A program made the translations under genes and the position numbers. Below, one piece after another: positions 1-64,000 of a stretch of DNA of 64,000 nt (position 1 is the first letter of the stretch; the number at the start of each line of letters is the position of its first letter). The notes beneath the pieces are model-generated. The model ran no database searches. It had not been told where the DNA came from and was given only the letters and a program-made list of their open reading frames with translations. Source of the DNA: a virus; the IMG/VR virus record IMGVR_UViG_3300032092_000005, positions 1 through 64,000 of that record; one strand, 5' to 3'.

Positions 1-491
1 TAGCTACACTAAACGCAATCAAAGATGACGAGGAACTATTGATGAAGATCAAGACGTTCAACAATTCAAAAGTCCGCCAGCAAAAACAAATCACAAATGT
101 CAGCAAGCACGTTTCGGAATTGATGCAATTCATTACCGACTACTATCAAAAAGAAGCTGATTCTAAAAAAACTGATAAGGGTAAGCTAGTGGCTACAGCA
201 AAGCGCGACAACATCCTCAAGTTCTTTTCACCTAAAAACAAAGTCCAACTAGAAAACATCTTCACACTAATGAATCTCATAGCAGAAGCTAAGTTGATTC
301 TAGTTAAGAAGATGGACGAAGTAAAAACACTAAACACATTTCTATTGACTAAAGATGGATATCAAGTCACTGGAGTTGAAGGCTATGTTGCTATCGATAA
401 GATCAAAGGCAATGCAGTCAAGCTAATTGATAGAATGCAGTTTAGCTATGCAAATTTTTCACCAAATATAATAAAGGGATGGCAAAGATGA
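1..491 (+). CDS. C-terminal part of conserved T4-like hypothetical protein (5'-truncated by window)
   Basis: Frame open from window edge; EGYVAID...AVKLIDRMQFSYANF...KGW tail typical of a conserved gene of aquatic T4-like phages. Confidence 0.6.
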   Translation, partial: ATLNAIKDDEELLMKIKTFNNSKVRQQKQITNVSKHVSELMQFITDYYQKEADSKKTDKGKLVATAKRDNILKFFSPKNKVQLENIFTLMNLIAEAKLILVKKMDEVKTLNTFLLTKDGYQVTGVEGYVAIDKIKGNAVKLIDRMQFSYANFSPNIIKGWQR

Positions 492-1306
492 AATCGTTCA
501 AAGAATATGGCGCGGTTGAAGAAGCAGCCGATGCGGGCCTTGCAGCTAAAGCAGCTAAGTCTGGCATTTCAATTGAAACACTGCGAAAAGTGTATCGCCG
601 TGGTGTTGCAGCATGGAATTCTGGGCATCGTCCAGGAACTACACCACAACAGTGGGGCATGGCACGTGTAAACTCTTACATCACAAAGGGTAAGGGCACA
701 TGGGGCGGCGCAGATAAAGACCTTCATGAAGCAGAAGTGCCAAAAGATAAAGAATCTGGATTACCTAAAAAATATGTTGCAGGACTTTCTGCATCTACTG
801 CAAAAGCTAGAGCAGCACATTTCGACAAAGCTGATAAATTATCAGACAAGGATCCAGAAGCATACAAGCCAGCGCCAGGCGATGCTACTGCAAAGACTAA
901 AGAATCTAAGCATACTAAAAAGTATCGTGAAATCTTTGGTGAAGATATGGACGAAGAAATCCACGAAGCGTGTTGGGCTGGATACAAACAAGTCGGTCTA
1001 AAGAAGAAGGGCGACAAGATGGTGCCTAACTGTGTGCCTGAATCTGGCGTTAAAGAAGCTACATATCAGGGCAAAGAAGTACCACTAAATAAACCTATGG
1101 CTGGAGACATTAAGAAGTCTAAGGTCTATGTTGATCCTGATGGTGACGGCAAAGCACAGAAAGTAAATTTCGGTGACAAAAACATGTCAATCAAAAAAGA
1201 TCAACCAGAAAGAAAGAAATCATATTGCGCACGTTCTAGTGGACAAGGCAATCTAACAGATAAGAGTAGTGCAAACTATTGGTCACGTAGAGCATGGGAT
1301 TGCTAA
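488..1306 (+). CDS. Modular putative internal head protein (DUF5824-like + DUF6321-like modules)
   Basis: MKSFKEY...EE N-terminus resembling T4 capsid-targeting sequence; VYRRGVAAW..QQWGMARVNSY, CWAGYKQVG..VPNCV and VNFGD..YCAR..ANYWS modules. Confidence 0.6.
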   Translation: MKSFKEYGAVEEAADAGLAAKAAKSGISIETLRKVYRRGVAAWNSGHRPGTTPQQWGMARVNSYITKGKGTWGGADKDLHEAEVPKDKESGLPKKYVAGLSASTAKARAAHFDKADKLSDKDPEAYKPAPGDATAKTKESKHTKKYREIFGEDMDEEIHEACWAGYKQVGLKKKGDKMVPNCVPESGVKEATYQGKEVPLNKPMAGDIKKSKVYVDPDGDGKAQKVNFGDKNMSIKKDQPERKKSYCARSSGQGNLTDKSSANYWSRRAWDC

Positions 1307-1381
1307 AGCTTATTAATTCTGAGAACCCAACACTGTATTATAACAAGGCACCGAAACTTTGTCAAGTGAAATATAGGTAAT

Positions 1382-1389
1382 TATAAATA
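1382..1389 (+). promoter_or_regulatory. T4-type late promoter TATAAATA
   Basis: Exact gp55 consensus in intergenic region before 1461 CDS. Confidence 0.75.
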
Positions 1390-1460
1390 AAGATATCACA
1401 GTTAGGCTACGGCAAACCTGTACTATAATATAACGGATAAGTCTAAGGAAAACTCCAAGA

Positions 1461-3614
1461 ATGAAATCATTTAAGCAAGCATTTTCAACTTCTATCACAG
1501 AAGCGAAAAGCAAATCAAAAGTAGTTGTAGTCTATGGCGGTGGTTTTCAACCATTTCACGCAGGACACCTCAGCAGCTATACTCAAGCTAAAGCTAAATT
1601 CCGCACTCCAGACTTTTTCGTTGCGTCTAGTAACGATATCAAAGTTCGACCAATTCCATTTAAAGACAAAGAATTCTTAGCGCAGCAAGCTGGCGTTACG
1701 GATCGTTTCGTTCAAGTTGTCCAGCCTATCAATCCTATAGAGATTATGAAAGCGTATGACAAAGATACTGACATTCTAATTCTTGTTCGATCAGAACGTG
1801 ATCCGATGAAGTACACAAAGAAGGATGGCTCAGCAGCGTACTATCAACCATTCGTAAGCATCGATAAGTGTGAGTCATTTGAAAAACACGCATACATTTT
1901 TGTAACCAAGAAGTTCGACTTTAAGGTTGCAGGACAAGAAGCATTCTCTGGCAGTCAGATCAGAAAAATGTATTCCGAAGCAGATTCAGAAAATAGGGAC
2001 CAGATCATAAGCGACTTGTACCCAAAAGCAAAAAACAAAGCTAAAGTAAGAAAGCTTTTAGACAAATACATAGGAGGCGGAATGAAAGAAGAACACGAAA
2101 TTGAAGAAGCAAGAATGAGTGCTGCTGTAAAATTAAGCAGAGCGTGGGATAGACAAAAGGCTAAGAGTGACGCAAGTAGAAAGCGTGGAGAAGAATTGTT
2201 GAAGCCTAAGAAGCCAGCAGAAAGTTCCGAAACTAAAAAGAATGAGTTGAGTGAAGTTCTATCGTTATCAGCACGTAGAGCAAGAGGAATGCAATTCAGA
2301 AGAATGCAATCCAGAATTCAGACAGCAAAAAAACGCGCATCATTAAGATTTGCATCTCCAGAAAAACTTAATAATCGTGCAAGACGCGCAGCAATTAGAT
2401 TCCTCAAAGCGCGTGTAAGCAACAATAAAAGCTATGCAAGCATGTCTCCTGGTGAAAAAATAAACGTAGACAAAAGAGTTCAAAAAATGCTTCCGTCTGT
2501 AGGACGTATTGCATCTAGATTGTTGCCTCAAGTTAGAAATGCCGAAACGCAAAGAAAAACAAGTCAATCACAGGCAAAAGAATCTATTGATGTTAATCTA
2601 CAGTTCAAGACATTGTTCTCAGAAGCAGCAGATAAAGAAACTAGCCGTATTGATCAATTAGTTCGTATGGGTTTAGCTGACAAGAAGATGTTAAGTATCA
2701 TCAAGCAGGCAGTTGCTAAGTTAAAAAATGGTGACACACTAAACAACAATGAACGCAAAGCTACAAATGATCTATTGACAACACTCCTAGACATGGTAAC
2801 ATCAAGTGATGCATTGTTTAGAATGACGAAGGGTGAGTTGCAAAAAGAAGATTACAGTTATGAAGATGACGATTACTCCGATGCAGATAGCTACTATGAT
2901 GCAGCAGATAAAGCAGATGATGCTACTGATGGACTATACATGGCTAAAACTCAAGTCAATGCAATGATTGATGATGCAGAAGAAGTTCTTGCAATGCTAG
3001 ATGACATGGAAGAAGAGCCAGATGCATGGGTTCTATCTAAGGTCACACTTGCATATGACTATGTTTCTACAGTAAAAGACTATCTAGAGTTCAATTCGGA
3101 AGATGATTCGGAAGAAGATAATTCTGATGACGAAATGGATGATGAAGATATGTATGATGCAGTTTCTGGAATGTCTGAAGAAGATTTCGACAGCAGAGAA
3201 TCATACAGAGCATGGAACAGTCTATTCGAAAATAAGAATGCACTAAAGCAAAAGGCTGAGAAGTATGGCATTTCATTTGAAATCATTAGTGAAGTATACG
3301 CAAGAGGCATCGATTCTTGGGATGCAGAAATGAATGATACATTCACACCACAACAATGGGCATTTGCTAGAGTAAACTCATTCGTTGCTAGAGGTAATGG
3401 TAGCTGGAATACAGCAGACAAAGACTTAGCTGAGAAAGTTATGATCAATGAGAAGTTTTCAGATTCTATGGAATTTGGAACAGATTCGCTAAGAGCTAAA
3501 TACGCCAAAGACACTCCTGGTCAACAAGATAGTAAGCCAGCAGAATCATACAAAAAGAATTTAATTAAAAGTCTTGTAGCTAAGAAAACTGCAACACAAT
3601 CTACGGAGAAATAA
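1461..3614 (+). CDS. Cytidyltransferase-like (HIGH-motif) protein with acidic region and C-terminal DUF5824-like module
   Basis: VVVYGGGFQPFHAGH and SGSQIR motifs; VYARGIDSW..QQWAFARVNSF module. Confidence 0.7.
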   Translation: MKSFKQAFSTSITEAKSKSKVVVVYGGGFQPFHAGHLSSYTQAKAKFRTPDFFVASSNDIKVRPIPFKDKEFLAQQAGVTDRFVQVVQPINPIEIMKAYDKDTDILILVRSERDPMKYTKKDGSAAYYQPFVSIDKCESFEKHAYIFVTKKFDFKVAGQEAFSGSQIRKMYSEADSENRDQIISDLYPKAKNKAKVRKLLDKYIGGGMKEEHEIEEARMSAAVKLSRAWDRQKAKSDASRKRGEELLKPKKPAESSETKKNELSEVLSLSARRARGMQFRRMQSRIQTAKKRASLRFASPEKLNNRARRAAIRFLKARVSNNKSYASMSPGEKINVDKRVQKMLPSVGRIASRLLPQVRNAETQRKTSQSQAKESIDVNLQFKTLFSEAADKETSRIDQLVRMGLADKKMLSIIKQAVAKLKNGDTLNNNERKATNDLLTTLLDMVTSSDALFRMTKGELQKEDYSYEDDDYSDADSYYDAADKADDATDGLYMAKTQVNAMIDDAEEVLAMLDDMEEEPDAWVLSKVTLAYDYVSTVKDYLEFNSEDDSEEDNSDDEMDDEDMYDAVSGMSEEDFDSRESYRAWNSLFENKNALKQKAEKYGISFEIISEVYARGIDSWDAEMNDTFTPQQWAFARVNSFVARGNGSWNTADKDLAEKVMINEKFSDSMEFGTDSLRAKYAKDTPGQQDSKPAESYKKNLIKSLVAKKTATQSTEK

Positions 3615-3615
3615 A

Positions 3616-5910
3616 ATGGCAGATTTAAAAACACAATTTGGATTTACAGATAGTCTATTTGACGCAATCAATGAAGTAAAAAAAGCTTCAGGTACTAGTC
3701 TTGCTGGCGCTGATGCGCAGATCAAAAGAGCAAAAGCAAATTTAGATGCGGCAGAATTAAGAGCAAGCCATGAAAAAGAACGCGAAAAAGTTCAAAAGAA
3801 AAAAGAATCTCTCCGTACAGAAGAAGTTGAAGAAACCTCAGAAAAGTTTGATCCTCTTAAGCACGTTAAGAATCCTACATCAGGCGAAAAGAAAGCAGCT
3901 AAAGATGTAAAGCGTAGTAGTTATGCTGACCGTGCAGCTATGTTAAAATCAGCACAAGCAGGCGGTAGACTGAAAGAAGAAGAAGAAGTTGAAGAAGAAA
4001 GTCACCAGTCTAAGACTACAATGAAGCACATTAACAATCCAAATGCTGCTGAAAAGAAAGCTGCTAAAGATATCAAGCCTGGTATTAAAGGTGTTAAAGA
4101 TAGATTGGATATGCTCAAAGCTGCAAAGGCACGCGGCGCTTTGAAAGAAGAAGAGCTAGAAGAATCGTTTAGTCCTTCACAAATTGCAGCACTGAAAAAA
4201 GAATACTCTAAGATTAATGGTATTGATCCTTCAAGCGATAACTACAAAAAGCTAATCGCTATGCTAGACAAATTAGACTTAGCTTCATTGAAGTCACTAG
4301 CTGGCGCTGATATCAAGTTTGTTTCTAGTCTTGCTAAGAATCGTGTTATGAGAAAGAGCATGAAGAAAGAAGAAGTTGAGATTGAAGAGGGCACTGGCGA
4401 TCTAAAACCAGGATGGATGCTAAAGAAAGATCCAGAGTTGGCTAAGAAAGTAAAAGAAAAACAAGACTTAGCTAAGAAACGAGAAGCTTCATACGGCGAC
4501 AAGTCTGCTGGAAAGTCTGTAGCAGAAGGCATCATGGACAAGATCAAGGCAGTAAAGCGTGGTATGGATGCTAAAGCTAAAGCTGATGATCATTTTGACA
4601 AAGCTGGTGATCCAAAAAATCCAAATAAATCTAAAGACTTGAAACGCGCAGTTAAGTACCATAACTTAGTCAACAAAGAAGAGACTGAGATTGAAGAAGA
4701 ATTGTCTCCGGCACAAAAAGCAATTGATAAGAACAAGAATGGTAAGATTGATGGGACTGACTTGGCACATCTACGTAGCAAAAAGAAACAACCTCAAGGT
4801 GCCGAATTTGCTGCTGCAAGACGCAAAGAAAGAATGGCATCAAATGGTCGTATGGATGAAGAAGTTAAAGTTGGAGACAAAGTTAGCTTTGATCATGAGA
4901 TGAAAGCGATTCCTGGCAAGACTATGAAAAAGATAGGAACAGTACACAAAGTTGAAGACGGCACTGTACACATTAAAGTTAAAGATAAATATGGCGTGAT
5001 AACTCATAAGAAAAGTGCAAGCGAACTAACTAAAGAAGAGTTTGAGTCTATTGACGAAGCGCCAAAGTACGACAACAAATATACAATCTATCACAAAGAC
5101 TATTCTAGCGCAGTTCAACATGCAGCAGTTCATGCTGGCAAACAAGGTTATGAAATCGACCATGATGATTGGGACCGTGTAGTTGCAATGGGTCCTAAGA
5201 AGCCTTCTGCTGGCAAGACAAATATTTTAAATGTGTCGCTAAAGAAAGACGGCAAAGAATCTAAGAAGAAACTTCATATGCAAGTCTACAATATGGACAA
5301 CAAAGGCTATGAGTTAAATACATACGTTGAAGAGATGGAGCAAGGTGTGGCAGAAGGCTTAATAAAAGATATCAAGCGTTTGGCTACAGGTAAAGATGTT
5401 AAGAGTCGTGCTGGACAAGAAATAGCCAAATCACAAGATGCCAGTATGAAAGGCGATACTAAAACTTCTAAAAAGCATTTTGGCCGTTTTGACAAGTTAG
5501 ATAAGTTAGCAAATAAAGAGCAAGGTGTGGCGGAAGAAGTTCAAGAATTAGATGAGTTGAACAAAGACACTGTATATTCATACGCAAAGAAGTCTGAAAA
5601 AGATCAAGATGATCAAGAGAAAAAAATGGATAAAGCATTCAAAGCTAATGATCCAAAAAAAGCTAATGATGCAGGCAGAAAGTTTCTGAATAGATTAAAA
5701 GGTTCAGAACGTGCTGAGAAAAGATTGAACAAAGAAGAAGTTGAACTAGACGAAGCAGCAAAGCAGCCTACAAAAAGATTCAAAGATATGAAAAAGAAAA
5801 ACACTGCTGGAACTAAATCGGAAGAAGGCGCAAGCAAAAAAGGTGAACCTTTAAGCGGCAAGAAAGAAGCTATCGAAGTTAATCCAGAATTGCATAAGAA
5901 TCAAAAGTAA
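3616..5910 (+). CDS. Lys/Glu-rich modular putative internal head polyprotein
   Basis: Basic modules separated by IEE/LEE/VAE/LDE acidic linkers; EF-hand-like DKNKNGKIDGTD. Confidence 0.55.
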   Translation: MADLKTQFGFTDSLFDAINEVKKASGTSLAGADAQIKRAKANLDAAELRASHEKEREKVQKKKESLRTEEVEETSEKFDPLKHVKNPTSGEKKAAKDVKRSSYADRAAMLKSAQAGGRLKEEEEVEEESHQSKTTMKHINNPNAAEKKAAKDIKPGIKGVKDRLDMLKAAKARGALKEEELEESFSPSQIAALKKEYSKINGIDPSSDNYKKLIAMLDKLDLASLKSLAGADIKFVSSLAKNRVMRKSMKKEEVEIEEGTGDLKPGWMLKKDPELAKKVKEKQDLAKKREASYGDKSAGKSVAEGIMDKIKAVKRGMDAKAKADDHFDKAGDPKNPNKSKDLKRAVKYHNLVNKEETEIEEELSPAQKAIDKNKNGKIDGTDLAHLRSKKKQPQGAEFAAARRKERMASNGRMDEEVKVGDKVSFDHEMKAIPGKTMKKIGTVHKVEDGTVHIKVKDKYGVITHKKSASELTKEEFESIDEAPKYDNKYTIYHKDYSSAVQHAAVHAGKQGYEIDHDDWDRVVAMGPKKPSAGKTNILNVSLKKDGKESKKKLHMQVYNMDNKGYELNTYVEEMEQGVAEGLIKDIKRLATGKDVKSRAGQEIAKSQDASMKGDTKTSKKHFGRFDKLDKLANKEQGVAEEVQELDELNKDTVYSYAKKSEKDQDDQEKKMDKAFKANDPKKANDAGRKFLNRLKGSERAEKRLNKEEVELDEAAKQPTKRFKDMKKKNTAGTKSEEGASKKGEPLSGKKEAIEVNPELHKNQK

Positions 5911-6401
5911 TGGACAAGCTGCCGCAGATATACTGTGACATGGACCAAGTCCTTGTCAATCTCATTGGAGGAGCTAACGAAGTCTTACGTGCGCGTGGAC
6001 TTCCAAACTTTCCTGAAGCAGATAAAGAAGAAAAGTGGAATGCACTAAAAAGCGTTCCTAAGTTTTGGGCTAATTTAAAGCCAATGCCTGACGGCCTTTT
6101 ATTATGGAAATTCATTCGTCAACACAATGCGTGGATTCTGTCTACGCCTTCAAGACGTATGGAAACGTGTAGACCTGAAAAGATTGAGTGGGTCAGAAAA
6201 AACCTAGGTAATGTCGAGCATATTTATTTGGTACCAAGAGAAGACAAGCAAAAATTTGCAATGACTGAAGATGGTAAACCAAATCTATTGATTGACGATC
6301 ACATTAAAAACATTAATGAATGGGAATCAAAAGGTGGTATAGGTATTCGTCATATAAATACAATGAAGACAATTTCACAACTAAGAAAATTAGGATACTA
6401 A
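5910..6401 (+). CDS. HAD-family 5'(3')-deoxyribonucleotidase-like protein
   Basis: IYCDMDQVL motif I, K..W, LIDD..KNI..W...GGIGI. Confidence 0.85.
   Translation: MDKLPQIYCDMDQVLVNLIGGANEVLRARGLPNFPEADKEEKWNALKSVPKFWANLKPMPDGLLLWKFIRQHNAWILSTPSRRMETCRPEKIEWVRKNLGNVEHIYLVPREDKQKFAMTEDGKPNLLIDDHIKNINEWESKGGIGIRHINTMKTISQLRKLGY
6353..6360 (+). promoter_or_regulatory. T4-type late promoter TATAAATA
   Basis: Exact consensus ~55 nt upstream of 6417 start. Confidence 0.65.
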
Positions 6402-6416
6402 TAAAAGGAGAACACC

Positions 6417-6896
6417 ATGGCACTATGGGGAAAAAGAGATAGATACAGCATCACTGGTACTGCAAACGCAGTTCTAGGATCAGCTACAGTAACAGGTAAC
6501 GCAGCAGCAATTTTTACTACAGAAATTGAAGGCCGCGATAGCTTGTATATTAATGGCACACACGTTAAAGTTGAGTCTGTTACGGCAGCAAACACACTAA
6601 CATTGTCTACAGCATGGCCATCAGCTAATGCATCTGCACAGACTATTTTCGGGCAAGATTCGCCTAAAGATATTCAGTTTGATGATATTGCTAACATCTA
6701 TGGCGTTGACTTAACAGAAGCTCAAGTTGTAGCTAACCGCGCAAAAGGTTTAAACACACCAGGCTGGGTTCGCTATAAGACATACACAGATATGCATGGT
6801 GTTACACGCCACAAAGCAGAATCACTTGTTGTTATGAGAAGCATGACACAAGCAGTTGCAAGCGATTCTGAAGATACAGTTGCAGCAGATAGCTAA
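6417..6896 (+). CDS. Putative virion structural/decoration protein
   Basis: MALWG start, Ala/Thr-rich beta content, PGWV..TYTD.HG..RHKAE.LV motif; strong SD; late promoter. Confidence 0.6.
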   Translation: MALWGKRDRYSITGTANAVLGSATVTGNAAAIFTTEIEGRDSLYINGTHVKVESVTAANTLTLSTAWPSANASAQTIFGQDSPKDIQFDDIANIYGVDLTEAQVVANRAKGLNTPGWVRYKTYTDMHGVTRHKAESLVVMRSMTQAVASDSEDTVAADS

Positions 6897-6969
6897 AATT
6901 ACATAATTGGTCCGAGTCCCGGAGTAGAATTCCCATTTAATTGGGTTTAAATAATAAGGAAGAAATAAA

Positions 6970-7392
6970 ATGGCAGATAAAAAAGTAACGGCGCTCACTG
7001 CGCTAACGGCAGCATCCAATAACGACATTCTTTTGATTGTAGATGATCCTCTGGGAACACCAATCTCTAAGAAGATTACTGTAGAAAATGTATTTGGTAA
7101 CACAACAAAAACTGACTTAGTTAAGTTTAATGTTGGTTCATCTAATACTAATCTTAGTGGAACAGCATTGAATTTATGGCCGATGGGTGGTCCAACATCC
7201 AATGTAACCGTTCAAGGATCATTAGCTATTGCTAACTCTGGTGTATTGAGAATTAATAGTTCTACGACACCATCGTCAAACAATACTGCTACTGCTGGAT
7301 GGACTGTTGGTCAGATTGGATGGGATGCAAACTATCTTTATGTTGCAGTGTCATCTTCAGTGATTAAAAGATTTACTGCAAATACATTCTAA
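6970..7392 (+). CDS. Putative virion fibre/structural protein
   Basis: MADKKVTALT..KKITV N-terminus and GQIGWDANYLYVAV C-terminus seen in phage fibre-like proteins. Confidence 0.55.
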   Translation: MADKKVTALTALTAASNNDILLIVDDPLGTPISKKITVENVFGNTTKTDLVKFNVGSSNTNLSGTALNLWPMGGPTSNVTVQGSLAIANSGVLRINSSTTPSSNNTATAGWTVGQIGWDANYLYVAVSSSVIKRFTANTF

Positions 7393-7398
7393 TACATT

Positions 7399-7749
7399 AT
7401 GTTATGCGATGAAGATTTTGATATCTACGCAATAAACAACTATCAAAATCCAAACTGTGTTTCGGTGTTAGAGTTTCTTGATGACTTAAATAGAATTAAG
7501 TACGTCAAGAGGCTCATAAACAAGTACGTAGATAAAGGCGAGTTGAGAGAAAGACTGATACTTAATCATATCATATTTCTCGCAAACGTTTTTGGGCCCG
7601 AAGCGACTGTTGCTATGTTAAGATATAAAGTTGAGAGCGAGAGTCATCCTGTTCTCAATTCATTCTTAAAATTTTTGAAATATTCTGATTCGAATGACAC
7701 TGGTCCATTAGATGATCAGCTTTTAGAAACATTAAAGAAGACGGTATAA
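7399..7749 (+). CDS. Conserved T4-like hypothetical protein
   Basis: YAINNYQNP..EF.DDL.RIKY.KRL..ERLILNHII motif. Confidence 0.65.
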   Translation: MLCDEDFDIYAINNYQNPNCVSVLEFLDDLNRIKYVKRLINKYVDKGELRERLILNHIIFLANVFGPEATVAMLRYKVESESHPVLNSFLKFLKYSDSNDTGPLDDQLLETLKKTV

Positions 7750-8795
7750 TGGCAAATTTAGTAGACATTTACATAGTTTATAGAGTTCTAAGAAAACTCA
7801 CTACACCATTCACAGAATGGCCTGCATTTGCTGCGGGCGTGATTGATGCTGAAGGAAACATTCTTAAGAAGTCTAAAGACAGAAATACTGTAGATGAAAT
7901 GGACTCATTTACTCCTCTAGATGTAATGGTACTTAAGCTAAAGAGGATTCTTGCTAAAGTGCCAGGTGGTCAGACTAAGTTTGCAACATATGCAGCAGCA
8001 TTGCTTCTAATCAAAGAAGACAAGTCATTGACAGAAGAAAACGTAGAGCAGAGATTTTCTGAGTACATTTCTTCCGATATGATCAATGAAGACATTGCTA
8101 ATGCAGTTGGTACTGGTAACATTGCAGGAACTACAGGTGATCCTCCTGGCGGTAGTAAAGTCATGATGCGTAGATTCGCAAAGAATGACGTATTCGTTGT
8201 TGACGCAAAAAAGTTTAATCAAGCTAGATTCGGTAAGAAGAAGTATCACAAGTACGAAACCTATGTAGGCAATGATGAAGTTGGTAATGCTATTCGTGTC
8301 TACGGGCGTAAGTATCCAAAAAGACCAATCATCATTCAGGATGAGTTGACTGGCGCAATGACATTCTTGCGCCATGGTCGTTCTGGCATGTTCACTGAAG
8401 CATGGATTGAGCCTAAGAAAGCTCCTGTCGCTAAAGAAGTAACTCCAGAAGACTTAAAGAATATTGAAGCTTATGCAGATAAGCTATTCAAAGCAGTAGG
8501 AATTGATGTTGCATTCACTAAACATTTTTTAGACAGAGTAAATGATGCGAGAAATAAAACACAAATTACGCCAACGGAACTGACAAATATGTTCAGAAAA
8601 TCCTATGGCAAATATGGTAAGAAAATCGCAGAGCTTGGACCAGATGCTGAAGCAGTCATTAATGATATGCAGTCAAACATCAATATGCCGTTTGTATTGA
8701 AGTTGGATCCAAGAAGCCAAGAACTTGATTTAGTAGCAAAAACAGTCATGCGTAAAAAGAACTTTATGACGCCTGACACTAAACTAAGCGTATAA
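7749..8795 (+). CDS. Conserved T4-like modular hypothetical protein
   Basis: YRVLRKLTTPFTEW..GVIDAEGNILK N-terminal domain; FTKHFLDRVND..KTVMRKK C-terminal module. Confidence 0.55.
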   Translation: MANLVDIYIVYRVLRKLTTPFTEWPAFAAGVIDAEGNILKKSKDRNTVDEMDSFTPLDVMVLKLKRILAKVPGGQTKFATYAAALLLIKEDKSLTEENVEQRFSEYISSDMINEDIANAVGTGNIAGTTGDPPGGSKVMMRRFAKNDVFVVDAKKFNQARFGKKKYHKYETYVGNDEVGNAIRVYGRKYPKRPIIIQDELTGAMTFLRHGRSGMFTEAWIEPKKAPVAKEVTPEDLKNIEAYADKLFKAVGIDVAFTKHFLDRVNDARNKTQITPTELTNMFRKSYGKYGKKIAELGPDAEAVINDMQSNINMPFVLKLDPRSQELDLVAKTVMRKKNFMTPDTKLSV

Positions 8796-8798
8796 GAT

Positions 8799-9374
8799 AT
8801 GAAAACATTTAAAGATTTTATGACGGAAGGCACTAAACTTGTTGCCGATGGACCTGTTATCAATGTGCATTATGATGGAAAACATATTGGAAATATTTTT
8901 GCATCAAATAAAAAAGATACTCCACACAAAGCATACTCAAAGCATTGGGATATGACTAGGCTGTTTAAATCTAAAAAAGCCGCCGCGGATTGGCTATCTC
9001 AAACTCACCAAACTGCTATTAAAGAAGGACAAGGTGTGTTGGAAGGTGCGGATCAAAAGAAACCAACACTTCCACCACATCTACTAAAACTTATTAAAGA
9101 CAAGCAGTTGGATAAAAAGCCTATGGTACAAACTTCTAAAGTAAAAGACGTAACTCCAAAAGGATACGGACCTAACGAGGAAACAAACACTGATAGATTT
9201 AAAAAGTACACCCGTCCTGTAGTAAAGACTACACCAAAGATTGAGAAAGATACAAATCCATCTGGAAGAACTACTGATCACGTTGAGTGGAAAGTAACTA
9301 CTCACACAGGTGAAGTGCATAGACACAAGACAAAGAAAGAAGCGCAAGCTCACTTTGATTCGTTACCGAAATAA
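8799..9374 (+). CDS. Putative capsid-targeted internal protein
   Basis: MKTFKDFMTE matches the T4 internal-protein capsid targeting sequence pattern (MKTYQEFIAE). Confidence 0.6.
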   Translation: MKTFKDFMTEGTKLVADGPVINVHYDGKHIGNIFASNKKDTPHKAYSKHWDMTRLFKSKKAAADWLSQTHQTAIKEGQGVLEGADQKKPTLPPHLLKLIKDKQLDKKPMVQTSKVKDVTPKGYGPNEETNTDRFKKYTRPVVKTTPKIEKDTNPSGRTTDHVEWKVTTHTGEVHRHKTKKEAQAHFDSLPK

Positions 9375-9379
9375 ACATT

Positions 9380-9952
9380 ATGTGGCTTCTAAGTTTTCTT
9401 CCTGAATATTTCTTTCATCTACTTACACTTCTTGGTTTTGTAGGAGCACTGGCTTGCTTGTTTCCTATTCCATACAAAACAATAGTGCAAGTGATATCAA
9501 TTGCAGTAATAGCATTCTCGCTATACATGGAAGGTGGCATTGCCAATGAAGCTGAATGGAAGTTGAAAGTGAAAGAAGCAGAAGCTAAAGCTGCACAGAA
9601 AGAAATTCGAGCGGCTGAGACTACAGTTCAAGTCGTGACAAAATATGTGAATAAAATTCAAACTATTAAGGAGAAGGGTGATGTTATTATTAAAGAAGTC
9701 CCAATATACATTACAAAGGTTGATGATTCTAAGTGCGCTGTGCCTAATGGTTTCGTCATGCTCCACGACAGTGCCAGTCGTAATGAAGTTCCCGACACCG
9801 CCAGAATTGCTGATGAAGGAACCTCCAAAGTTAAAATCTCTGGAGTCGCAGGAACAGTCGTTGAAAACTATACAACCTACCACGAAGTAAGCGCACAATT
9901 AAAGGCTCTTCAACAATGGGTAAAGGAACAACAAGCTATTCATAACAAATGA
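9380..9952 (+). CDS. Inner-membrane spanin (Rz-like)
   Basis: N-terminal TM segments, coiled coil, C..P.GFV.LHD motif; next to endolysin and holin. Confidence 0.75.
   Translation: MWLLSFLPEYFFHLLTLLGFVGALACLFPIPYKTIVQVISIAVIAFSLYMEGGIANEAEWKLKVKEAEAKAAQKEIRAAETTVQVVTKYVNKIQTIKEKGDVIIKEVPIYITKVDDSKCAVPNGFVMLHDSASRNEVPDTARIADEGTSKVKISGVAGTVVENYTTYHEVSAQLKALQQWVKEQQAIHNK
9723..9890 (+). CDS. Outer-membrane spanin lipoprotein (Rz1-like), embedded in +1 frame
   Basis: MILSALCLMVSS-C lipobox-like signal followed by Pro-rich mature peptide; fully inside i-spanin. Confidence 0.7.
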   Translation: MILSALCLMVSSCSTTVPVVMKFPTPPELLMKEPPKLKSLESQEQSLKTIQPTTK

Positions 9953-9961
9953 GGTTGAATC

Positions 9962-10585
9962 ATGGAAATAACAAAAGAACAATTAAAACAATTACTTCCA
10001 AACAATAAATACGTTGATCAATGGCATGAAGTGCTTTCAAAACTTCTACCTGAGTATGAGATTAATACTCCAGAAAGAATTGCAGCATTCATAGCACAAT
10101 GTAGCCATGAGTCTGGTGGTTTCACTACACTCAAAGAAAATTTAAACTATCGTCCTGAAACACTTAGAAAGATATTTCCTAAGTACTTTCCAACGGATGA
10201 GTTAGCTAGAGCTTATTGCAGTATGCCAAATAAACAAGAAGCAATTGCAAATAGAGTCTATGCAAATAGAATGGGCAATGAAGATGAGAATTCTGGTGAC
10301 GGTTTCAAATACTGTGGCAGAGGACTCATTCAACTAACAGGAAAAGAAAACTATACTTGGTTTGCTTCAAGTTTAGAAATGTCTCCAGATGAAGCATCTG
10401 AGTACCTTCAAACATTTGAAGGTGCAGTCCAATCGGCATGTTGGTTCTGGGAGACAAACAATTTAAATCAGTATGCAGATTCTGGTGATATACTTACTAT
10501 GACAAAAAGAATCAATGGTGGAACAATAGGGCTTGAGGACAGAATCAAGCATTACGAACACGCATTACACGTTTTAGGAGTATGA
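9962..10585 (+). CDS. Glycoside hydrolase family 19 endolysin
   Basis: AAFIAQCSHESGGF..ENLNY, GRGLIQLTG..NY, TKRINGG..GL.DR. Confidence 0.92.
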   Translation: MEITKEQLKQLLPNNKYVDQWHEVLSKLLPEYEINTPERIAAFIAQCSHESGGFTTLKENLNYRPETLRKIFPKYFPTDELARAYCSMPNKQEAIANRVYANRMGNEDENSGDGFKYCGRGLIQLTGKENYTWFASSLEMSPDEASEYLQTFEGAVQSACWFWETNNLNQYADSGDILTMTKRINGGTIGLEDRIKHYEHALHVLGV

Positions 10586-10589
10586 TCAC

Positions 10590-11027
10590 ATGGGAGATGA
10601 AGTAAAGGGCAGTGAAGAGTCCGATCACTGGATGCAAACTAAATGGCGTCCAGCAATGGGTTGGATGTACATGATTGTTTGTGTATGCGACTTCACATTA
10701 TTTCCTGTACTGTGGAGTCTATTACAATCATTGAGTCACGGACAAGTAACTAGTCAGTGGCAACCATTGACACTTCAAGGCGCTGGTCTATTCCATCTTG
10801 CAATGGGTGCCGTTCTTGGTATTGCTGCATTCGGTCGTACTCAAGAAAAGATTGCTAATACCGCAAGTAATATTCCTACACCATCGTTTCAACAATCGCC
10901 ACAAAACTATCAACCGATAAATACAGTATCGCAGGCGCCAGCACAATCTACCTTTAATGCTAGACCTGCACCCGTAGGATATGGCGGCAAAGCAGCACCA
11001 CCTCCAGCCCAAGAAGAATTATTATAA
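10590..11027 (+). CDS. Holin (GTA 3TM-holin-like)
   Basis: WRPAMGW..TM..LGIAAFGRTQEK; directly after endolysin. Confidence 0.75.
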   Translation: MGDEVKGSEESDHWMQTKWRPAMGWMYMIVCVCDFTLFPVLWSLLQSLSHGQVTSQWQPLTLQGAGLFHLAMGAVLGIAAFGRTQEKIANTASNIPTPSFQQSPQNYQPINTVSQAPAQSTFNARPAPVGYGGKAAPPPAQEELL

Positions 11028-11038
11028 TCGAGTAACTT

Positions 11039-11230
11039 ATGAAAAATCTATTTTGGATGCTATGCATCGTGCTAAGTGTATCATTTTTGTCTATGAATAA
11101 TGCTCACGCAGCAGAGACTAAAACTAAAAAAGTTTGTAATGTCGTAAAGGACGCTAAGACTAAAAAGTCTAAAGAAGTGTGCAAAACGATTAAGATACAT
11201 AAAAAGCTAGAACCTAGCAAGAAGAAATAA
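11039..11230 (+). CDS. Small exported basic protein (two Cys)
   Basis: Signal peptide ending AHA; Lys-rich mature part. Confidence 0.55.
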   Translation: MKNLFWMLCIVLSVSFLSMNNAHAAETKTKKVCNVVKDAKTKKSKEVCKTIKIHKKLEPSKKK

Positions 11231-11232
11231 TC

Positions 11233-11667
11233 ATGGACAATACAGCAGTAGAGCTTAAGGTGGATGTTGAAGTGCTTAAACAGCAAGTCTTGACATTAAC
11301 ACAGTTATGCAATAAGATGGACACGATCATAGAAAAGCTAATCGACAATAACGATAGACTCACTACTCAGATATATCAAGATATGGACAAAAGAAAGCAA
11401 GAAACTGTTGGTGACATTAAAGAACTTCATTCTAGAATCACTACAGTAGATAGAAACGTTTCTGATAAGATAGAACTTACTGAACGTAGGATCATGGACG
11501 AGATTAAATCTCTCCGTGATGATATTGCTGAACATAATAAAAAAGAAAGTAAAGAAATGCAAAAGATTATGGAGTGGAAGTGGATGGCTGCTGGCGCTAT
11601 TGTAGTGCTTGCATGGATAATGTCCAATATCAAAATAGAAATGGTGAGCAAGCTATTCGGCGGGTAA
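11233..11667 (+). CDS. Coiled-coil protein with C-terminal TM helix
   Basis: Heptad pattern then EWKWMAAGAIVVLAWI. Confidence 0.6.
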   Translation: MDNTAVELKVDVEVLKQQVLTLTQLCNKMDTIIEKLIDNNDRLTTQIYQDMDKRKQETVGDIKELHSRITTVDRNVSDKIELTERRIMDEIKSLRDDIAEHNKKESKEMQKIMEWKWMAAGAIVVLAWIMSNIKIEMVSKLFGG

Positions 11668-11705
11668 TTATCTTTTTTCAGGATAGTTTTAGATAATTCG
11701 GGAAC

Positions 11706-11745
11706 TTGACAAACGAGCGAATCTATAGTAAAATGTAGATTCGCT
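11706..11745 (+). promoter_or_regulatory. Sigma70-type promoter with inverted repeat around -10
   Basis: TTGACA-17-TAAAAT; AGCGAATCTA/TAGATTCGCT flanks -10. Confidence 0.7.
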
Positions 11746-11770
11746 AATTTTTTTATGGGACTACAACATT

Positions 11771-12793
11771 ATGAGCATGTGGATAGATCAGAAGTACATC
11801 GGTATTCTTTCCATCCGACTGGACAAATTTTCAGCTAAAGGCGACTACACATATAACTTCCGTTGCCCAGTCTGCGGCGACAGTCAAACAAATCGGAACA
11901 AAGCACGTGGCTATATCTTTCCAATGAAAGAGGGTCTATTCTATAAATGCCACAACTGTGCAGTAAGTTTGTCATTAGGTACATTGATCAACAAGATTGA
12001 TCCAGCACTTTATAAAGAATATTGCCTAGAGCGATATAAGACTGGAGAGACAGGTCGCAAAGCGCACAAAGCCCACAGTTTCGTATTCAAGCCAGTTAAG
12101 TTTGGTAGTAGCATGACTGACGATTTTAAAGGTGTGCTGACACCGCTATCAAAACTGCCTGATGATCATGAAGCTATTCTCTATGCACAATCTAGAAAAA
12201 TCCCTGTAGATAAGTACAAGACACTTTATTATATTGATGATGTACAGAAGCTAAAGTTGTTTTCACCTAACTATGAAGATAGAATCGTCACTCATGAACC
12301 AAGAATAGTTCTTCCGTTCTATGATAGTAATGATGTATTGGTTGCACTTTCATGTAGAGCAATTCGTGGTGAGAAGTTGAGGTATCTTGTAGTCAGAGTA
12401 AAAGACGAATTGCCAATTCTATTCAACATGAATAAAGTGAACAAAGAAGAAACTATATATGTTACTGAAGGTCCAATTGATAGTCTGTTTGTTCAGAATG
12501 CAGTAGCAGTTGGTAGTTCCAATCTTAGGTATGCGCTAGATCACTTTTCAAAAGAGAAGCTAGTATTGATCTATGACAATGAACCCAGAAATAAAGAAAT
12601 CGTGAAACTGCTAGGCGCAGCTATCAATGATGGCGCAGCAGTTGTAATTTGGCCAAAAACTTATGAAGAAAAAGATATAAATGATATGATACTAGCTGGA
12701 AAAACGCAGGATGAAATCCTCAATACACTAAATAATTTCACCTTTAAAGGCCCTAAAGCATTGCTTGAATATAACAATTGGAGAATGGTATGA
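11771..12793 (+). CDS. 61: DNA primase (T4 gp61)
   Basis: FRCPVCGDS..KARG..KCHNC zinc finger; VTEGPIDS and DNEPRN TOPRIM; KDINDM. Confidence 0.95.
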   Translation: MSMWIDQKYIGILSIRLDKFSAKGDYTYNFRCPVCGDSQTNRNKARGYIFPMKEGLFYKCHNCAVSLSLGTLINKIDPALYKEYCLERYKTGETGRKAHKAHSFVFKPVKFGSSMTDDFKGVLTPLSKLPDDHEAILYAQSRKIPVDKYKTLYYIDDVQKLKLFSPNYEDRIVTHEPRIVLPFYDSNDVLVALSCRAIRGEKLRYLVVRVKDELPILFNMNKVNKEETIYVTEGPIDSLFVQNAVAVGSSNLRYALDHFSKEKLVLIYDNEPRNKEIVKLLGAAINDGAAVVIWPKTYEEKDINDMILAGKTQDEILNTLNNFTFKGPKALLEYNNWRMV

Positions 12794-13452
12794 ACGTTAG
12801 AATGGTAAGCTATTCCCAACCTCCTATAGACTTTGATGAAACTGATTCGACACTACAAGACCTCGTTGCATTCTGCGCAAGAGTATCTAATCCATCCAAT
12901 CAGTCCAATTCCGAAACTTCGGAACGACTTATCAAATACCTTATTAGAAACAAGCACTGGAGTCCACTTGAAATGGTCTCCGTCTGTCTTGAAGTTGAAA
13001 CCACAAGAGACATTGCTAGACAGTTCCTTAGACATAGAAGTTTTTCCTTTCAAGAATTCAGCCAACGCTACGCTGATCCAACAAAAGATTTGGACTTTGT
13101 ATTGCGAGAAGCCAGATTACAAGATACGAAAAATAGACAAAACAGTATAGAGACTGATGATGCTAATCTTCAACGCCGTTGGGAAGAGCAACAAGAATTT
13201 GTTATCGCCTCTGCAAAAAGTGCATACGATTGGGCTATCGTAAATGGTATTGCAAAAGAACAAGCTAGAGCAGTACTACCAGAAGGCAACACCGTAAGCC
13301 GTCTGTATATAAATGGAACACTCCGTTCATGGATTCATTACATTGATTTGAGAATTGAGATCGGAACTCAAAAAGAGCATAGACAGATAGCCGAAGCATG
13401 TGCTGAAGTTATCGCAAAGGTATTTCCCATTATTAAAACAATAAAAGATTAA
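12790..13452 (+). CDS. thyX: Flavin-dependent thymidylate synthase
   Basis: HWSPLE, RHRSFSFQEFSQRY ThyX signature, EQAR.VLP, TQKEH. Confidence 0.95.
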   Translation: MNVRMVSYSQPPIDFDETDSTLQDLVAFCARVSNPSNQSNSETSERLIKYLIRNKHWSPLEMVSVCLEVETTRDIARQFLRHRSFSFQEFSQRYADPTKDLDFVLREARLQDTKNRQNSIETDDANLQRRWEEQQEFVIASAKSAYDWAIVNGIAKEQARAVLPEGNTVSRLYINGTLRSWIHYIDLRIEIGTQKEHRQIAEACAEVIAKVFPIIKTIKD

Positions 13453-13463
13453 AGAGGTATTGA

Positions 13464-15272
13464 ATGACTACAGCAATTGTGCATGGCATTACGGTAGACT
13501 ATAGTAGAGACAAACTATTCGATGAATTAGGAATTAAAAGACTTAAAGAAAGTTACATGAAAGATGATGAAGTATCTCCTCAAGAAAGATTCGCCTTCGT
13601 TTCAAAGGCGTTCGGATCAAATCCAGAACATTCTCAAAGGCTTTACGATTATGCTTCAAAGCATTGGCTTAGTTATTCTACTCCCATTCTTTCTTATGGT
13701 CGTAGCAGCCGCGGACTACCTATCTCATGTTTTTTGCCTTATCTCCATGATAGTGCAAAAGGTCTTGTCGATTGTCTCGCGGAAGTAAACTGGCTATCAA
13801 TGCTTGGAGGTGGTGTTGGTATTGGTGTCGGCATTCGGTCTTCTGATGATAAGTCTGTAGGCGTAATGCCTCACCTGCGCACGTATGATGCATCCTCGCT
13901 TGCGTACAGACAAGGCAGCACACGTAGAGGTTCTTACGCAGCGTATTTGGATATCAACCATCCTGATATCATTTCATTTTTAGAAATGCGTAAGCCTACA
14001 GGTGATCCTAATCTACGCACAATGAACTTACATCACGGCATCAACATCACAGATGACTTCATGCAGATTATTGAACGTTGCATGTTAGACAAAAATGCTG
14101 ATGACAGTTGGGAACTAAAAGACCCACAAAGCAAAGTCGTTCGTGAAGTTGTATCTGCAAAGGAATTGTGGCAAAGAATTCTAGACACACGTATGCAAAC
14201 AGGAGAGCCATATCTCCACTTCATTGATGCATCAAACAGAGCACTGCCAGACTTTCAAAAGAAGATGGGTCTATCTGTTAAGCAGTCTAATCTATGTTCC
14301 GAAATCATTCTAGCTACTGATGAATTCCGAACAGCAGTCTGTTGCCTATCATCTGGCAATCTAGAATATTTTGATGAGTGGAAAGATGACAAATTATTCT
14401 TGCATGATGTTGCAGAGATGCTAGACAATGTGTTACAATACTTTATCGACAATGCGCCAGAACAAGTCTCAAGAGCAATTTACTCTGCAAGAAGAGAACG
14501 TTCTATTGGCTTTGGTGCATTAGGATTTCATGCATACTTACAGAAGAATAATCTTGCATGGGAAAGCGCATTAGCAAAATCTGCTAATTTTAGAATGTTC
14601 AAATATATTAGGACTAAACTTGATGAAGCTAATTTATCTTTGGGAAAAAGTAGAGGAGAAGCTCCTGATGCAGTGGGCACAGGGCAGCGTTTTACTCACG
14701 TTATGGCTATTGCTCCTAACGCATCAAGCAGTATTATCATGGGCAATACATCACCTTCTGTAGAGCCGTACCGCGCTAATGCATATCGCCAAGATACGCT
14801 ATCAGGTTCTTCATTACACAAGAACAAGTGGCTCGATAGAGTTATCAGAAAACACTTTAGTCTAGAAGAAGGAATGGATTCAGGAAAATATTCAGAAACT
14901 TGGTCAAGCATCATTGCCAACGATGGATCAGTCCAGCATCTAGATTGGATGGACGATTGGAACAAAGATGTATTCAAGACTTCTATGGAGATTGATCAAC
15001 GTTGGGTCATTGAACTTGCAGCAGATAGACAGCAATATATAGATCAAGCGCAATCATTAAATCTATTCTTTAGACCAGATGTGAACGTGAAGTATCTCCA
15101 TGCAGTACACTTTCAGGCATGGAAGCAAGGTCTTAAAACTCTATACTACTGCCGTTCTGAAAAGATTGGTAAAGCAGATAAAGTTTCTAAGAGAATCGAA
15201 CGAGAGATTATTAAGGAATTAAACATGACTGCACTAATCGATGGAGACACATGCCTTGCATGTGAAGGTTAA
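13464..15272 (+). CDS. nrdA: Ribonucleotide reductase class Ia alpha subunit (no ATP cone)
   Basis: PISCF, SNLCSEI, AIAPNASSS, KTLYY, C-terminal CLACEG. Confidence 0.96.
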   Translation: MTTAIVHGITVDYSRDKLFDELGIKRLKESYMKDDEVSPQERFAFVSKAFGSNPEHSQRLYDYASKHWLSYSTPILSYGRSSRGLPISCFLPYLHDSAKGLVDCLAEVNWLSMLGGGVGIGVGIRSSDDKSVGVMPHLRTYDASSLAYRQGSTRRGSYAAYLDINHPDIISFLEMRKPTGDPNLRTMNLHHGINITDDFMQIIERCMLDKNADDSWELKDPQSKVVREVVSAKELWQRILDTRMQTGEPYLHFIDASNRALPDFQKKMGLSVKQSNLCSEIILATDEFRTAVCCLSSGNLEYFDEWKDDKLFLHDVAEMLDNVLQYFIDNAPEQVSRAIYSARRERSIGFGALGFHAYLQKNNLAWESALAKSANFRMFKYIRTKLDEANLSLGKSRGEAPDAVGTGQRFTHVMAIAPNASSSIIMGNTSPSVEPYRANAYRQDTLSGSSLHKNKWLDRVIRKHFSLEEGMDSGKYSETWSSIIANDGSVQHLDWMDDWNKDVFKTSMEIDQRWVIELAADRQQYIDQAQSLNLFFRPDVNVKYLHAVHFQAWKQGLKTLYYCRSEKIGKADKVSKRIEREIIKELNMTALIDGDTCLACEG

Positions 15273-15910
15273 TGGCACACATCATAGCAAACTTACCTCC
15301 AGTAAAATGTTTTGTTCGTAAAGAATTTCTTTACGATTTTGAACGTGGTCATGGTGAATTAGAATCGTGTTGGTGGGTCAGCATTAAATCTTTGCGTGGA
15401 CAAGCTTTTCGCATTGAGTCGTATTTGAATGACTACGGCGCACTATATGATAAGCTTCCTATCAGTGCATACTGCTGGAAGCCAATCGAAGGTGAGCCTC
15501 TACCACTCGACTACTTGCAGCTATGGGATTGCTTAAGCTATGACATTACAGTGTTGAAGAAAGCACAACTTCAATCGATGAAATGTAAATTCAAATTAAA
15601 GAGTGGTGGTTGGATGTATGGCGAATATATGTTCACAGTAGATTCAGCACATCCAGATTTTAATACAATCGACACTGGATTCTCAGAAGACCCAGAAGAC
15701 CACAAATCATACAATTTTATTAAATGCGATAATGGTCAATTTGCGTGTCAACCAAATAATAGATTGCTTATACTTGAACCATCAAGCAATCCTGGTGAGT
15801 TGAAACGACCAGACTTTAAAGTAGCAACAAAAAGATGGTCTGTTGAAACTGATGCTAAGTGGGCTTTGGGTGATACGGATACCGTTATGTACGAAAAAAC
15901 AGAAAAATGA
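15272..15910 (+). CDS. Conserved phage hypothetical protein
   Basis: VRKEFLYD..GHGE, GALYDKLPISA, EDHKS, NGQFACQPNNR motifs. Confidence 0.6.
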   Translation: MAHIIANLPPVKCFVRKEFLYDFERGHGELESCWWVSIKSLRGQAFRIESYLNDYGALYDKLPISAYCWKPIEGEPLPLDYLQLWDCLSYDITVLKKAQLQSMKCKFKLKSGGWMYGEYMFTVDSAHPDFNTIDTGFSEDPEDHKSYNFIKCDNGQFACQPNNRLLILEPSSNPGELKRPDFKVATKRWSVETDAKWALGDTDTVMYEKTEK

Positions 15911-16347
15911 AAAAACTATTAACAATCTTAGCGTTGTCTCTATTGGCAACATTGTCATTTGCAGAAAAGCAAAAACCAGGCGTCACATATGATGCTATTA
16001 TTACCAGAGTAATTGATGGCGACACAGTAGCGTTTCGTGCAGACTTTTTGCCTGAGCCTCTAAAGAAGGAACTCAGCATTCGTGTATTTGGTGTAGACAC
16101 ACCCGAAAAAGGATTTCGTGCTGCTTGCCCTAGTGAAGATGTAAAGGGTCAAGCTGCTTCGGCATTCACTAAAGCGCAAATCAATGCAGCTAAACATCGC
16201 CAAGTCATTCTAATGGATTGGGATAAGTATGGCGGTAGAGTATTGGGTGACGTTATTCTTGACGGTAAGAGTCTCCGTACAATGCTCATTCAAAATGGTC
16301 ACGCAAGAGAATACTACGGTGAAGCAAAACAATCTTGGTGCAATTGA
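15907..16347 (+). CDS. Staphylococcal nuclease (thermonuclease)-like protein with signal peptide
   Basis: RVIDGDT, IRVFGVDTPE, DKYGGRVLG; N-terminal hydrophobic signal. Confidence 0.88.
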   Translation: MKKLLTILALSLLATLSFAEKQKPGVTYDAIITRVIDGDTVAFRADFLPEPLKKELSIRVFGVDTPEKGFRAACPSEDVKGQAASAFTKAQINAAKHRQVILMDWDKYGGRVLGDVILDGKSLRTMLIQNGHAREYYGEAKQSWCN

Positions 16348-16350
16348 TAA

Positions 16351-16596
16351 ATGCAACTAATCATAAATTTATTTTTATTATTTCTATTCCTACTACTTGA
16401 TGATAGTAAAGAAGAGAAAGAAGAACTGTCCATAAAAGAAATTCTAATCGAAAAGCATAGTGAAGGATTCTATGCATGGATGAAAGAGACTAATACATTT
16501 GTAGGACAAGGCAAAACACCAGAGGAACTTTTCGCGTTGATTCGTGAGAAGTTTCCAAAACTAGACATTAAACTAACAGCGAGTGAACAACAATAA
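16351..16596 (+). CDS. Hypothetical protein
   Basis: ORF packed between nuclease and nrdB. Confidence 0.5.
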   Translation: MQLIINLFLLFLFLLLDDSKEEKEELSIKEILIEKHSEGFYAWMKETNTFVGQGKTPEELFALIREKFPKLDIKLTASEQQ

Positions 16597-17588
16597 TGAA
16601 CGCAAAGAAGCACACACAAACGCTGATGGATGAGAGATCATACTTCAAGCCATTTCAATATCCATGGGCATATGACGCATGGATAAAACATGAACAGAGT
16701 CATTGGCTTCATACTGAAGTTCCTATGCTTGATGACGTAAAAGATTGGAAAAACAAACTAAATGCAAATGAAAAAAAATTCCTCACACATATTTTTCGCT
16801 TTTTTACGCAAGGAGATATTGACGTTGCTGGTGGTTACGTCAACAATTACTTGCCTTATTTTCCTCAGCCTGAAGTTCGCATGATGTTGCTAGGATTCGC
16901 AGCGCGTGAAGCTTTGCACGTTGCTGCATATAGTCACTTGATTGAAACTCTAGGACTTCCCGAAACTACGTACAATGAATTCTTAGAGTATCAAGAGATG
17001 CGTGATAAGCACGAGTACCTTCTTGACATTTCAAATGAGACTAAAGACGCAACTTCTATTGCTACAGACGTTGCAGTGTTCTCAGCATTCACTGAAGGTA
17101 TGCAATTGTTTAGTTCGTTTATCATGCTGCTAAACTTTGCAAGACATGGTAAGATGAAAGGTATGGGTCAAATCATCACTTGGTCTATCGTTGACGAAAC
17201 TCAGCACACTGAAGGAATGATTAAATTGTTCCGTACATACATTGAAGAGAATCGTGAAATGTGGAATGATGATCTAAAGAGTCGTATCTACACTATCGCA
17301 GAGAAGATGGTTCAGCTAGAAGACAAGTTTATTGATCTCGCATTTGAATTAGGACCAATGCAGAATCTTACGAAAGAAGATGTTAAAGAATACATCCGTT
17401 ACATTACAGACAGACGCCTGATCAGTCTTGGCATGAAAGGCATCTTTAAGCGTAAGAAGAATCCTCTACCGTGGGTAGAAGAAATGATTAATGCGCCTAC
17501 GCATACAAATTTCTTTGAGAATAGAGTAACAGATTATTCTAAGGGTGCTCTATCTGGTAAGTGGGATGACGTTTGGGGTAAAGCATAA
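16596..17588 (+). CDS. nrdB: Ribonucleotide reductase class Ia beta subunit
   Basis: FFTQGD, REALH..AY, EG.QLFSSF, DETQH, NFFE. Confidence 0.96.
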   Translation: MNAKKHTQTLMDERSYFKPFQYPWAYDAWIKHEQSHWLHTEVPMLDDVKDWKNKLNANEKKFLTHIFRFFTQGDIDVAGGYVNNYLPYFPQPEVRMMLLGFAAREALHVAAYSHLIETLGLPETTYNEFLEYQEMRDKHEYLLDISNETKDATSIATDVAVFSAFTEGMQLFSSFIMLLNFARHGKMKGMGQIITWSIVDETQHTEGMIKLFRTYIEENREMWNDDLKSRIYTIAEKMVQLEDKFIDLAFELGPMQNLTKEDVKEYIRYITDRRLISLGMKGIFKRKKNPLPWVEEMINAPTHTNFFENRVTDYSKGALSGKWDDVWGKA

Positions 17589-17639
17589 AATTCTAGGAGC
17601 ATATATAGTTCTGACAGTGTTATTACTAAGGAGCTATAA

Positions 17640-17864
17640 ATGTCAAACTATCAAATTTTGTGTGATTCGTGTGGAGCAGAATACCAAATAGAAATCGTTG
17701 TAACGGGAACAGAATCGACACCAATATTTTGTGCTTGCTGCGGAGAAGAATTAGAAGATATTGTATCAGTTGATGCGTTAGATCATACAGGCGGATCGGA
17801 TGAGTGGGATAAACTTATTGAAGATGTGTATGATGAAGATGATGAATGGAAAGAACGAGAATGA
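17640..17864 (+). CDS. Small zinc-ribbon acidic protein
   Basis: CDSC...CACC; SD GGAG. Confidence 0.6.
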   Translation: MSNYQILCDSCGAEYQIEIVVTGTESTPIFCACCGEELEDIVSVDALDHTGGSDEWDKLIEDVYDEDDEWKERE

Positions 17865-18415
17865 AAATAGCTGGCATCGATTATTCGATGACCTCACCAG
17901 CAATTTGCATTTTTGATACTGAAAGTTCTGAATTCACTTTTGAGAATTGTAGACTAAATTTCCTGACACAGTTGAAAAAGTATGATGTGAAAGTTAAGAA
18001 CATCATAGGAGAATATTTTGAGTATGAAGATGATATGCAGAGGTATGATGTAATCTCTTCTAAGTTCATTGACATTGTTCTATTGAATGATGTTGAAAGA
18101 GTTTTCATTGAAGACTACTCTATGGGTTCTAGAGGTAGAGTATTCAACATTGCAGAAAACACTGGCATATTGAAGTACAGATTATGGCAGTTTCAGATAC
18201 CTGTATTGGGGATTGCTCCTACAGTTATCAAAAAGTTTGCTACTGGTAAAGGCAATTCAGATAAGCAAAAGATGCAAGATGCGTTTGAGCTTGAATGTGA
18301 TTTAAAGTTGAAGCATGAGTTCAACATGACAGAGAAACAATGGAACCCATCTTCTGATATAATTGATTCTTATTATATTTGTAAGTATGGATATACAAAC
18401 ATGGAGAAATTATGA
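17861..18415 (+). CDS. RuvC-like nuclease
   Basis: IAGIDYS, FIEDY, IAENTG.LK, KKFATGKGN, SD..DS. Confidence 0.75.
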   Translation: MKIAGIDYSMTSPAICIFDTESSEFTFENCRLNFLTQLKKYDVKVKNIIGEYFEYEDDMQRYDVISSKFIDIVLLNDVERVFIEDYSMGSRGRVFNIAENTGILKYRLWQFQIPVLGIAPTVIKKFATGKGNSDKQKMQDAFELECDLKLKHEFNMTEKQWNPSSDIIDSYYICKYGYTNMEKL

Positions 18416-19044
18416 GCAAACGAAATTCGAATGAAGAGTCTTTATTAGACATTATTGATACGTCAGAGTCATTTATTACTAAACCTCTAGGCAATCTATA
18501 CACAGTATATTTGTCTGGAATGATTGAAGAACCTAAGTGCTATACAAAAGTATTTGAGATGATTAGGAATGCAGAAGATCATGACATTATCAAATTGCAT
18601 ATCAATTCTGAAGGTGGTCATCTATTCACCGCTATCCAATTTATTAGAGCTATGACAGAATCTAGAGCTACTATCGTTGCATCCGCAGAAGGTATGTGTA
18701 TGTCAGCAGCTACTATGATTTTTCTATCAGCAGATAATTTTGAGATATCAGAGCATTGCATGTTCATGTTCCACAATTACTCAGGTGGCACATTTGGCAA
18801 AGGTGGTGAAATGTATGACCAGCTTATCAAAGAGCGCAAGTGGTCGGAAAAGATCATCAATAAAATCTACAATGGCTTCTTGACAGATGAAGAAATTAAG
18901 TCTATAATGAACAATAGAGACATTTGGATGGAAGGTGATGAAGTAAAAGTCCGTCTAGAAAAACTTCTGAATAAAGAAAATGGTATTCCTGAGCCAATCA
19001 AAAAGCCTAGAGCAAAAGCAGCAGCTAAAAAAGTAGCAAGCTAA
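18412..19044 (+). CDS. ClpP-like serine protease
   Basis: INSEGG, CMSAAT catalytic Ser, MFH. Confidence 0.85.
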   Translation: MSKRNSNEESLLDIIDTSESFITKPLGNLYTVYLSGMIEEPKCYTKVFEMIRNAEDHDIIKLHINSEGGHLFTAIQFIRAMTESRATIVASAEGMCMSAATMIFLSADNFEISEHCMFMFHNYSGGTFGKGGEMYDQLIKERKWSEKIINKIYNGFLTDEEIKSIMNNRDIWMEGDEVKVRLEKLLNKENGIPEPIKKPRAKAAAKKVAS

Positions 19045-19058
19045 CAAGCGAGAAACCA

Positions 19059-19784
19059 ATGCAAGACAATGTAAAAAGTGAAAGTGTATTCTTAGTATCT
19101 TCCGCAATCCATGCAAAACATGGTATATACGATGCAAAAACTAGACTTGATCAAACGATCAAAACGTGTAAGTCTATTAGGAATAAATGTGATGCAGAAA
19201 TTATTCTATTAGACGGTGGGCATGAACACATAACAGAGCAGGAGCAAGAAATCCTATCAAAGTATATCGATAAGTTTTATAGCTTTGTTGATGAAGACAA
19301 CATCAAACAGATTCAACAAGTCCCTAATCACGACATTGTAAAAAACATGATTGAGATTATTATGTTTGGATCGTTCTTTGATATGATTAATGCAGAAGGT
19401 TGGCAAAACAACTATAAGCGCATATTTAAAATGAGTGGTCGCTATACATTGAATGATAGCTTTGATTATGATAAGCATATGAAAGCTACAGATAAGATTG
19501 TCATTCGAGGACCTTTCACAAGTCAATTTGCTCCTAACATAACTGGAGATGTAACCCTTCAGTACATGAGTCGTTTGTGGAGCTTTGATACTACACTACT
19601 TTCATACGTTAAAAGTGCGTATTTTGATATGCTTAAACATATGGTAGAGCGATTGAATGCTGGTGGGTACATTGACATTGAGCATTTATTATATGACCAT
19701 CTTGATGCTAAGTTGATTGAGAACATTGGAACACTTGGTGTTCAAGGCAATATTGCTCCTAACGGAATGGGAGTTTCAGATTGA
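19059..19784 (+). CDS. Hypothetical protein, possible glycosyltransferase-like fold
   Basis: R..QT..T..SI, IFKMSGRY.L, DIEH. Confidence 0.45.
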   Translation: MQDNVKSESVFLVSSAIHAKHGIYDAKTRLDQTIKTCKSIRNKCDAEIILLDGGHEHITEQEQEILSKYIDKFYSFVDEDNIKQIQQVPNHDIVKNMIEIIMFGSFFDMINAEGWQNNYKRIFKMSGRYTLNDSFDYDKHMKATDKIVIRGPFTSQFAPNITGDVTLQYMSRLWSFDTTLLSYVKSAYFDMLKHMVERLNAGGYIDIEHLLYDHLDAKLIENIGTLGVQGNIAPNGMGVSD

Positions 19785-20080
19785 AATATCTTCCAAAAAT
19801 ATTTGATCCCACAATTGAATGGATAAAAAATGATTACAGGTCTTACCCTCTCCGCTTTATTGTTGAGTTATTTGCTTGGGCTATCAGTATATTCTGTTCT
19901 ATCACAATGGCTCTCACCGTACCGCACCCTCCACTCATGGCATTATACCCTGTATGGATTTTGGGTTGCGTCTTGTATGCTTGGGCTGCTTACAGCCGTA
20001 AATCTTTTGGTATGCTGTCTAATTACGCCTTACTTGTAACGATAGATTCCGTTGGACTGATTCGAATGTTGACTGCTTGA
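19781..20080 (+). CDS. Small membrane protein
   Basis: Three hydrophobic segments. Confidence 0.55.
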   Translation: MKYLPKIFDPTIEWIKNDYRSYPLRFIVELFAWAISIFCSITMALTVPHPPLMALYPVWILGCVLYAWAAYSRKSFGMLSNYALLVTIDSVGLIRMLTA

Positions 20081-20136
20081 CATTCCGCGTTTGTTATGAT
20101 ATACTTACGTATCGATTAAATTTTTTGGAGAACTAC

Positions 20137-20634
20137 ATGATGATGGACAAACAAAACTGGACTATTGCTCTAGAAGAAGATAAGGAAACTGGTGACTTGA
20201 TCCTACCACTTCCAGAAGAACTTTTGGAATCTCAAGGATGGAAAACTGGTGATACACTTGAATGGATTGATAATGGAAATGGAAGCTGGACTATGAAAAA
20301 GAAAGAAGCATTGCAGTGGGTATTGGTAGAGACTATCTCTCAATTCCGTCAACGTTACATGGTACAAGTGCCTGTAGGCACTGATCAATATGGAAACAAC
20401 AAAGCTGACTGGGCACTTGATACAGTTACTCTAGAGGAAGCAAAAGAGTTTTCTCAAAAGCATTTGGGCGAAACAATTATTTCGCACCGCGTAATGTCTG
20501 AGGAAGAAGCTTTAAATTTATGTGATGAAGATAACGGATACACACAAGTTTGGAATACAGAACATAAAATCAATACGTTCTTTACCAAAGTAGATGAACA
20601 CATTTCTGGTGATGACTATGCTGGTCAAATCTGA
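20137..20634 (+). CDS. AbrB/MazE-like N-terminal domain protein
   Basis: GDLILPLPEELL...GW..GDTLEW; SD GGAG. Confidence 0.6.
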   Translation: MMMDKQNWTIALEEDKETGDLILPLPEELLESQGWKTGDTLEWIDNGNGSWTMKKKEALQWVLVETISQFRQRYMVQVPVGTDQYGNNKADWALDTVTLEEAKEFSQKHLGETIISHRVMSEEEALNLCDEDNGYTQVWNTEHKINTFFTKVDEHISGDDYAGQI

Positions 20635-21234
20635 ATCTGAGATTATTAATTTTTTAAAAGAGCTTCTGAATCCTGAGGGATTCGGACACTCTGTTACTTC
20701 AGAAGTTCGCAAAGAAGCTAAACGCATTTTAGAGATAATTGATAATGAGCAAAATTCAACAGTTCGGTCGGCCATATGAAACGTTTGATCCTACAAACAA
20801 ACGTCATCGTACAATTTTTCATGAAGCGATAAAATATCGTACATGGGGCAGATCGGCAATTTGTTTTTTTCCTGAAGATGACGCTAACGGCTCTAACAGT
20901 CTTATGGACCAATTAACAAAAGCTGTCAGCAAATACTACATGGAAAAAGAATTTGGGTCACTTGTCGATGATGATCCTTTTGACGGAACATCAAAAGAAA
21001 TTCGTACTCGCCCTAATCCTCACGTATATCGAAAGTCTAAATATGCATAATAACGATTTTGAAGTTCATCCAAGAGGCACAGGTGAAGAATTGCGCCTAT
21101 CACGCGAATTATCTAATGAGATTCAAAAGTCTTTAGATTGGCTTGGAGAAACACTGCCTATCAATGTTAGGCAAGCGTACAATCGTCTTTATGGTCATCA
21201 TATTAAACAACAACAGTCGAAAGAATACTCATGA
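20618..21234 (+). CDS. Three small overlapping hypothetical ORFs (20618-20779, 20745-21050, 21043-21234)
   Basis: Tightly coupled start/stop overlaps. Confidence 0.5.
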
Positions 21235-21878
21235 AAGTTTATCTAAGCGGTTACCGCAATCACTGGCTAAGTCCTTACACTATCCTTGGGGTGGTTTTTT
21301 TCTGGCGTGAGATTGATTATAACGAGCCAATCATTGAACGTCTGAGTAGCATACTAACTCCATTGTGCAATGCGTGGAAGAAGTTTCTTGATTTTGTGCA
21401 TCCTAAGATTGAGTATGTAAAGATTGATCGCTACGATACATGGAGCATGGATCATACTCTAGCGCACATCATTCTGCCTATGCTTAAGCAACTTAAGAAA
21501 GACAAGCATGGATCGCCATCTGTAGATGATGAAGACGTACCAGAAGAACTCCGTTCAACTGCTGCGCCTGCAAAAGAGAATGAATGGGACACAGACGAAA
21601 ACTGGTCCAAGCGTTGGGATTGGGTTATGGATGAAATGATCTTTGCGTTTGAATGTAAACTAGACGATTCATGGGAAGATACATTTCGTGAAGGCGAGAT
21701 TGACTGGAAGACAGTACCATCTGCATGGGATGAGAACGGTAAGCCTACAATGTATAGCATGGAAGATGGACCTAATCACACATACAAGTGTGACTACGAC
21801 GGAATGAAAGTAGTGCAAGAAAGAATTCAAAATGGATTCCGTCTGTTCGGAAAGTACTATCAAGGACTGTGGGATTGA
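21231..21878 (+). CDS. Conserved phage hypothetical protein
   Basis: YDTWSMDHTLA.II.PML, RWDWVMDEMIFAF, NGFRLFGKYY..LWD. Confidence 0.65.
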   Translation: MKVYLSGYRNHWLSPYTILGVVFFWREIDYNEPIIERLSSILTPLCNAWKKFLDFVHPKIEYVKIDRYDTWSMDHTLAHIILPMLKQLKKDKHGSPSVDDEDVPEELRSTAAPAKENEWDTDENWSKRWDWVMDEMIFAFECKLDDSWEDTFREGEIDWKTVPSAWDENGKPTMYSMEDGPNHTYKCDYDGMKVVQERIQNGFRLFGKYYQGLWD

Positions 21879-21918
21879 TTCGTGCTAAATAAAACTTTAT
21901 AATCTAGGAGATAACATC

Positions 21919-22218
21919 ATGTTCGAAAAACTAAAACAACTATTTTCACGTAAGTCTGTGACTGAGCAACCTTTGCCAGTTGAAACTGTAGCCGACGTTG
22001 CAATTAAAAATGTAATTGAGACTACTACAGAAGTCGTGCCCGAAAAGGTAAAGCCTGCACCAACTACAAAGCGTGAAACGCCTAAAGAATGGCCAAGCAA
22101 AGAAGGCGCTAATTTGTCTAATACTGTGACAAAGGCACCTGCTAAGAAGAAAGCACCAGCAGTAAAGGCAGCACCAGCGGCAGGCAATAAGCCTGTGATT
22201 AGAAAAGTCAGTAAGTAA
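21919..22218 (+). CDS. Lys/Ala/Pro-rich hypothetical protein
   Basis: SD AGGAG; histone-like tail. Confidence 0.55.
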   Translation: MFEKLKQLFSRKSVTEQPLPVETVADVAIKNVIETTTEVVPEKVKPAPTTKRETPKEWPSKEGANLSNTVTKAPAKKKAPAVKAAPAAGNKPVIRKVSK

Positions 22219-23037
22219 TTAAGGCTTCAAGTCTATTCTGAATGCAAGTCCAGTAATACCGCTTCTGGACTTGCCTCGAACGTCAAACTTAACTTTGCTC
22301 TTAATGCTTTCAACATAAGCTTTATCAATGATGTAGAATCCTTTCGGACTGATAATACTGTCTGCAACTGCACCGCGGTATTGTTTTAGTGATAGCTCTC
22401 CCGTCATTGCTTCATAAAGTAATGCAGTAGCGTACTCTTTATCTGAATCGATGTATTTAAGTAGAGACTCCATTAGGAACTCTTTGTTCTCTTTCATCCA
22501 AAATTCATAGCTCTTGTCTTTAATGATTTTACCACCCTTGATAAACTCATTGATAACTTTCTCAGAGGATTCGGTAAGAATTCTTTTTTTATTGGACTCT
22601 GATAAAAGTCGTGTGGGCATTCTTTTCAATTCTGTAATTATTGATAATAGAACTTTACTCTTTGTTGCACCAGGTACTGCCTTAGCTGCGGCTTCAAATA
22701 GTTCTGCTGTAGAAGTTCCTTGTCCTGACGCAAGCTGCACACCACCTGCCATCTTGACAGATACTGAATACACTTTTGTTCCTATTTTTAATACTAAGTC
22801 TGTCTTAGGTTCTGGCTTTGCTGATATTGCAATGCCAAAAGGATTCGTAGCATCATCTGAATGCCATGCTTCTACTTTTTTAGTTCCTGCAAATTTGTAA
22901 ATATGATCAACACATTTCTTTGCTTGCTCCGTAATGTTGCTAGAAAATACTCGACTAAATTTTTTGATCTTATTGTTCTTGACCTGAATCATCTCTGCAA
23001 TTGCCCATTCTAAGTCTACGCCTTCTGATGCTGCCAT
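22219..23037 (-). CDS. PD-(D/E)XK restriction-endonuclease-like protein
   Basis: E in N-terminal helix, PKTDLVL...SVSVK motif; SD GGAG. Confidence 0.55.
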   Translation of the reverse strand: MAASEGVDLEWAIAEMIQVKNNKIKKFSRVFSSNITEQAKKCVDHIYKFAGTKKVEAWHSDDATNPFGIAISAKPEPKTDLVLKIGTKVYSVSVKMAGGVQLASGQGTSTAELFEAAAKAVPGATKSKVLLSIITELKRMPTRLLSESNKKRILTESSEKVINEFIKGGKIIKDKSYEFWMKENKEFLMESLLKYIDSDKEYATALLYEAMTGELSLKQYRGAVADSIISPKGFYIIDKAYVESIKSKVKFDVRGKSRSGITGLAFRIDLKP

Positions 23038-23047
23038 AATTATCTCC

Positions 23048-23710
23048 TTATTTTTTCATTAACTCATCCACAAATTCTAACAGAAGTTTGTGGTGTTCTT
23101 TTTCGTGCCAATACTTATTTATGTAATTCCACGGCTTTTCATACCACAACTTTAAACTTTCTGGATGACACCCCATGATGCCGATTCTATTTTGTATAAT
23201 AGCCATTGCGTCACCATTAGCATAAGTCGCAACAGTTTTGAATTTGCTAGAGTCGCCTATCAAAGCACATCCATCATAGAAATACATGTTGAGTGGTTTG
23301 TCATTCCACATCACCTCAGTGACTGTTCCATAACTGCGTTTGACTGTAGCGTCAGGTTGCTTGATGTATTGTACTGCATCTACACTATCAAGAATATCAA
23401 AGTAGTAGCTGCCTGCCCAATAAGCGCCCATGCATATGCCAAGATATCTTCCACCGTTTGCAACATAATCCGCTACGGCATTCTGTGCTTTGCGTCTAAA
23501 GAATTTATCATAACTACTAGCATCACCAATACCGCCAGGAAATGCAATCATATCAAATTTGCTTAGAGTTTCTGGATTACATTCGTCTTGCGAGAACGTG
23601 GTGATATCATAGTCGTTTGATAGGCATTCTTTCATGCCATCAATACAGTCCTTAGAGCATTCTGGATGATGATAAAAAATTGCAATTGATGGTTTAATCA
23701 GATTTGACAT
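23048..23710 (-). CDS. BPL_N / class I glutamine amidotransferase-like protein
   Basis: FPGG, GGRYLGICMGAY nucleophile elbow, HPE. Confidence 0.8.
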   Translation of the reverse strand: MSNLIKPSIAIFYHHPECSKDCIDGMKECLSNDYDITTFSQDECNPETLSKFDMIAFPGGIGDASSYDKFFRRKAQNAVADYVANGGRYLGICMGAYWAGSYYFDILDSVDAVQYIKQPDATVKRSYGTVTEVMWNDKPLNMYFYDGCALIGDSSKFKTVATYANGDAMAIIQNRIGIMGCHPESLKLWYEKPWNYINKYWHEKEHHKLLLEFVDELMKK

Positions 23711-24020
23711 TCTTAGATCCATACATTAATGACTTAGCTTCATCACCCACGCCAAGAACACATGCCATCTTACCATCAAATTGAATTATTGTCCATGTGC
23801 CAGTTTTAGAATTCATTAAAACGCCATATGTTGTCTTTGTTTGAGAATCGGCACCACTCCACACCGGCGCCTCGCCGTATTCAACCAGTGCGTTCATCAA
23901 TGTTGATGTATTATCACATATGATTTTTTTATTACCTTCTTTTGGTTCTGATCGTGCAACAGATGCTAATAAACTTAGCGTCAGAAAGATATAAATTATA
24001 ATTATTTTCATTTGATTCAC
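23694..24020 (-). CDS. Exported hypothetical protein
   Basis: Signal peptide; N.KTGTWTIIQ..ACVLG. Confidence 0.55.
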   Translation of the reverse strand: MNQMKIIIIYIFLTLSLLASVARSEPKEGNKKIICDNTSTLMNALVEYGEAPVWSGADSQTKTTYGVLMNSKTGTWTIIQFDGKMACVLGVGDEAKSLMYGSKNVKSD

Positions 24021-24022
24021 CT

Positions 24023-24622
24023 TTATTTTATTGCTTCTAAAGCCTCTTCTCTTTGCCTACGTTCAGCTTCTTTTGCACGTTGATATCTTATTTGATTGTT
24101 CTTTTCTACCTTTTCTTGGTATATTCGTTGTTCTTCCATTACACCATAAATACTAACACCGCCCATAATCACTGCGAATAACAACACTGAACCTCCCATA
24201 AAAAGTAGACTATTCATAAAATAATCTGCCATCTTTTGCTTATGCTTATATTTAGCTTCCTCTGCTGCTTTTTCTTCTGCATGGCGTTCCTTCATTAATC
24301 TAGTACGCTCCCTTATCATATCGTCCCAGATTTGGGGTTTACCTAACTCCCAGTAAATCATATCCTTAAGTGCTCTTTCATCCTCACGTAGTTTATTACT
24401 ATACATAGCAAACTCAAGTGCTTGCTTTGAAAGTTGAGAATCAGTTTTTCCAATTTGAGCTATTTTAGCTTTCGTGCTTGCAGCGTGGACAGCATCGGCT
24501 CCTTCGAAAAACTTACTAAAGTCCTTTACAAGACCATTTATATCTTTTCCAAGTGCGATAGCAGCCTTGATGCCCTTTACAGCACCTTGAGCCATTGCAA
24601 AGGCTGTGAATGGATCAATCAT
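24023..24622 (-). CDS. Membrane-anchored coiled-coil hypothetical protein
   Basis: MIDPFTAFA..VKGIK N-terminus, coiled coil, one TM. Confidence 0.6.
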   Translation of the reverse strand: MIDPFTAFAMAQGAVKGIKAAIALGKDINGLVKDFSKFFEGADAVHAASTKAKIAQIGKTDSQLSKQALEFAMYSNKLREDERALKDMIYWELGKPQIWDDMIRERTRLMKERHAEEKAAEEAKYKHKQKMADYFMNSLLFMGGSVLLFAVIMGGVSIYGVMEEQRIYQEKVEKNNQIRYQRAKEAERRQREEALEAIK

Positions 24623-24864
24623 TTTTTAGGAGGTATATTATCTGGCCAATACGGGACGTGTGTCCATCGACAGACTTTGCCGCCTTTTACGTATTCATTT
24701 GCGCCGTAAGTTTCTTTCTTCTCACATACTTCTTTTAAGATTGTCCAGTGACGGTAATTTTGGGGAGGTAATACATAATCATATGGCGCACTAGATGCTG
24801 ATAGTGCTATTGCAGTGCAGCACACTATTATTAGTTTGGTGTTCATATGTAGGTTCTGAATCAA
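24619..24864 (-). CDS. Small exported hypothetical protein
   Basis: Signal-like N-terminus; overlaps next gene by 4 nt. Confidence 0.45.
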   Translation of the reverse strand: MIQNLHMNTKLIIVCCTAIALSASSAPYDYVLPPQNYRHWTILKEVCEKKETYGANEYVKGGKVCRWTHVPYWPDNIPPKK

Positions 24865-25008
24865 AAAGACTTGATTTTCACCTATATTTATGATATACTA
24901 GCTTTTCATTGCTAAATATGTTGCAGAAAAACAACATCGCCCACAAATACCTATTGACAGGCAGTAGGAAACCAGTTAAACTGTATAAATCAGATCGAGA
25001 GGAACTCT

Positions 25009-25548
25009 ATGAAACAGACAATTTTAGCACTATCCCTAGCTACAGCCGCATTGACTAGCATGGCACAAAGTAGCACGGAGTACATTCCTGTATTGAGTGC
25101 TACACCCATAATCAATCAACAAGCTTATACAGTTCGGCGTCCAGTGTGTAATACGATAACTGAGCCTGTATATCAGACACAGCCCATCTATCAACAATAT
25201 CAGAATCCTGATCAATCGGCGCCAGTCGTTGGAATGATCCTGGGTGCAGCTATTGGTGCTATGATTCCCGGCGGCTCTCAAGCATTGAATGCAGTCGTTG
25301 GTGGCACTACAGGATTTATGTTGGGTGAAGGCAGTCGCAACACTAACGTATATGTAGGTCAACAAACTGGTATCGTAGGGTACCGAAATATTCAGAACTG
25401 CCACAATATAACAGAAACACTTTACAAGGACGTAATTGTGGGTTATAATGTAACCTACGTGCATAATGAAATAACCAAGACTGTTACAATGCCGCGTAAT
25501 CCTGGTGCATCCATTCGTATCGTAACCTCTACTACAATCCAATACTAA
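25009..25548 (+). CDS. Glycine-zipper (YcfJ-like) exported protein
   Basis: Signal peptide, G..LGAAIG..GG..G zipper, C..VGYNVTY..PG. Confidence 0.75.
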   Translation: MKQTILALSLATAALTSMAQSSTEYIPVLSATPIINQQAYTVRRPVCNTITEPVYQTQPIYQQYQNPDQSAPVVGMILGAAIGAMIPGGSQALNAVVGGTTGFMLGEGSRNTNVYVGQQTGIVGYRNIQNCHNITETLYKDVIVGYNVTYVHNEITKTVTMPRNPGASIRIVTSTTIQY

Positions 25549-25551
25549 ACT

Positions 25552-26658
25552 ATGAAACGAATTTCTCCTATTGACAATATGCTCGGATCCGAACCTGTGT
25601 GGGTTGCTGACACTGAGCATGACAATAAGATTTCTACTGTCAAAGCATTGAACTGGTACAATTACAATTGTTCCAAAAAAGATGCAAAAGAATTCATTCT
25701 TGACTACCTCAAAAAAGTGAATCGTTCTAAGGATGAAGTCGCAATAATCAAAGGCTTGCCCGACACAAAGGTGTCCCTGCAAGTCGGATGGCTTGCGCGG
25801 ATGATGTGCATGGGATTCGTTCCTAGCGATAACACTAAGAAGTTTTTCTGTGAAGGATACAAAAAGCTTTTGGTCGCTGAACAAAAAGAAGTTTCTGCTA
25901 CTGCTGCACCAGTCGTTGCTGCTGCTCCTGTAGTAAACATTCAGGATCGTATCCGCGAGAAGGCAAGCGAAGTCTCTGGAGAGATTGAAGGTCTGATTGA
26001 CGATTTTGTTATCAGCCGCTGCAAGACACCGATTGACGTTGAATCCTATGTTAAGAACCTCAAGTTGAGTTCCGTTGTTCTTAAGAAGGTGTGCGACAAT
26101 TTTGTCGACCACAGCAAAGAAATTACCGAAGCTATTGCTGGTAAGGACAAACAACTGGTTGAAGGCTATTCTCAATTCAGCAAAGTTGAACTCCGTCGGT
26201 TGCGTGAATTCATGGACTCAATTGTGACTGCAACAAACAATGTCGCAGTAGTGAGTAAGACTGTACGCAAAAAGCGCGTATCAAAAGAAAAGCCTGCTGC
26301 TATCCTAGTCGCAAAGGTTCAGTACCAAAAAGAATGTGCTGAGTTAAAGCTTAAGAGTATAACACCAGACAAGATGATTGGTGCGACACAAGTATGGACA
26401 TACAACACTAAGACAAAGCTCCTTGGTATGTACAGTGCAGAAAACGCAAAAGGCTTTAGCATGAAGGGCACTACACTCCAGAATTTTGATAGTGCAACAT
26501 CTATCGGAAAACGTCTCCGTAAGCCCGAAGTTGTTCTCAAGGAAGTCCTAGAGGCTGGCAAAGTTAAGCTGAAAAAGATTCTGCCAGACCTAAAAACTAA
26601 GGAATGTGTATTGACAGGACGTATGAATTCTGATACAATTATCCTTAAAGTAACATAA
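25552..26658 (+). CDS. Conserved T4-like hypothetical protein upstream of rnh
   Basis: ALNWYNY, VVNIQDRI, IGA..W.YNTK, KGTTL.NF, LRKP, GRMN. Confidence 0.65.
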   Translation: MKRISPIDNMLGSEPVWVADTEHDNKISTVKALNWYNYNCSKKDAKEFILDYLKKVNRSKDEVAIIKGLPDTKVSLQVGWLARMMCMGFVPSDNTKKFFCEGYKKLLVAEQKEVSATAAPVVAAAPVVNIQDRIREKASEVSGEIEGLIDDFVISRCKTPIDVESYVKNLKLSSVVLKKVCDNFVDHSKEITEAIAGKDKQLVEGYSQFSKVELRRLREFMDSIVTATNNVAVVSKTVRKKRVSKEKPAAILVAKVQYQKECAELKLKSITPDKMIGATQVWTYNTKTKLLGMYSAENAKGFSMKGTTLQNFDSATSIGKRLRKPEVVLKEVLEAGKVKLKKILPDLKTKECVLTGRMNSDTIILKVT

Positions 26659-26669
26659 ACTATACCTAT

Positions 26670-27530
26670 ATGATTCTGCTCGACCTAAACCAAGTCATGA
26701 TTTCAAACCTCATGATGCAGCCCGATATCGCTAAAGGCGTTGACGAAAACATGGTACGTCACATGGTGCTGAATAGCATTCGTGGCTACAATGTGAAATT
26801 CAAAGAAAAGTATGGTGAGATTATCATCTGTACCGATTCTACAAAGTACTGGCGCAAAGATATCTTTCCTTACTACAAAGCTGCACGGAAGAAGTCCCGA
26901 GAAGATTCTCCGTTCGATTGGAATCTAATCTTCCAGACGTTGAATAAAATTCGTGAAGAGTTGAAAGAGTATTCTCCGTACCGTGTACTGCATGTTGACA
27001 AGACGGAAGCGGATGACATTATTGGTACACTTTGCCACAAGTATGGTGTACAACTAAACAACAGTGCAACAGAAAAGATTCTGATCCTGTCTAGCGATAA
27101 AGACTTTATGCAATTGCAGAAGTACACTAACGTAGAACAATATAGTCCTATGGCTAAGAAGTTTCTCAAGGCTGATGACGCAGAAGAATTCCTGAAACTG
27201 CACATTATCAAAGGCGATACTGGTGACGGCATTCCTAACTTCCTATCAGAAGATGATGCTATTGTTGCAGGTGTGCGCCAAAAAGCTGTAACTGAGAAAA
27301 AGCTAAATATATGGCTAAAAGAAGAACCACAAGTTTTTTGCGATAGCGATATGCTGCGGAGATACAAGCGTAATGAGGCTCTAATTGACCTCAGCAAAGT
27401 TCCTGCTGAATATCAAGAAAGCATACTGAATACATACAATGGTACCCCTAAAAAAGGTCGTGAGAAACTTTTAACATACTTTATCAAGAATCGCATGAAG
27501 CTATTGATAGAACACCTACAGGAATTTTAA
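26670..27530 (+). CDS. rnh: T4-type RNase H / 5'-3' exonuclease
   Basis: WRK..FPYYK..R, EADDIIG, SSDKDF.QL, GD.GDGIPN. Confidence 0.93.
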   Translation: MILLDLNQVMISNLMMQPDIAKGVDENMVRHMVLNSIRGYNVKFKEKYGEIIICTDSTKYWRKDIFPYYKAARKKSREDSPFDWNLIFQTLNKIREELKEYSPYRVLHVDKTEADDIIGTLCHKYGVQLNNSATEKILILSSDKDFMQLQKYTNVEQYSPMAKKFLKADDAEEFLKLHIIKGDTGDGIPNFLSEDDAIVAGVRQKAVTEKKLNIWLKEEPQVFCDSDMLRRYKRNEALIDLSKVPAEYQESILNTYNGTPKKGREKLLTYFIKNRMKLLIEHLQEF

Positions 27531-27531
27531 A

Positions 27532-27978
27532 ATGGCAATGGACATTACTAAGTCAACACTACCCGAACTGCTACAGCACATTTCGGAACTACCAGCATCA
27601 AAGAAAGTTGATGCACTAAGAGAAATTGGCAATCTTAAACCAGCACTTCAGGAAGCATTGATGCTAACGTATCACAATGCAATTCAATTTGATTTGCCTC
27701 CAGGTATACCTCCGTACCGACCATTAGATATGCCTGAGAATTGGGGATACAATCGTCTACCAAAAGAGTTACGTAAGTTTAAATATTTCGTAAAAGGATT
27801 TAACGTTACTCCTCTAAAGCGCGAAACAATTTTCATCGAAATGCTTGAATCGGTTTCTCCAGAGGAAGCAAAGCTTGTTCTTATGATCAAGGATAAAAAG
27901 CTAACATACAAAGGCATCACTAAGAAGGTTGTCATGGAAGCAATGCCACAGATTTTTTACGGAGAAGTCGCTGAGTAA
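27532..27978 (+). CDS. Conserved T4-like hypothetical protein
   Basis: LP.G.PPY, KRE..FI.MLE...EA.L...KDK. Confidence 0.65.
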   Translation: MAMDITKSTLPELLQHISELPASKKVDALREIGNLKPALQEALMLTYHNAIQFDLPPGIPPYRPLDMPENWGYNRLPKELRKFKYFVKGFNVTPLKRETIFIEMLESVSPEEAKLVLMIKDKKLTYKGITKKVVMEAMPQIFYGEVAE

Positions 27979-27981
27979 TAT

Positions 27982-28398
27982 ATGTCTAAGACTAATAAAG
28001 ATAAGAAGAGTTTTCAAGGTTTCCGTGAGTTTTATGCGGATGATGATCGACCTAAAAAGAAGCCGAATGCAATTAGAGAATCCTCAAAAGATAAGTTGAG
28101 GTTCAAAGAGAGAATTAAGAATATCGATATCAATAAACTTCATGATGAAGATTTTGATGAAGATGATTACTGCAACGTTTAACAACACACACACTGAGGA
28201 TTTATTATGAAAAACAACATTATCGCAATGGTTTTGATTTTGGTAGCAATTATTGCTATTGTTTTTGGACCGCTTGCATTGATCTGGGCGCTGAATACAC
28301 TATTCGGATTAACAATTGAATACGGATTCTTTCAATGGCTAGCTGCACTCATTTTGGCTGGCGCAGTAAAGGCTAACGTAAACGTAAACAAGTCTTAA
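27982..28398 (+). CDS. Two small ORFs (27982-28182 charged; 28207-28398 two-TM)
   Basis: ORF track; SD GAGG before 28207. Confidence 0.5.
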
Positions 28399-28412
28399 AA
28401 AACTGACCCGAT

Positions 28413-28454
28413 AAGAGCAAAATGCTTACTTTTTAAGCATTTTTGCTCTTTTTT
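28413..28454 (+). terminator. Intrinsic terminator
   Basis: AAGAGCAAAATGCTTA/TAAGCATTTTTGCTCTT stem then T-run. Confidence 0.7.
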
Positions 28455-28471
28455 GTTTCTATAGGGTCAAA

Positions 28472-28561
28472 GTTGCATAAAAACAACACTGCTGAAAATA
28501 GTTGTTGACACTGGTTCGGATCCTGCTATACTAGAGCCTTAGACAGACAAAAGGACTCTAT
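28472..28561 (+). promoter_or_regulatory. Early promoter cassette (GTTG-N8-CAAC box, TTGACA, TATACT, SD)
   Basis: Member of repeated cassette family. Confidence 0.8.
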
Positions 28562-28972
28562 ATGGCTTACATGAACCAAGAACGCAAAGCGAAAATCAAA
28601 GCAAACCTCGACAAGGCTCTTAAGGGCACTGGTGTGAAGTACTCCTTGAAGTGCTCCAACTTGTCTATCACATGCACTATCAAGTCGGCTCCTGTTGACT
28701 TCATTGCAAACTCCAACGAAACTTGCGGCGCTGACTTCTACCAAGTTTCACGCGGTTTTCAGCCAGAGAAGTCTGGTTATTCTCAAGTGAATCCCTACCA
28801 CTTCAAAGACCATTATTCTGGCAAAGCTCTGGAATTGATGACTAAGATTGTGAAGTCTATGTACTCAGCCGACTACTACGACAATTCGGACGCTATGACC
28901 GACTATTTTGACACCGCATATTATGTGAACGTAAATGTTGGTCGTTGGGACAAACCTTTCGTGGTAGCCTAA
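28562..28972 (+). CDS. Early hypothetical protein (possible LPD29-like)
   Basis: YYDNSDAMTDYFD motif; own promoter and SD. Confidence 0.55.
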   Translation: MAYMNQERKAKIKANLDKALKGTGVKYSLKCSNLSITCTIKSAPVDFIANSNETCGADFYQVSRGFQPEKSGYSQVNPYHFKDHYSGKALELMTKIVKSMYSADYYDNSDAMTDYFDTAYYVNVNVGRWDKPFVVA

Positions 28973-28976
28973 TCAT

Positions 28977-29976
28977 ATGGCTAACATGCAATTCCTGCGG
29001 AAGCTTGCGTATGATGAACTTTATGATACGCTATTTTTCGCTACTGGTGAAATTCCAGTCCGTACAAAAACTGATGAATTCTGGACTGTGACTGCGGGTC
29101 CGTTCAGTCTCAAGATTGTAAACAATCGGAATATCACCGTGAATGGCGAACGGTGCAAGTCTGCTCCAGAAGCCAAATTCGTTATCCAAGACCTCTTGGT
29201 AGTGTGACATTTTTACAACACTTTTGAAAAAAGCTTGCACAAAGCACCAAAAGTGTGGTATAATAGAACTTGTTTCTAAGACTAATAAAGGAATTTGATA
29301 TGGATATTATAGATATTGAACTGACACTAGAAGAATACGTTGAGGCACAAGTCCTCGCGTACCTTGATGAACTGCGTGAGCAAGAGGTTGTATTTACTAT
29401 GCTGACGGTTTCTGGTTGGGACTGTGCTTGACAAAGCCGTGTTCCCGTTGTATAATGAACCTGTAAGTTAAATTTTTGATTAAGGAAAACATCATGAGTA
29501 AATTGTCCCACCAAGCTAAAGTCTATAACGCACTAGCATCCGCTGGTCTTGGCGTTCCTGTAACCGTTGAGAGTCTGTTGGCTATCGAAGGTATTCTGCC
29601 CTACAAGTTGTCGGCTTATGTTCTATATGCTAAGATCGATTACGGCGCTGGTATTGCTCCGATTCGTGACGGTCGTAAAGTAACTGCGTACCAAATGTTT
29701 GACCTGGGTCGAGGCTTGCCTGCTGCTGGCGCTGTTAAAGCTAAAGCTGCCAATGTTCCTAATCCCAACAAGCCTCAGGCTAAAAAAGTGTCGATACCCA
29801 AGGCACCTAAAGTTGTAGCTGTTAAAGCTCCTAAGGCAGTCAAGGCACCTAAGCGTGAGATTACTGCCGAAATGATGGCTGATGACCGAATCGTTGATGT
29901 TCTGGATGATTTGATGGGCGATATTCAATATGCAGAAGATCGTGCCTTTGCCAGCTCTTATGTTGCATCTATGTAA
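28977..29976 (+). CDS. Early hypothetical ORFs (28977-29207, 29494-29976)
   Basis: ORF track; sigma70 promoters near 29235 and 29428. Confidence 0.55.
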
Positions 29977-30165
29977 AGAATGAAATGTCTCCTGAACTTG
30001 AAGCTGTAGTTACTCAATTGATCCTAGAAGCATGGAACTATTGTCTGTTTGATGAGGAAGTTGTTGACTACGTGTGTGCCCGCTGTGATGCTACTCCTTC
30101 GGAAGTAGAAGAAATTTCCGATGCACTATACAATGATATGCGTGATTGATTAAAAAAGGATTGCT

Positions 30166-30474
30166 ATGATAGATGAATTAGAAGTTGATAAGGTACGAAA
30201 GATTGGTGACTGGACCGAGTCCGAAAAGGCTGAGTTTGTGTCATGGATTTATGGTGTGCTTAAGTCTACAGAAAAGGTAACTGTAACCTTTGAGAAGAAG
30301 GACGGGACTGTCCGGGAGATGAACTGTACCCTAAAAGATGTTCCAGCCTACGTTCCCAAGACGGATATCGTAAGGAAAAAGAGCGAATCCACGATTTCAG
30401 TATATGATATTGACAACCAAGACTGGCGGTCCTTCAGGATCGATTCGGTCCGGCAAGTAGGATTCACCCTCTGA
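30166..30474 (+). CDS. WYL_2 / Sm-like SH3 barrel protein
   Basis: VTFEKKDGTVREMNCTL..VYD....WRSFRIDSV. Confidence 0.75.
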   Translation: MIDELEVDKVRKIGDWTESEKAEFVSWIYGVLKSTEKVTVTFEKKDGTVREMNCTLKDVPAYVPKTDIVRKKSESTISVYDIDNQDWRSFRIDSVRQVGFTL

Positions 30475-30680
30475 AAAACTGGCCAGACCACTCAAAACCG
30501 CCGCTCCAGGCGGTTTTTTACGTCTATACGTACTCTCCTATTCCCCACCAGCCTAAAGTCGCCGGTGCCCTCTCCTGGCGCGTTGTTTTTATGCAACAAA
30601 ACCAAAAATAGTTAAAATAGTTGTTGACAATGGCACTGGACCTGTTATTATAGAGTCTTAGAGATTGAAAAGGAACTGAA

Positions 30681-30761
30681 ATGACTATCTTACTTGTGAT
30701 TTTTGCTGTTTTTGTGACTGTTGGTGCCTTGGCTAGTTCGTCTGTTAAGACGCTAGGCTGA
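30681..30761 (+). CDS. 26-aa hydrophobic peptide MTILLVIFAVFVTVGALASSSVKTLG
   Basis: Sole ORF between two promoter cassettes, AAGGA SD. Confidence 0.6.
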   Translation: MTILLVIFAVFVTVGALASSSVKTLG

Positions 30762-30850
30762 GTTGTAAAAAAACAACACTATGAAAATAGTTGTTGACAA
30801 ACCCACCAGACCTGTTATTATAGAGTCTTAGAGATTGAAAAGGAACTGAT

Positions 30851-31192
30851 ATGTTTGAAGTAGTTGACGGAATGAATGAATATCTTGAATGCATCAAGGC
30901 TGACTATTACAGTTGGATCGGACCAAATGCTAACGATATTCAACGTGATATGGCAGCCGACTTTTGTGCTGGCTTGACAGTTGAAGTTGGTTCCCGTTAT
31001 GCCAAAGTTGTCTCTGGTCGCAACGGTGGTCAGCGTACAGTCCACTCCTTTGTTTGCTTGCGTGATATGGGCAAATTTACTAAGGGTGACATTCTGAAGG
31101 CTGCTGGTTGGGCTGCACCGGCACGAAATTTTGCCCGTGGTAACACAATGGCTCGAACCTTCCAAAACGTCCGTTGGACTGGTGCTATGTAA
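30851..31192 (+). CDS. Conserved early phage protein
   Basis: VHSFV..GDILKAAGWAAPARNFARGN. Confidence 0.65.
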   Translation: MFEVVDGMNEYLECIKADYYSWIGPNANDIQRDMAADFCAGLTVEVGSRYAKVVSGRNGGQRTVHSFVCLRDMGKFTKGDILKAAGWAAPARNFARGNTMARTFQNVRWTGAM

Positions 31193-31285
31193 GCTGTTGC
31201 AAAAAAACAACAACTGTGAAAATAGTTGTTGACAAACCTACCACTCCTGTTATTATAGAGTCTTAGAGATTGAAAAGGAACTGAA

Positions 31286-32228
31286 ATGCGTACCAAAACC
31301 TACATGCCCGGCTTCAAAAATTCCCAAAAGATGCGGATCATTCTGCGTAAGAATGACGTTTCGATTGGTATGTATTTGACAGTTAAGGATATCGTTTTCA
31401 ACTTTGCAACTACCTCCGCTGCCGAGGCTGCATATGAGGCTCTGTATTACTTGGCTCAGATGCGTAGGCTGGAGAAAAGTGCTGGTGGTTTAGTTCCTAC
31501 TGGCTTCGGTCGGAAGTGTGGGCAGTTTGACGTTCAATTAGATTTGGTTTAAGGAGTTTAGAATGAATAGTTATGCAATGTATACGGATGCTGGCAATGC
31601 TGCTGTTGGTGCTATCGTCACCTTGGCTATCTCTCAAAATCTGTCATGGTCCGTTACTAACGGATTGCTAGAGGCTTTGAGTCAGGACGAGCGATTCTCC
31701 GAAGCTACTGACACCGCAGTCCGCGAGACTGTTTATTCCGCTTGTGATTTTAGTTGAAAGAAAAAAATGGCTAATTTAGTTTATTGGTATGCTCAGTGTT
31801 TGGATGATGCCGATGCATACTCCATTGTTGCTAAAACAAAAAAGGAAGTCAAGGCGCAATTGGCTGACCGTAATGATTCTCGCTACGGTCCTATAGAACG
31901 TAAGGTTCTGCAATACCGTGATGCGTTTGACTTGTTTGACTGGGCTACTAGTGAAGGTGGTGGACGTGGTTGTGGTATGACTACTAATGATGTTGTTTAA
32001 TATTTTTTTTTGGAGCATGTAATGAAATTTGAAACAACAATGGATCCTAAATTCCAATTTTGGATTTTTGCTGAGTATAAACCGGGCAAGCGAGTTACTA
32101 ATGATATGATAACTTTTGATACTAACCGACCGGATGTTCATGTAAACAAGTATGGCGTGATATTATTCCGATATCGGGATACAGCACAGAGATTGTTGGA
32201 AAAAGATTTCCCCAATACTCGACATTAA
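31286..32228 (+). CDS. Four small early ORFs (31286-31552, 31563-31757, 31767-32000, ~32010-32228)
   Basis: ORF track, SD motifs. Confidence 0.55.
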
Positions 32229-32272
32229 ATGGTTTTGGGTATATAATAGAGTCTTAATTAATTGGAGTTTGT

Positions 32273-32734
32273 ATGGGTACTCGGTCTTTTATCGGTGTGA
32301 TGCATGGTGATGTGTGCAAGGTTGTCTATTGCCATTGGGATGGATATCTCGAATACAATGGAAAAATTCTGTTTGAAAATTATGACAGTCCAAAAGCGAA
32401 CCATTTAGTTTCTCTTGGCAACTTGTCTATCTTGGGTCCGAACATCGGCGAAAAGCACGAATTCGAATGTTCTTATGCTTATGGTACTCCTGAGTATACC
32501 GCATGGCGTGAGAAAAAGTCCACTATGTGTACGTTCTATGGACGTGACCGTGGTGAAGCGGATACGGAATTTAAAACGTATACATCATTTTCTGCATTGG
32601 TTGATGCATTTGAAGGATCGTGGTGCGAGTACTGCTACATCATGAAGGACGGCGTCTGGTACATGTTTAATTCTGGAAATACTAGTCTCCGCCCACTGGC
32701 TGACGAACTGGCGAAATTGGACGCTGTTGCATAA
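32273..32734 (+). CDS. Conserved early phage protein (YCHWDGY family)
   Basis: MGTRS.IG..VYCHWDGY..G..L, YGRDRGE, EY.Y. Confidence 0.7.
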   Translation: MGTRSFIGVMHGDVCKVVYCHWDGYLEYNGKILFENYDSPKANHLVSLGNLSILGPNIGEKHEFECSYAYGTPEYTAWREKKSTMCTFYGRDRGEADTEFKTYTSFSALVDAFEGSWCEYCYIMKDGVWYMFNSGNTSLRPLADELAKLDAVA

Positions 32735-32817
32735 AAACAACAGAACCAAAAATAGTTGTTGACATTGATTCCAGGTGTGGTATAATAGAGCCTTAGACAG
32801 ACAAAAGGAACATCAAA

Positions 32818-33591
32818 ATGCAAACAGTTAACGAGCAGTCTCTTTGGGAAATCCAAGCTTACGGTGCCAAAAAGTCTGAAATTCTTGAATCGGTTACAGA
32901 ATCGATTACATTCAAGCTTTCAGGTGTCGGCATGGTGATTGCTTCTTATTTGTCCGATGCACAGGAAATGATTGAACATGGTTCGTCCAATGATGCACGA
33001 CAATACATCAACATTGCAAAAATGCTGATGATGGAATTCAACCTCGGTTTTAAGGATCGTTAATATCATGATGCTAGTTATCACTACCCAAGTCTATGAG
33101 AATTATGGCGCCCATGATTGGGACGGTGAGGGCGAGTGTCCTCAGTACTGGAAAGCTAAAGGTGGTTCTGAGTACAAGGTACTTGACATACCTCTAAATA
33201 TCGACTATAATAACCTTGTGAAGTTTGCATTGTCTGGTATTGAACAGGACAATGAACACTACCGCGAGACTATGATTAGCTGGAGCATACAGTCTGATGA
33301 CTACCTTTCATGGTTCGAAATTTCGCAGTTGGAGTATGATGGCACTATTGCGTATCCAGAACCGTCAATGACATATGAACAAGTAATGGAAAAACAGAAG
33401 GAATTAGCATGAGTAAAATGGCAAGTCTCCACATGGAAATGATGGAGTTAATTGAACAGGGATATGGTCCAGCTGCAATTGCTGCAATGACTAATGCTCC
33501 TCTTAATGTAGTGCAAGACTTTTTTGATACAGCTATGCGAGATAGCTGGAATGGACAAGACTATGATGAAAGTGAAATTGGAATTACCTAA
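32818..33591 (+). CDS. Three small early ORFs (32818-33063, 33068-33412, 33409-33591)
   Basis: Promoter cassette 32726-32817; ENYGAHDWDG.GECPQYWK.KGG motif in second. Confidence 0.6.
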
Positions 33592-33850
33592 GCGAAATTT
33601 TGTTGCTAAGGATTTGCGTACTCCAAAATACCGAATGCGAGTAGTGATGGATAAACGCAAAAGAAAAGAGAAATATCCATCTAAGGAATTTGTATGAATA
33701 CACTAGAAGAATTAAAAGCAAAAGCTGCTGCTATTCTGGAGTCCTGTGAGGGCTGGAAAAAGTGTCAGGATGGCTCCTACGAGATGGCACTCCATTATGC
33801 AGGATTTAATGAAGTGATGAAGCAAATACGGGAATACAAGGAATGTTGGA

Positions 33851-34740
33851 ATGAACGAACAAATTGAAAAACTTTTAGACCAGTGTCAAATTGAAACATA
33901 TGGTGTAAATGGTGAATTGTTAGAGTTTGGATTTGATGCTGAAAAGTTTGCCGAGTTGATTGTGCGGGAATGTAAAGAGAACTTTGCCAAAGTTTGGTAT
34001 GAACAAGGTTTGGATATTCGTGGTGCAGAACTTGGTAAGTTTCTGACACGGTTTGAGGAACATTTTGGAGTTGAAGAATGAACGAACGAATTCAAAAACT
34101 TGCTGAACAGGCTACAACAACAGTATCAGCCGTGCCCAACGAGTCAATGGCCTGGACTTATTTCGATACTGAAAAGTTCGCCGAGTTGATTGTGAAAGAA
34201 TGTGCTGATGTTGCTTGGATGAATACTCCAGAAACTGAAGAACTAGAATATAGTCATCTAATTAGTAACAAAATTAAACAACATTTTGGAGTTGAAGAAT
34301 GAAAGTATATACAGTTATTGTTATTGATCCCGCAGGTGATATTCACGAGTTATTTGTATTCACAGATGAGACTGCATCAATTAATTGTGACCGCGACATG
34401 AGGTTATCTGAATTTTACAAAGATTGGAACATTATCTGGGGATTTTCAGAAGTAGATTCATATTTAGGTTAGGAGTTGTACCATGAACGAACGAATTAAA
34501 CAACTTTGGTCGCAGGCTGGAGGTCGCTATGATAGCGGCAATCAACATACTTGGCCAGAGTATACAATTGATGATCCTAAAAAGTTCGCCGAGTTGATTG
34601 TGCGAGAATGTATGCAAGTTTGTAAAAAGACTGAACAATACGAAGTCGGCAATCAAGATCCGGTTGAAGTTGGGTGTATACGAGCAGGTGCTGTATTCTG
34701 TCGTGAAGAGATTAAAGAACATTTTGGAGTTAAAGAATGA
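33851..34740 (+). repeat. Three paralogous small genes (33851-34081, 34078-34302, 34483-34740) plus unrelated ORF 34299-34472
   Basis: Shared MNE.I / KFAELIV.EC / HFGV.E blocks, conserved at DNA level. Confidence 0.85.
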
Positions 34741-34940
34741 GCAGAGGATTAGAAATTGATTATGAGACTGCGGATCGAATTACAGTCTTGACTTTAAAAG
34801 AACATGTAGAATATCTGAAAGAGGAATTGCGTCAGCACGTTGAACAAGAAACGTGGATGCATTCAGAAGATGTAGTTGATACTCCTATACGTATTTCTCA
34901 ACTAGAAGCCGTCATCAAGTATTTTGGTGGTTCGGTATAA
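34737..34940 (+). CDS. Hypothetical protein
   Basis: Coupled to upstream paralog. Confidence 0.55.
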   Translation: MSRGLEIDYETADRITVLTLKEHVEYLKEELRQHVEQETWMHSEDVVDTPIRISQLEAVIKYFGGSV

Positions 34941-35017
34941 AAATATTTTTAAAAATGTATAGTAATTTACATTCCGAATGCATATATACTATACATGGTT
35001 ATACATTATGAAAAGAG

Positions 35018-35311
35018 TTGAATGTGAATGAAATTGAAAATGAAATTTTGCTGATTGCACAAGAAGAATGCGCAGAAGTAACGCAAGCAATTAGTAAAGT
35101 TTTTAGATTCGGCATTGATGGTAAACACTTAGGTGTAACCAACAGAAGCCGATTAGAAGAAGAGTGTGGAGATTTGCTATGCATGATTTCCCTAATGATC
35201 GATAAAGGTATCATTAGCGAGACTGCAACATATCAAGCATCCATGGATAAAAAAGATAAGTTAATTAAATGGTCTGGTATTTTTAAGGAAGAAAAAGTTG
35301 AAACAACCTAA
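35018..35311 (+). CDS. MazG-like NTP pyrophosphohydrolase
   Basis: QEECAEV.QA.SK..RFG...LEEECGDL. Confidence 0.75.
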   Translation: MNVNEIENEILLIAQEECAEVTQAISKVFRFGIDGKHLGVTNRSRLEEECGDLLCMISLMIDKGIISETATYQASMDKKDKLIKWSGIFKEEKVETT

Positions 35312-35465
35312 GAGTTTATCGTTAGTCAGTATAGCAAGACATATGCCAAAATCATGGCAGGGATGCACACGCTATAATATGGCAACGGCAACATTGGGCG
35401 CGGACTTTAATAACTCCCTTATTGCTGAACCTAGTCAGAGGCTTTTTGAAAGCGCAGTCGAATAA
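35298..35465 (+). CDS. Putative 55-aa leader peptide containing all 20 amino acids
   Basis: AAGGA SD 8 nt before TTG; overlaps antiterminator strand. Confidence 0.55.
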   Translation: MKQPKSLSLVSIARHMPKSWQGCTRYNMATATLGADFNNSLIAEPSQRLFESAVE

Positions 35466-35524
35466 CACAACACCCGACTACCCTACCAAAAAGCCTCAAG
35501 ACAAAAAATCTTGAGGCTTTTTTT
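35438..35524 (+). terminator. Intrinsic terminator with competing antiterminator
   Basis: AAAAAGCCTCAAGA/TCTTGAGGCTTTTT stem + T-run; 35438-35448 also pairs 11/11 with 35487-35497. Confidence 0.75.
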
Positions 35525-35527
35525 ATT

Positions 35528-35629
35528 GTGACTTAAAAACAACACTTCTTAAAAAAAGTGTTGACAACCAAGAAGATGCATGTTATCATACGTGTATCGA
35601 TTGAGAAATCAATCACTTGCTCCTTAACA
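35528..35629 (+). promoter_or_regulatory. tRNA-array promoter with boxB-like hairpin and boxA
   Basis: TTGACA-17-TATCAT (extended TG); GATTGA-GAAA-TCAATC; TGCTCCTTAACA. Confidence 0.7.
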
Positions 35630-35649
35630 ATTTGTATCCATATTTTTAT

Positions 35650-35723
35650 TCCCGAGTAGTGTAGTGGTAACACACCAGACTTTGACTCTGTTATTGTAAG
35701 TTCGATTCTTACCTCGGGTGCCA
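35650..35723 (+). tRNA. tRNA-Gln(TTG)
   Basis: Cloverleaf, CT-TTG-AC loop, TTCGA, CCA. Confidence 0.9.
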
Positions 35724-35725
35724 GT

Positions 35726-35800
35726 GGTGATATAGCACAGTGGAAGTGCAACTCCTTCATACGGAGTAGGTCGTTGGTTCGAATCCAACTATCACCACCA
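35726..35800 (+). tRNA. tRNA-Met(CAT)
   Basis: GGTGATA/TATCACC, TT-CAT-AC loop, CCA. Confidence 0.85.
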
Positions 35801-35840
35801 TATAAAAACACATTCCTATTTTTAGTGTGTTTCTATATGG

Positions 35841-35959
35841 TTGACATGCAATCATTACCGTGTTACAATAACACATCAACAAAAAAAGGAAGCGACATGA
35901 AACGTTCAGGTAAACGATAGTGTCAACTTTTGATCCCATGTATGGTCTTAAGTTGGCAC
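35841..35959 (+). promoter_or_regulatory. Promoter + minigene MKRSGKR (35897-35920) + hairpin
   Basis: TTGACA-17-TACAAT; AGGA SD; GTGTCAACTT/AAGTTGGCAC stem. Confidence 0.65.
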
Positions 35960-35986
35960 GTAAAAGAAAATTCAATACGTAACAAC

Positions 35987-36060
35987 CACTCTAAACTTTG
36001 GCGGTGAAGTCCTGCCTCTTAAGCAGCGAGAATTGAGTTCGAATCTCAAAGAGTGGACCA
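35987..36060 (+). tRNA. tRNA-Lys(CTT), atypical D-arm
   Basis: CCACTCT/AGAGTGG, CT-CTT-AA loop, TTCGAAT, ACCA. Confidence 0.8.
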
Positions 36061-36065
36061 TACAT

Positions 36066-36141
36066 GGGATCGTGGTGAAATGGTTATCACAGCAGACTTT
36101 TAATCTGCCAGTTTCGGGTTCGAGTCCCGGCGGTCCTACCA
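36066..36141 (+). tRNA. tRNA-Lys(TTT)
   Basis: GCAGA-CTTTTAA-TCTGC, CCA. Confidence 0.92.
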
Positions 36142-36225
36142 TATAAAAACACATTAAGCACCTCGTACGGTGTTAGGGAAGTTCATGCATGGCGACTCGG
36201 CGCAGGCTATAATGTGTTTCTATAT

Positions 36226-36300
36226 GGTGACGTTAGTTTAGTGGCAAAACCGCGGGTTGTGATTCCGCTATCATGGGTTCGATTCCCATACGACACCCCA
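36226..36300 (+). tRNA. tRNA-His(GTG)
   Basis: G-1, TT-GTG-AT loop, C73-CCA. Confidence 0.88.
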
Positions 36301-36311
36301 AAGATTTTTAT

Positions 36312-36386
36312 GCCTCGTTAGCTCAGTGGTAGAGCAGTGCTTTTACACGGCGAAGGTCGGCAGTTCGAAACTGTCACGAGGTACCA
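36312..36386 (+). tRNA. tRNA-Val(TAC)
   Basis: TT-TAC-AC loop, CCA. Confidence 0.88.
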
Positions 36387-36391
36387 ATAAT

Positions 36392-36467
36392 GCCAGGATA
36401 GCTCAGTTGGTAGAGCACTTGTTTGAAGCACAAGGTGTGGGCGGTTCGATCCCGTCTCCTGGTACCA
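36392..36467 (+). tRNA. tRNA-Phe(GAA)
   Basis: CTTGT-TTGAAGC-ACAAG, CCA. Confidence 0.88.
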
Positions 36468-36477
36468 GAAATGATAT

Positions 36478-36552
36478 GTGCCTTTAGTAAAATGGATATT
36501 ACACAACGCTACGAACGTTGGAGTGGGAGTTCGATTCTCTCAGGGCGCACCA
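36478..36552 (+). tRNA. tRNA-Arg(ACG)
   Basis: CAACG-CTACGAA-CGTTG, CCA. Confidence 0.9.
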
Positions 36553-36562
36553 AGAGATATAT

Positions 36563-36654
36563 GGAAGATGATGCAGCGGGGTTGGTCCTGCGACTGGCCT
36601 TGAAAACCAGGTTCTCAGAAATGGGATGGGGTTCGACTCCTCCGTCTTCCGCCA
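36563..36654 (+). tRNA. tRNA-Ser(TGA)
   Basis: CT-TGA-AA loop, long variable arm, GCCA. Confidence 0.88.
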
Positions 36655-36655
36655 G

Positions 36656-36695
36656 TTGACAATGAAGCTTGATTGTGATACAATAGCTTCATTGT
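36656..36695 (+). promoter_or_regulatory. Promoter for Y-like RNA/DUF2828 unit, inside an 11-bp inverted repeat
   Basis: TTGACA-17-TACAAT; ACAATGAAGCT/AGCTTCATTGT. Confidence 0.7.
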
Positions 36696-36703
36696 AGAGT
36701 TTT

Positions 36704-36869
36704 AGGATAGGTACAGCAACCCACTAATACCGAATCGTTTAGTCACTGTGGTAAAAAACTGGAGTACGGAGTCTTGACCGAGTACGTTGAAGGTTTGACA
36801 CTGAAACATACTAAGCAAGGAGAGTTTCGATTTTCTCTCTGTAAACAAAAAGTAGACAACTATCCTGTT
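36704..36869 (+). ncRNA. Y-RNA-like scaffold 1
   Basis: AGGATAG/CTATCCT terminal stem, GTACAGCAA, internal T-arm-like hairpin. Confidence 0.65.
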
Positions 36870-36884
36870 ATATTTGAAAGTTTT

Positions 36885-37017
36885 AGGATCGGTACAGCAA
36901 CATTAATCTTTACTAAAAGATGGTTCGAGCTAGTTTAAGGCAATAACACCCTTATTTCTTGAACCCACGTGAGTTTCGAATTCTCACTCGAAAGAAAAAG
37001 TAGAAACCGATCCTGTT
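36885..37017 (+). ncRNA. Y-RNA-like scaffold 2
   Basis: AGGATCGGT/ACCGATCCT stem, GTACAGCAA, GTGAG-TTTCGAATT-CTCAC hairpin. Confidence 0.65.
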
Positions 37018-37024
37018 GTATTTT

Positions 37025-37149
37025 AGGTTAAGTTCCGCAAAACAAAATATGCAAACATAAACCGAAAGTCTGGTTCGATTCCAGCTAGGGCACGTAGTGT
37101 CTTAGTAGTGTAATGGCAGCACATTGGTACGCAAAAAGTTTAACCTGTT
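37025..37149 (+). ncRNA. YrlA-like RNA (scaffold 3 with circularly permuted tRNA domain)
   Basis: AGGTTAA/TTAACCT stem; T-arm, closed acceptor hairpin, D-arm in permuted order. Confidence 0.75.
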
Positions 37150-37167
37150 GATTTGAAAGGAAATATT

Positions 37168-38607
37168 ATGTCAACATTTGTAGAAGCCGTAGTAAACCAA
37201 GAAGCCCGTACTGCCAATGGCATGAAGGCACGTAAGTCCACTGCTAATGCGGTTGTAGATTTATTCTACAATGCAGGTGCAAGCCGTGGTAAGAATATTG
37301 TTCCTGCATTCGCAGCAGCATTTGCGCAAGACCGTGATCTAGCATTGCGCGTAGCCGCCTGGTTGCGTGATGTGCGTAGCGGTGCAGGTGAACGTCAATT
37401 GTTCCGTGATATCTTAGGGTATCTGGAAAACAATGATCGTGTAGCAGCAAAGGCACTTGTTGCAAAGGTTCCTGAATTGGGACGTTGGGATGACTTGTTC
37501 ATCTTCAATTCTAAGGAAATGAAGGAAGCAGCATACACATTGCTTGGTGACGCATTGCGTGAAAAGAATGGCCTTGCAGCTAAGTGGACACCTCGTCAAG
37601 GCAAGCTTGCAGCAGAAATTCGTACATTCTTCGGAATGTCGCCAAAGTTCTACCGCAAGTCTCTAGTTGAAATGACTAACGTTGTTGAAACTAACATGTG
37701 TGCAAAGGACTGGGACGGGATTAACTTCTCGCATGTTCCATCTGTAGCAGCATCGCGGTACAAGAAGGCATTCAACCGTAACACTCCAGCTTATGCAGCA
37801 TACGTTGCAGAGTTGATGAAGGATCCAAAAGATCGTACAGTTGAAGTGAAGGTTAATGCTGGTGCAGTGTACCCATATGATGTACTGAAAGGTCGCATCT
37901 CTGGTTATGGTGTGTCGTTTGACAAGACAGAATTGGATCTGATCCAAAAGCAATGGGAAGCACTACCTAACTTTGTTGGGGATGCAAACATTCTGCCTTT
38001 GGTTGACGTTTCTGGTTCTATGACTTGTCCAGCAGGTGGATCAGGCTCAAAGTCTAAGCTGACTTGCCTGGAAGTTGCAGTCTCTCTGGGATTGTATCTT
38101 GCAGACAAGAACAAGGGTAAGTTCAAGGATACGTTCTTGACTTTTTCTAACAAGCCAGAGTTGATGACTTTGAAGGGCAACATCAATGAGAAGATCAGCC
38201 AAATGGTTTCTTCTGATTGGGGAATGACTACTGACTTGAATCGTGCGTTTGACAAAATCCTTAGTGTAGCAATTAAGGGCAATGTGCCAAACAGTGAAAT
38301 GCCAGAAATGTTGCTGATCCTTTCGGACATGCAATTCAATTCTTGTGTTGCACATGACGATTCGGCTATCGAAATGATGGCACGTAAGTACGAAGCAGCA
38401 GGATACGCCTTACCAAAGGTTGTGTTCTGGAACTTGAATGCTGCATACGGCAATGCGCCTGTGAAGTTTGACAAGTCTGGCACTGCATTGGTTTCGGGGT
38501 TCTCTCCAGCCATTGTTAAGCCTCTGCTATCTGGCGACATGGAAGACTTTTCACCAGAGGCTGTGATGTTGAAGACAATCATGGATGACCGTTATACTGT
38601 GATTTAA
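37168..38607 (+). CDS. DUF2828-family helical + vWA protein (Ro60/TROVE-like)
   Basis: RDVR.G.GER..FR, GRWDDL, AAKW.PR, FS.VPS.A, DVSGSM MIDAS, SDMQF, VFWNL. Confidence 0.85.
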   Translation: MSTFVEAVVNQEARTANGMKARKSTANAVVDLFYNAGASRGKNIVPAFAAAFAQDRDLALRVAAWLRDVRSGAGERQLFRDILGYLENNDRVAAKALVAKVPELGRWDDLFIFNSKEMKEAAYTLLGDALREKNGLAAKWTPRQGKLAAEIRTFFGMSPKFYRKSLVEMTNVVETNMCAKDWDGINFSHVPSVAASRYKKAFNRNTPAYAAYVAELMKDPKDRTVEVKVNAGAVYPYDVLKGRISGYGVSFDKTELDLIQKQWEALPNFVGDANILPLVDVSGSMTCPAGGSGSKSKLTCLEVAVSLGLYLADKNKGKFKDTFLTFSNKPELMTLKGNINEKISQMVSSDWGMTTDLNRAFDKILSVAIKGNVPNSEMPEMLLILSDMQFNSCVAHDDSAIEMMARKYEAAGYALPKVVFWNLNAAYGNAPVKFDKSGTALVSGFSPAIVKPLLSGDMEDFSPEAVMLKTIMDDRYTVI

Positions 38608-38625
38608 AAATCTAAGTATAACTCC

Positions 38626-38650
38626 GAGGATTCGAAAGAGTCCTCATTTT
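38626..38650 (+). terminator. Hairpin/terminator after DUF2828 gene
   Basis: GAGGATTC-GAAA-GAGTCCTC then ATTTT. Confidence 0.55.
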
Positions 38651-38687
38651 GAAGTGTGCTGATAGTGCATTTCAAAATGAAAAATAA

Positions 38688-38775
38688 GGAAGACTCCCAT
38701 AATGGTATTGGAGCGGCTTGCTAAGCCGTCGGTCGTTAAATCGGCTTCGGGGTTCGAGTCCCCGGTCTTCCGCCA
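38688..38775 (+). tRNA. tRNA-Ser(GCT)
   Basis: TT-GCT-AA loop, long variable arm, GCCA. Confidence 0.9.
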
Positions 38776-38851
38776 TACACAATGTACGCTATAATGTACA
38801 TTAACAGTGGTTTTTGTTCATAATGGGCGTTTTTATGCCTCTTATGACAGT

Positions 38852-38955
38852 GTTGTATTTTTGCAACAGACACAAAAAAAGTGTTGACAAATCTTCTGAT
38901 CCTGTTATACTAGATTCTGTTGAGTTGATAGTGATTCAACAAAAGTTCTTTAAAA
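38852..38955 (+). promoter_or_regulatory. Second tRNA-array promoter with hairpin and boxA
   Basis: GTTG-N8-CAAC, TTGACA-16-TATACT, GTTGAG/TTCAAC hairpin, AGTTCTTTAAAA. Confidence 0.7.
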
Positions 38956-38972
38956 AGTTAAGTGTGATTTTT

Positions 38973-39047
38973 GCTCAGTTCGACTATCGGTCAGGTCGCT
39001 AGACTTTCAATCTGGAAAGACGGGTTCGACTCCCGTACTGAGCACCA
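38973..39047 (+). tRNA. tRNA-Glu(TTC)
   Basis: CT-TTC-AA loop, CCA. Confidence 0.9.
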
Positions 39048-39163
39048 TATTAAAGCATATTTCAGGTTGGGCTAGATTCGCGGTTTAGCTATTTGGGTAT
39101 CATGGACTAGGTAATTACTAGCACCGGTACTAAGATACGAAATGTGTTTTAATATGGTAGTTT

Positions 39164-39240
39164 GCCCTGGTGACGGAATTGGTATACGTACTGGTCTTAG
39201 AAACCAGGTTTTGCGAGTTCGAGTCTCGCCTAGGGCACCA
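39164..39240 (+). tRNA. tRNA-Leu(TAG), short variable loop
   Basis: CTGGT-CTTAGAA-ACCAG, ACCA. Confidence 0.88.
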
Positions 39241-39252
39241 AAAGTATTTTAT

Positions 39253-39329
39253 GCGTCTGTAATTCAATTGGACAGAAATTCAGTCTTCGAAACTGAAAGT
39301 TGGGAGTTCGAATCTCTCTAGACGCACCA
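39253..39329 (+). tRNA. tRNA-Arg(TCG)
   Basis: TCAGT-CTTCGAA-ACTGA, CCA. Confidence 0.88.
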
Positions 39330-39423
39330 AATTAAAACATACTGCTTGCCTGACTGCAAAAGTCGTGGTAAACTACAAGAGAAAGAGGTTCGAATCCTCG
39401 GGACTGGTAGTGTGTTTTAATTT

Positions 39424-39498
39424 GGGCTGATGGTATAATTGGGAACACAGTGGCCTTGCAAGTCACAGTTGGGGGTTCGATTCCCCCTCGGTCCACCA
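39424..39498 (+). tRNA. tRNA-Ala(TGC)
   Basis: G3:U70, CT-TGC-AA loop, CCA. Confidence 0.9.
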
Positions 39499-39499
39499 A

Positions 39500-39692
39500 A
39501 TCTCGTTACTACTTTCGTTAAAGTAGCGTTTGATTAGCGATAGAGATCCGGTGGCAGAAAACCGTTAGCGAGGTCAAACTCAGGCTCTGATAGGCAGAAT
39601 CTCAACTGCACACAGACACACAGAATAAATGGAGATGGACAGAGTAACTGCTCAATTAAGGGCTGGCGTAGAACCCAGTAGCTTATCCTATT
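39500..39692 (+). ncRNA. Unidentified ~190-nt structured RNA
   Basis: No convincing ORF; several nested stems and possible pseudoknots, between two tRNAs. Confidence 0.5.
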
Positions 39693-39695
39693 TAA

Positions 39696-39770
39696 GGCTC
39701 GTTCATATAATGGTCATTATCGCGGATTGTCTATCCGTAGATGGGAGTTCGATTCTCCCACGAGTCGCCA
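39696..39770 (+). tRNA. tRNA-Asp(GTC)
   Basis: TT-GTC-TA loop, GCCA. Confidence 0.9.
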
Positions 39771-39778
39771 GTTTTAAT

Positions 39779-39852
39779 CCTCCGTTAGCTCAATGGTAGA
39801 GCAATCGGCTGATAACCGATAGACAGAAGTTCAATTCTTCTACAGAGGACCA
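39779..39852 (+). tRNA. tRNA-Ile(GAT)
   Basis: ATCGG-CTGATAA-CCGAT, ACCA. Confidence 0.88.
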
Positions 39853-39863
39853 AAAAGTATTTC

Positions 39864-39947
39864 GGAGTGAATGGAACAATGGTGTTCTAGCCGGCTGTAA
39901 CCCGGTGGCCTTCGGGCAGGTAGGTTCGATCCCTACTCACTCCACCA
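39864..39947 (+). tRNA. tRNA-Tyr(GTA)
   Basis: CT-GTA-AC loop, variable arm, ACCA. Confidence 0.88.
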
Positions 39948-39953
39948 GATTTT

Positions 39954-40016
39954 AGAATGCGTTCAGCAAAAAAATACATTGAACTTTTAATTCAAACCGT
40001 AAAAAAGCATTCTGTT
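39954..40016 (+). ncRNA. Y-RNA-like scaffold 4 with Lys-UUU anticodon arm
   Basis: AGAATGC/GCATTCT stem, GTTCAGCAA, TTGAA-CTTTTAA-TTCAA. Confidence 0.65.
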
Positions 40017-40038
40017 GTTTACATATATAATACGTTGT

Positions 40039-40114
40039 GTACGTGTGCGCCGAACGGCTAGGTAGCGGATTGCAAATCCGTATAATGCAGGTTCGAATCC
40101 TGTCACGTACTCCA
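40039..40114 (+). tRNA. tRNA-Cys(GCA)
   Basis: TT-GCA-AA loop, U73-CCA. Confidence 0.88.
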
Positions 40115-40128
40115 CACAAAAGATTTAT

Positions 40129-40207
40129 TCCGTAGAACCCGAGCATGGTGCATGGGCTTGACTGTTAATCAATGTTTAGCTGGGATCGTTACCCAGATAC
40201 GGAGCCA
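40129..40207 (+). tRNA. tRNA-Asn(GTT), atypical T-loop
   Basis: CT-GTT-AA loop, GCCA; T-loop ATCGTTA. Confidence 0.8.
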
Positions 40208-40217
40208 AAAGTTATAT

Positions 40218-40293
40218 TGCGGGTAGTGCCCAGTCAACAGTCCAGTCTCATAAGCTCGGATCATCGGAGGTGCGAATCCTTCACCCGCAACCA
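40218..40293 (+). tRNA. tRNA-(f)Met(CAT), degenerate D-arm
   Basis: TGCGGGT/ACCCGCA, CT-CAT-AA loop, ACCA. Confidence 0.7.
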
Positions 40294-40298
40294 GTTTT

Positions 40299-40356
40299 AG
40301 GATCAGTTCAGCAAACTTAAAAATTTCTCTTGTTCGGAAAAAAAGTTGATCCTGTT
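40299..40356 (+). ncRNA. Y-RNA-like scaffold 5
   Basis: AGGATCA/TGATCCT stem, GTTCAGCAA, TTTCT-CTTGTTC-GGAAA. Confidence 0.6.
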
Positions 40357-40363
40357 GTTTTTC

Positions 40364-40437
40364 GCCCTATTAGTATAATGGTATTACACCTGTTTTGTAA
40401 TCAGGTTACGGCAGTTCGATTCTGTCATGGGGCACCA
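40364..40437 (+). tRNA. tRNA-Thr(TGT)
   Basis: TT-TGT-AA loop, ACCA. Confidence 0.88.
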
Positions 40438-40447
40438 AGTCATTTTT

Positions 40448-40521
40448 GCGGGGTTCATTTAATGGTAGGATTTCAGCCTTCCAAGCTGATAGTGCGAGTT
40501 CGATTCTCGCACCCCGCTCCA
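40448..40521 (+). tRNA. tRNA-Gly(TCC)
   Basis: CT-TCC-AA loop, TCCA. Confidence 0.9.
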
Positions 40522-40528
40522 ATATTTT

Positions 40529-40602
40529 CTCGGTGTGGTGAAATGGTATCACTCTTGGTTTGGGACCAAGGAGCGCAAGTTCGATTCTTGCCACCGAGAC
40601 CA
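40529..40602 (+). tRNA. tRNA-Pro(TGG)
   Basis: TT-TGG-GA loop, ACCA. Confidence 0.9.
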
Positions 40603-40610
40603 CAAGTTTT

Positions 40611-40673
40611 AGGATAGTTACAGCAAAAAACAAAGCTAACTATTGGTTGTCTAGCGACAAAAGCTATCCTGTT
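40611..40673 (+). ncRNA. Y-RNA-like scaffold 6
   Basis: AGGATAG/CTATCCT stem, TTACAGCAA. Confidence 0.6.
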
Positions 40674-40688
40674 GTTTAATGAGGCTAT

Positions 40689-41234
40689 ATGAAAAAATGT
40701 CCAAAGTGTAATAGTACACATGAAAAAAATGGAAATTTTTGTTCCAGAAAGTGTGGTAATTCTAGGACATGGTCTGAAGAAGATAAGAAAAAAAAATCAG
40801 ATTCTGCTAAAAAATACTACGATGAAAATGTCCACCCAGGATTAGGAAAACCTGGATGGAAACATAGTGATGAACAGAAATTACTCAAAAAGAAATTGTC
40901 TCTTGAAATGTGGGATAAAATTGGTAGAAAATCGTCTGAGCATTATAGACTTGCAAATATTCACACAGTAAACAAATACAGAGCAAGAAGGTATGATGCT
41001 ATAACCGAATCTACAGACTTAAATCTAATTAAAGAGATTTATAAGTACTGTCCTAAAGGTTATGAAGTTGACCATATAATAGCTCTTGCATGTGAAGGCG
41101 AACATCATCAAGATAATTTACAATACCTTCCAGCAATAGAAAATAGAAAGAAAAACAAAACACAAAATTATAACAAGGATCTTGCCGTTCGTTGGCAAGA
41201 TGTATTAAAAATAAGTACAAGGAGTTCACTATGA
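40689..41234 (+). CDS. HNH endonuclease (putative homing endonuclease)
   Basis: CPKC..FCSRKC; EVDHII.L..G.H..DNLQ.L....NRKK. Confidence 0.8.
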   Translation: MKKCPKCNSTHEKNGNFCSRKCGNSRTWSEEDKKKKSDSAKKYYDENVHPGLGKPGWKHSDEQKLLKKKLSLEMWDKIGRKSSEHYRLANIHTVNKYRARRYDAITESTDLNLIKEIYKYCPKGYEVDHIIALACEGEHHQDNLQYLPAIENRKKNKTQNYNKDLAVRWQDVLKISTRSSL

Positions 41235-41476
41235 GTAATGACGAAAAAGGTTCTAAGGCAAGACCGTTCAGCGTGTCTCAGCATGAATATGATACAAGAT
41301 GGGATGCAATTTTCGCAAGAGAATTGCAAGAAAAAGCACTTGATGAATTAGTTCGTGAAAGCGAACGATTAGGACTTTATGATATTCCTATTGTAGAAAA
41401 AGATTTTATAAATGCTAATACAATTTTAGAAATGCCCGGAACAATCGGTAGCGCAAAAGTTATTCTAAAAGGTTAA
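41231..41476 (+). CDS. Hypothetical protein
   Basis: GGAG SD; KGS..RP.SV...Y..RWDAIF. Confidence 0.55.
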   Translation: MSNDEKGSKARPFSVSQHEYDTRWDAIFARELQEKALDELVRESERLGLYDIPIVEKDFINANTILEMPGTIGSAKVILKG

Positions 41477-41477
41477 T

Positions 41478-42236
41478 ATGAGAATTGTGATTGTAACGGG
41501 CGGCTTTGATCCACTTCATAGTGGACATGTTGCTTACATTAAAGCAGCTAGAGAACTAGGCGACAAATTGATTGTCGGTATAAACTCTGATGAATGGCTA
41601 TCGCGCAAAAAGGGGCGTCCCTTTATGTCGTGGCAAGAACGTGCAACTATCGTTTCAGCTATCGCAGAGGTTGACAGAGTTATCTGTTTTAATGATGGTG
41701 ACAATACTGCAATTGATGCAATTCGAAAAGCTAAAAAGATTTTTCCTAATCATGATATCATCTTTGCAAATGGCGGTGACAGGACAAAAGAAAATATACC
41801 CGAAATGGTATTTGATGATGTAGAGTTTGTGTTCAGCGTTGGCGGTGATAACAAAGCGAATTCTTCTAGTTGGATTTTAGAAGAATGGAAAACACCTAAG
41901 ACAGAACGGACATGGGGTTACTATCGTGTACTGCATGAAGTCGGTTCACAGGTTAAACTAAAAGAGTTGACGGTAATGCCTAAAACATGTTTGAGTATGC
42001 AGAGACATGATCAACGTGCAGAGTTCTGGTTTGTAGCTGAAGGAGAAGCCACGGTGTACACCTTGAATGAAGCTTCAACTGATCAAGAAGTTAAATGTCA
42101 ATTAATTGCACATGAGCATACATTTATCAAAACAAACGAATGGCATCAATTATGTAATGAAACTACAGAGCCTTTAAAGCTCATTGAAATTCAATACGGC
42201 AAAGCTTGTATTGAAGAAGACATAGAACGGTTATAA
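41478..42236 (+). CDS. Cytidylyltransferase fused to mannose-6-P-isomerase-type cupin
   Basis: TGGFDPLHSGH, FANGGDR; R.WG.Y, LS.QRH..RAE.W, EIQ.G...EEDIER. Confidence 0.85.
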   Translation: MRIVIVTGGFDPLHSGHVAYIKAARELGDKLIVGINSDEWLSRKKGRPFMSWQERATIVSAIAEVDRVICFNDGDNTAIDAIRKAKKIFPNHDIIFANGGDRTKENIPEMVFDDVEFVFSVGGDNKANSSSWILEEWKTPKTERTWGYYRVLHEVGSQVKLKELTVMPKTCLSMQRHDQRAEFWFVAEGEATVYTLNEASTDQEVKCQLIAHEHTFIKTNEWHQLCNETTEPLKLIEIQYGKACIEEDIERL

Positions 42237-42239
42237 TAT

Positions 42240-42313
42240 ATCTCGCTAGTGTAACGGCAGCATACGGGTCTCCAAAACCCTTGGTGGGAGTTCGAATCTC
42301 TCGCGGGATGCCA
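42240..42313 (+). tRNA. tRNA-Trp(CCA)
   Basis: CT-CCA-AA loop, GCCA. Confidence 0.88.
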
Positions 42314-42319
42314 AATTTT

Positions 42320-42393
42320 GCGTGGTTAGTTAAATGGTAGAACCAAACGTTGCCAACGTTTAGACAGGAGTTCGATTCTCCTACCCCGCACCA
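42320..42393 (+). tRNA. tRNA-Gly(GCC)
   Basis: AAACG-TTGCCAA-CGTTT, CCA. Confidence 0.85.
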
Positions 42394-42448
42394 AAAACTC
42401 ACACTTGACAGAGTATCACTATGATGATACAATAGTCTATCAAATATT

Positions 42449-42523
42449 CTGGCGTTAGTACAATGGATAGTACAGTAGGCTTCTACCCTTCTAATGGGAG
42501 TTCGATTCTCTCACGCCGGACCA
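42449..42523 (+). tRNA. tRNA-Arg(TCT)
   Basis: CT-TCT-AC loop, CCA. Confidence 0.85.
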
Positions 42524-42530
42524 AAAATAT

Positions 42531-42616
42531 GCGAGTGTGGTGGAACGGTATACACAACAGACTTAAAATCTGTCGCCTTAACGGGCTTGCGGGTTCGAAT
42601 CCCGCCTCTCGCACCA
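42531..42616 (+). tRNA. tRNA-Leu(TAA)
   Basis: ACAGA-CTTAAAA-TCTGT, long variable arm. Confidence 0.9.
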
Positions 42617-42624
42617 AGTTTAGT

Positions 42625-42699
42625 GCCTTGGTAGCTTAATGGTAAAGCAGGCGACTCATAATCGCTTGAGTGGGAGTTCAATTCTCTCCCAAGGCACCA
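42625..42699 (+). tRNA. tRNA-Ile2/Met(CAT)
   Basis: GGCGA-CTCATAA-TCGCT, ACCA. Confidence 0.85.
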
Positions 42700-42717
42700 T
42701 TTAAAAAGGAAAGTAAA

Positions 42718-43188
42718 ATGCGTAAATTAGATTTGAATGAAGTTAGAGAATACATCGAATCGCAGTCACCTGATACAAAAATTTATATCGGATGTGATTC
42801 CGAAAGATTGAATGTTGCGGGACAATGGTACGCAGATTACATTTTAGCAATTGTAGTACACATTAACGGAAGACATGGATGCAAATTGTTTGGAGAAATC
42901 CAACGTGAACGTGACTATGACCAGAAAGTCAGTCGCCCTAGATACAGGCTAATGACAGAAGTTTATAAAATTTCTGAATTGTACCTAAAACTAGCCGATG
43001 TGCTTGAAGGTAGACATGTTGAAGTCCATCTGGACATTAACCCTAATGAAATGCATGGATCATCATGTGTTATCAACGAGGCAATAGGCTATATCAAAGG
43101 AACATGTAATGTAGTTCCTATGGTAAAGCCAAAGGCGTTTGCAGCATCATATGCAGCAGACAGATATAAGAGTTTACACGTAGCTTAA
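42718..43188 (+). CDS. YkuK-family RNase H-like protein
   Basis: KIYIGCDS, RLMTEV, EVHLDIN, KP.AFAASYAAD. Confidence 0.8.
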   Translation: MRKLDLNEVREYIESQSPDTKIYIGCDSERLNVAGQWYADYILAIVVHINGRHGCKLFGEIQRERDYDQKVSRPRYRLMTEVYKISELYLKLADVLEGRHVEVHLDINPNEMHGSSCVINEAIGYIKGTCNVVPMVKPKAFAASYAADRYKSLHVA

Positions 43189-43198
43189 AGGATTTATT

Positions 43199-43564
43199 AT
43201 GAAACATTGGAACACATTGACGGAACTAGAAAGCTCCCTTATTCGGTTGGGAGAATTCAAAAATTTGTTTGAGTTGCTAACGGCTGGAGTAGATAACGGA
43301 TGTAGTCGGGAAGTGATTAATTCGGCTATCTATACCATGCACGGCATGATAGATAATATCAATGACGAAGCTATAGCTAATTTTCATACGCTATGGGAAG
43401 AAATTCGTCAGGATTCTTCTGATTCGGTGCCAGAGTTTGAGGGCGAGCCTGAACCTTTCCCCTACAGTAACGAAAAAGAGCCTTACAATCCTGACGAGGA
43501 AGAAGCATTTCAGCGCCTTGAGAATGCTCTCCGGACATGGAAAAATACTAGCCCAGGAGACTGA
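43199..43564 (+). CDS. Hypothetical protein
   Basis: ORF track, AGGA SD. Confidence 0.55.
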   Translation: MKHWNTLTELESSLIRLGEFKNLFELLTAGVDNGCSREVINSAIYTMHGMIDNINDEAIANFHTLWEEIRQDSSDSVPEFEGEPEPFPYSNEKEPYNPDEEEAFQRLENALRTWKNTSPGD

Positions 43565-43748
43565 TCCAAACGGTCCACCAGCGGGTTTCCGTACTACATA
43601 AGTACATTACCCTTAGCTGACGCGCCAAACCCGCTCCAAACCGCCTCCAAGGGCGGTTTTTTTGTTGTTTTTTTGCAACAAACCTCTAAATAATGCTTGA
43701 CTGCCAGCTGGATTCATGTAAAATTAGTACTTATTAGAGAGGTTCCCC

Positions 43749-43892
43749 ATGAATTACATTCTGATTACTCCTAATGGACGGGTCGTCCCGTTCTACTTGC
43801 TATCCGTAGCACAAACCTACCAGACGGCTTACGGTGGTACTCTAATAGACACTACTGTTGTATTTGCACAACAAACTGAAAATATTTCTTGA
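43749..43892 (+). CDS. 47-aa early peptide MNYILITPNG...YQTAYGGTL
   Basis: GAGG SD after promoter cassette 43664-43725. Confidence 0.5.
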   Translation: MNYILITPNGRVVPFYLLSVAQTYQTAYGGTLIDTTVVFAQQTENIS

Positions 43893-43947
43893 CAGGGTTC
43901 CAAAACCTGTTATTATAGAGACTTAGATTGATTGAAAAGGTTTTGTT

Positions 43948-44697
43948 ATGAAGTTGCTCTCCACTGGTAATCCTAAAGTGCTTAAAGGTATGGCTCAAGG
44001 CTATAACACTTACATTCTGCACCTCGCGCCTGCCAGTCTGAGCGGCTACAATACCTGCGCCAAAGCTACTACAGGCTGCAAGGCTGCTTGCCTGAATACT
44101 GCTGGTCGTGGCGGTATGTTCAAAAGAGGCGAGACTACTAACGTGATCCAAAAAGCACGGATTCGGAAGACTGTTATGTTTTTCGAGGACCGTGAAGTGT
44201 TCATGGCTTTGCTAGTCAAGGACATTGAATTAGCTATCAAGCAAAGCATCCGCATGGACCTGATTCCTGTAGTTCGCTTGAACGGCACTTCGGACATCCC
44301 ATTTGAAAAGTATGAAGTCGTGCGCAACGGCATTACTTACCGTAACATTTTTGCTGCCTTTCCTGACCTGGAATTCTATGACTACACCAAGATTCTTGGT
44401 CGTAAAGTTGATCACATTGAAAACTATAGCCTGACATTCTCAGCCGCTGACGGCAACGATATGGATGTTCTCCGTGCTATGCAACAAGGCTACAATATCG
44501 CTACTGTTTTCGGCATCAAGAAAACTCTGCCGATGCCTGAGACTTACATGGGTCGTCCTGTGTTCAATGGTGACGAATCCGACCTGCGTTTTCTTGATCC
44601 GCATGGCGTGATTGTCGGCTTGTATGCTAAAGGCAAAGCTAAAAAAGACACTTCTGGTTTTGTGAAATACCCAACAATTATGTTGATGGCTGCTTGA
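43948..44697 (+). CDS. Gp88-like (radical-SAM-like Cys motif) phage protein
   Basis: C..A..GC...CL, VRLNGTSDI, FYDYTK, GD.SDLRFLD. Confidence 0.7.
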   Translation: MKLLSTGNPKVLKGMAQGYNTYILHLAPASLSGYNTCAKATTGCKAACLNTAGRGGMFKRGETTNVIQKARIRKTVMFFEDREVFMALLVKDIELAIKQSIRMDLIPVVRLNGTSDIPFEKYEVVRNGITYRNIFAAFPDLEFYDYTKILGRKVDHIENYSLTFSAADGNDMDVLRAMQQGYNIATVFGIKKTLPMPETYMGRPVFNGDESDLRFLDPHGVIVGLYAKGKAKKDTSGFVKYPTIMLMAA

Positions 44698-44761
44698 CAA
44701 GACTTCTGCAACACTGTATAATAACAGTGTTGGTTGTTGATAATGTATTAAGGAATTAATT

Positions 44762-45781
44762 ATGAGAAAATTAGCTACTATTCGAAAGATTGATGCATTG
44801 AATCCTATTGAGGGTGCTGATGCTATTGAATGCGCAACCGTAGGTGGTTGGAAAGTTGTTGTTAAGAAAGGTGAATACAATGTAGGAGACCGTGTTGTCT
44901 ACTGCGAGATTGACTCATGGATTCCTACTGAGTTAGCACCATTCCTATCAAAGGGAAAAGAACCTCGAGAATTCGAAGGCATCAAAGGTGAACGTCTTCG
45001 TACCATCAAGCTGCGCGGTCAGTTGTCACAAGGTTTGCTGTTGCCGTGGACTGTAGGAGGCGGCGTGCTGGACATGGCGCAGATGTTTGCAGGCGAAGGC
45101 GATGATGTATCGGAACTGCTTGGTATTGTGAAGTGGGAAATGCCCATGAATGCACAACTTGCGGGCATGGCACGTGGTAACTTTCCATCTGCAATTCCTA
45201 AGACTGACCAAGAACGTGCGCAAAATCTTGTTGGAGAAATTCTTGCTGCTGCACAAGCTGGTACTCAATTTGAGATTACCGAAAAGCTTGAAGGCTCTTC
45301 AATGACTTGCTACTTGATTGATGGAGAATTTGGTGTTTGCTCACGTAACCTCGACTTGAAGGAAACTGAAGGCAATGCATTCTGGCAAGTTGCGCGGCGT
45401 GATGACATTGAGGCAAAAATGCGTATCGGCCGAAATTTTGCTATTCAAGGCGAGTTGATTGGTCCTGGCATTCAAGGTAATATCTACAAACTACGTGAAC
45501 CAGAGTTCCGTGTGTTTGATGTATACAATATTCAAGGTGGTTGCTATTTGGATCCAGCTGACCGGCGTGAGTTGATTGAGAGCATGGGACTGAAACATGT
45601 TCCTGTTATGTACGTTGACAAGGATCTTGGTGTTGGCTCTGTAGAAGAAATTCTGCAATGGGCTGAAGGTGCATCAAAGCTGAACGAAAAGCAAGAACGT
45701 GAAGGTATCGTATTTAAGGAAGTGAATGGCGGTATGTCATTCAAGGCTATTTCAAATAAGTATCTGCTAGGAGAAAAGTAA
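44762..45781 (+). CDS. RNA ligase, DRB0094 (Rnl5-type) family with N-terminal OB domain
   Basis: PIEGADAIE.A.V.GW, LRGQ.SQGL, KTDQER, TEKLEGSS motif I, QGELIGPGIQGN, EGIVFK, FKAISN. Confidence 0.9.
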   Translation: MRKLATIRKIDALNPIEGADAIECATVGGWKVVVKKGEYNVGDRVVYCEIDSWIPTELAPFLSKGKEPREFEGIKGERLRTIKLRGQLSQGLLLPWTVGGGVLDMAQMFAGEGDDVSELLGIVKWEMPMNAQLAGMARGNFPSAIPKTDQERAQNLVGEILAAAQAGTQFEITEKLEGSSMTCYLIDGEFGVCSRNLDLKETEGNAFWQVARRDDIEAKMRIGRNFAIQGELIGPGIQGNIYKLREPEFRVFDVYNIQGGCYLDPADRRELIESMGLKHVPVMYVDKDLGVGSVEEILQWAEGASKLNEKQEREGIVFKEVNGGMSFKAISNKYLLGEK

Positions 45782-46036
45782 AATGGCAGCCCTCCAGCAT
45801 TCCTTTATCCGAAAATTGGTCTGCGGATACGTATATTGCGCACATTGTGGACTGGTTAGACTGAATAATAGGGCTACAGAGCAAGCTATCCGAGCCGCTT
45901 GTCCACGATAAAACTTCAAGGTGTTGCGTAAAAACAACACTTTTTTTTGTTGTTTTTTTGCTACAAAACCAAAAATAGTTCTTGCAATTCTTGCCGGGTG
46001 TGGTATAATAGAGACTTAGACAGACAGAAACAGATC

Positions 46037-47308
46037 ATGAAAGCAAAAATTTTAATTACTTCCCTTGAAAATATGCGATTATTTCAAGGGAAATTTCCCA
46101 CCAAGCGTTGGGGTTTTTGCGAGATTGTGCGTAAGATAACTATTGAACCTTGCCCGCACGGACTCTATGAGCACTATGGATACACCATGATTGATGGAAA
46201 AAAAATCCGCGTTACCAGTAGCGATTCGATTTTATTTGAACTTAGTTTATAGACAGAAAGACAGTTATGACACCAAAAAATTTAGAAATATTGATCGACT
46301 ATCTTGCCGATTTATCGTTGAATGCAGATACCTTTGAGATAGCCTTATCTGCTTTGAAACTTCAAACTTTACTGAAAGCCCATTATAATGTTTAACGTTA
46401 TTGCCCAATTCGCCCTTGACTTGTTCCATGCGACTATCATAGCCGCTTTGATGTTTGGTCCTCTGTTCTATTACATGTTGTTTATGATATAATTATGATC
46501 CGAAAAAAGTTAATCACTGGGCATTACATTATCGACTTAACTGGTCCACAAGGTAATGCTTACGTTCTGTTAGGCTATGCACAAGACTTTGGTCGGCAAC
46601 TAAAGCTTGACTATAAAAGCATCCAAGAAGAAATGACTTCTGGTGACTATGAAAATCTTGTCAATGTTTTTGACAAGTACTTTGGCAATTTTGTAATTCT
46701 TGAACGATAAAGGAAATCCTATGTTACTCGCTAAACCCAATGTCAGCAACAACCTAAACTCAAAGCAATTTGAATCGTTTGAGGAATGCGTAGCGTACCT
46801 CACTGAGTATACGCAACCTGATGTGACTATTCACATGGACGAATGGATCATGCTTGGTAAAATCCTCACTGTAAATCCAGACGGCACTACAACTACTCCA
46901 GAGTACTACCCTAAGCGCAAGCGGAATGGTGAAGTGACAATGGTTCGATTTGACATTGAAAGCTTTGTGTGATAAAATACAGTCATGATTTAATTCTTGC
47001 AGTGCGTGAAATGATGGAAAGACATTCGAACGTTTACGAAATTGCAGCAAGAATGAATCTAGATACAAGTGACGTACAATCAATTATAAAAATAATAAAG
47101 AACATTGCAACATGATATGACGGACGAACAAGATTTAGTTTACCGCTTACTAAAACGTGCAGAGATTCGTAGACAAATACCTGGACGTAAAAGCGTAGAA
47201 GAAGGCGCTCCTGATCGAATTGCAGATATCCTTGAAGAGGCTGCTAGAGAGATTGTGAGTTTACGACAAGAAATAATGCGTGAAGAGTTAAAAAAATATG
47301 AGAGTTGA
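46037..47308 (+). CDS. Small hypothetical ORFs (46037-46252, 46495-46710, 46721-46972, 47117-47308)
   Basis: ORF track; IDLTGPQGNA..M.SGDYE.L motif in second. Confidence 0.55.
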
Positions 47309-47789
47309 AACAATTTACTTAGACATGGACGGTGTTCTATGCTCATTCGACGGACGGTATCGTGAGTTGTTTGGCATGGCACCCACGGACGCAAGAGCGA
47401 GAAAAGAATTTCGCCAACATTGGGTAGAGTTTATCACCAAAGCAAACTTTGCAACACTTGACTATCATCCTGGTGCAGAAAAGCTTCTTGCATACGTTGC
47501 ATCTATTGCAGACAAGGTTCACGTTGAAATGCTAACCTCTAGTGGTGGTAAAGACTACTACTCAGAAGTTGCTCAACAAAAAATCCAATGGCTATGTGAG
47601 CATGGTATTCCATACAAGGCTAACGTTGTATCTGGTAGACGGTTTAAAGCCGAATACGCTACTCCTACGGCTGTTATGATTGATGACACTGAGGATGTGA
47701 TTACATCTTTCCGCGCTGCTGGTGGAATTGCTATTCACCACACTGACGCTGATTTGACTATTGAAACACTTAAAGGACTAATGCAATGA
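47298..47789 (+). CDS. HAD-family 5'-nucleotidase-like protein
   Basis: IYLDMDGVL, K..WL, MIDD. Confidence 0.85.
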   Translation: MRVETIYLDMDGVLCSFDGRYRELFGMAPTDARARKEFRQHWVEFITKANFATLDYHPGAEKLLAYVASIADKVHVEMLTSSGGKDYYSEVAQQKIQWLCEHGIPYKANVVSGRRFKAEYATPTAVMIDDTEDVITSFRAAGGIAIHHTDADLTIETLKGLMQ

Positions 47790-48331
47790 CTTATATTACC
47801 GTTGATGTTGATCTTTCGGATTTTGATACACAAGATTTGATCGATGAATTGGAAAGCCGTGGAGAACTTCCGGGGTTTAATGCAGATACTAATGAAATGC
47901 TCAATGAAATTTTTAACTTGCGCAGACTTGGTAAAGACTACGATTCCGTTCTTGATCAGTATCTCTATCAAAAGCTTGGTAGAGTTATTTAAGCCATGGC
48001 TCAACTTCCTCCACATGCATGGCATGATTCATGGGGTGGTGATAATCCGTATGCGGCGAATACGCAGGATCATGCTATCAGTGGAAGGATGTTTCTTGCA
48101 GTCGTTCACTCTTCCTACGATCCTAGGGTAAATGATAAAGATCAAGAAGATAGAGTAAAATATGAGTTGACAGAAAAGCTCCTTCGTGCTATAATAGAAG
48201 CTAAATGTGTAGAATTTACTAGGTCAGTAGACCCAGCTTCAGGCGCATATACATACAGAGCTAGGTGTTTTGTTACACCAGACGCACAAGTAAAAATCTT
48301 ACGAACACACTTACCATCAGGAATAAAATGA
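47786..48331 (+). CDS. Two hypothetical ORFs (47786-47992, 47996-48331)
   Basis: Coupled ORFs. Confidence 0.5.
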
Positions 48332-49233
48332 AAATTGCACTTGCATCTGACGTTCACCTAGAATTCGGTGACCACAATATTACTAACGACACAGGCTGCG
48401 ACACTCTGATTCTCAGCGGAGATATCTGCGTTGCAAAAGACTTGCGCAAAGCTGATCATTTTGGCATTCTTGAGAATGCTAAGTCGGAAAGATTCGTTGC
48501 GTTCTTTGAACGGTGCGCTAATGCATATACAAACGTGATATACATCATGGGAAATCATGAGCATTACCACGGAGACTTTAAGTTTAGCATTAGCCGTATT
48601 CGTGAAGGCTTGAGCCATATCAAGAACCTCCACATCCTCGACAAAGAATGTGTGACTATTGATGACGTTACATTTATCGGCGGTACTCTTTGGACAGATA
48701 TGAACAAAGAAGACGAATCGACTCTTTATTCTATTAAAGGAATGATGAATGATTTTCGCATTGTTGAAAATAGCCACAATGTCGTAAACTTTTCTTCACC
48801 CGTATACGGCACTAATGAAGATGGATCGACAGACTACGAAAAAGTAGTGGGTAAAGAGTTTCATACTCGTCCTGCGCGATTTAATCCTGAAGATGCTGTT
48901 GTAGACCACAAGCTAATGCTAGAGTTTATCAAAGCTACGGTTGATGCTAACCCTACTCAAAAGTTTGTTGTAGTGGGTCACCACTCTCCGTCAAAGACTT
49001 CTACAAAGCCTCGCTATGAGAAAGAAGTTTTGATGAACGGTGGATACAGTTCCGATCTGACAGAGTTTATTACTAATCGTCCTCAGATCAAACTATGGAC
49101 ACACGGACATACGCACCACGCATTCGACTACATGGTAGGAAACACACGGATCGTATGTAATCCTCGAGGCTATGTTGGCTACGAAAGTGCAGACGAAACT
49201 GGATACGACCAAGACCTTGTTTTGGAAGTTTGA
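48328..49233 (+). CDS. Calcineurin-like metallophosphoesterase
   Basis: SDVHLE, GD, GNHE, HH.P, HGHTH, NPRGY. Confidence 0.9.
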   Translation: MKIALASDVHLEFGDHNITNDTGCDTLILSGDICVAKDLRKADHFGILENAKSERFVAFFERCANAYTNVIYIMGNHEHYHGDFKFSISRIREGLSHIKNLHILDKECVTIDDVTFIGGTLWTDMNKEDESTLYSIKGMMNDFRIVENSHNVVNFSSPVYGTNEDGSTDYEKVVGKEFHTRPARFNPEDAVVDHKLMLEFIKATVDANPTQKFVVVGHHSPSKTSTKPRYEKEVLMNGGYSSDLTEFITNRPQIKLWTHGHTHHAFDYMVGNTRIVCNPRGYVGYESADETGYDQDLVLEV

Positions 49234-49237
49234 GGAA

Positions 49238-49660
49238 ATGGAATATGATTACGAATTGCCAGATTATTTTATTGATTTCGTAAAGATTTCTAAAACGGAA
49301 TCTTTACTCGACATTACTAGAAGTGCTGCACGTGGTATTCTTAAACGTCCATACACTACTATTGGTCAATTCTTAAAAGAACTTAATGACGAAGACCTCT
49401 ACACTCTATGCGATATTATAGACGATGAAGAGAATCCTCGCATTTATCAGGACATTTTGCTCCTAACAATCATGCTTGCAGTATCAGAAGGTGTGCCTGC
49501 TAAATCTGCTAAAGAAAGCACTGAAAATCTAAAATACTTTTGTACTATGCTGCATTGTGTTTCGCTTGAACGTAAAGGATATGTCCGTGTGTACTATGAT
49601 AACATGTCCTTTGGTGAAGACAGTGGAGAACGTGTAGTTGTTGAACGACTTATTGATTAA
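49238..49660 (+). CDS. Hypothetical protein
   Basis: GAGG SD. Confidence 0.5.
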   Translation: MEYDYELPDYFIDFVKISKTESLLDITRSAARGILKRPYTTIGQFLKELNDEDLYTLCDIIDDEENPRIYQDILLLTIMLAVSEGVPAKSAKESTENLKYFCTMLHCVSLERKGYVRVYYDNMSFGEDSGERVVVERLID

Positions 49661-49664
49661 AACC

Positions 49665-50243
49665 ATGAACATCTTTTATTTAAATCACGACACTAAACTG
49701 TGTGCGCAAGATCACATAGATAAACACGTTGTTAAAATGATTATTGAGTATGCACAACTCATGTCTACATCACACCGTGTTCTTGATGGTGACAAATTCA
49801 TAGACAAGACTGCAAGCAATCGTAACATTCAACGTTGGCGTATGAAAAACGAAATCATTGAATACGGCTTGATGAAAGCATCACACGTTAATCATCCGTC
49901 AAACATATGGGTTCGTGCAAGCAAACAAAACTACATGTGGCTGTACCAGATGTGGACTCACCTATTGACTGAGTATACACATCGGTACGGCAAAAACCAT
50001 GCGTGTGAGAAATATGCAAAGCACCTTTGTATGCCTCCAGAGAACATTGCTGACATTCCATTTACTGAGCCTACTCCTGCAATGCCTGATGCATATAAAG
50101 TGCCTGGCGATTCAATTTCTTCTTATCGGATGTACTATATACAAGACAAGGCGCGATTTGCGAATTGGAAGAAAAGAAGTGTCCCTCAGTGGTTCTCAAC
50201 AGGAGTTATTAATAATGCCAACATACAACTTTCGTCACCGTGA
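49665..50243 (+). CDS. Pyrimidine-dimer DNA glycosylase-like protein
   Basis: MNIFYL..CA..H.DKHVVKM..EYAQL, H.NHPS..W.R, EY..RYGK.H. Confidence 0.75.
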   Translation: MNIFYLNHDTKLCAQDHIDKHVVKMIIEYAQLMSTSHRVLDGDKFIDKTASNRNIQRWRMKNEIIEYGLMKASHVNHPSNIWVRASKQNYMWLYQMWTHLLTEYTHRYGKNHACEKYAKHLCMPPENIADIPFTEPTPAMPDAYKVPGDSISSYRMYYIQDKARFANWKKRSVPQWFSTGVINNANIQLSSP

Positions 50244-50451
50244 AACTGGTGAAATCATAGAAAGATTATTTAAGATCATTGATAGGGAAGAATTTCTTAC
50301 TGCCAATCCTCAATATGAATCCGTCTTGCTAGGCGCACCTTCAATGGGCGATCCCATTCGATTAGGACTTAGAAAGCCCGATCAGGGCTTTCGTGAAGTC
50401 TTGCAGAAAGCAAAAGCTGCACATCCTTTGGGTAATGTCAATACATTCTAA
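50215..50451 (+). CDS. FmdB-like small protein
   Basis: MPTY.F....TGE; GFREVL.K. Confidence 0.6.
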   Translation: MPTYNFRHRETGEIIERLFKIIDREEFLTANPQYESVLLGAPSMGDPIRLGLRKPDQGFREVLQKAKAAHPLGNVNTF

Positions 50452-50482
50452 GTGTAAATTACAATAACAACAAAGGAATATT

Positions 50483-51286
50483 ATGGCAAGAAAAGCAGCA
50501 GCGGCAAAAACAGTAAATGGTGAATCTGAAAACAATTCATCTTCTGGCAATTCACAACAACCAAAAGTTAGAACTATCAACAACACGCTTAAAATACGCC
50601 TTGACGATCTAAAAACTTTTCAGCCACTCACAGACAATCAAAAAACATTCTTTGACGCATATAAACGAGGTGACTATTTTGTAGCACTTCATGGAGTTGC
50701 TGGTACAGGTAAAACTTTTATTGCACTATATAAAGCTATTGAAGAGGTGCTAGATAAATCCAATCCATTTGATAAGATCATTATCGTTCGGTCTGCTGTA
50801 CAGTCTAGAGAGATTGGACACTTACCAGGTGACGTTACAGAGAAGATGGAAATCTATCAGCAACCGTATCGCCAAATTTGTGAAACGTTGTTTGGACGTA
50901 AAGATGCATGGGATAGATTAGAAGAACAGGGACACATCGAATTCATTTCGACAAGTTTTATTCGTGGTATGTCATTTGATGATGCTATCATTATCGTTGA
51001 TGAAATGCAGAATATGAACTTTGAAGAGATTGATACCGTAATGACGCGAGTAGGATATCGCTCTAAAATTATTTGGTGCGGTGACTATCGCCAGACAGAC
51101 TTACGCAAGAGTAACGATAAGTCTGGTATTCTGAAATTCTTTGATGTTGCTATGCATATGAGGTCGTTCACTAAAGTAGAATTTGATGCAGACGATATCG
51201 TGAGAAGCTCATTAGTGAAAGACTATATAATTGCAAAACTACAGTATGAGGACAAAGTAGAAAATGGACATAACCAAAAGAACTGA
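50483..51286 (+). CDS. phoH: PhoH-like ATPase
   Basis: GVAGTGKT, IGHLPG...EK, RG.SF, DE.QN, TR.G..S.II..GD..Q. Confidence 0.93.
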   Translation: MARKAAAAKTVNGESENNSSSGNSQQPKVRTINNTLKIRLDDLKTFQPLTDNQKTFFDAYKRGDYFVALHGVAGTGKTFIALYKAIEEVLDKSNPFDKIIIVRSAVQSREIGHLPGDVTEKMEIYQQPYRQICETLFGRKDAWDRLEEQGHIEFISTSFIRGMSFDDAIIIVDEMQNMNFEEIDTVMTRVGYRSKIIWCGDYRQTDLRKSNDKSGILKFFDVAMHMRSFTKVEFDADDIVRSSLVKDYIIAKLQYEDKVENGHNQKN

Positions 51287-52067
51287 TGACGCTGATTTAT
51301 TAAAATTTCATGATCTAATAAAAAATTATAAATGGAGAGAGATAGGTCAATCCGTTAAATTACATTATGGCACAGTTAATAAGAATAGAATGCTTTATGG
51401 AATGGGCAGTTCGTCCGTACGATATAAAGATGTTGTCCGTACTCTTACTGAGTTAAATTTTCCATTTGAAAAGTTTCCTCTTCTTGAATCTTATTATTAC
51501 GAATCGCTTGATTTAGGTTTTGCATTAGAAAAGTCATCAAGCGGTGAATTAAACTACAGAGTTTATTTCGAAAAAAACTATAGTAATGTTGAGATGAATA
51601 AAACAATCGATAAAATGATTGAGTCGAATAATGATCATCTATATCCTATCATTAACGGCATTAAATGGAATATAGATTCGCCTGAAAAAGCAGTCGTGAC
51701 GGAATATCAATGTATGGTAAACTACACCGCTGCTGCCCTCATTAGAAGAATGGTTGATAAGGGTGCATATTTGCCGCAATCTATCAGACAAAAATTTCTG
51801 CGTTCTCCTAATGGCGTTTACATCTATAGGAATTATAGACCACTAGAAGCTTATGAGAGTACAACTCGTAGGCATTCTTTTGACATTAGTTTCGAAAAGA
51901 ATTCGTATTCTAATAAAGATTTTTGTAGCTCTGAAATAGATTCAGAGTTTAAAGTTAACTCTAAAGAGGCACTTGCAGAATTTGACGAATACCCTATAGC
52001 TCATGTTGCTACTGGTAAAGATAAAGATGATAGAAGTTTTATAACGGTATATTATTTAATCAATTAG
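51264..52067 (+). CDS. Hypothetical protein
   Basis: Long ORF, no recognised motif. Confidence 0.55.
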   Translation: MDITKRTDDADLLKFHDLIKNYKWREIGQSVKLHYGTVNKNRMLYGMGSSSVRYKDVVRTLTELNFPFEKFPLLESYYYESLDLGFALEKSSSGELNYRVYFEKNYSNVEMNKTIDKMIESNNDHLYPIINGIKWNIDSPEKAVVTEYQCMVNYTAAALIRRMVDKGAYLPQSIRQKFLRSPNGVYIYRNYRPLEAYESTTRRHSFDISFEKNSYSNKDFCSSEIDSEFKVNSKEALAEFDEYPIAHVATGKDKDDRSFITVYYLIN

Positions 52068-52078
52068 ACTACTATGTT

Positions 52079-52753
52079 ATGAAAATATTTGAACACACAA
52101 AAATAGAATTCGAAGAGCTACCTACAGTAACAGAGAACGGCAAACGATTCTACAAAACTCCAGACGGACTCCTGTATCCGTCTGTGACTACTATTACTTC
52201 CCTAATCGGTAAAGACGCTATTCTCGCGTGGCGCAAGCGCGTAGGTGATGCTGAAGCTAACAAGATATCCACTCAAGCATCTAGTAGAGGCACAAGAATG
52301 CATTCCATTTGTGAAGATTATCTATCGAATAAACAATTGATTTCCTTGAGTGTCATGCCAGATGCGTTAGCTATGTTCAAGTCTATTCAACCAATTCTAG
52401 ATGAATGTATTGATGACGTTCATGCTATTGAAGCACCGCTGTATTCACATCACCTCAAAGTTGCTGGTAGAGTTGACTGTGTTGCAAAGTATAACGGCAA
52501 ACTTTCAATCATTGATTGGAAGACTTCCTCTAAGCAAAAGAATGAAGAATGGATTCAAAACTATTTTATCCAGTGTTCCGCTTATGCTGTAATGTTTGAA
52601 GAGCGTACAAAGATTCCTGTGCCGCAATTGGTTGTGATAATTGCAGTTGCAGAAGACAGCCCTCAAGTCTTCATCAAAAAACGAAACGACTATATAAAAG
52701 AATTCATTTCGTATAGAAATTTATATGATCAACAAAATGGTATAAGGGTATAA
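52079..52753 (+). CDS. PD-(D/E)XK exonuclease (T4-like, RecB/Cas4 superfamily)
   Basis: YPSVTT, RGT.MH, E..L, AGRVD, IIDWKTS, Q..AY. Confidence 0.85.
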   Translation: MKIFEHTKIEFEELPTVTENGKRFYKTPDGLLYPSVTTITSLIGKDAILAWRKRVGDAEANKISTQASSRGTRMHSICEDYLSNKQLISLSVMPDALAMFKSIQPILDECIDDVHAIEAPLYSHHLKVAGRVDCVAKYNGKLSIIDWKTSSKQKNEEWIQNYFIQCSAYAVMFEERTKIPVPQLVVIIAVAEDSPQVFIKKRNDYIKEFISYRNLYDQQNGIRV

Positions 52754-52754
52754 A

Positions 52755-53105
52755 ATGTATAATGATGTAGTAAAATTTATTGAAGCGTGTGACCAAGAGA
52801 AGAGTTTTCAGAATCAATACCTCTACACAAATTTAATCAAAGAAGAATTTTTAGAATTTCTTGATGCGAAAACGGCAGATGATGAAGTAGAACAATTAGA
52901 TGCGTGTATGGACCTGATCTGGGTTATTCTAGGTTACTGTTACATGAAGGGCTATGATGTAGCTGGAGCGTGGAATGAAGTTGCACGGAGCAATCTAGAT
53001 AAGATCAATCCTGAAACAGGAAAAGTTATCAAGCGAGATGACGGAAAAGTCCTAAAGCCAGCTGGATGGACACCACCATCACTTGCAAATTTTGTAAAAG
53101 CGTGA
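52755..53105 (+). CDS. MazG/PRA-PH-like NTP pyrophosphohydrolase
   Basis: LIKEE..E, LDA..DL, EV.RSN.DK, DGKVLKP. Confidence 0.8.
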   Translation: MYNDVVKFIEACDQEKSFQNQYLYTNLIKEEFLEFLDAKTADDEVEQLDACMDLIWVILGYCYMKGYDVAGAWNEVARSNLDKINPETGKVIKRDDGKVLKPAGWTPPSLANFVKA

Positions 53106-53113
53106 TATAATAA

Positions 53114-53581
53114 ATGAAGAGTGTGCAAATACAAAAAAAAGATGGTGTTACCTATAGTCATGTTCCAGAAATCGGTGGAACTATTTTGGTTCCTTTGTTT
53201 TACAAACACCTAGCTGAGTTAATGGAAGCAGGGCATTGCACTTTTCAAACTTTTAATCGTGTCACGGATACTAGCCAAGGAATAATTGCAGAAATCGATA
53301 ATAAAATAGTAGGTTTTGGTATATTCGATCATAAAAAAGGAGAAGAAGAACTGTTTGATGTTTTTATTTATGTTGATCCAGACTATAGACAAAGAGGTAT
53401 ATTTGTACAGTTGCAGAATGGTTTGTTAACATATGCAAAGAATAATAAAGTTGATTATATTAATTCATTTATATCAATTAAAAATGAAGTATCTATAAAA
53501 GCTCATAGAAAAATGGGATATGATTTATTTATTTCAGAATACTTGCCAGAATTTTATCAATATATACATTCAACGTACTAA
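53114..53581 (+). CDS. GNAT acetyltransferase, copy 1
   Basis: IVGF, YVDPDYRQRGI, N..S...H.KMGY. Confidence 0.8.
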   Translation: MKSVQIQKKDGVTYSHVPEIGGTILVPLFYKHLAELMEAGHCTFQTFNRVTDTSQGIIAEIDNKIVGFGIFDHKKGEEELFDVFIYVDPDYRQRGIFVQLQNGLLTYAKNNKVDYINSFISIKNEVSIKAHRKMGYDLFISEYLPEFYQYIHSTY

Positions 53582-53591
53582 AGAAACACAA

Positions 53592-54056
53592 ATGAAGAGT
53601 ATGCAAATACAAACGAAAGATGGTGTTACCTATAGTCATGTTCCAGAAATCGGTGGAACTATTTTGGTTCCTTTGTTTTATAAACACATAGCAGAATTGA
53701 TGAAAGCAGGTCATTGTACTCATAAGACTTTCTACTTAGTCACAGATAGTACTCAAGCGATAATTGCAGAAGTTGATGATAAAATAGTGGGGTTTCTGAT
53801 ATTTAATCATGATAAAGAAATGAAAACGATGTATAATGCTCTTGGTCACATTAATATTGACTATAGACGAAGAGGTATATTTGAACTAATAAATAAAAGT
53901 TGGCATACACACGCAAAGATCAATAATACTGATTATGTTCAAGGATACATATCAGTTGAAAATGGAGTGTCTGTAAAAGCCCATAGAAAAATGGGCTATG
54001 ATTTATTCATTTCAAAAGACTTTTCTGGATACTACGAATACATGCGTAAGATATAA
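53592..54056 (+). CDS. GNAT acetyltransferase, copy 2
   Basis: Paralog of copy 1; YRRRGI, N..S...HRKMGY. Confidence 0.8.
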   Translation: MKSMQIQTKDGVTYSHVPEIGGTILVPLFYKHIAELMKAGHCTHKTFYLVTDSTQAIIAEVDDKIVGFLIFNHDKEMKTMYNALGHINIDYRRRGIFELINKSWHTHAKINNTDYVQGYISVENGVSVKAHRKMGYDLFISKDFSGYYEYMRKI

Positions 54057-54099
54057 ATAAAACTATTGACACAGAAGAAGTTCTGTGTTATAATATTGG

Positions 54100-54471
54100 T
54101 TATAGTTGTATGAAGCAAAGAGAAACAGGTTCTGGACGGGGGTGCGAATCCCCCCACCTCCACCAAAAGTAAATATATGATTGATAAACCATTACCACCA
54201 GCAACAAAGTATTGGTGTGACTCATGCGGAACTTTAGAAAGTCCAGATAAACACAAAAATATTTTTTGTAAGTTGTTTAAATGGTTAGATAGTGTTTTCT
54301 TTTGATGGGGGTGCATAGTTTCGACAGGGCAAAGAGTAACAGAGTGGACAACTCACCAGAGTAGGTGTAAAAACTAAATCAAAGTAAACGCAAACGACTC
54401 ACAGTTCGCATTAGCAGCCTAAACGCCGCTTAGGGTTTCGATAGCTTTCCTCGTAACAGAATAAGCTATCA
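54100..54471 (+). ncRNA. ssrA: Circularly permuted two-piece tmRNA, tag ANDSQFALAA
   Basis: T-arm/acceptor + CCA (to 54165) precede GGGGGTG (54307) with G3:U70; tag at 54390-54422; upstream TTGACA-17-TATAAT promoter. Confidence 0.9.
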
Positions 54472-54496
54472 CTTTTATTAACATGGAGATATACAT

Positions 54497-55531
54497 ATGA
54501 AAAAAACTGCGTTGATTACAGGCATTACTGGTCAAGACGGAAGTTATCTAGCTGAATTTTTACTAGAAAAGAATTATGAAGTTCATGGCATTGTTCGCAG
54601 ATCAAGCACTGGCGTAAACACTACCAACATTGATTCGATTAAAGATAAAGTGCATTTGCATTATGGTGATCTAAGTGATGCTGCTAATTTAGAAGCAATT
54701 GTTATGCGAGTAAAGCCAGATGAAATTTACAATCTAGCTGCACAAAGCCATGTTAGCGTTAGCTATGAATGTCCTACATACACAGGTGATGTAAATGCAC
54801 TGGGCGTGTTGAAAATTTTAGAAGCTGCTAAAAAACTTTGCACAGAAAAACGAGTTAAATTTTATCAAGCATCGACAAGCGAACTCTACGGATCAGTTAG
54901 AGAAACTCCGCAAACAGAAAGTACTCCATTCTATCCTAGAAGTCCATATGCAGTTGCAAAATTGTATGCATACTGGATCACTGTAAACTATCGTGAGAGC
55001 TACAACATGTTTGCGTGTAATGGTATTCTATTCAACCATGAAAGTCCACGTAGAGGACCAGAATTTGTTACAAGAAAAATTGTTCAAGGAATGATTAGAA
55101 CGCATCTTGGCATGCAAGACATATTGCAATTAGGCAATTTAAATGCATACAGAGACTGGGGTCATGCTAAAGATTATGTTCGTGCAATGTGGTCAATGCT
55201 TCAACAAGATACGCCAGATGACTATGTTCTTTCAAGTGAAGAGCAACATTCAGTAAAAGACTTCTGTAATGACGTTGCTAAATATCTTGGCTTTGAAATT
55301 GAGTGGCAAGGCACTGCTGAAGATGAAGTTGGCTTTAATAAGACAACAGGTAAAAAGATCATTGAAGTGAATAAGACTTTTTATAGACCTGCAGAAGTAC
55401 ATACACTTTTAGGGGACTGTACTAAAGCAAAGAAAATACTTAATTGGAAGCCAGAGTACACTTTTAAAGATTTAGTTTTTGAAATGTGTGATGTTGAAAT
55501 GAAAAGTTTGATTGGAGATAAAAATGAGTAA
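54497..55531 (+). CDS. gmd: GDP-mannose 4,6-dehydratase
   Basis: [53 protein letters not shown]. Confidence 0.95.
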
Positions 55532-56753
55532 TCTCGTATTAAAAATGGATGATCACTATGTTAGTGATTTTATTAAGAATGATAGTGACGGCGAAGGTCG
55601 TAAGAAATATAGTCTAGATTTGTATCAAGATAGTAGATTTGGTGCGGTACGTCTAGAAGGTATTGCACCAGCAGAAACTATGTGGGGTCAGTATTGGTAT
55701 AGAAGTGGTATCAATGCAAGCATGACTAAAGAATTGCAAGGCATTGTTGCAGAAGTAACATCAAGAGTTAAGACTAAAGATGGTGATATCTGGCTTGACA
55801 TTGCATGTAATGACGGCACACTATTGAAGAATGTTCCTGATAACATGATCAAACTTGGTATTGATCCATGTGATGATAGCTTCCATGCAGAAAGTTCTAA
55901 AGTAGCAACTAAGGTTGTTCAAGATTATTTCAGCTATGATGCATGGCAGAAAACAGGATTCGGACACACTAAAGCTAAAGTAATTACTTGCATTGCAATG
56001 TTCTATGACTTAGATGATCCAGTTCCATTCGTACAAGATTTACACAAAGTTCTTGATGACAATGGCACATTAGTGCTTCAAATGAGCTACACACCATTAA
56101 TGGTAAAACAACTTGCGTTTGACAATATCTGCCACGAACACGTTTACTACTATGACTTGAAGAGTATCACTAAACTCTTTGCTGAGAATGGATTCGTAGT
56201 TGTTGACTGTAGCATCAACGACACTAACGGTGGCAGCTTTAGAGTGTATCTCCAAAAGAATGTTGCAGAAGTTTCTAGCTTTGCTACAGCACCTTTGCGT
56301 GACGTATGTAACTTCAGAATTAATAGCATTCTCGCATATGAAAGAATGGAGAACGATATCTCTGATCCAGAAACATGGAATCTTTTCGGACGAAGACTCG
56401 CCAAACTAAAAACTAATGTTGTAACATTCATTGAACAGGCTATCAAAGATGGCAAGACTGTTTATGGTTATGGCGCAAGTACAAAGGGCAACACATTGCT
56501 TCAATACTTTGGATTAGATCACAGGCATATTACTGCTATTGCAGAACGTAGCCCATACAAATTCGGCATGAAGACTATCGGCACAAACATTCCAATTATC
56601 AGTGAAGAAGAAATGCGCCTTGCAAAACCAGACTACATGTTAGTATTGCCTTGGCACTTCATCGATGAATTCGAGAAGCGTGAACAAGAGTACTTAAAAG
56701 GCGGCGGCACATTCATTGTTCCTTGCCCAGCATTTAAATTGATCACGGGCTAA
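55524..56753 (+). CDS. NDP-sugar C-methyltransferase
   Basis: Y.YRS, DI.CNDGTLL, FD.I.HEH, YGA..KGNTLL, LPWHF. Confidence 0.85.
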
Positions 56754-56754
56754 T

Positions 56755-57393
56755 ATGTACAACATCATTACATCTGTCGGAAGACTAAAGAATATTCCAC
56801 TAATCAAGAACCACATTGAGCCACATAACATTAAGTGGCATGTGATTACTGATGAAGACATTGGATTTAGTTTAAAATTCATTGAGCCATGGATATCGAA
56901 TTATGTATGTCCAAATGATCGAGTAGCATTTTGGGCGAGGTGTCATGGCGCATTAAATTGGTTTATTGAAACTCAAGAAATCAATGATGATGAAATGTAT
57001 TGCTTCATGAATGATGATGATGGTTATGAGTCGGACTTCTTTTCTAAAGTTACTAATGTTATTTCGGAAGTAAAGTCTACTCATAGCGTTGACGTTGATG
57101 TAGTTATTGTCAGTATGAAAAGAGGAGATGCAACTCCCCACGATGCTGGTCCAGGTAGAGGTCACGGCACTAGTACGCTTTTTGCGCATCCTGATAATAT
57201 GAGAATTGGTAGTGTTGGACTTGAACAGATTGTTGTTAGAGGTAGAGTATTGAAAAACTATAGACTTGGTATGCATATTGCTGGTGATGGAGAAATGATC
57301 AGTAGAATCACTCAAGAGAATCCTGTCGCGTATGCGCAAGATGTATATGCATTATTTAATTATTTTGAACCTGGACGTTGGAGTAAAGTATGA
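56755..57393 (+). CDS. Putative GT-A glycosyltransferase
   Basis: FMNDDD DxD-like motif; DG; cluster context. Confidence 0.5.
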   Translation: MYNIITSVGRLKNIPLIKNHIEPHNIKWHVITDEDIGFSLKFIEPWISNYVCPNDRVAFWARCHGALNWFIETQEINDDEMYCFMNDDDGYESDFFSKVTNVISEVKSTHSVDVDVVIVSMKRGDATPHDAGPGRGHGTSTLFAHPDNMRIGSVGLEQIVVRGRVLKNYRLGMHIAGDGEMISRITQENPVAYAQDVYALFNYFEPGRWSKV

Positions 57394-59305
57394 ACGGATT
57401 ATTCATTAACACTATAAAAGCTAGTTGTAGCATCTATAGCAGTGGACTAATGCTGCATCAATATCTTCAATCTTCTGAATGGAATTTAGACTATGTAGAG
57501 GTTGATAAACTGTCGGTCAATGATCTACATGAGGGAAAAATTGTTTCTGATAACTTATCTGAAGCTTATGATTTCTATATTTTTAACTATCATCCTTGGA
57601 CTATGCGACAAATGGCAGGAGTTGATGCATCACGACTATCAAAACTTCCTGGTAAAAAATATTCTATCATATTAGAAATGAATAAGAATGATGCATTCCC
57701 CAGTCACATAGGCATGAACAGATCAGGATTCGATGGATGCTTAATTATCGATCCGACATTTAAATCGGATGATCCAAAGCTTCATGCATTTCCTAGACCA
57801 ATTATAAATTGCTTACCTATGAAGAAGATAGAAGTTATTCCTGAAATTCCTATGATAGGTAGTTTTGGTTATGCAACAATAGACAAGAATTTTGAATTGA
57901 TTGTTCAACAAGCTTCTAAAGAATTCGAAAAAGCAATTGTAAGAATAAATTTACCAGTAGCACACTATGTTCCTAATGATGAATTTAATAAGATTAAGTT
58001 TGATTGTGAAAAGTATGTACGCCCCGGAATTGAATTGAGACTTACTAGAGATTACATGAGTGATAGTGACTTGGTCCAATGGTGTGGAGAAAATGATTTA
58101 AATTGTTTCATGTATAATAGAAATCTTACTGGTCTAGCAGCAACGCCAGATCAGAGTATAGCTTCAGGTGCGCCATTAGCAGTATCGGATAACACTACAT
58201 TTAGGCACTTGCATGACTACATTCGTCCATTCCCTGAGTGGACATTTAAAGACTCTATGTTAAAAAGTCAAGATGGAATTGCTAGAATGAGAGAAGCGTG
58301 GAGTAGTGAAGCTTGCGTTAACAGATTTAAAGAAATACATTTTAGCGGAGAAAATAAATGAAACAGATTGCGCTAGTTAGTGGACCAGTACAAGCATGTG
58401 GTATTTTTTATTGGGGTAGTAATGTATATGATATATTAAAGAACAGCGAGAAGTATAAATTTTATTTTGTAACTGCATCAAGCTATCAAGAATTCTTAGC
58501 AAAGACACATGATGCCGATTTAATTATCTATAATTGGCATTATGTAACTATGCCATGGTGTACGACAGAAGTTTTTACGAATACTCTAAAACCCCAATTT
58601 TTAATTCATGGCCACACATTAAATTCGGAACTAATTGATTTCACTGGCATAGATGAATTCATTACCGTAGATCCGTCAATGAATTATGGACTTAAAAACT
58701 TTCATTCTGGTTATAGACCTATTGCATATTATGATGATATCGTGTATAATAAACCCAACAGCGTATTAAAGATAGGAACTAGTGGCGTAGGTCATGATGG
58801 CAAGAACATAAATTCGATGCTAAATTTGATCAACGAGCAGTTTGATGAACCAGTCATATTCAATATTCATTGGAGCTTAGGTGACTATGCTGGAGGCACT
58901 GCCGCCGGACTAGAACAGAAGTTGAATGCATTGAAATCATTAGCAAAGCCTAACGTAGAATTAAATTTTACTATAAAACGACTGTCGGAATATGATAACG
59001 TAAAATGGCTCAACAATAATGATATCAATCTATACATGTATAATAATTATGATTGTGATGGTGTAAGTGCTAGTGTAGATAAAGCATTAGCAGCAAAGAA
59101 GCCCATCGGCGTAAACACTACAGGATATTTTAGACACATCATATCAGACGAAATTAACATAGATAAAACACCCATTAAAAACATTATCAATAGTGGAATA
59201 GCTCCAATAGAAAAATATTATAATATGTGGAACCCTAAAACATTTTTAAAACAATACGAAGATATCTTTGATGAATTCTTCAAACGAGACTATGTTAAAA
59301 TTTGA
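57390..59305 (+). CDS. Two paralogous putative GT-B glycosyltransferases (57390-58361, 58358-59305)
   Basis: Shared IG..G...K, NDLN/NDIN..MY, G..A..D...A...P, FRH. Confidence 0.55.
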
Positions 59306-60020
59306 TATCGTATTGCAGGGCGAATTCACACCCTTTACAAAAGTAATTATTGAGGAGTATCAAAAGCTTCCATTTGTAGAAAATATTATACTTTCCACAT
59401 ACGAAACTTCAGACATACCGAATGATGTAAACGTTATCTTCAACGAATTGGTTTTTCCTAGAGGATTAGGCAATCGCAATCTTCAAATCAATACATCAAA
59501 GAATGGACTATCATTAGTGCAAAGTAAATACTGCATTAAGATGAGAACGGATCAACTCATTAGAGACATGCCATTAATGTATGAGTACTGGAACAAAGAC
59601 AGAAGAGAAGATGGTAAAGTATTTGTTATGGGAATGTATAAAGCATTTCCATATCATCCCAGAGATCATGTATTTTGGGGTAGAACAGAAGACGTAGTAA
59701 ATGTATTTGATGTTCCCTTTGATATTGAAAGAGGCTCAAATCAAGATTATACATACAATACAAGAGCAGAAACCTATATTGGGCAGTATTATTATGCAAG
59801 ATTCGATTCATCTATATGGGATCATATAAACGATCCACTCACGTTCCTAGTTGATAGTGCAATAAGAAAAAATGAAGCACTTGAAAAAGATTATAAACTT
59901 AGAGATAGAGTTTTTGTTCCTTTTCCTAGAGTCAGCATGGCATGGCCTAAACATGGACTGAACGAATATCATTATCACATCGGACAAACGCTTACGGAGT
60001 ATTGGGGAAAAAATGATTAA
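59292..60020 (+). CDS. WavE-like LPS synthesis protein
   Basis: IVLQG, IILST, N.N.QI....NGL, KMRTD, H..D. Confidence 0.7.
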   Translation: MLKFDIVLQGEFTPFTKVIIEEYQKLPFVENIILSTYETSDIPNDVNVIFNELVFPRGLGNRNLQINTSKNGLSLVQSKYCIKMRTDQLIRDMPLMYEYWNKDRREDGKVFVMGMYKAFPYHPRDHVFWGRTEDVVNVFDVPFDIERGSNQDYTYNTRAETYIGQYYYARFDSSIWDHINDPLTFLVDSAIRKNEALEKDYKLRDRVFVPFPRVSMAWPKHGLNEYHYHIGQTLTEYWGKND

Positions 60021-60549
60021 ACTTATTCTTCTTGATGTTGATGGTGTAATGACAGATGGTAGAAAATACTACGACAAAGATGGCGCCGTCATACTTAAAA
60101 CATTTTGTGATAAAGACTGGACTGCAATCAAGCGATTCCGAGCGTTAGGAATTGAAGTTGCTTTTCTTTCTGGTGACGGCTTCAATGCAAATATTGCAAA
60201 AAATAGAAACATACCATTCTATCTAAATCGAAGTAATGGAAAACATTCTGATAAATTAGGATTTCTTCCTAAAATATGTGATGATTTTAATGTAGAAGCT
60301 GAAAATATTCTTTATGTTGGTGATGATATCTTTGATGTAAGAATTGCAAAAGCAGTAGGACATGCATATTGTCCATGTGATGCAGTATTTGATATGATAT
60401 ATGAATGTAAAATATTATCTCGAAATGGCGGTGATAATGTTATTGAAGCTTTATTTGAAGAGTTAACTGTAAATGAGTTAATTCCAAGTTATGATTTTGA
60501 TGGACATTTAGATGCAGTATATGAATTGGACGAGAAAGAGAAATTCTAA
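60013..60549 (+). CDS. KdsC-like HAD phosphatase
   Basis: LDVDGVMTDG, F..KD, YVGDD..D, P.DA. Confidence 0.85.
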   Translation: MIKLILLDVDGVMTDGRKYYDKDGAVILKTFCDKDWTAIKRFRALGIEVAFLSGDGFNANIAKNRNIPFYLNRSNGKHSDKLGFLPKICDDFNVEAENILYVGDDIFDVRIAKAVGHAYCPCDAVFDMIYECKILSRNGGDNVIEALFEELTVNELIPSYDFDGHLDAVYELDEKEKF

Positions 60550-61205
60550 TGCATGACATAGCACTATATGGACATTTAGTATTTGATACAATTAATGATT
60601 ATTCAAAAACTGAAAACGAAATTGGTGGCATAGTAAATGTTTGGAAAGCATTAACTAGTTTCAACACGACATTAAAACTTTATGTTTGTCCAACAAATAT
60701 TGGCACATCAACTATTACAATCGATAAAGAAAATAGTCAACGCACTAGCGAATCACAATTAAATTCTATTGTAGTTAATGTAAAATGCGAACCAAGTATT
60801 ATCAGTCATATTGCATATATCAATTATATTGACGATTTAAGCTTTTTAGAAAATATAAAGTCGAATTTAATTTTTGCTGATGTATGTTCTGGTAAAGAGA
60901 TAGACAAAGAAGCATACAAATACTTAGATTATATTTTTGTATCAGAAGAAGATATAGGCATATTAAAAGATATTGAAGAGTTTGATGGCATAGTTATTAC
61001 ACATTCACCAATGAAGAGTTATGACAATAAAGGTAAGTTTTTTGTTCTTGATGAAGATAGATATATAAAAGGTGTAAACGTATTGGGTGCTGGAGATTAC
61101 TATGCAGCACGTTTCATGCATGAAAAGTTGCATCATAAATCGGATTATCAGTCTATGGTAGCTTCTCACATATCAACCACAAACTATTTGAAAAGTAAAT
61201 TATGA
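60549..61205 (+). CDS. PfkB-like carbohydrate kinase
   Basis: G.LVFD, GG..NV, LGAGD. Confidence 0.65.
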   Translation: MHDIALYGHLVFDTINDYSKTENEIGGIVNVWKALTSFNTTLKLYVCPTNIGTSTITIDKENSQRTSESQLNSIVVNVKCEPSIISHIAYINYIDDLSFLENIKSNLIFADVCSGKEIDKEAYKYLDYIFVSEEDIGILKDIEEFDGIVITHSPMKSYDNKGKFFVLDEDRYIKGVNVLGAGDYYAARFMHEKLHHKSDYQSMVASHISTTNYLKSKL

Positions 61206-62362
61206 AAACAAATGTATTGGTACCTATGGCAGGTTTGGGTAGTCGCTTTCAAAAAGAAGGCTTTACTGTACCTAAACAATTAATTAATATTAAAGATAGA
61301 CAATTAATTGATATCTCATTAGACTGTTTAAATACTACAGACTGCAATTTAATTTTTATTATTCGTGATGACCATGTTTATAATTTTAGAATGGATGAAA
61401 TTCTAAGAATGAAATTTGGTGATGATATTAAAGTTGTTGTTCTAGATCACTTAACTAGAGGCTCGGTTGAAAGTTGCTTATATGCAGCCGAGTATATTGA
61501 TAATGATGCGCCTCTTGTTATTCATACATTAGATATCGAATTTAGTCCAGTATTTGATCCAAAAACTGTTGGTGAAATCATTGATGCTGATGGCGTATTA
61601 TTAACATTCAAATCAAATAGTGCAAATTATAGTTATGCTAAATTAGATAAAGATGGTTATTACGTAACTGAAACTGCTGAAAAGAAAGCAATTAGTTCTG
61701 ATGCGTGCGTAGGTATTTATGGATTCAAACGCGGATCAGATTTTTGTAATTATGCAAGAAAAATGATTGAAAACGATATTCGTACAAACAATGAATTTTA
61801 TATTGCACCACTATACAATCTTTTAATTAATAATGGACTTAAGATTATTACAGTACCAGTAGAAAAAATGCATGTATTTGGTACGCCTGATGAATTTAGA
61901 TTTTATAAAAAGAATGTCATGAAGCGTTTTGGTGATAAGCCTGTTGCTTTATGTAGCGACCATTCTGGGTTTGAAGCTAAAGAATTATTTAAATCTATTT
62001 TGAGTGATATGGATGTACCGTATATTGATTATGGAACTGTTGTTAATCGTGACTGCAATTACAAAGACTTTATTAGTCAAGCAGTTAAAGGAATAGAAGA
62101 TGGTGATTGTGACTTTGCATTTAGTTTCTGTAGAACTGGTCAGGGTGTAAATATATGTGCAAACAAATATAAAGGAATTCGTTCTGCATTGATCTATGAT
62201 AATAATGCTATGGAAATGGCAATACGCCATAACTGCGCAAACTTCTTTGCTATACCTGCAATAAATGCTACAGTAGAAAACTTACAAGAGTATATTGAAA
62301 TTGGATTTCAGCATTCATTTGATGGAGGCAGACACCAAATTAGAATACAGGAACTTGAATGA
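61202..62362 (+). CDS. Nucleotidyltransferase (BcbE-like) fused to RpiB/LacAB isomerase
   Basis: PMAGLGSRF...PK, NEFYIAP.YN, GTP; SDHSG, C.TGQG..I.ANK..GIR, HN.AN, FDGGRH..RI. Confidence 0.85.
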   Translation: MKTNVLVPMAGLGSRFQKEGFTVPKQLINIKDRQLIDISLDCLNTTDCNLIFIIRDDHVYNFRMDEILRMKFGDDIKVVVLDHLTRGSVESCLYAAEYIDNDAPLVIHTLDIEFSPVFDPKTVGEIIDADGVLLTFKSNSANYSYAKLDKDGYYVTETAEKKAISSDACVGIYGFKRGSDFCNYARKMIENDIRTNNEFYIAPLYNLLINNGLKIITVPVEKMHVFGTPDEFRFYKKNVMKRFGDKPVALCSDHSGFEAKELFKSILSDMDVPYIDYGTVVNRDCNYKDFISQAVKGIEDGDCDFAFSFCRTGQGVNICANKYKGIRSALIYDNNAMEMAIRHNCANFFAIPAINATVENLQEYIEIGFQHSFDGGRHQIRIQELE

Positions 62363-62688
62363 AAGTATCAAACATAAATGATTATGTAAAAGGATGGTTT
62401 GTAGGAGACTTTAATCCATCTATTTTTAATAATTCATTTTTTGAGGTCGGTCACCACAAACACAGAAAAGGTGAAGACACATTTCCACACTATCATAAAG
62501 TCACAACAGAACTTAACTACATTGTCCGAGGAGAACTTATTGTATCCAGCAAACATCTCAAAGAAGGTGATATGTGGACATACGAAAAGAATGAAGTTTC
62601 TGATGTAGAATTTTTAACTGATGTTGAATTGATAGTAATTCGTTGGCCCAGCATACCGAGTGATAAATATGAAATTAATTGCACATAG
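62359..62688 (+). CDS. Cupin protein
   Basis: GWFVGDF.P, H.HK..TE, PS...DK. Confidence 0.7.
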   Translation: MKVSNINDYVKGWFVGDFNPSIFNNSFFEVGHHKHRKGEDTFPHYHKVTTELNYIVRGELIVSSKHLKEGDMWTYEKNEVSDVEFLTDVELIVIRWPSIPSDKYEINCT

Positions 62689-63115
62689 AGGACTACTTAA
62701 TGGTCCAGATGTTAACCTTGAGAATCGTCCCGAACAAATTGAATTGGCACTGTCTCTAGGATTTGATTGTGAAATTGATCTTTGGTTAGTTAATTCTGAA
62801 TTTTATTTAGGACACGATAGACCAGACTATGCAGTTGATAAATCATTCTTAAATAATTTTGGACTGTGGATACATGCCAAAAATTTATCGGCATTACGTT
62901 GGCTAACTGATACCACCGGGCTGTGCTATTTCTGGCATGAAAAAGACCAATTCACTTTAACAAGCAATAAATTTATCTGGACTTATCCAGGCAAAGAACT
63001 AACTCAACGTAGCATAGCAGTTCTACCAGAATTGCTTGATCCTGAATTTAAAAATCTACCAACCAACTGTTTTGGTATATGTTCAGATTACGTAGAAAAA
63101 ATGCAGTCTAAATAA
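62669..63115 (+). CDS. GDPD/PI-PLC-like phosphodiesterase
   Basis: IAHRG, EN, EID, LGHD, WIHAKN, GICSD. Confidence 0.75.
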   Translation: MKLIAHRGLLNGPDVNLENRPEQIELALSLGFDCEIDLWLVNSEFYLGHDRPDYAVDKSFLNNFGLWIHAKNLSALRWLTDTTGLCYFWHEKDQFTLTSNKFIWTYPGKELTQRSIAVLPELLDPEFKNLPTNCFGICSDYVEKMQSK

Positions 63116-63164
63116 ATGTCCACCCTGCGGTGGATATTTCAAAACCACAACGAAAGGAAATGAT

Positions 63165-63653
63165 ATGAAAGCTATCATGGCTTTACTATCTTCATTATTT
63201 TTGTGTGTACTAATGGCATCATCAAGCTATGCCAACACAAATGCAATTAAATTATCAGCAGACTCAAGCAAGTCTGACGTATATTGGATGGCAATGAACA
63301 TCTATTACGAAGCAGGCAATCAACCACTAATCGGAAAGATTGCAGTTGGTGTAGTCACACTGAACAGGCTTCACGACAAACGTTTTCCAAAAAACATCCG
63401 TGACGTAGTTACTCAACCATCACAGTTTTCTTGGTACTCAGCTAAGAGTGCAGCGCCACCTGCCAATAACAAAATGTGGAAAGAATCGTATCGTGTCGCT
63501 AGTTTGCTATTGACAAAAGCTGCTGGAAATGATATAATAGATATTCTCGAAGGTGCAACACATTTTCATGCTAACAACATAAAACCTATCTGGGTTAGTA
63601 CTGTCACTAAGATTGCGACTATTGAAGGTCACACATTCTATCGAATGAAATAA
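63165..63653 (+). CDS. SleB-like cell wall hydrolase
   Basis: NIYYEA, AV..V.LNR, QFSW, GATHFHA, H.FY; signal peptide. Confidence 0.88.
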   Translation: MKAIMALLSSLFLCVLMASSSYANTNAIKLSADSSKSDVYWMAMNIYYEAGNQPLIGKIAVGVVTLNRLHDKRFPKNIRDVVTQPSQFSWYSAKSAAPPANNKMWKESYRVASLLLTKAAGNDIIDILEGATHFHANNIKPIWVSTVTKIATIEGHTFYRMK

Positions 63654-63666
63654 AAAGGAATTAATT

Positions 63667-63906
63667 ATGGATTTAAAGATTTTGACACAGAAGGAATTTG
63701 AAGCTGAAATAAAACAGATTCAAAAAGACAAGCATCCGATACCTCTTATCGATGCTATTCTAGAGTTTTGTGACAAAAAGAATATTGAGATTGAAACAGC
63801 AGCATCATTGATTACGCCTAGAATGAAAACTGCACTTGAAGGCGAAGCTATGAAAGCTCGCATGATTACACCTAAGGCGCGATTACCTATAGAACTTGAG
63901 GACTAA
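63667..63906 (+). CDS. 33: Late promoter transcription coactivator (gp33-like)
   Basis: F..EI.......IDAI..FC....IEIETAA.LI...K..LE.EA; C-terminal RLPI. Confidence 0.75.
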   Translation: MDLKILTQKEFEAEIKQIQKDKHPIPLIDAILEFCDKKNIEIETAASLITPRMKTALEGEAMKARMITPKARLPIELED

Positions 63907-64000
63907 CATATGCAATGGAAAATTACACCGTCAACTAAAAAATCTATTCTCGACAAGACTTATTGGTACAAAGGGGACATGCGAGTTTGCCAAGAAACTG

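What the first reader, a model, noticed from the sequence alone, without database searches (positions are those of the whole stretch)
39954..40356. Scaffolds displaying bare anticodon arms: possible anticodon-nuclease decoys
Seen: scaffold 4 carries TTGAA-CTTTTAA-TTCAA, a 5-bp stem with the same 7-nt loop as tRNA-Lys(UUU). Scaffold 5 carries TTTCT-CTTGTTC-GGAAA (UGU in the anticodon position, weaker) and lies just before tRNA-Thr(TGT). Inference: protein-protected anticodon mimics that titrate or report host tRNases or modification enzymes.
Basis: partly seen in the sequence, partly recalled or inferred. Interest (0 to 1): 0.72.

Follow-up and report, generated by a model that had tools for sequence, protein, structure and literature searches.

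The report
Anticodon-arm mimics on phage Y-like RNAs
Two ~65-base RNAs in this lake phage's tRNA gene array carry a look-alike of a tRNA anticodon arm on a conserved "handle" shared with the partner RNAs of a Ro60-shaped phage protein; related phages keep the arm but change the three anticodon letters, which fits a bait for proteins that read or cut anticodon loops, a use not yet tested.

Summary
Scaffold 4 (39951-40018) carries TTGAA-CTTTTAA-TTCAA at 39979-39995. Scaffold 5 (40296-40358) carries TTTCT-CTTGTTC-GGAAA at 40324-40340.

On their own, S4 is a roughly 1-in-100 event and S5 is not significant. The support comes from 80 related phage contigs:
- 52 of 64 distinct short cargos form a 5-bp stem with a 7-nt loop, against 8.6 in shuffles.
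- 32 have exactly CU-NNN-AA, against 0.2 in shuffles.
- All five stem pairs covary.
- U33, A37 and A38 are almost fixed, while the anticodon letters vary (UUU, UCU, UGU, GUU, GUA, GUC, GAA, GGA and others).
- In one orthologous slot the whole RNA is nearly invariant except positions 35 and 36, although the neighbouring tRNA genes diverge strongly.
- One variant is a 17/17 copy of the tRNA-Lys(UUU) arm of many bacteria.

The adjacent DUF2828/DUF7788 protein folds like Ro60. These are therefore Y-RNA-like partner RNAs with an anticodon-arm cargo.

The decoy function is plausible because isolated anticodon arms are known nuclease substrates, but it is untested. S5's own loop is degenerate, and its position next to tRNA-Thr is not conserved.

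This scan has noted the same kind of RNA before in other phage genomes. I found no paper describing it.

The parts
39951..40018 (+). Scaffold 4: complete handle RNA, subfamily A (cargo TACA-[arm]-ACCGTA). The 5' handle is 39951-39969 and the 3' handle is 40007-40018.
   Evidence: Regex with a paired-arm requirement. One of exactly six handle matches in the 152-kb genome, all on the + strand. Handle stem covaries.
39979..39995 (+). S4 anticodon-arm mimic: 5-bp stem TTGAA/TTCAA and 7-nt loop CTTTTAA (UUU in the anticodon position).
   Evidence: Stems covary among orthologues (TTGAA/TTCAA, TTAGA/TCTAA, TTTGA/TCAAA). The TTTGA variant equals the cellular tRNA-Lys arm.
40296..40358 (+). Scaffold 5: complete handle RNA, subfamily C (A-rich linkers).
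40324..40340 (+). S5 hairpin: TTTCT-CTTGTTC-GGAAA. It has UGU in the anticodon position, and positions 37-38 are non-canonical (U, C).
   Evidence: Relatives with the same handle arms have canonical loops: CTTGAAA at L016:340 and CTTTTAA at L066:1327.
40608..40675 (+). Scaffold 6: same handle, but the cargo is a UUGUC-UAGC-GACAA tetraloop hairpin, not an anticodon arm.
36701..37151 (+). Scaffolds 1-3: same handle, long cargos with T-arm-like hairpins, directly upstream of the Ro60-like gene.
   Evidence: Metatranscriptome contigs cover them.
37168..38607 (+). Gene for the DUF2828/DUF7788 protein (479 aa), which has a Ro60-like fold. It is the presumed protein partner of the handle.
   Evidence: Pfam. 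AlphaFold model with pLDDT 70. The top 13 PDB matches are all Ro60, best 9kop at E 4e-9 and TM 0.56.
44762..45781 (+). RNA ligase gene (PF09414 plus the PHA02142 OB domain). Context only: a possible re-sealing enzyme.

Best explanation
S4 and S5 are small non-coding RNAs cut out of the phage's tRNA array transcript.

Anatomy:
- Their two ends pair into an 8-bp closing stem.
- That stem is flanked by the conserved GUWCAGCAA strand and an A-rich strand. Together these form the 'handle'.
- All six such RNAs of this phage share the handle, which most likely docks the Ro60-shaped DUF2828 protein. This makes them Y-RNA-like partner RNAs.
- Their cargo is a stand-alone mimic of a tRNA anticodon arm: a 5-bp stem and a 7-nt loop with U33, A37 and A38.

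Most likely use: a bait. The particle offers an anticodon arm to host proteins that recognise anticodon loops, above all tRNA-cutting defence nucleases. These are then occupied or trapped instead of cutting the tRNAs the phage needs. Because both halves of a cut arm stay clamped in the handle, the phage RNA ligase could re-seal it.

What is shown: the RNA architecture, its conservation and covariation, the localised variation of the anticodon letters, and the Ro60-like fold of the protein.

What is inferred: handle-protein binding, expression as discrete RNAs, and the whole bait mechanism.

I put about 0.85 on 'Ro60-like partner RNAs with an anticodon-arm cargo' and about 0.35 on the nuclease-bait function. 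The confidence given below is for the function.
For: **Architecture**
- 52 of 64 distinct short cargos form a 5-bp/7-nt hairpin, against 8.6 +/- 2.5 in shuffles. 33 have a Y-U-NNN-R-N loop, against 0.8. 32 have CU-NNN-AA, against 0.2 with a maximum of 2.
- All 5 stem pairs show changes on both sides: 51 cells, 0 of 500 shuffles reach this, and slid controls are 38-60% paired.
- Loop columns: U33 in 43 of 52, A37 in 41, A38 in 44.

**Strand and RNA level**
- All 195 scaffolds in relatives and all 6 in this genome lie on the gene/tRNA strand.
- Conserved U.G pairs occur in the handle and the arms.

**Selection**
- In the slot after tRNA-Ile the 62-nt RNA is nearly invariant while the flanking tRNA genes diverge strongly.
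- Pairwise diversity is 0.47 and 0.64 at positions 35 and 36. It is 0.07 in the stems and 0 at positions 33 and 38.

**Fidelity to real tRNA**
- The subfamily-A arm of L018 and L050 is a 17/17 match to the tRNA-Lys(UUU) arm of 118 of 120 retrieved bacterial genes. 116 of these were confirmed by ARAGORN.
- The phage's own tRNAs with the same anticodon differ by 4-8 letters.
- A related cargo class carries D arm + anticodon arm + T arm, always with UCU or UUU.

**Partner protein**
- The protein has a Ro60 fold.
- Short anticodon-arm scaffolds sit immediately upstream of the gene in about 20 loci.

**Plausibility from papers**
- Colicin E5 cuts 17-nt anticodon minihelices as well as whole tRNAs, with determinant YGUN (PMC1635277). 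The slot-alpha loops read CU-GU-N.
- Cas13b6 cuts isolated anticodon arms (PMC13692257).
- PARIS AriB targets Lys(UUU), Thr(UGU) and Asn(GUU) through U36-A-A-U (PMC12409363). These are three of the commonest mimic anticodons.
- The phage encodes an RNA ligase.
Against: - No experiment exists, and there is no clear expression evidence for S4 or S5. Metatranscriptome contigs barely touch them.
- The hairpins are thermodynamically marginal (-0.7 kcal/mol). Whole-RNA minimum-energy folds do not predict them.
- S5's loop lacks the purine at position 37.
- The commonest mimic arm (subfamily B, UGU) was not found as a cellular tRNA arm in 802 sampled genomes of two phyla.
- S4's own stem variant was not among the 120 retrieved tRNA-Lys genes. 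So stem sequence is not always copied.
- AriB also needs D-loop contacts (PMC12409363), which a bare arm lacks.
- Titrating a multiple-turnover nuclease needs tight binding or high copy number.
- Variation at positions 35 and 36 could be mere lack of constraint rather than an arms race.
- The host and its defences are unknown.
Confidence: 0.35

Rival explanations
1. Adaptor rather than decoy. The anticodon arm tethers an anticodon-arm-binding enzyme to the Ro60-like ring, as Y RNA tethers PNPase to Rsr. The enzyme could be a modification enzyme such as the t6A37, i6A37, queuosine or xm5U34 machinery, or a synthetase. The tether would redirect or sequester that enzyme during infection.
For: - Y RNAs are known tethers, and their tRNA-like modules are substrates of tRNA-modifying enzymes (PMC4201824). 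Phage phiLo Ro60 with its Yrl RNAs binds host PNPase (PMC12135203).
- Most mimic anticodons end in U36-A37 or A36-A37-A38. From general knowledge, these are the determinants of t6A and i6A modification.
Against: - No candidate enzyme is linked in the locus.
- The U36/A36 bias may only reflect the A+T-rich cargo composition.
- It does not explain why positions 35 and 36 switch between close relatives unless several enzymes are addressed.
Confidence: 0.22
2. Generic hairpin. The cargo is a compact U-turn hairpin inherited from a tRNA ancestor, and it serves only as a structural cap or gate on the Ro60-like ring. The anticodon letters are simply unconstrained and drift.
For: - Variation is confined to the three least structurally constrained loop positions.
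- Other cargos on the same handle are not anticodon-like: the S6 tetraloop hairpin and the long T-arm cargos.
- Stem sequences drift through compensatory changes.
Against: - Position 34 is only G or U in the canonical-looped arm-type cargos although the cargo is 50% A.
- C32/U33/A37/A38 are kept as in real tRNAs.
- One variant is an exact copy of the cellular tRNA-Lys arm.
- A separate cargo class keeps a whole tRNA body with UCU or UUU.
Confidence: 0.2
3. Alarm rather than sponge. Cleavage of the displayed arm by a host nuclease changes the RNP, for example by releasing or activating the Ro60-like protein. This would switch on a phage counter-measure such as tRNA repair.
For: - In Salmonella the rsr-Y RNA-rtcBA operon responds to damaged tRNA (PMC7790460).
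- An RNA ligase lies 4 kb downstream, and a kinase of the AAA_33 type lies elsewhere in the genome.
Against: - No regulator or CARF-like sensor was seen near the locus.
- The genome has no RtcB.
- The idea is purely inferential.
Confidence: 0.08
4. Not functional RNAs. The repeats would be DNA-level elements such as recombination or homing sites in a mosaic tRNA array, or decayed tRNA remnants.
For: - The arrays are mosaic.
- HNH-like ORFs sit beside some scaffolds.
Against: - Strict strand bias, 201 to 0.
- U.G pairs that would be A.C on the other strand.
- Compensatory changes in two separate helices.
- Conservation is stronger than in the neighbouring tRNA genes.
Confidence: 0.03

Closest known systems
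Bacterial and phage Y RNAs (YrlA/YrlB, Rfam RF02553; Chen et al. 2014, PMC4201824) with Ro60/Rsr
   Same: - Small RNAs encoded beside a Ro60-fold protein gene, several per genome.
- The 5' and 3' ends form a long closing stem with a conserved presumed protein-docking region.
- The cargo imitates part of a tRNA.
   Different: - The YrlA cargo imitates the acceptor, T and D arms, with the Ro60 stem in place of the anticodon arm. Here the cargo is the anticodon arm itself and nothing else.
- No Rfam match, even at E <= 10.
- The handle sequence is different.
- The protein matches Pfam DUF2828/DUF7788, not TROVE.
Deinococcus radiodurans Yrn1
   Same: Chen et al. modelled a possible 'anticodon arm' with a 5-bp stem in this Y RNA (PMC4201824).
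   Different: - That loop has 6 nt, not 7, and sits in a larger tRNA-like module.
- No comparative evidence was given for anticodon-like loop rules.
Thermus phage phiLo Ro60 with Yrl1/Yrl2 (PMC12135203; PDB 9kop, 9l5y)
   Same: - A phage-encoded Ro60-fold protein with Y-like RNAs encoded upstream of it.
- It is the best structural match to the protein here.
- It is proposed to subvert host RNA enzymes.
   Different: - Only 16% sequence identity.
- Yrl1 and Yrl2 were picked by a CGAA motif, and no anticodon-arm cargo is reported for them.
Phage tRNAs that escape tRNA-cutting defences (T5 tRNA-Lys/Thr/Asn against PARIS AriB, PMC12409363; anticodon-loop variants, PMC10264068)
   Same: - Encoded in phage tRNA arrays.
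- Concern the same anticodons (Lys-UUU, Thr-UGU, Asn-GUU).
- Presumed role in the contest over tRNA cleavage.
   Different: - Those are complete, decoding tRNAs that replace cut host tRNAs by being resistant.
- The RNAs here cannot be charged or decode. If anything they resemble the susceptible cellular arm.
RNA anti-CRISPRs (Racrs; PMC10651486)
   Same: The working principle proposed here: a phage small RNA that mimics a host RNA element in order to occupy a defence protein.
   Different: - Racrs mimic CRISPR repeats and bind Cas proteins.
- They have no Ro60-like partner and no tRNA likeness.
- The resemblance is in logic only.

Membership tests
tRNA anticodon arm (as a structural motif) | 5-bp stem closed by a 7-nt loop | tested here: met
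   S4 and S5 both have it. So do 52 of 64 distinct short cargos, against 8.6 in shuffles. All 5 pairs covary.
tRNA anticodon arm (as a structural motif) | U at position 33, pyrimidine at 32, purine at 37, usually A at 38 | tested here: met
   - S4 is CUUUUAA and meets all four.
- Family: U33 in 43 of 52, A37 in 41 of 52, A38 in 44 of 52. This matches 1367 real phage tRNAs.
- S5 itself fails at 37 (U). A32 occurs in about a third of subfamily C.
tRNA anticodon arm (as a structural motif) | Positions 34-36 form a sense anticodon in use | tested here: met
   All 12 distinct triplets occur among the phages' own tRNA anticodons. Position 34 is only G or U. This is weakly informative once G/U at 34 is given.
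tRNA gene | Cloverleaf with acceptor stem, D arm and T arm | tested here: not met
   There is no ARAGORN or Rfam tRNA hit on S4 or S5. The cargo is only about 35 nt long.
Y RNA / YrlA (Rfam RF02553) | Encoded near a Ro60 orthologue | tested here: met
   - The protein is a Ro60-fold protein by structure search.
- 74 of 80 related loci carry at least one scaffold within 6 kb of the gene.
- Sequence-level orthology to TROVE was not shown. Pfam gives DUF2828/DUF7788.
Y RNA / YrlA (Rfam RF02553) | Match to the family covariance model | tested here: not met
   No RF02553 hit falls on any of the six scaffolds at E <= 10. The weak YrlA hits in the window fall on true tRNAs.
Y RNA / YrlA (Rfam RF02553) | Closing stem formed by the 5' and 3' ends, containing the protein-binding site | tested here: inconclusive
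   The stem is present with 4 covarying pairs. Whether it binds the protein cannot be tested here.
Y RNA / YrlA (Rfam RF02553) | tRNA-like module with T and D arms | tested here: not met
   S4 and S5 have no T or D arm. Other scaffolds of the same handle family do.
Ro60/TROVE protein | HEAT-repeat ring plus vWA domain | tested here: met
   - The top 13 PDB matches are all Ro60, aligned over about 500 columns. TM is 0.35-0.57 and E runs from 4e-9 to 1e-5.
- The model is only moderate, with pLDDT 70.
- A sequence search of the PDB finds nothing.
Anticodon-nuclease decoy (proposed function) | Binds or is cut by an anticodon nuclease and protects tRNA or the phage | not testable with these tools
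   Only precedents from papers exist: isolated arms are substrates of colicin E5 (PMC1635277) and Cas13b6 (PMC13692257).

The most novel reading that the evidence does not exclude
Phages of this group field a set of protein-clamped, re-sealable anticodon-arm baits. Each Ro60-like particle presents one anticodon arm to host tRNA-cutting defence enzymes. The three anticodon letters are retuned from phage to phage to match the nuclease specificities of the local hosts. This would be an RNA-based counter-defence that works beside resistant phage tRNAs and RNA ligase.
Probability: 0.3. Interest if true: 0.85.

Novelty: new variant of a known kind. Interest (0 to 1): 0.68.

Why it matters
Ro60 and Y RNAs have been known for forty years. 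In bacteria and phages, however, what the Y RNA cargo is for remains largely open.

A cargo that is nothing but an anticodon arm points to a concrete and testable class of partners: proteins that read or cut anticodon loops. The arm is strongly conserved, yet its three anticodon letters change between close relatives.

If the bait reading is right, this would be a new, RNA-based layer of phage counter-defence against the many tRNA-cutting immune systems (PrrC, PARIS, retrons, Cas13, colicin-like toxins). It would also give Ro60-like proteins a defined role in that conflict.

Even if the bait reading is wrong, the family is a clean case of modular RNA display on one protein-docking handle.

Tried and rejected
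- **Rfam.** Neither gathering nor E <= 10 thresholds give a family for the scaffolds.
- **Single-sequence folding.** Whole S4 and S5 fold into other weak structures, with z about -0.5. The isolated arms fold as proposed, but only at -0.7 kcal/mol. Thermodynamics neither supports nor refutes the arm.
- **RNAalifold on the MAFFT alignment of 44 whole scaffolds.** It recovers only the handle stem, because the arms of the three subfamilies are not in register. I used a gapless anchored alignment instead. Its rows were chosen for having the hairpin, so '100% paired' is circular. The covariation, and the share of cargos that pass, are not circular.
- **Collection scan with a loose handle pattern.** It gave only chance hits. 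This served as a false-positive control for my regex.
- **Metatranscriptome contigs of four lake runs.** They cover S1-S3 and the Ro60-like gene, but S4 and S5 hardly at all. Contigs cannot show ends, and DNA may be present in the libraries, so there is no verdict on expression.
- **Pseudoknot between CAGCA of the handle and the 3' tail UGUUG.** Variants on either side are not compensated, so I dropped it.
- **Link between a mimic's anticodon and the neighbouring tRNA, or absence of the matching phage tRNA.** No pattern appears.
- **Mimics as copies of the phage's own tRNA arms.** No: they differ by 4-8 letters, except that slot alpha resembles the phage tRNA-Asn arm with 2 differences.
- **Exact cellular counterpart of the subfamily-B (UGU) arm.** Not found in 802 sampled genomes of two phyla.
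- **Host identity.** Not established.

Full report
**Setting**

The window is part of a 152-kb uncultured lake phage record. Between 35.6 and 42.7 kb it carries 25 tRNA genes called by ARAGORN. A two-piece tmRNA lies further on.

Six elements in the array share one layout: TTTAG, a 5-6 nt arm, (G)TWCMGCAA, a variable interior, an A-rich run, the complementary arm, then CTGTTGT.
- Their coordinates are 36701, 36882, 37022, 39951, 40296 and 40608.
- They are the only six matches in the whole genome, and all lie on the + strand.
- Three of them lie directly upstream of ORF 37168-38607.

That ORF matches Pfam DUF2828 and DUF7788.
- A sequence search of the PDB finds nothing.
- An AlphaFold model (pLDDT 70, pTM 0.61) has Ro60 structures as its 13 best PDB matches, aligned over about 500 columns. 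The best is Thermus phage phiLo Ro60 (9kop), at E 4e-9 and TM 0.56.
- The 'scaffolds' are therefore best read as Y-RNA-like partner RNAs of a Ro60-fold protein.
- Rfam has no family for them.

**The observation**

S4 (39951-40018) contains TTGAA-CTTTTAA-TTCAA at 39979-39995. The loop equals that of the phage's tRNA-Lys(ttt).

S5 (40296-40358) contains TTTCT-CTTGTTC-GGAAA at 40324-40340 and ends 5 nt before tRNA-Thr(tgt).

Dinucleotide shuffles of such cargos give the following per cargo:
- a 5-bp/7-nt hairpin in about 13%
- one with a Y-U-NNN-R-N loop in about 1.3%
- one with CU-NNN-AA in about 0.3%

S4 is unusual on its own. S5, with U37 and C38, is not. Neither hairpin is thermodynamically strong: the isolated arms fold at -0.7 kcal/mol with z about 0, and the minimum-energy folds of the whole RNAs choose other weak pairings.

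I fetched 80 phage contigs that encode the protein at 67-90% identity. A regex that requires the handle and a paired arm found 195 further scaffolds, all on the gene strand, in 74 of the 80 loci. A loose pattern scan of the viral collection returned only chance hits, of which three pass the full regex. False positives are therefore few.

Among the 64 distinct short cargos (scaffolds under 90 nt):

| Feature | Observed | Dinucleotide shuffles |
|---|---|---|
| 5-bp/7-nt hairpin | 52 | 8.6 +/- 2.5, maximum 16 |
| Y-U-NNN-R-N loop | 33 | 0.8 +/- 0.9 |
| exactly CU-NNN-AA | 32 | 0.2, maximum 2 |

Seven of the 52 hairpins are incidental ones in S6-type cargos. The conserved element of that type is a UUGUC-UAGC-GACAA tetraloop hairpin.

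The remaining cargos fall into three subfamilies:
- **A:** TACA-arm-ACCGTA, with UUU or UCU. This subfamily includes S4.
- **B:** GCA-arm-AACGC, with UGU and once UCU.
- **C:** A-rich linkers, with GUU, GUA, GUC, GAA, GGA, GGU, GCC, UGA, UGG, UUU and UGU. This subfamily includes S5.

I then made a gapless alignment anchored on the hairpin (44 rows, 33 distinct).
- All five stem pairs show changes on both sides: 51 cells, a value reached by 0 of 500 shuffles. Slid controls are 38-60% paired.
- The rows were chosen for having the hairpin, so the 100% pairing is circular. The covariation, and the high share of cargos that qualify, are not.
- The loop keeps U33, A37 and A38, as do 1367 real tRNAs of these phages.
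- U.G pairs in the arms and an invariant U.G in the handle fit an RNA of the + strand.

**Where the variation lies**

In the slot after tRNA-Ile, scaffolds from seven loci have identical handles and stems. The tRNA-Ile genes next to them belong to three strongly diverged types, and the downstream genes differ.

With further contigs found by the exact handle there are 11 distinct sequences. Pairwise diversity is as follows:
- 0.47 at position 35 and 0.64 at position 36
- 0.18 at position 34
- 0.07 in the stems
- 0 at positions 33 and 38

The anticodons there are GUU (commonest), GUA, GUC, GAA, GGA and UGA.

The RNA as a whole is thus under stronger constraint than its neighbouring tRNA genes, and change is concentrated in the anticodon letters. 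This can mean diversifying selection or simply free positions. I cannot separate the two with these data. Position 34 is only G or U in the canonical-looped arm-type cargos, although the cargo is 50% A.

**How faithful the mimicry is**

The mimics are not copies of the phage's own tRNA arms with the same anticodon: they differ by 4-8 letters. The exception is slot alpha, which is 2 letters from the phage tRNA-Asn arm.

A scan of bacterial genomes for tRNA-Lys-like arms followed by a T arm was cut at 120 loci.
- It returned TTTGACTTTTAATCAAA in 118 of them. That is exactly the subfamily-A arm of L018 and L050.
- It returned TTAGACTTTTAATCTAA in 2, which is the L021 type.
- 116 of the 121 hits are ARAGORN tRNA-Lys(ttt) genes.
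- S4's own stem variant was not among them.
- The subfamily-B arm was not found in 802 sampled genomes of two phyla.

Loop and shape are therefore always tRNA-like, while the stem sequence only sometimes is.

A further cargo class in ten loci holds a D arm, an anticodon arm and a T arm in natural order, with the handle in place of the acceptor stem. It always carries UCU or UUU, on covarying stems.

**Link to the protein**

In about 20 loci the scaffold immediately upstream of the gene (about 80 nt before the start) is a short anticodon-arm type. S3 occupies that position in this window.

**Mechanism**

Shown so far: the architecture, the conservation, the strand, the Ro60-like fold and the co-location.

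Inferred:
- The handle docks the protein.
- The RNAs are released by tRNA processing, since they abut tRNAs by 3-20 nt.
- The arm is offered to anticodon-reading proteins.

Papers make a nuclease bait reasonable:
- Colicin E5 cuts 17-nt minihelices like whole tRNAs, with determinant YGUN (PMC1635277). The slot-alpha loops read CU-GU-N.
- Cas13b6 cuts isolated arms (PMC13692257).
- PrrC reads cues in the anticodon stem-loop (PMC1484252).
- PARIS AriB targets Lys(UUU), Thr(UGU) and Asn(GUU) through U36-A-A-U-C|A (PMC12409363). UGU, UUU and GUU are among the commonest mimic anticodons, and L018 and L050 carry the full UAAUCA.

The phage has an RNA ligase and an AAA_33 kinase but no RtcB.

Points against the bait reading:
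- AriB also needs the D loop.
- Catalytic nucleases are hard to titrate.
- The hairpins are weak.
- No expression evidence exists for S4 or S5.
- The host is unknown.

I give about 0.85 to 'Ro60-like partner RNAs with an anticodon-arm cargo' and about 0.35 to the nuclease bait. The rivals are an adaptor for a modification enzyme or synthetase (0.22), a generic gate hairpin with free loop letters (0.20), an alarm triggered by cleavage (0.08) and a DNA-level element (0.03).

**Comparison and novelty**

The closest known systems are Ro60/Rsr with Y RNAs.
- In YrlA the tRNA-like module lacks the anticodon arm and the Ro60 stem takes its place.
- Yrn1 was modelled with a 5-bp 'anticodon arm' whose loop has 6 nt (PMC4201824).
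- phiLo Ro60 binds Yrl1 and Yrl2 and host PNPase (PMC12135203).

A cargo consisting of a bare anticodon arm, with anticodon letters that switch between relatives, is not described in the papers I could search.

Earlier notes of this same scan report the same kind of RNA in rumen and gut phages. Those are unchecked AI notes and I did not count them as evidence. They do suggest the type is widespread.

I file this as a new variant of a known kind.

Noticed in passing
window 40129-40207 and 40214-40293: Between tRNA-Cys and S5 lie two tRNA-like genes that default ARAGORN and Rfam miss. A lowered threshold calls the first as tRNA-Asn(gtt) with an odd T loop (ATCGTTA). The second reads by eye like a CAT-anticodon tRNA with a TGCGAAT T loop.
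   Followed up: partly
window 36563-36654: A tRNA-like element with a long variable arm. It scores 35 bits against the tRNA-Sec model, below threshold. ARAGORN at low threshold gives an ambiguous anticodon loop. It may be a serine-type tRNA.
   Followed up: partly
L006:3700-3805, L010:4255, L011:4007, L038:5045, L030:322, L020:3364, L019:2121, L047:3009, L024:1821, L026:3072: The same handle carries a near-complete tRNA body (D arm, anticodon arm, T arm in natural order) with the acceptor stem replaced by the handle. The anticodon is always UCU or UUU, and the stems covary.
   Followed up: partly
window 40608-40675 and S6-type scaffolds in about 15 loci: S6-type cargo is conserved as AGCUAAACUUUUUGG followed by a UUGUC-UAGC-GACAA tetraloop hairpin. 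It is not anticodon-like, and its role is unknown.
   Followed up: no
window 40689-41234: An ORF of 181 aa lies directly after S6. It has no Pfam match, but by eye it shows Cys pairs and a His-Asn motif like an HNH endonuclease. A similar small ORF fills a ~380-nt insertion between tRNA-Ile and the slot-alpha scaffold in L008 (about 2065-2447).
   Followed up: no
window 35800-35850, 36133-36226, 39050-39163, 39330-39423: A second repeated RNA layout occurs: long stems of the type AAAACACAT...ATGTGTTT that start at a tRNA's 3' end and enclose variable inserts. It was also noted by earlier readers of this window.
   Followed up: no
L010 and L043 (tRNA arrays): ARAGORN calls tRNAs with stop-reading anticodons in related phages: tta in L010 and cta in L043. 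These may be suppressor tRNAs.
   Followed up: no
window 54052-54477: A two-piece (permuted) tmRNA matches the betaproteobacterial model at 103.5 bits. This hints at the host group.
   Followed up: no
window 39803/38746 joint in runs X2 and X4 (table 5c): Lake metatranscriptome contigs that partly match phage tRNAs carry GTTGACTTTTAATCAATTGG between the matching parts. This is a cellular-type tRNA-Lys(UUU) arm from another organism in the same samples. It shares 15 of 17 letters with the subfamily-A mimic of L018 and L050.
   Followed up: no
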